Source: Armatimonadota bacterium
GTDB lineage: Bacteria; Armatimonadota; Hebobacteria; CAIYQO01
Assembly: GCA_038248345.1 (NCBI GenBank)
Contig: JBBRXO010000050.1
Span: 1 to 20,806, forward strand
Direction: 5' to 3'
DNA length: 20,806 nt
The position numbers and the translations under genes are program-made. Shown piece after piece: positions 1 to 20,806 of the stretch; the stretch's first letter is position 1, and each line of letters begins with the position of its first letter. The notes beneath the pieces are model-generated. The model saw only the letters and a program-made list of their open reading frames with translations, ran no database searches and was not told where the DNA came from.

Positions 1-1112
1 CCCCGGTACAACGCCCCATACTCCAGCAGCATGTCGCTGCGGGTGTAGTGGTTTTGTACGTGCTGGCGTGCGGCGGTGCCCTGGCGCTGGCGCAGCTCGG
101 GGTCGGACAGGTAGCGGCGCAGCGTGGTGTCGAATACTCCGAGCATGTCAGTCTCGACCACACTGCCGGTGGTGCCGTGGATCATGTAGTCGCGGTTGCC
201 GGGCACGTCGCTCACCACCAGCGGCAGGCCAGTGGCCATGGCCTCCAGCACCGTGTACGGCCCCGCCTCCCAGCGGCTGGGCAGGACGCAGATATCCATC
301 GACCAGTAGGCCTGGCGCACATCCTCGGGTTCGCCATAGAAGAGCGCATGTTTTACTCCCAGGCGGCGCGCCATGCGCAGCAGCGGACGGCGCAGCGGGC
401 CGTCGCCCCAGATGCATAGCCGCGCCTGCGGGAAGTCACTGGTACATTCTTCCATCGCCTCCAGCAGCAGGTCCACGCCCTTCTGTGGTACCAGGCGGCC
501 CATAAAGCCTATTGCCACATCATCGTCTGTCAGCCCGGCGGTGCGGCGTGCGTGCGCCATTTCGTCAGCATCGGGTGGGTGCCAGTATTCAGTATCGATG
601 CCGTTGTTGATAACCTTCAGCTTCTCCCAGGGGATATGGACGCGGTTCGCCTCCTCACGTTCGCCCTCGGAGACGCAGACGATGACCTCGGCACGCTTCG
701 CCTGCCACACTTCGCTCATCCGGTAGAAGGGCACGCGCCAGTCGCCGATACGCTGAAAGGGGAAGGCGTGCGGGGTGTAGATTACCGGGCAGGGCATGGG
801 AAAAGCACGCCCCAGATAGCCCGCCTTGGCGCTGTGCAGGTGCACCAGGTCGATGCCATCCTGCGCGGCCCAGCTCGCCAGCTGTCGCGATGCCGTACCG
901 TTGGGGGTGTGCGTCATGTCCAGCTCACGCACGGTAAATCCTCGTTCGCGCAGCATGGTGAAGCTACTTTTCCAGCTCTCCGGGCGCTGCAGCGAAACGT
1001 AGAGCAGCTGCTCAAATTCGTCATGGCGCAGACCATTCACCAGATCCAGCACCTGCCGTGCCACTCCGCCCGTCGTCGCCTCCACTACCTGTGCTATGCG
1101 TATCGCCGTCAT
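1..1112 (-). CDS. Glycosyltransferase family 4 (GT-B fold); 3' end runs off the window
   Basis: Not in the ORF track; translated by hand from ATG at 1112: MTAIRIAQVVEATTGGVARQVLDL...VHLHSAKAG...IYTPH...VINNGID...GFMGRLVPQKGVDLLLEA...VLPSRWEAGPYTVLEAMATGLPLVVSDVPG. These are GT4 motifs, including E-x7-E. The frame is open to the window edge. Confidence 0.93.
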   Translation of the reverse strand, partial: MTAIRIAQVVEATTGGVARQVLDLVNGLRHDEFEQLLYVSLQRPESWKSSFTMLRERGFTVRELDMTHTPNGTASRQLASWAAQDGIDLVHLHSAKAGYLGRAFPMPCPVIYTPHAFPFQRIGDWRVPFYRMSEVWQAKRAEVIVCVSEGEREEANRVHIPWEKLKVINNGIDTEYWHPPDADEMAHARRTAGLTDDDVAIGFMGRLVPQKGVDLLLEAMEECTSDFPQARLCIWGDGPLRRPLLRMARRLGVKHALFYGEPEDVRQAYWSMDICVLPSRWEAGPYTVLEAMATGLPLVVSDVPGNRDYMIHGTTGSVVETDMLGVFDTTLRRYLSDPELRQRQGTAARQHVQNHYTRSDMLLEYGALYR

Positions 1113-1172
1113 ATTTTGCCTCAATTATATGATAGCAGATTTGCGGGAAGAGTTGGGTGATGAAATACGCAA

Positions 1173-1202
1173 TAGACGTCGCCCCACCCTTGCAGTTATA
1201 CT
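1173..1202 (+). promoter_or_regulatory. Candidate sigma70-type promoter for the NUDIX gene
   Basis: TAGACG-18 nt-TATACT, about 25 nt upstream of the TTG start. Confidence 0.35.
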
Positions 1203-1226
1203 ATTACCTTGTAGAGGTTGGCATAA

Positions 1227-1679
1227 TTGATTAACGATAGCAGCAAAACAGAAATATCAGCAGGGGCAGTTGTGTTCCACATCACAGCAGATAACAGTAT
1301 CCTTTATCTGCTCTTACAGCCGGGGCCGCGCAAAGCATGGGGATTCCCCAAAGGCAGACTGGATAGCCAGGAGACAGATATGCAGGCGGCCTGCCGGGAG
1401 ATTGAAGAGGAAACGGGGCTGCGAGAGTTGGAATTCGCCGAGGATTTTCGTCATATTGTGCATTACCAATTCAAACGCGGACGCTGGGCAATTCAGAAAG
1501 AGGTCATTTATTTCCTCGCCCACTCACATTCACAACGGGTGCGTATCTCACACGAGCATATCGCCTACCGGTGGATGTCACTGGAAGAAGCATTCCGACA
1601 GGTCGTCTTTGAGAGTACGCGCGAACTCTTGCACTATGCGAACTCATATATCCTGGCAAATTTCCCGCCATTGCGGTGA
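1227..1679 (+). CDS. NUDIX hydrolase, Ap4A hydrolase / bis(5'-nucleosyl)-tetraphosphatase-like
   Basis: Nudix box GRLDSQETDMQAACREIEEETGL; SAGAVVF, WGFPKG, KEVIYFLA and ISHEH segments fit the asymmetric Ap4A hydrolase subfamily. TTG start with GAGG upstream. Confidence 0.88.
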   Translation: MINDSSKTEISAGAVVFHITADNSILYLLLQPGPRKAWGFPKGRLDSQETDMQAACREIEEETGLRELEFAEDFRHIVHYQFKRGRWAIQKEVIYFLAHSHSQRVRISHEHIAYRWMSLEEAFRQVVFESTRELLHYANSYILANFPPLR

Positions 1680-1750
1680 TGTGCATTTAGCATTAGAAAA
1701 AACAAGCGGATCATGGAATAATAGAGAATAGACTTCAGGGGGAAAAGAGG

Positions 1751-4700
1751 GTGCCTTTATTGTTGATATCATCGAAGAGAAAGCGGCTACCCGCATGGCA
1801 GCAGGCAGGGATTTATGCCCTGTTTGGTATCCTCTATTTTGTCGTCTGTGACTTGATTTTTATCCAGATCTATGGCTATCATGTCCGCTGGCTGGTCGAC
1901 ATCTTCATCGGCTTGATTATTGCACTCTCCACCCTGATTATTTTTAGCTTCATCTCCCATAGTAACAATGAAGAAGAAGCGACCCAGAGTGAATTGAAAC
2001 ATACCCGTTTTTTACTGCAAGCATTGATGGATTCCGCCCCGGATTACATCTACTTCAAAGATACCGAAGGGCGTTTCCTGCAGATTAATGATGCGCTGGC
2101 GAAATTCCTTGACCTGCCTTCCCCAGAGCAGGCTATCGGCAAAACAGACACAGAGATTGGACAGGTGGAATTAGTAGAGGAATACGCTGCCGACGAAGAG
2201 TTTGTTATGCGCACAGGCCAGAACATCGTGAATAAAGAGGAATTACAGCATCTGGCAAACAATAACAGCACCTGGATTTCCACCACCAAAATGCCGCTGC
2301 GCGATGAGACCGGCGCTATCAATGGCACCTTCGGCATTTCACGGGATATCACAGCATACAAACTGGCATTAGAGCAACAGCGCGAGCTGGCAGCTGGCAT
2401 GAAAGCGGTGCTGGAGATGGCGGATGCCCTCTTAAACATCGATGACTATGACCTGCTGCTTCGCCGGGCAGTAGAATTACCCCGTGAACGCTTGGGCATA
2501 GAACGGTGTTCTATCTATTTGCAAGTAGATAAACACCATATGATCGGGACATTTGGAACCAACAAACATGGGGTAACAACCGATGAACGGGATATCAGTA
2601 TTTTAATCCAAGAGCATGATCAAATTTGCGCATATCTGGAGCAGACTGGCGAACGTTGGTTTTACGAGCGAAGGATGCTTACTGATACGAATAATGGTGA
2701 GTATACCAAATTGTTTGAGGGAGAACTGGTACGGACTCCGATAATGATGCTTGGAGAAAATTCCGGTGTCTTTTTCAACGATAACGGGATAACCGGCAAA
2801 GCTATATCAATACAAAAACAAGAGCTACTCGCGGTGTACTGCACGTTGCTGGGTAATATCTTACAGCGTAAAAATGCAGAACTCTCGTTGTCTGCCGAGC
2901 GCTCGTTGCTGAAAGCGCTGATGACATCTGCTCCTGACAATATATACTTCAAGGACAGAGATAGTCGTTTTATTCGGGTAAGTAATACCATGAAGCGACT
3001 CTTCGGTATGGAAGACGTTGAACAGGTGATCGGTAAAAAAGATAGCGACTTCTTCTCCCCGGAACATGCGCTACGCGCTCTGGCGGATGAGAAGAAGATA
3101 ATAACCTCTGGTATCACATTACTGAATATCGAAGAGAAGGAAACCTGGGATAATGCCGAAGATACCTGGGCATCTACCTCAAAAATGCCGTTATACGATG
3201 AAGCGGGGAAAATAATCGGCACCTTCGGCATCTCACGTGATATAACACTACGCAAACAAGCGGAAGATTCATTGCATGAATTGGCTGAAGGGTTAAAAAT
3301 AGTACTGACCATGACCGATGACCTCCTCACCTGCCCGGACATGGATTCATTAATGCGCCGCGCCGTAGATTTACCCCGTACGATGCTGGGCTTGGATCGG
3401 GCGGGCCTGTTTCTCATCATCAATAATGGCGAAGATTTTGCTGGAACCTATGGTACCAATACCGATGGTAAAATCATCGACCAGCACGATCTTATTAGCA
3501 ATATCGGTGACCTCTATCATGACGCTATAGAAAAATCGATACACAGCGTGCAACGGTGGGCTGTAATGGATGATATCGAGATAAACAATTATATTGACCA
3601 TGAATGGATAGTAACCGGACGAGGATGGAAAGCTGTTACCCCCATCATATCAGCGACAGGCCCGAAAGGGGTATTCTTAAATGACAATGGCATCCATAGC
3701 AAAGAAGTGGATCAGGTAAAACAGGATGTGCTGGCGATCTATTGTGCGGCGCTGGGCAGAATAATGGAACGTATGGAGGTGGAAGAAGCGCTTCGTAAAA
3801 GTGAAGAAAAAGCGCGGCGCATCGCGGACAACATGCTGGATGTTATCGCACAGCTTGATGTAGACAACAATATCAGCTACTTAAGTCCGTCGATAAAAGT
3901 CGTACTTGGGTATCGCAAGGATGAGCTGCTGGGGCACTCGGTGCTGGAAATTGTACATCCTGATGATACCCAGCAAGTGATAGCATCATTTGAGGAACTG
4001 AAGCGCAACAAAACTGTACGAATTGAAGAACGGGTACGACACCGTCGCGGCCACTATCTCTGGATGGAGACCATCGCCAAACCATTGCGAGATGAAAACG
4101 GAGACATCAACGGGGCTATCCTCTCGACACGCGACATCACCCAACGGAAAGTTATCGAAGAAGAACTGGCGCGTAGCAATGCCGAATTACAGCAATTCGC
4201 CTATGTCGCCTCGCATGATCTGCAGGAGCCACTGCGCATGGTGGCCAGCTACGTGCAACTGCTGGAGCGGCGCTATAAAGGAAAACTGGATGCTGACGCA
4301 GATGAATTTATCGGTTTTGCCGTAGATGGCGCCACGCGTATGAAAGAGCTGATTAACGACTTACTGACCTACTCACGCGTAGGCTCCAACAACAAGGCAT
4401 TCGTCCCGGTGGAATTAGCTGGCGTGGTAAAAAGAGCGTTGCAACAACTGCAATTGGCCGTGGATGACAGCGGTGCGGTGATAGAGATTGACGACTTGCC
4501 GATGGTGGATGGCGAGGAATCGCAACTGGTGCAGTTATTCCAGAACCTGATCAGCAACGCCTTGAAATTCCGCAGTGATAAAGCGCCACTGGTGCATGTA
4601 ACAGCCGAGAAAAAAGGTGATTACTGGCAGTTTGGCGTACATGATAATGGTATCGGTATCGATAAACAATATATGGAGCGAATTTTTATCATGTTCCAGC

Positions 4701-4870
4701 GGTTACATTCCAAAGCGCAGTATCCGGGGACGGGTATCGGCCTGGCAGTATGTAAAAAAATCATCGAACGACATGGTGGCCGCATCTGGGTGGAAGCGCC
4801 CATAACTGGAGGATCGGTATTTTATGTCACCCTCCCCGTGCCAGAAAGAGGAGAAATTGATGAACATTGA
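1751..4870 (+). CDS. Membrane-anchored sensor histidine kinase: 2 TM - PAS - GAF-like - PAS - GAF-like - PAS - HisKA - HATPase
   Basis: H-box [13 protein letters not shown]-box [14 protein letters not shown]1 DNGIGI, F-box [10 protein letters not shown]2 [18 protein letters not shown] signatures IYFKD...[10 protein letters not shown] (twice) and VHPDD...STRDIT. Two N-terminal hydrophobic segments. Confidence 0.95.
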
Positions 4871-5306
4871 AAGCTACGGCAGACCAGTAAATGTGCTGAT
4901 AGTAGAAGATAATCCTGGCGACGTCCGATTAACGTTGGAGGCTTTGAAAGAAGGTAAAATCCGCAACAACGTCAGTGTCGCTACAGATGGAGTAGAAGCG
5001 CTGGAATTCCTGCGACGAGAAGGTAAATTCAGTGAGTCCCCTCGCCCGGATATGATTCTGCTCGATCTGAACTTACCCCGCAAGGATGGCCGGGAAGTGT
5101 TGGAGGAGATAAAGAAAGACCCGGTACTCCGACGTATCCCGGTGATAGTATTGACCACCTCTACAGCAGAGGCGGATGTCTTCCGCACCTATGACCTTCA
5201 TGCCAATTGCTATATTACTAAACCGGTGGATATGGATCAATTCATCCATGTGGTACAGACAATAGAAGACTTTTGGTTTACAATAGTGAAATTATCCGGG
5301 AACTAA
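4860..5306 (+). CDS. Single-domain response regulator, Rcp1-like
   Basis: [41 protein letters not shown]. Likely start is ATG 4860 (AGGAG upstream), overlapping the kinase end, rather than 4824. Confidence 0.93.
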
Positions 5307-5313
5307 TGCTATT

Positions 5314-6240
5314 ATGAACGAAGAACTGATTTCAATATTAGTGGTAGAAGACAACCCCGGTGACGTGCGCTTATTGCGCGAAGCGTTACTGGAAGTTAAA
5401 TCCATGCGGTATATGCTGACTCATCGGGCTACGCTGACAGAGGCCTTCGCGTCTCTTAACGCCTGCTCCTATGAAGTGGTATTACTCGACCTCTCTCTCC
5501 CCGATAGCCAAGGGCTGGATGCGCTACATCAGTTGAGCGAAATGTGTCCAGATATCGCCATCATAGTGCTCACCGGCAATGACGATGAGACTGTGGCGTT
5601 GAATGCCATGCAAGCAGGGGCGCAGGATTTCCTGGTGAAGGGGCAATTTGAAGCACAGCTGCTCTGCCGCTCCATCCGCTACGCCATCGAACGCAATAGA
5701 CTACGCCGGGCGGTGCGGGCGTTATCACTCGTTGATGAACTGACCGGGCTATATAACCGCCGTGGTTTTACTACTTTTGCCGAACAACTGCGCAAAGTAG
5801 CCAGCCGCTCTACTCGTGGTTTCCTGCTGATTTTCGCCGACCTGGACGGAATGAAGATCATCAATGACACCTATGGACACCTGCAGGGGGATGAAGCACT
5901 GAGGTCGGTGGCAAGAGTCTTCCGTGCAACCTTCCGCGAGGCGGATGTCATCGCCCGCATTGGCGGAGATGAGTTCGCCGTCATCGCCTTTGAGAGTGAT
6001 GAGTTTTTTGCTGCTATTGCACGTAAACGGCTGAATGATATTATTGACGAGGTGAACTCCAGTGGTGACAACAAATTCCACCTGTCTTTAAGCGTCGGCG
6101 TTGCTCGCTACACCCCGGAGGTATCCTGCGCGCTAGACATACTCATCGCCCAGGCAGACGCGCAGATGTATGAAGAAAAGCGGATAAAGAATAATACCCG
6201 CACTATAATTCCGGCAACCCCGGATTCACTGCCGATATAA
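5314..6240 (+). CDS. Response regulator diguanylate cyclase (REC-GGDEF)
   Basis: REC (VVEDN, LLDLSLPD, DFLVK), DELTGLYNRR, DLDGMKIINDTYGHLQGD, intact GGDEF with an upstream RxxD (READ) I-site. Confidence 0.95.
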   Translation: MNEELISILVVEDNPGDVRLLREALLEVKSMRYMLTHRATLTEAFASLNACSYEVVLLDLSLPDSQGLDALHQLSEMCPDIAIIVLTGNDDETVALNAMQAGAQDFLVKGQFEAQLLCRSIRYAIERNRLRRAVRALSLVDELTGLYNRRGFTTFAEQLRKVASRSTRGFLLIFADLDGMKIINDTYGHLQGDEALRSVARVFRATFREADVIARIGGDEFAVIAFESDEFFAAIARKRLNDIIDEVNSSGDNKFHLSLSVGVARYTPEVSCALDILIAQADAQMYEEKRIKNNTRTIIPATPDSLPI

Positions 6241-7393
6241 CCGCCTGGCATTCAATCTCCACCAGCCAACCAGGACGACAGACAGCGGCTAGCACCACTT
6301 GTACCGGCACTGCGCCGAAACGCGCGGACATCTTCTGCCTGATAATCTCCATGTCACTCATATCACGCAAATAGACGATGAATACCACTACATCTTCCAG
6401 GGTGGCGCCTACCTGCTGTAACAAGGCAGCGATATTTTCCAGCGTACGCTCCAGTTGAAGTAACACCGCACCCGGATGAACAATATGGCCGTATCGGTCA
6501 ATGCTGGCTGTGCCAGAGACCATGACCTGCACGCGATCCTGATAAGCGATAGCGGTACCACGCTCAAAGGTAACTCCATAGAGGTTGGCGGGGCTAAGGT
6601 GATCGAGCGCCGCCAGATATGATACCTGCTTTTGTTGCACACCGGCAATGGCGTAGGCGTCGAGAAGTACGGTAGCGGAGACGTCCGCCGCTCTTCCTTC
6701 GATACCCGTACTGGTGCAATAGTGCGTCTGCGACGTCATGCCATTATCGGCGAATATCGCCCGACGCGCTTCCACTAATCCCTGATAATTAGCATCTACG
6801 TCCTGCACAAAAAACCAGGTGCGCAACATGTTCTCCGCCAGGCACATGTCATTTCTTTGCAGATATTCGTCGTACTGGTCGAAAATATCCTGTGTCTGGG
6901 CATATGACGTTTTCTCCGTGGCACTGGTGATGCCGGTACTCCAATGATGAGTAAGCTCTCCACGTTGCATTGCCAATGAGGTGCCCGTTTTGCATTTCCT
7001 TAACCCAGCCGGATCGTTGATATGGTAGGCCCACAGCGCCACTTTCGCCGGAGCTTCCGGCGGCTGCCCTACCCAGGAGACCGCGCAACTATCATCCTGT
7101 GCCGCCGGATCCGCAAAAAAACATTCCTTTAGCGCAGCAGCCTGGTTGGGCAAATCGCTACAAAAGAAGCGGCGGAACACCCCACTATCCGCATCAAGTC
7201 CTAATGATGCTTGCACGTTGGCATACGCGTCGCGGAGCCATTCCAGTTGCTCCGCCATACTCCCATAATCCGTCGGCTGCAAGATCAGGTGGAACTCCCC
7301 TACCCCGCTGGCGCCATGGAAAGCTGCGACGCTTACAGTTACCGGCAAGTGGCTACCATTGATTTCATGTAATATCACCTGTGAATTTGACAT
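6203..7393 (-). CDS. Rid/YjgF-superfamily multidomain protein (FkbO/Hyg5 chorismatase-like architecture)
   Basis: C-terminal FERGT...VSGTASID...QLERTLENIAALL...VYLRD...VCRPGWLVEIE; a middle YjgF-like unit RTWFFVQDVD...TSTGIEG. Confidence 0.75.
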   Translation of the reverse strand: MSNSQVILHEINGSHLPVTVSVAAFHGASGVGEFHLILQPTDYGSMAEQLEWLRDAYANVQASLGLDADSGVFRRFFCSDLPNQAAALKECFFADPAAQDDSCAVSWVGQPPEAPAKVALWAYHINDPAGLRKCKTGTSLAMQRGELTHHWSTGITSATEKTSYAQTQDIFDQYDEYLQRNDMCLAENMLRTWFFVQDVDANYQGLVEARRAIFADNGMTSQTHYCTSTGIEGRAADVSATVLLDAYAIAGVQQKQVSYLAALDHLSPANLYGVTFERGTAIAYQDRVQVMVSGTASIDRYGHIVHPGAVLLQLERTLENIAALLQQVGATLEDVVVFIVYLRDMSDMEIIRQKMSARFGAVPVQVVLAAVCRPGWLVEIECQAVISAVNPGLPEL

Positions 7394-7418
7394 TTAATAC
7401 CGTCCAGAATTAGATACG

Positions 7419-7455
7419 AAAACATCCCGGAGTAAGTTGCACACACTCCGGGATG
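7419..7455 (-). terminator. Intrinsic terminator after the ankyrin gene
   Basis: 11-bp stem CATCCCGGAGT (7423-7433) / ACTCCGGGATG (7445-7455), followed on the minus strand by TTTT. Confidence 0.7.
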
Positions 7456-7472
7456 CTATCGTCATGCTTCAA

Positions 7473-8885
7473 TTAGAAGCGGGCATTGTTTAATACCCAA
7501 TATGCATTGGAGCCACGGATCGAATAGTTCCGATCGGCGTAATCAAAAGCAATTAGCCCCCCGAAGGATTTGGTTTTCGGGTTGGCGCCAGCGGCGAGGA
7601 GCGCAGTGACGATCTCTGGGTGAATGTTACCCTTGGCGGCGATCATCAATGGGGTAAGTCCGTATTTGTTGCGACCTTCGATCTTCTGGCCGGCATCTAC
7701 CAGTACCGCAATAATCTCCGGGTTAGCGGCGCTATCCGCCGCTACCATTAATGGTGTGTATCCGTTGCTATCAACAGCAGCCATATTGGCGCCCGCTTTG
7801 ATCAATGCACTGATCACAGCCACGTTTTTGTTACTGCTGATAGCATGTAACAACGGCGTCATTTTATCATCCGGAGTAACTTCCTCCAGATTAGCGCCTG
7901 CTTTCAACAGCATAGTGATAACGTCCGGGTTATCACTATTCTCTACAGCACGAATGAAAGCCGTCTGCCCCTCTTTATCTTTGAGGTTAATCTTCTCGCC
8001 GATGCCCTTAGCGAAATAGGAGACAATCTCCGCGCTCGGATTACTCTCTGCTGCAAATAGTAACGGCGTGGTGCCACCGACATCAGTATCGGTTATCTTC
8101 GCCCCGGCATCAATTAGTTTGGTGAATACCGCCATGTTGGGGTTATTTTTGGCGGCCAGTAATAAGGCCGTGGTGCCATACCGGCTGCGGTCAGCGATCT
8201 TCGCCCCGGCAGCAAGCAACGCTGTGATGATCTCCACGGTTGTTTTGGGGTTACCGGCAGCGAAGATCAACGGGGTATAGCCGTTCATATCACGGTTATC
8301 TACCTTGGCCCCCGCCAGTAATAGTGCATTGATAACCTTGAGATTCGTAAATTTGCTGGCTACTGCATAATCTAAAGCGGTATTGCCCTGACGTCCGCGC
8401 AGATTGATTTTTGCCTTGGCGGTAATCAATGCCAACGCCACCTCCGGGTTCGCATTTTTATCAGCTGCGTACATTAGCGCGGTGCATTCATCAAACAACA
8501 CCGGATTATAACTATCGTAAGGGCTATAGTAATCACCTTCGCCATCGCTATAATCATTGTTGTTATCGGATTGTACTACCGGCTTCGGGCTATCATTCTC
8601 GATAGCAGCATCAAAGGTACTGCGAGAATTGATGTTCGCCCCGGCTTTGAGCAGGGCTGCGATAGCTGTTACGTCGGGGTTGCTCTCCGCCGCCAGCATC
8701 AATGGTGTTTTGGCGCTGATTTCTTCTTTGGCATTTACCAGTGCGCCGGCGGTAATTGCCTGTTGGATTTGCAGCCCGGTTCCCGTCTTTACCAGAGTGT
8801 AGAAGTCCGGTTGGGTCATTTTCTGCGCGAAGGCACTACTGGCGAGCACCAGTAACAAGAGGATAGCCAAGTGGAATCTCATCAT
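7473..8885 (-). CDS. Secreted ankyrin-repeat protein
   Basis: Signal peptide MMRFHLAILLLLVLASSAFA; about 10 repeats of G-x-TPL-xx-AA...N-x-NPEII-xx-LL-x-AGA-x-I; GGAG RBS upstream. Confidence 0.92.
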   Translation of the reverse strand: MMRFHLAILLLLVLASSAFAQKMTQPDFYTLVKTGTGLQIQQAITAGALVNAKEEISAKTPLMLAAESNPDVTAIAALLKAGANINSRSTFDAAIENDSPKPVVQSDNNNDYSDGEGDYYSPYDSYNPVLFDECTALMYAADKNANPEVALALITAKAKINLRGRQGNTALDYAVASKFTNLKVINALLLAGAKVDNRDMNGYTPLIFAAGNPKTTVEIITALLAAGAKIADRSRYGTTALLLAAKNNPNMAVFTKLIDAGAKITDTDVGGTTPLLFAAESNPSAEIVSYFAKGIGEKINLKDKEGQTAFIRAVENSDNPDVITMLLKAGANLEEVTPDDKMTPLLHAISSNKNVAVISALIKAGANMAAVDSNGYTPLMVAADSAANPEIIAVLVDAGQKIEGRNKYGLTPLMIAAKGNIHPEIVTALLAAGANPKTKSFGGLIAFDYADRNYSIRGSNAYWVLNNARF

Positions 8886-9068
8886 GATCTCCTTACTATG
8901 TCAATAATCCTCCACCTCACACATGGAGGTGGCACCAACAGTCGAACGCGCAGGAATGCACGTGGGTACTACAAGGATCTGATGTGATTATAACATCACT
9001 ATTACCGGATGTGGATAGATATTCAGAAGGTATTTTCTTATCTTATCGCGAAATAGCTATCATAACGG

Positions 9069-9842
9069 ATGGTGAAGATGACAGATAGACCACAGATTTT
9101 AGTTACTAACGATGATGGGATTAACGCACCGGGGATCATCGCGCTCCGCGCAGCCTTGCTGATAGTGGGCGACGTGACGGTGGTAGCGCCGGAACGACCG
9201 CGCAGCGCGAGCGGACATGCTATCACATTACACAAACCGTTGCGTGCCGACCTGCATCTGCTGCCGGGGGGCGGGCAGGGGTATGCCACTAACGGCACCC
9301 CCAGCGACTGTGTAGTATTGGGCGTACTGGCCTTAGTGAAGCGCTGCGACCTGGTGATCAGCGGTATTAACCACGGAGCCAACCTGGGCGAAGACCTCAC
9401 CTACAGCGGCACAGTTTCCGCCGCCATGGAAGGGGCCATCTGCGGCATCCCCTCCTTTGCCATATCACTGATGGACACCGAGACGCCCGACTTCGGCCCC
9501 GCCGCCGCCTTCGCCGCACGGCTGGCGCGCAAGCTGCTGACGATAAAACTCCCCCCCGACACACTACTCAATGTAAACGTCCCCGCTGTGCCCGGGCCGG
9601 AGATCAAGGGCGTGGCCATCACCCGCCAGGGCCGCCGCCGCTATGAAGGAAGAGTAGAACGCCGCCTCGACCCCCGCGGCCGCCCCTACTACTGGCTGGG
9701 CGGTGAGTCAATTGAGGATGTAAATGGCAGCGGAAGCGACGGCGAAGCGCTACAAAATAATTACATCAGCATCACGCCGTTACATTTGAATCTGACGGCC
9801 GGGGGGCTGGCGAAAGAGATGAGGGACTGGGAATTAGGTTAG
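9069..9842 (+). CDS. surE: 5'/3'-nucleotidase SurE
   Basis: ILVTNDDGINAPG, VVAPE..RSASGHAIT, GTPSDCV, SGINHGANLG...YSGTVSAAMEG, DPRGRPYYW, ISITPL. Start may be ATG 9078. Confidence 0.96.
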   Translation: MVKMTDRPQILVTNDDGINAPGIIALRAALLIVGDVTVVAPERPRSASGHAITLHKPLRADLHLLPGGGQGYATNGTPSDCVVLGVLALVKRCDLVISGINHGANLGEDLTYSGTVSAAMEGAICGIPSFAISLMDTETPDFGPAAAFAARLARKLLTIKLPPDTLLNVNVPAVPGPEIKGVAITRQGRRRYEGRVERRLDPRGRPYYWLGGESIEDVNGSGSDGEALQNNYISITPLHLNLTAGGLAKEMRDWELG

Positions 9843-9955
9843 ACTTCGATACAGCTACTGGAAATTAACGGTTGTTGGCCACCGACTACCTTATCCACTA
9901 GACTGTGGTCACATCCGTGAAAGCCCAGAATAAAAATAGGCGATGATTGGTACAT
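9839..9955 (-). pseudogene. Truncated N-terminus of an 'FHGCD' ADP-ribosyltransferase-fold toxin-like protein
   Basis: Hand translation MYQSSPIFILGFHGCDHSLVDKVVGGQQPLISSSCIEV* (38 aa). It resembles, from recall, the start of a family with [YF]HGCD...S.N.YDWLG.GIYFWE; the frame ends on the surE stop. Confidence 0.55.
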
Positions 9956-9965
9956 AATTTAATAT

Positions 9966-10138
9966 TCACTTCGACGGAGTATCGCGGTATCAAGCTGTCA
10001 GTTTTCCAGCTTTGGTGGTGATACCAGCCTCATGTAATATGCGGCGTCCTTCCTTGGGGTCTTTTCTAACCCTCTCACGTATAGCTTCAAAATGTTTAAA
10101 ATACTGGTTACTTCTTCTTCAGTTACTGATGATACCAT
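9966..10138 (-). pseudogene. Decayed paralog of the 11030-11206 small protein (one frameshift, one premature stop)
   Basis: RBS GAGGAGG, ATG 10138. MVSSVTEEEVTSIL, then one base missing near 10090-10100, then HFEAIRERVRKDPKEGRRILHEAGITTKAGKLTA*YRDTPSK*. Aligns without gaps to the 58-aa ORF. As written the frame gives 46 aa ending at 9998. Confidence 0.7.
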
Positions 10139-10188
10139 GGTATTATCCTCCTCAACATCATGCGTTGAAAATATCTACTAACATACAC

Positions 10189-10219
10189 ATTATACCATAA
10201 TCAAAGGCGAACAAAAACC
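10189..10219 (-). repeat. Copy 1 of a 31-bp direct repeat containing an extended -10 promoter
   Basis: + strand ATTATACCATAATCAAAGGCGAACAAAAACC, 30/31 identical to 11255-11285; the minus strand ends TGGTATAAT. Confidence 0.85.
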
Positions 10220-10225
10220 TCTATC

Positions 10226-11005
10226 TCATAATCTCATAATGAGCATCGAGATTAGAATAGTGAATATCACAAGTAACAAACATCCCCCTGATTGCTTAGA
10301 TACATGCATCTCCTGGTTTATTGTTTTTGGTGACATATGAATCGGCATAATATGGTCTTTAAGCATTGAAGATACTTGTTTATACGCTTCTGTTCTATTG
10401 CTACCACCATAATATAGACAATGGTCGGGTGATGTATATTCCCCGAACCAAATTAAATCTCTTCCATTGTAACGACGGATAGACTTAATAACTGTTTCTG
10501 AGTTTAGAAGTTGTTCTGCTATTCTTTGAATTCCTTGGTCGTCAGGCCCCTCTATGGGAGCGTTCTCTAATCCATGCACTAATCCTCGATAGACTCTATA
10601 TGTGAACCATGAAATAAGTTCTTTTTCACGTCCAGGCATGGTTAGTCTATATTGAATCAGGTCAAACATGGCCTTTTTCCCAATGTAATCGTTCACTTCA
10701 ATGCCAAAGTATTTTGCGAACTGCCTGTGCCTTTCTGTAGTTGGCTTATCTCCATCTACTGCCATGCTGATTAAATTACTCACATCTTCTCTTGTCGCAT
10801 TTAACGGTATCTGTATTCCTAAATCTTTTGCGTAGTTAAGTTGATTTTCTGTCGGTAGGTCAGGAGGCAACTGAATAATTGTATCGATTAACGTTCCTTC
10901 AGATTCTATTATTACACGTGCGGCATATTCACTATCCGCATAGATTACTTTCTTTCGTTTTCGACCCGTCTCTTTACCGGTGCCTTTAATTTCATATTTA
11001 GGCAT
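10226..11005 (-). CDS. Hypothetical protein with PilC/GspF-like N-terminal motif, two short helical repeats and a C-terminal TM anchor
   Basis: Likely start ATG 11005 (GAAGGA RBS). MPKYEIKG...GRKRKKVIYADSEYAAR; repeats TENQLNYAKDLGI and TERHRQFAKYFGI; ends GGCLLLVIFTILISMLIMRL. AT-rich. Confidence 0.7.
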   Translation of the reverse strand: MPKYEIKGTGKETGRKRKKVIYADSEYAARVIIESEGTLIDTIIQLPPDLPTENQLNYAKDLGIQIPLNATREDVSNLISMAVDGDKPTTERHRQFAKYFGIEVNDYIGKKAMFDLIQYRLTMPGREKELISWFTYRVYRGLVHGLENAPIEGPDDQGIQRIAEQLLNSETVIKSIRRYNGRDLIWFGEYTSPDHCLYYGGSNRTEAYKQVSSMLKDHIMPIHMSPKTINQEMHVSKQSGGCLLLVIFTILISMLIMRL

Positions 11006-11029
11006 GGTTGATCCTTCATACATCGTCGA

Positions 11030-11206
11030 CTATTTCTTACCGAACATTAGGCGATACGGCCCGACAAATTCACCTGTTTCATCGGTCATCCCCGCCATGT
11101 GCAGTACGCGCTTTGCTTCATTAGGGTCAGTTTTAACTTTCTCGCAGATAACTTCGAGTTTCTTTATCATGCTTTGAGCGTCTTCCGCAGATAATGATCT
11201 TGCCAT
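11030..11206 (-). CDS. 58-aa small protein, candidate antitoxin-like
   Basis: Below the ORF-track cutoff. RBS AAGGAGG, promoter upstream; MARSLSAEDAQSMIKKLEVICEKVKTDPNEAKRVLHMAGMTDETGEFVGPYRLMFGKK*. A paralogous copy lies at 9966-10138. Confidence 0.75.
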   Translation of the reverse strand: MARSLSAEDAQSMIKKLEVICEKVKTDPNEAKRVLHMAGMTDETGEFVGPYRLMFGKK

Positions 11207-11254
11207 AATATCCCTCCTTATCAGGAATATGCACTATGCTCGACTAACAAGTAT

Positions 11255-11285
11255 ATTATACCATAACCAAAGGCGAACAAAAACC
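11255..11285 (-). repeat. Copy 2 of the 31-bp direct repeat / extended -10 promoter
   Basis: + strand ATTATACCATAACCAAAGGCGAACAAAAACC; ACTAACA also lies at the same offset from both copies (10177, 11243). Confidence 0.85.
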
Positions 11286-11299
11286 CGCTTATGCCAGCT

Positions 11300-11794
11300 T
11301 TACGCCACAGAGGCGGCGTAGGGTTCCAGATAGTCGGCCCATTGGGGGTTGTGGATGGCATAGACGAATTTGTGGTAGCTGATGTAGGGGAGACATTTCG
11401 GGCGGCGGGGCTTTACACCCAGCATCATGCCGGCGGCTTCCGGGGTGCGGTCGCCTTTTTTGTTGTTGCATCTGGTACAGCAGCAGACCAGGTTATCCCA
11501 TTCATTGCGCCCACCGCGTACGCGTGGGATGACGTGGTCAATGGTGAGGGGCAGATGGGTAGCGCCACAATAGACACAGCGGTTACCATCGCGCGTGAAG
11601 ATGCTCTTGCGCGTGGGCTTGAGGATCGGCATGGGGCGGTGTACGGGATAATTCAGCCGCACGACCGTGGCGCCGCAGCCGTACTGATCATCCAACGGAT
11701 GCGCTTTGCCCAGATATAGCATGGTCAGCGCCCGCCGCCGGCTGGTGACGTTCAACGGTTGATAATTATGATTCAGTACCAGGACCTCGTCCAC
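11300..11794 (-). CDS. HNH endonuclease (zinc-binding, McrA-like) with PLMP-like N-terminus
   Basis: RKSIFTRDGNRCVYCG, TIDHVIPRVRGG, WDNLVCCCTRCNNKKG; N-terminus VLVLNHNYQPLNVTSRRRALTMLYLGKA. GTG start with AAGGAG RBS. Confidence 0.93.
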   Translation of the reverse strand: MDEVLVLNHNYQPLNVTSRRRALTMLYLGKAHPLDDQYGCGATVVRLNYPVHRPMPILKPTRKSIFTRDGNRCVYCGATHLPLTIDHVIPRVRGGRNEWDNLVCCCTRCNNKKGDRTPEAAGMMLGVKPRRPKCLPYISYHKFVYAIHNPQWADYLEPYAASVA

Positions 11795-11822
11795 CTGCTT
11801 GCTCCTTCAACTGGAATATACC

Positions 11823-11861
11823 AAAGAAAAAACCCGCGTCATCCCAGAAGGTGACACGGGC
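11823..11861 (-). terminator. Intrinsic terminator about 30 nt upstream of the HNH start codon
   Basis: Minus strand GCCCGTGTCA-CCTTCTGGGA-TGACGCGGG-TTTTTTCTTT. Confidence 0.85.
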
Positions 11862-12010
11862 ACAATCTATCCTTAAACAGCCACATACATTGACAGACAC
11901 AGTGTAGTGAACTATCCCACGCAAGTAGATGCCGGGGCTGGCCATGTAAGACCCGCCTCACTGTGCTAACCCTGACTCGACAATGAGAAATGCACATTTC
12001 GGAATCCACC
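11823..12010 (-). ncRNA. Candidate structured leader (attenuator) or stand-alone sRNA upstream of the HNH gene
   Basis: Bounded by a TTGACA/TATTAT promoter and a terminator. Nested pairings 11981-11985 with 11888-11892, 11972-11974 with 11894-11896, and 11959-11966 with 11897-11904. No known RNA family recognised. Confidence 0.45.
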
Positions 12011-12016
12011 ATAGTT

Positions 12017-12046
12017 ATAATATCGCAGAAGCGGAGGGGGTGTCAA
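12017..12046 (-). promoter_or_regulatory. Sigma70-type promoter driving the HNH leader
   Basis: Minus strand TTGACA (12046-12041)-18 nt-TATTAT (12022-12017). Confidence 0.65.
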
Positions 12047-12053
12047 ATTCTTA

Positions 12054-12287
12054 TGTTTCGCCACCCATGATGCAGTTTTTAGTTCTTGTCGGTTTTACCC
12101 AGTCGTAAACGACTGGGCTAGGTGGCTACGCCGATCGTCCTTCGGACGGGAACTAATGCCCTTAACCGTCCCGCCCAGAGGGCGATCGGCCGTAGGCCTT
12201 CCAGCCTGGTCGTTCACGGCCAGGTCAGAACAGAGGGTTTGTCATAAAACAGATACTATTTGTTTCGCCACCCATGATGCAGTTTTT
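12054..12287. mobile_element. REPIN/MITE-like palindromic element flanked by 27-bp perfect direct repeats
   Basis: TGTTTCGCCACCCATGATGCAGTTTTT at 12054-12080 and 12261-12287. Inside: hairpins CCCAGTCG-TAAA-CGACTGGG-CTA (12098-12120) and CAG-CCTGGTCG-TTCA-CGGCCAGG (12202-12224), and inverted arms 12126-12151 / 12169-12195. Confidence 0.7.
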
Positions 12288-12298
12288 CTGCTTCAAAT

Positions 12299-12327
12299 TT
12301 GATACTTGGCCGTTGAATTGTTATAAT
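12299..12327 (+). promoter_or_regulatory. Sigma70-type promoter of etfBA
   Basis: TTGATA-17 nt-TATAAT with a TG extended -10. Confidence 0.75.
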
Positions 12328-12405
12328 TAGTAATAACGGCGCCACCTTGCCATCTGCGGGGTGACGCCTATGTGTTGACTATGACTAGAGGATACTGGAG
12401 AAAAT

Positions 12406-13203
12406 ATGAAAATTGTCGTGTGCATCAAACAGGTGCCGGGTACCACGAATGTCCGCATTGATCCCGAAACAAATACATTGGTGCGGCAAGGGGTGGAGTC
12501 GCAGATTAACCCCTTTGATCTCTATGCGCTGGAGGAAGCGGTGCGCGTGAAAGAACGCATGATCGCCGCCGGGGTGGATACCACCGTAACGGTTATCAGC
12601 ATGGGGCCACCGCAGGTGGAAGAAGCGCTGCGCGAGACTATCACGCTGGGCGCCGATGACGCTGCGCTGCTCTGCGACCGCGGCTTTGCTGGCAGCGACA
12701 CCTGGGCCACCAGCTACGCGCTGGCGGCGGGTATCAAAAAGGTGGGCGCGGATCTGGTCTTCTGCGGTATGCAGGCTATCGATGGCGACACGGCGCAGAC
12801 AGGCCCCGGCATCACCTGCCACGCCGATTACTCGCTGGCCACCTACGTGAGCAAAGTGGAGGAGATCGACGAGAAGCGTGCGCGCGTCTGGCGATTATTA
12901 GAAGAAGGCTATGAAGTGATCGAGATCGCCCTCCCGGCGCTATTCACCGTGGTGAAAGAGATCAACGAGCCACGCACCCCGTCACTGCGCGGCAAGATGA
13001 AGGCGAAAAGTGCGAAGATCCCCATCTGGACAGTGGAGGCTATGGGCCTGGACCTGGAGAAATGCGGCCTGAAAGGCAGCCCCACGCAGGTGGTGAAGGT
13101 CTTCTCGCCCGAACACCGTGCCGGCGGCGCGATCCATGAAGGTGAAGCCCACGAACTGGCCGCCAAAGCGCTGGAAGTTATCCGCGAACGCTGCACCTGC
13201 TGA
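12406..13203 (+). CDS. etfB: Electron transfer flavoprotein beta subunit (EtfB/FixA)
   Basis: MKIVVCIKQVP, INPFDLYALEEA, FAGSDTWATS, GMQAIDGDTAQTGP, INEPR, GLKGSPTQV. Confidence 0.96.
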   Translation: MKIVVCIKQVPGTTNVRIDPETNTLVRQGVESQINPFDLYALEEAVRVKERMIAAGVDTTVTVISMGPPQVEEALRETITLGADDAALLCDRGFAGSDTWATSYALAAGIKKVGADLVFCGMQAIDGDTAQTGPGITCHADYSLATYVSKVEEIDEKRARVWRLLEEGYEVIEIALPALFTVVKEINEPRTPSLRGKMKAKSAKIPIWTVEAMGLDLEKCGLKGSPTQVVKVFSPEHRAGGAIHEGEAHELAAKALEVIRERCTC

Positions 13204-13230
13204 ACTTGAAGATATAAAGAGGAAAATCCC

Positions 13231-14430
13231 ATGGCTATAAAAGTAATTACAGATACCTGCATCGGCTGCAAAGCCTGCGTGCGCTCCTGCCCGGCGAATG
13301 CCATCAGCATGGACGAAAAGCTGGCAGTCATCGACCTGAATCTCTGCACCTACTGCGGCAGTTGCGTCAGCGCGTGCAAATTCGCCGCCATCGTCATCGA
13401 GATCGACAAGCAGGCGCAGGGCGACCTGGCCGACTACCACGGCATCTGGGTCTTCGGCGAGCAGAACGACGGCGAGCTGGCCGGTGTAGTGCCGGAGCTG
13501 ATCGGCGAAGGGCGCAAGCTGGCCGACAAGCGCGGTTGCGAACTGAGCGTAGTGGTGCTGGGCGAGAATCTGGCGCAGCTGGGCGAAGAGCTGGCCAAGT
13601 ACCCGGTGGACAAAGTCTATCTGTACGATCACCACGAGCTGGCGCGCTTCCGCCCCGAGCCGTACACCCGCGTGCTGGCACAGCTGGTGCGCAAGCATAA
13701 GCCGGAAGTAGTGCTGGCGGGTGCCACCACCACCGGCAGATCCTTCCTCGCCAAGGTCGCCACCGAGCTGTACACCGGCCTCACCGCCGACTGCACCGGG
13801 CTGGAGATCGCTGAGGACGGACTGCTGCTGCAGACGCGCCCGGCCTTCGGCGGCAACATCATGGCCACCATCCAGTGCCCCTACACCCGCCCGCAGATGT
13901 CCACCGTGCGCCACAAAGTGATGCAGTCCGCCGAGAAGAGCGAGACCGCGACGGCGGAGATCATCAACGTACCGGCAGATGATTCGCTGATGAAATCCAA
14001 AATTGATATCAAAGATTTCATCGCCGACCTGGAGTCCAAGGTGAATATCGTGGACGCCGACGTCATCGTCTCCGGCGGGCGCGGCCTGGGCGCAGCGGAG
14101 AACTTCGCCTATCTGAAGGAGCTGGCCGACCTGCTCGACGGCGCGGTAGGCGCCTCGCGCGCAGCAGTGGACAGCGGCATGATGCCCTACCCGCACCAGG
14201 TGGGCCAGACCGGCAAAACCGTCTGCCCCAAACTCTACATCGCCTGCGGCATCAGCGGTGCGGTGCAGCACCTGGCCGGTATGCAGTCCAGCGACTGCAT
14301 CATCGCCATCAACAAAGACCCCAACGCCCCTATCTTCAGCGTAGCCGACTTCGGCTTCGTCGGCGACGCGGTAGAGGTGGTGAAAGAGATCATCAAGCAG
14401 GTGAAGGCAGGGCGTAATATCGGCGGGTAG
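13231..14430 (+). CDS. etfA: Electron transfer flavoprotein alpha subunit with N-terminal 2x[4Fe-4S] ferredoxin domain
   Basis: CIGCKACVRSCP and CTYCGSCVSAC; GLTADCT, TRPAFGGN, VSGGRG, GASRAAVD, QVGQTGKTV, GISGAVQHLAGM, AINKDPNAPIF. Confidence 0.96.
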   Translation: MAIKVITDTCIGCKACVRSCPANAISMDEKLAVIDLNLCTYCGSCVSACKFAAIVIEIDKQAQGDLADYHGIWVFGEQNDGELAGVVPELIGEGRKLADKRGCELSVVVLGENLAQLGEELAKYPVDKVYLYDHHELARFRPEPYTRVLAQLVRKHKPEVVLAGATTTGRSFLAKVATELYTGLTADCTGLEIAEDGLLLQTRPAFGGNIMATIQCPYTRPQMSTVRHKVMQSAEKSETATAEIINVPADDSLMKSKIDIKDFIADLESKVNIVDADVIVSGGRGLGAAENFAYLKELADLLDGAVGASRAAVDSGMMPYPHQVGQTGKTVCPKLYIACGISGAVQHLAGMQSSDCIIAINKDPNAPIFSVADFGFVGDAVEVVKEIIKQVKAGRNIGG

Positions 14431-14455
14431 GCTGTGATTGATAACCATGCAATGG

Positions 14456-14496
14456 CGATAGCCCGGAGGGTTTACCTCCGGGCTATCGTATTTATT
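14456..14496 (+). terminator. Intrinsic terminator after etfA
   Basis: 14-bp perfect stem CGATAGCCCGGAGG / CCTCCGGGCTATCG followed by TATTTATT. Confidence 0.75.
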
Positions 14497-14508
14497 GCAC
14501 GCCCCTGC

Positions 14509-14658
14509 ACCACGCGCTAAAGCACGTGGCTATAAGCCTTCGCCATCCTAGCTATGGCTTACAAGTAAGATCAAGCACCCTAAAGGGCGCTACGGATAAA
14601 ATGGTTCAGCGCGCTTTAGCGTGCTTGCCGTTATTAGCCACCTCCTTCAGGGGGTGGT
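14509..14658. repeat. REPIN-like nested inverted hairpin cluster
   Basis: Outer units ACCACGCGCTAAAGCACGTGGCTA (14509-14532) and TAGCCACCTCCTTCAGGGGGTGGT (14635-14658); inner units AAGCACCCTAAAGGGCGCT (14573-14591) and AGCGCGCTTTAGCGTGCTT (14608-14626). Confidence 0.7.
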
Positions 14659-14693
14659 GTCTGGGATCCCAACCCCGATGAATTGCTCTGAAG

Positions 14694-14702
14694 TGCTATA
14701 AT
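14694..14702 (+). promoter_or_regulatory. Extended -10 element upstream of the Lrp/AsnC-domain gene
   Basis: TGCTATAAT followed by a GGAGG RBS at 14711-14715. Confidence 0.5.
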
Positions 14703-14723
14703 AACCCTATGGAGGTAACTGAT

Positions 14724-15014
14724 ATGGTGACGGCAATTGTGCTTATTAAAGCAATGCAGGGGCGCATACCGGATTTGGCGGAGAAATTGATCCAGGAGCC
14801 GGGCGTGACTGAGGTATACTCGGTAGCCGGTGATTATGACCTGGTCGCCATTGTCCGGGTATGCGAACATGAGGAGCTGGCGGAGCTGGTGACCGGAAGA
14901 TTGCAGCAAAATGCAGGTATCGCCGCCACGCAGACTCTCATCTCCTTCCGCGCCTACTCGCAAAAAGACCTGGCCGCAATGTGGGATATCGGCTTTGAAG
15001 AGAAAATGGATTAA
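14724..15014 (+). CDS. Stand-alone Lrp/AsnC ligand-binding domain protein (no HTH)
   Basis: MVTAIVLIK...GVTEVYSVAGDYDLVAIVRV...GIAATQTLISF. The RBS supports ATG 14724. Confidence 0.88.
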   Translation: MVTAIVLIKAMQGRIPDLAEKLIQEPGVTEVYSVAGDYDLVAIVRVCEHEELAELVTGRLQQNAGIAATQTLISFRAYSQKDLAAMWDIGFEEKMD

Positions 15015-15164
15015 TAGTAGTAGATATGAGGCGGAGCCCCTGTGATAAATGGCTGTTACGATACTGCGCCATTCAATTAATAACGATTGACGCTACATCC
15101 CCGCTGGAACTAACAAGTAGAAATACTGTATACTTAGCTATCAGATTTTTTGGAAGCTAATGTT

Positions 15165-16457
15165 ATGGCACGACTCAGAAATGCGCTACTTGTGGCGCTC
15201 AAATGGAAGTACTTTATCCCGGCTACGCTGGCACTTGCCTTTATTCTTCGCCTCCTCTGGGTGCTGACCTTCGATGCACGTCCGGAGAGCGATTTTCTCT
15301 GGTACTATGCGCAGGCGTTGCACATCACCCAGGGAAATGGCTTCGCCGATGGTAATGGTAGTATACCCACCGCTTATAATCCCATCGGCTACCCACTTTT
15401 TCTGGCACTCGTATTCCACGTCTTTGGCGCCTCGGTACTGGCCGCACAGATCGCCAATGTGATCACGCAAACTTTCCTCGTCTTCGCCGTTTACTTGCTA
15501 GCACGCGAGCTATTTCACTCACGCATCATCGCTCGTGGGGCTATGCTCCTCATGGCAGTTTATCCAAATGGAATTAACTACACATCGTTAATAGCCAACG
15601 AATCGCTATACCTTCCGCTGTATGTTATCGGATGTTGGCTGATGTTGCGGGCTATTCGGGTGAATCCATGGCTGGCGGTTCCTGCCGGGCTATGCATCGG
15701 CTACTCCAGTTTGTGCAAACCGCAGGGTCTACTGGTGGGGTTCATCGTTTTGCTCTTCGCTTTTAAGATAGCGCCTAAGATTATGACCTTCCCCCGTTTG
15801 GCGCTCACTGGCTTCGCGTTATGCGTGGGGTTAGCAATAGTCATCGGCCCGTGGGTGTGGCGCAATTATCAGATCTGGGGGCACCCTGTTTTCAACAATA
15901 CCATGGGCATAAATATGTACCTGTCCCATAGCCCCATCGCTACCGGTGGCTATGTGGTGATGACCCCCGAGATGATAGCAGCGTTGGGCAATGGCAACGA
16001 ATACGAAGTTGACCAACAGGCGCGCAAACTGGCGAAAGACTATCTCCTGAAGAATCCTCATAAATTGATCATACTAGCGCCAATGCGCCTGTTACACCTT
16101 TATGCGATTGATATAGACGGAATATACTGGAATAATGCCCTCCTGCCTGCCAGAACAATCACCCAGTTAATTCTGATAATTATCATGTATGGGCTGGCAC
16201 AATCATTCTACCTGCTAATTATCGTGCAGACTTATTTCGCTATTAAAATTTTGCCGCAAATGATGAACCGAAGAAAGAAGCGTTTCCCCACTGTGGGCAT
16301 TTGGATATGCCTCTATTTCACCGGCATAGTGCTCCTCTATTATGGCATGCCCCGCTATCACGCGCCCATGATCCCCTGGATGATCATCTATGCTGCCGCT
16401 GCCCTTACACTAATACCATGGAAGAAAATTCCAAAGGAATCAACTGATGCCAGATAA
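15165..16457 (+). CDS. GT-C superfamily membrane glycosyltransferase (ArnT/PMT, family 39/83-like)
   Basis: Polytopic; ESDFLWY after TM1, PTAYNPIGYPLFLA, ANESLY, PWVWRNY, GMPRYHAP. Start ATG 15165 or TTG 15150. Confidence 0.82.
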   Translation: MARLRNALLVALKWKYFIPATLALAFILRLLWVLTFDARPESDFLWYYAQALHITQGNGFADGNGSIPTAYNPIGYPLFLALVFHVFGASVLAAQIANVITQTFLVFAVYLLARELFHSRIIARGAMLLMAVYPNGINYTSLIANESLYLPLYVIGCWLMLRAIRVNPWLAVPAGLCIGYSSLCKPQGLLVGFIVLLFAFKIAPKIMTFPRLALTGFALCVGLAIVIGPWVWRNYQIWGHPVFNNTMGINMYLSHSPIATGGYVVMTPEMIAALGNGNEYEVDQQARKLAKDYLLKNPHKLIILAPMRLLHLYAIDIDGIYWNNALLPARTITQLILIIIMYGLAQSFYLLIIVQTYFAIKILPQMMNRRKKRFPTVGIWICLYFTGIVLLYYGMPRYHAPMIPWMIIYAAAALTLIPWKKIPKESTDAR

Positions 16458-17346
16458 AGCTCTTCCCAGTACCCAACGCCCACGACTTGGCGATTGGGTA
16501 CTCGCGCTACGCCCCCGCCAATGGATCAAGAACCTGGTGGTCTTTGCGGCGCTGCTCTTCACCGGTTTTAACCACCCGGCGGGGGTGTTGTGGGCGATGC
16601 TGGGAGCGTTCGGCGTCATCTGCATCGTCTCTTCACTGGGCTACCTGGTTAATGACCTCCTCGATATAGAAAAGGACCGGCAACACCCGGTGAAGAAGCA
16701 CCGCCCCATTGCCTCGGGGCGGTTGAAACCGTATGCCGTCAGCCTGTATGCTGTGCTGCTGGGAATAATTGGCATGGGCGGCGCCCTGCTCATCAGCCCC
16801 AAGTTTCTCATCGTCACCATAGCTTACCTGGCTATCACCATCACCTACAGTTTTCTGTGGAAGCATCAGGTCATCCTCGATTTACTCTGTATCGCTTCGG
16901 GGTTCGTGTTGCGAGCCTACGCTGGCACGGTAGTCCTCGACGTACACTTATCTTCATGGATGTTCGTCTGTGTGCTGCTACTGGCGCTACTACTGGGCCT
17001 GGGTAAACGCCGGCACGAGCTGTGTCTGCTCAAGGATGGGGCCAAATCGCACCGCCCGGTACTCGATGACTACAACCGCGCCTTCATTGATCAAGCGCTG
17101 GCGATGATGTCCTCGGCCTCGGTGGTCACCTACGCAATTTACGCAATAACCTCATCAGCGGCACTGCTACACCCCCTGTTGGTGCTGACAGTCCCGGTAG
17201 TCATCTACGGCGTAATGCGCTACCTCTACCTGGTCTTCTACTGTGACAAAGGCGGGCAGCCGGAAGAACTTTTCTATACCGACAGACCAATGTATCTGAC
17301 GGTAGCAATATGGACAGCCACCGTGGTGTTTGCTTTTATGTGGTGA
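16447..17346 (+). CDS. UbiA-family prenyltransferase, decaprenyl-phosphate phosphoribosyltransferase-like
   Basis: LRPRQWIKNL, YLVNDLLDIEKDRQHPVKKHRPIASG, GFVLRA, LGKRRHEL, YGVMRYL. Confidence 0.9.
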   Translation: MPDKALPSTQRPRLGDWVLALRPRQWIKNLVVFAALLFTGFNHPAGVLWAMLGAFGVICIVSSLGYLVNDLLDIEKDRQHPVKKHRPIASGRLKPYAVSLYAVLLGIIGMGGALLISPKFLIVTIAYLAITITYSFLWKHQVILDLLCIASGFVLRAYAGTVVLDVHLSSWMFVCVLLLALLLGLGKRRHELCLLKDGAKSHRPVLDDYNRAFIDQALAMMSSASVVTYAIYAITSSAALLHPLLVLTVPVVIYGVMRYLYLVFYCDKGGQPEELFYTDRPMYLTVAIWTATVVFAFMW

Positions 17347-17467
17347 TAATGTGGTCTTCGCTCATAATCCAATTAAAAATTATCAGCTACTAGAGTTCAT
17401 TAGCTCTCAATCGGATAATAACATAGCCCCGGCGAAACCCTGTCTATAACCAAAAGTTGGTAGAAAA

Positions 17468-17599
17468 CGCCCTGAAAGGGCATGTGATGCTATCCACGGG
17501 CAACGCCCGTGGGTATGAAAGGCGAAAAAAAGTCAGTAGAGAAGGCACTATGACCACGGGGTGCGCCCCGTGGCTAGCATCACTTGCCACTTCGTGGCG
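17468..17599. repeat. REPIN-like inverted pair of double-hairpin units
   Basis: CGCCCTGAAAGGGCATGTGATGCTATCCACGGGCAACGCCCGTGG (17468-17512) versus the reverse complement of 17554-17599, CGCCACGAAGTGGCAAGTGATGCTAGCCACGGGGCGCACCCCGTGG. Confidence 0.8.
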
Positions 17600-17755
17600 G
17601 ATAGCCTCAAAGATATGTGTGATTGTAAGAGCGAAACCTGGTGAATGCTCCCTATTTGATTATTATCCGTAGTAGCCCGTACAATATGGATACTAACAAC
17701 TTGTTTATTTCGATAGTTCCGTGGGTTAAAGCACTCATTCGGATGGATAATATTT

Positions 17756-20700
17756 ATGCTCAATGATGTAATTGCTCAATTGCTGGCGTCGCCGTCCTTC
17801 GCTCCCCTGCGGGTGGGGATAGCGGAGGGCGCACGGCGGCAGTGGATTTCCGGGGTGCGCGGCACCGGGAAAAGTATGGTGGCGGCGGCACTGGCGGCGG
17901 CGCGGGGCGTCGATGCGCCGGTGCATTTCCTGCTCACCCCCAGCCAGGAGCGCGCCGAGACGCTCTTCGCCGATCTGCAGGCTATCTGCGGGGCGGATTC
18001 ACCGTTGCAACCTGTTCTGTGCCCGTCGCTGGAATCATTGCTCTATGAAGAGACCTCGCCTGATGTGAACCTGATCCGCGACCGCCTTTCGGTATTGACG
18101 CGGCTGGCCGCGGGGGAGAAGCTGCTCGTCATCGCCACCCCCGATGCTGCGCTGCATCGCACGCTGCCCCCACAGATGCTGGGGCGCGCCGTGCGTACCA
18201 TCAGCATGAGGGAAGACGTGCCCCCCGATGAGCTGGCCATGTGGCTCACGGTGGCGGGGTATCAGCGGTTGGGCATGGTGGATAAGCCCGGGCAATTCAG
18301 CGTGCGCGGCGGCATCATGGACATCTTCCCCTCCACCGATACCGTGCCGGTGCGGCTGGAGTACTTCGGCGATGAGATCGACTCATTGCGGATATTCGAG
18401 ACGGATACCCAGCGCTCGGTGAGTGAAATCTCCCATATCACCCTCTATCCGGCGCATGAAGTGCTGCTGATACCGGAGCGCGTGGATACGGCGATACCAC
18501 AGATACGCGCGGCGATGGCGCAACAGCTATTGCAGATATCCTCCTTACCGCTCAAAGTACCCGGCGACGACGGCAAAATGGAAGAGCTGCTCTCCCCGGC
18601 GGAGCGCCTGACGGCCAAAGTGGAGCAGGAGCTAGAGCTGATGGCGCAGGGGGCGTACTTCAACGGCATCGAGTATTACCTGCCTTTCCTCTTCCCCGAG
18701 GGGGCCACGCTGCTGGATTACCTGCCCACCGACACCGTGGTAATGTTGGACGAGCCGGAGCATATCGCCCACGGGGCACACCGCTTCCGCGAGGGGCTGG
18801 CACAACTGGAGGCCACACGCCTCACCCGTGGGGCGCTGCTGCCGGTGCCGCACCCGCTTTATTTGCCGCTCTCCGCAGGGCTGGAGCAACTGGCGAAGTT
18901 CCCGGAGGTGGCGCTGACGCTGCTGGCCCCCGGCGCGGACGCCAGCTTCACCATGCCGCCGGTGAAGAGCGTGGCGCGCGACGAGGAGGACGAGCAACCC
19001 GCACGCGGGAGAATTCCAGATGACTTGCTTGACGGCGCGCATATCGAGCTGGTGTGCCAGCCGCCGGTGAATTACTCGCTGATGGCGGATCAATTGCCGC
19101 TGGACCTGCGCCGCTGGCTGCAGGGTGGCTACACCATTGCCGCCGCTACCCACCAGGAGCACCGCTTGAAGGCGCTGTTTGGGGAGCTGGAACTGCCGGT
19201 GAACTCCGGTGCCGCCGGAGATGGACCTGGCATCATTATCCGGCGTGATGAGTTGAGCGAAGGGGTGATTATCCCCGCCGCCCAACTGGCGCTCCTCACT
19301 GACGGCGAGCTTCTCGGTTGGCAGAAGCAACGCCGCGTCACCCGGAAGAGCTTCAAGCAGGGGCAGGCGATTGCCAGCGTCAACCAGCTGATGCCCGGCG
19401 ACCATGTGGTGCATATCAACCACGGTATCGGCAAATATACCGGGCTGGTGCGGCGCGAGGTGTCCGGCATCGAGCGTGAATTCCTGCAGATTGATTACGC
19501 CGGGGCCGATAAACTCTTTGTGCCGGTAGACCAGCTCGACCGCGTGCAGAAGTATATGAACCTGAGCGAAGACGCGCCGGAGGTGCATCGCCTGGGGGGC
19601 GCGGAGTGGGAGCGGATCAAGCGCCGGACAAAAAAATCGACGGAGGAGCTGGCCAAACAACTGCTGCAGTTGCAGGCAATCCGCTCGCGTGAGCAGGGGT
19701 TCGCCCATCCGCCGGACACCCCGTGGCAACGCGAGATGGAGGAAGGCTTCCCGTGGACGGAGACCCCGGACCAGCTCACCTCCATCCAGGATGTGAAGGC
19801 GGATATGGAGATGATCAACCCGATGGATCGGCTGATCTGCGGCGACGTGGGCTACGGCAAGACCGAAGTGGCGTTGCGCGCTGCCTTCAAAGCGGTGATG
19901 AGCGGCAAGCAGGTAGCGGTGCTCGCCCCCACCACGGTGCTGGCGGCGCAGCACTACCGCGGCTTCCGCGAGCGCATGGCCGCCTTCCCGGTGCGGGTGG
20001 AGCTGCTGTCGCGCTCGGTACCGCGCCGCGAGCAGACGAAGATCGTCGGTGATATCATCGGCGGGGCGGTGGATATCGTCATCGGCACCCATCGTATCCT
20101 CTCGCAGGATATCAAATATAAAGAGCTGGGGCTGGTAATCATCGACGAAGAGCAGCGCTTTGGCGTCAAGCAGAAGGAGAAATTCAAAAAGCTCCAGGCC
20201 AATGTCGACATCCTCACCATGTCGGCCACGCCCATCCCGCGCACGCTGCACATGGCCTTGAGCGGGTTGCGCGAGATGTCGATCATCAACACGCCCCCGC
20301 TGGGCCGCCTGCCGGTGCGCACCATGGCGATGGAGGCGGACGACGAGGTGCTGCGCGAGGCGATCTTGCGTGAGCTGGACCGCGACGGCCAGGTCTTTGT
20401 GCTGCATAACCGTATCAAATCCATTTCGCATGTGGCGGAGCGCATCCGCCGCATCGCCCCGCAGACGCGGGTGGAGATCGCCCACGGGCAGATGGCCGAG
20501 GGCGAGCTGGACCAGGTGATGATGGACTTCTACCAGAATAAATTTGACGTGCTGGTGTGTACCGCCATCATCGAAAATGGCGTCGACTTCCCTAACGTCA
20601 ACACCATCATCGTGGATGAGGCGGAGATGTTCGGGCTGGCGCAGCTGTATCAGCTCCGTGGCCGTGTGGGGCGCAGCGACCGCCAGGCGTACGCCTACCT

Positions 20701-20806
20701 CACCTGGAAACCACGCAAGAAACTCACCGAGACGGCGCAACACCGCATCGCCGCCATGAAGGAGTTTTCCGCACTTGGTAGCGGCTACAAGGTGGCCATG
20801 CGCGAC
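17756..20806 (+). CDS. mfd: Transcription-repair coupling factor Mfd; 3' end runs off the window
   Basis: Not in the ORF track. From ATG 17756: PGQFSVRGGIMDIFP, GDHVVHINHGIGKY, FPWTETPDQ, MDRLICGDVGYGKTEVALRAAFKA, IIDEEQRFGVKQKE, MSATPIPRTL, FGLAQLYQLRGRVGRS, ending GSGYKVAMRD in the same frame. Confidence 0.97.
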   Translation, partial: MLNDVIAQLLASPSFAPLRVGIAEGARRQWISGVRGTGKSMVAAALAAARGVDAPVHFLLTPSQERAETLFADLQAICGADSPLQPVLCPSLESLLYEETSPDVNLIRDRLSVLTRLAAGEKLLVIATPDAALHRTLPPQMLGRAVRTISMREDVPPDELAMWLTVAGYQRLGMVDKPGQFSVRGGIMDIFPSTDTVPVRLEYFGDEIDSLRIFETDTQRSVSEISHITLYPAHEVLLIPERVDTAIPQIRAAMAQQLLQISSLPLKVPGDDGKMEELLSPAERLTAKVEQELELMAQGAYFNGIEYYLPFLFPEGATLLDYLPTDTVVMLDEPEHIAHGAHRFREGLAQLEATRLTRGALLPVPHPLYLPLSAGLEQLAKFPEVALTLLAPGADASFTMPPVKSVARDEEDEQPARGRIPDDLLDGAHIELVCQPPVNYSLMADQLPLDLRRWLQGGYTIAAATHQEHRLKALFGELELPVNSGAAGDGPGIIIRRDELSEGVIIPAAQLALLTDGELLGWQKQRRVTRKSFKQGQAIASVNQLMPGDHVVHINHGIGKYTGLVRREVSGIEREFLQIDYAGADKLFVPVDQLDRVQKYMNLSEDAPEVHRLGGAEWERIKRRTKKSTEELAKQLLQLQAIRSREQGFAHPPDTPWQREMEEGFPWTETPDQLTSIQDVKADMEMINPMDRLICGDVGYGKTEVALRAAFKAVMSGKQVAVLAPTTVLAAQHYRGFRERMAAFPVRVELLSRSVPRREQTKIVGDIIGGAVDIVIGTHRILSQDIKYKELGLVIIDEEQRFGVKQKEKFKKLQANVDILTMSATPIPRTLHMALSGLREMSIINTPPLGRLPVRTMAMEADDEVLREAILRELDRDGQVFVLHNRIKSISHVAERIRRIAPQTRVEIAHGQMAEGELDQVMMDFYQNKFDVLVCTAIIENGVDFPNVNTIIVDEAEMFGLAQLYQLRGRVGRSDRQAYAYLTWKPRKKLTETAQHRIAAMKEFSALGSGYKVAMRD

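Follow-up and report, generated by a model that had tools for sequence, protein, structure and literature searches.

The window analysed here is the whole stretch of 20,806 nucleotides of a contig from an Armatimonadota bacterium, and the locus of interest lies on its minus strand. An ORF at positions 11794-11300 codes for a 164-aa protein, and it is preceded by a compact unit made of a promoter, a short ORF and an intrinsic terminator. The features are the following, in window positions.

11300..11794, minus strand: PLMP plus zinc-HNH protein of IshB architecture, with PLMP-like residues 2-36 and HNH residues 73-125, without RuvC
11815..11842, minus strand: second promoter-like match, 9 of 12 consensus bases, present in 1 of 18 close loci
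11826..11861, minus strand: intrinsic terminator, with hairpin 11861-11832, invariant CCCG:CGGG core and U tract 11831-11826
11839..12012, minus strand: leader ORF of 57 codons, from ATG at 12012 to TGA at 11841-11839, inside the 3' arm of the terminator
11899..11952, minus strand: conserved 18-codon leader core VLHGQPRHLLAWDSSLHC, with codon-position and synonymous bias and its W codon at 11919-11917
11951..11961, minus strand: G-rich stretch, candidate antiterminator, pairing at 10 of 11 positions with the 5' arm of the terminator (duplex -18.3 kcal/mol)
12017..12046, minus strand: sigma-70-type promoter TTGACA-18 nt-TATTAT, 11 of 12 consensus bases, box kept in relatives

The initial annotation of this DNA had described an intact zinc-HNH core and a PLMP-like N-terminus in the 164-aa protein, and both descriptions were borne out, the second for residues 2-36. 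Specifically, the Pfam family HNH_5 matches residues 73-125 (E 1.2e-16), and residues C73, C76, D86, H87, N101, C106, C109 and N110 are invariant in 112 aligned homologues. As the zinc cysteines as well as D86, H87, N101 and N110 are invariant, the protein is predicted to be an active nuclease. The N-terminus of the family was compared by hhalign with 120 IscB N-termini, the IscB set being composed of one RRXRR-positive Armatimonadota locus and 120 of its homologues as listed. The two aligned over residues 2-36 of the HNH family in 35 ungapped columns (probability 93.3, E 2.7e-7, score 35.8), while the maximum was 10.8 among 18 other windows of the IscB alignment and 15.6 among 100 column shuffles. 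In addition, an HMM of the IscB N-terminus matches 97 of the 112 HNH-family members near their start at E <0.01, the window protein with 1e-4, and a weak match in a search of solved structures places positions 1-36 of the family profile on the N-terminal motif of TbaIscB. The similarity appears against the IscB N-termini and not against the Pfam RRXRR model, which gave no match in the 164-aa protein. Comparison of full IscB with the HNH-family profile aligned the PLMP and HNH portions and nothing else, in support of the PLMP plus HNH architecture without RuvC proposed earlier. The best solved-structure and NCBIfam matches of the HNH domain are IscB and Cas9d; the nearest relatives of the protein that carry names belong to Armatimonadota, and its Pfam and NCBIfam matches include no IshB model.

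A review describes IshB as PLMP plus HNH without RuvC, of about 180 aa (PMC10734217), and the name is attributed to Altae-Tran et al. 2021, as conveyed by PMC10734217 and PMC11610941. Taking IshB from these descriptions, the window protein resembles it in its PLMP-homologous N-terminus, in its HNH domain with catalytic and zinc residues, in the absence of RuvC and in its size. IshB received its name as a relative of the ancestor of Cas9, and the passages on it in the two sources give it no tested function; one of the sources, a commentary, counts it among omega-RNA systems (PMC11610941), and the review states that the PLMP domain of IscB contacts the last loop of the omega RNA (PMC10734217). 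Both statements, together with the PLMP homology to IscB, are in favour of a reading in which the 190-nt upstream transcript serves the nuclease as a guide or as an RNA partner of the omega/HEARO kind, as first proposed for this locus, or in which the PLMP domain at least binds the terminator hairpin.

The genomic distribution of the gene argues against such a partner RNA. A match at E 1e-30 or better was found in 228 of 251 Armatimonadota genomes, with one listed match each, as for a single-copy core gene of the phylum. Its neighbour genes recur at the family level among loci, and no transposase was recognised among these recurring neighbours when the neighbourhoods were read by eye. The mobile IS200/IS605 context and the patchy or multi-copy occurrence of OMEGA systems are thus not found for this gene, which differs from the IshB/OMEGA picture in being a single-copy core gene with a short ORF and a terminator upstream. 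RRXRR exceeds its cut-off in 2 of 201 Armatimonadota genomes; two true IscB-like genes, L212 and L213, occur in Armatimonadota genomes G098 and G122 and are rare compared with the PLMP-HNH gene. In many loci of Kryptonia, Bacteroidota and Ignavibacteria (L014, L020, L026, L034, L037, L040 and others) the HNH gene has no leader and follows a gene whose C-terminus appears, by its motif, to be NlpC/P60-like. Rice WSL9 is at most a candidate plant relative.

Upstream of the gene, the TTGACA/TATTAT promoter reported earlier was recovered at 12046-12017, and a TTGACA box lies at the equivalent position in relatives. The leader transcript is predicted to start near 12012, the position at which the 57-codon ORF begins; in-frame alternative starts are GTG 12009 and ATG 11997. 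In 17 of 18 close loci an in-frame start codon is found 34-50 nt past the -35 box, and the message would therefore be leaderless or nearly so. The strong terminator of the initial annotation also stands: a hairpin of -19.5 kcal/mol is followed by its U tract (together 11861-11826), and a simple terminator scan of the window did not list the hairpin. The second promoter that had been proposed at 11842-11815 is present in the window, which is the only one of the 18 loci to have it, and it is probably a chance match.

The nested helices that had been described between promoter and terminator did not withstand comparison. The folding of the 191-nt unit gave a z of -1.47, with 14 of 200 shuffles folding as well. 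Across 16 aligned loci, drawn from the 18 motif-bearing close loci, six of the seven MFE helices are 33-57% paired and the terminator alone reaches 78%. Whole-structure totals do exceed those of the column shuffles (1/500), but related sequences can beat this control even in the absence of structure; the consensus fold retains the 8-bp terminator along with a single weak hairpin of 6 bp, nothing more. What the homologues keep of an upstream structure is the terminator hairpin, and not the rest. A scan against Rfam gave no match in the window at gathering score and, by E-value, four sub-threshold matches, the best being the trpB motif over the terminator (22.5 bits vs 59); HEARO had no match anywhere in the genome. 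6S RNA was considered as the identity of the upstream unit and rejected, as the RF00013 match (61.3 bits) is on contig C61 instead. The 6S RNA of this genome lies at G000:C61:17-198 and its tmRNA at C75:4133-4520.

Upstream terminators, counted as hairpins that reach -15 kcal/mol and carry a U-rich tail, were found in 46 of 54 loci of the same class and in 69 of 102 other Armatimonadota loci. The corresponding counts are 18 of 98 for non-Armatimonadota loci, 2 of 72 for viral loci and 30 of 150 for control ORF upstream regions of this genome; metagenome loci in this count are sorted by similarity and not by taxonomy. The CCCG:CGGG core is kept in 38 of the 46 own-class terminators vs 30 of 148 ordinary terminators of the genome, an enrichment that would suit a hairpin recognised by the PLMP domain. 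The absence of a conserved scaffold and of an Rfam or HEARO match speaks against a partner or guide RNA, and so does the absence of the unit from most homologues beyond Armatimonadota and from several relatives (L009, L011, L012 and L093), in which the leader is missing and a promoter lies directly before the gene. One family (e.g. L132, L135, L137, L138 and L144) lacks the terminator and has a basic open frame that continues into the HNH gene.

The RNA unit delimited by the initial annotation contains an ORF that had been missed there, the 57-codon frame at 12012-11839. We compared 20 distinct loci with at least 68% protein identity, leaving out duplicates and loci with <200 nt upstream. The core R-[DE]-Q-L-R-x-L-L-[VA]-W-D-S-x-L-H-C, also written R-x-Q-L-R-H-L-L-V-W-D-S-x-L-H-C, is present in 18 of them; at the equivalent position the remaining two, L007 and L008, bear another short ORF. 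Across the 18 loci, pairwise differences in the ORF by codon position are 0.19/0.23/0.52, the synonymous share of differing codon pairs is 0.53 in the ORF frame vs 0.07-0.34 in the other five frames, and no stop occurs within the frame in this comparison. When the six motif codons by which the rows had been picked were omitted, the values were 0.28/0.31/0.54 (p 0.0004), and the bias also appears in 12 less related loci (p 0.002). A motif-free, six-frame, all-versus-all comparison upstream of terminators gave the best score on the sense strand in 213 of 232 diverged pairs, and it yielded further clade-specific peptide clusters in other classes, such as LLRLLDDS. Judged from these alignments, the upstream unit is a short gene with a core conserved at the codon level, and not a conserved fold. 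As the sequence variation follows codons, and as the gene is present in one copy per genome without mobile context, a partner or guide RNA appears highly improbable, and the locus drops off the list of guide-RNA candidates. The caveat of the initial annotation, namely that the RNA could be a cis-regulatory leader, turns out to be the better reading, the leader being of the translated type.

Neighbouring families show related cores (LVWDSYF, LVFDTY and LVRTAYFS), and loci of other Armatimonadota classes (L112-L211) have clade-specific leaders, including His-rich, LLRLLDDS, VFRH and FRIR types. A profile of 32 peptides searched against 1.84 billion proteins gave 25 matches, of which 23 carry the motif and two are repeat proteins; 22 of the 23 are 38-74 aa long, and the eight that were checked are unnamed or 'hypothetical'. 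In its own genome the profile has a single match (E 7e-9, the next at 0.2), and across loci it matches just upstream of the HNH gene and nowhere else. The leader peptide matched no NCBIfam family, and its best Atlas match (0.80) is unnamed. The peptide is not rich in any single amino acid outside its motif and shows no Cys/His enrichment over other frames, and amino-acid-specific sensing was set aside.

These properties would also suit a small protein acting in trans, such as one that inhibits the HNH nuclease and is made in excess because most transcripts terminate. The conservation of a 16-residue core at the amino-acid level, the strict linkage of the peptide to the HNH gene and the independent prediction of such proteins by gene callers can all be read in this way. 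The cores differ sharply between clades, however, whereas the nuclease stays 45-60% identical, and homologues beyond Armatimonadota are mostly without the unit. In addition, the distance from core to terminator is fixed while length, tail and stop vary, and some loci read through. A trans-acting protein is therefore considered improbable.

The geometry of the leader was examined in the same loci. The W codon lies 50-60 nt before the CCCG of the hairpin in all 18, while the residues past the core and the position of the stop vary. In 17 loci the stop is found -17 to +20 nt from CCCG, at or in the terminator hairpin, and one locus reads through; the order and spacing of promoter, ORF and terminator are conserved. 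In one related family, the U tracts of some loci are weak and their stops lie well beyond the hairpin. Given the core distance, the stop position and the footprint sizes of ribosomes, a ribosome at the stop would touch the 5' arm of the hairpin, and one paused where the core ends would not reach it. In the arrest peptides TnaC, SecM and ErmCL the conserved residues end abruptly and are followed by a variable tail, and in the coupling attenuators of pyrE and pyrBI the ORF runs into the 5' arm of the terminator; the window leader shows both traits. The proposed design is of a familiar type, and the core of the leader is a candidate ribosome-arrest motif, possibly a new one.

The pairing of the leader with the 5' arm peaks at W-51 to W-42, and for 12 of 18 loci the best window falls between W-42 and W-54. 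The peak is modest compared with a synonymous-codon null (-13.2 vs -10.8 kcal/mol). The candidate antiterminator of the window shows no covariation among close loci, and a preference for cognate pairs in the close family was not significant (p 0.14-0.17); one of 20 antiterminator tests reached p 0.04, in a more distant group, and was not counted as support. In equilibrium folds the terminator forms at every ribosome position, and no switch appears. Attenuators of the coupling type need no antiterminator. Since a conserved antiterminator was not found, the direction of the switch is one that we infer.

The lack of covariation and of cognate-pair preference is also compatible with the trans-acting protein discussed above and, together with the dominance of the terminator in all equilibrium folds, with a terminator that is a fixed throttle with constant leak-through, the translation of the ORF having no regulated effect. 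A constant throttle leaves unexplained both the selection on the peptide sequence and the fixed core-hairpin distance and stop position, and it is held to be very unlikely. After the attenuator, the readings thus rank in the order trans-acting small protein, fixed throttle, guide RNA.

The short ORF under coding selection and a terminator within reach of the ribosome on the leader are the marks of an attenuator, and we hold with good confidence that the upstream unit works as one. Against it stand the differences of the peptide between clades and its lack of a dominant amino acid outside the motif, the other peptide of 2 of 20 close loci, the relatives without the unit, the loci with weak U tracts and distant stops, and the negative antiterminator tests. 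Because a conserved peptide ending at the terminator is found, and not a conserved guide RNA, ribosomes likely decide whether the nuclease is made. In full, the unit of promoter, short ORF and intrinsic terminator is likely a leader-peptide attenuator, through which disturbed translation would permit synthesis of the nuclease; if attenuation is granted, induction by translation stress is itself rather probable. By default most transcripts would end at the terminator. The conserved core would act in cis as a nascent-chain pause or arrest, holding the ribosome some 15-20 nt before the hairpin, which would then form. Translation stress could open the switch by two routes: in the first, an early stall would let the G-rich stretch pair with the 5' arm, leading to read-through; in the second, the ribosome would be released and run onto the 5' arm, and RNA polymerase would read through. 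The HNH protein, predicted to be active, may act on RNAs that belong to the translation machinery, with tRNA or its precursors as the foremost candidates.

A switch that is off by default and opened by translation stress would resemble that of whiB7. As described for whiB7/wblC (bioRxiv 10.1101/2023.06.02.543512), a short ORF and an intrinsic terminator lie ahead of the gene, and read-through is expected under translation stress. That system has a defined antiterminator and the amino-acid content of its ORF matters, whereas the leader studied here has a sequence motif, a stop at or in the hairpin and a candidate antiterminator. Similarly, in the accounts of the mycobacterial leaderless short-ORF attenuators (bioRxiv 10.1101/834739) and of toiL-topAI of E. 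coli (PMC12121999), a 5' ORF senses stalling and controls what follows, toiL gating an operon of the nuclease-toxin type. In contrast to the present unit, these two are described as acting by occlusion of the ribosome-binding site (toiL also through Rho) and not by an intrinsic terminator, and the window leader has no polycysteine tract. A literature search that was light on subscription papers found no published work on the leader-peptide family, on a link between IshB and tRNA arrays or on a function of IshB. At this locus a gene of IshB type has the status of a core gene, putatively under the control of a translated leader.

A connection of the nuclease family to translation emerged from its homologues elsewhere. 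Among 80 viral homologue loci, 30 have tRNA genes within 1.5 kb, vs 3 of 80 control viral loci, the controls having been picked by an arbitrary 14-mer (80 of 120 found); related phages inflate the tRNA-linked count, and kin are not independent in any of the locus counts. Of three annotated homologues that were opened, two lie at tRNA arrays and one, in a Gordonia phage, has no tRNA nearby. On plasmid delta of Nostoc PCC 7120 a full-length homologue (37% identity over 145 columns including the N-terminus, E 8e-32; family profile E 4e-44) is directly upstream of 24 tRNA genes, and a homologue on a mycobacterial plasmid lies inside an array of 28. The Nostoc homologue, whose current locus tag is PCC7120DELTA_RS01760, is equated by its position with all8564.

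This gene has been described as an HNH gene conserved upstream of tRNA arrays and induced by chloramphenicol together with the tRNA operon and rtcB (PMC8421152), and as a target of TrcR, 17-fold up without this repressor (PMC10272220). HNH genes are also reported to be the most widespread coding genes of mycobacterial tRNA arrays (PMC5966550), and array-linked HNH genes are treated as homing endonucleases (PMC8421152, PMC5966550). In the passages on these genes, the three papers make no tie to PLMP or IshB. The window protein and the all8564-like HNH proteins share homology over their full length, including the N-terminal segment, but differ in setting and control: members of the latter are found within or next to tRNA clusters, both on plasmids and on viral contigs, while the Armatimonadota gene stands alone, and all8564 is under a TrcR-repressed promoter, while the Armatimonadota gene has a putative leader attenuator. 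No tRNA was found in the window, and a single tRNA is held by each of 4 of 181 Armatimonadota loci, many of which span just 1.4 kb; RtcB was not found in this genome, which is 96% complete. These results, the repressor control of the cyanobacterial homologue and the published homing interpretation weigh against the translation-stress reading proposed here.

A single-copy core gene distant from arrays fits homing badly, and a role on RNA in translation stress is therefore preferred. On the strength of the tRNA-gene linkage and of the chloramphenicol-induced homologue, IshB-type proteins resemble enzymes of translation stress more than mobile nucleases guided by RNA. That the PLMP-HNH protein acts on RNA of the translation apparatus is a tentative proposal, which we place somewhat short of even. 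More speculative, and on balance doubtful, is the wider view in which IshB-type proteins are neither homing nor RNA-guided DNA nucleases but widespread translation-stress RNases acting on tRNA or its precursors, identical with the HNH family of tRNA arrays and gated in Armatimonadota by a hitherto undescribed arrest-peptide class R-x-Q-L-R-x-L-L-V-W-D-S, the PLMP domain having begun as their RNA-binding part. If it were true, the module that IscB uses on omega RNA would have originated in a tRNA-acting RNase. The IshB family is in any case tied by homology to array HNH genes, one of which is induced by translation stress in a tractable cyanobacterium; the function of IshB thus becomes directly testable in Anabaena, and the leader motif in a cell-free system.

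Two further elements lie close to the locus. Upstream of the promoter, a 180-bp long-hairpin element (12081-12260, within 12054-12287; fold z -4.96 for 12050-12300) is bordered by a perfect 27-bp direct repeat that ends 8 bp before the -35 box. Matches to it occur at 27 places in the genome, many with terminal inverted repeats and short flanking duplications, and it is likely a MITE. One MITE-like copy lies near the tmRNA gene on C75, and in the same-genus locus L082 a copy occupies the equivalent place in reversed orientation. Downstream of the HNH gene, a 46-bp promoter-like sequence is found twice on the minus strand, at 11240-11285 and 10174-10219, 1066 bp apart. The first copy precedes a 58-aa ORF (11206-11030) with a weak match to NCBIfam SCO5555 (E 0.004), the second a reading frame that is similar but broken, near 10139-10000, and the 265-aa ORF between them is AT-rich and matches neither Pfam nor NCBIfam; the arrangement looks like a duplication or a cassette insertion.
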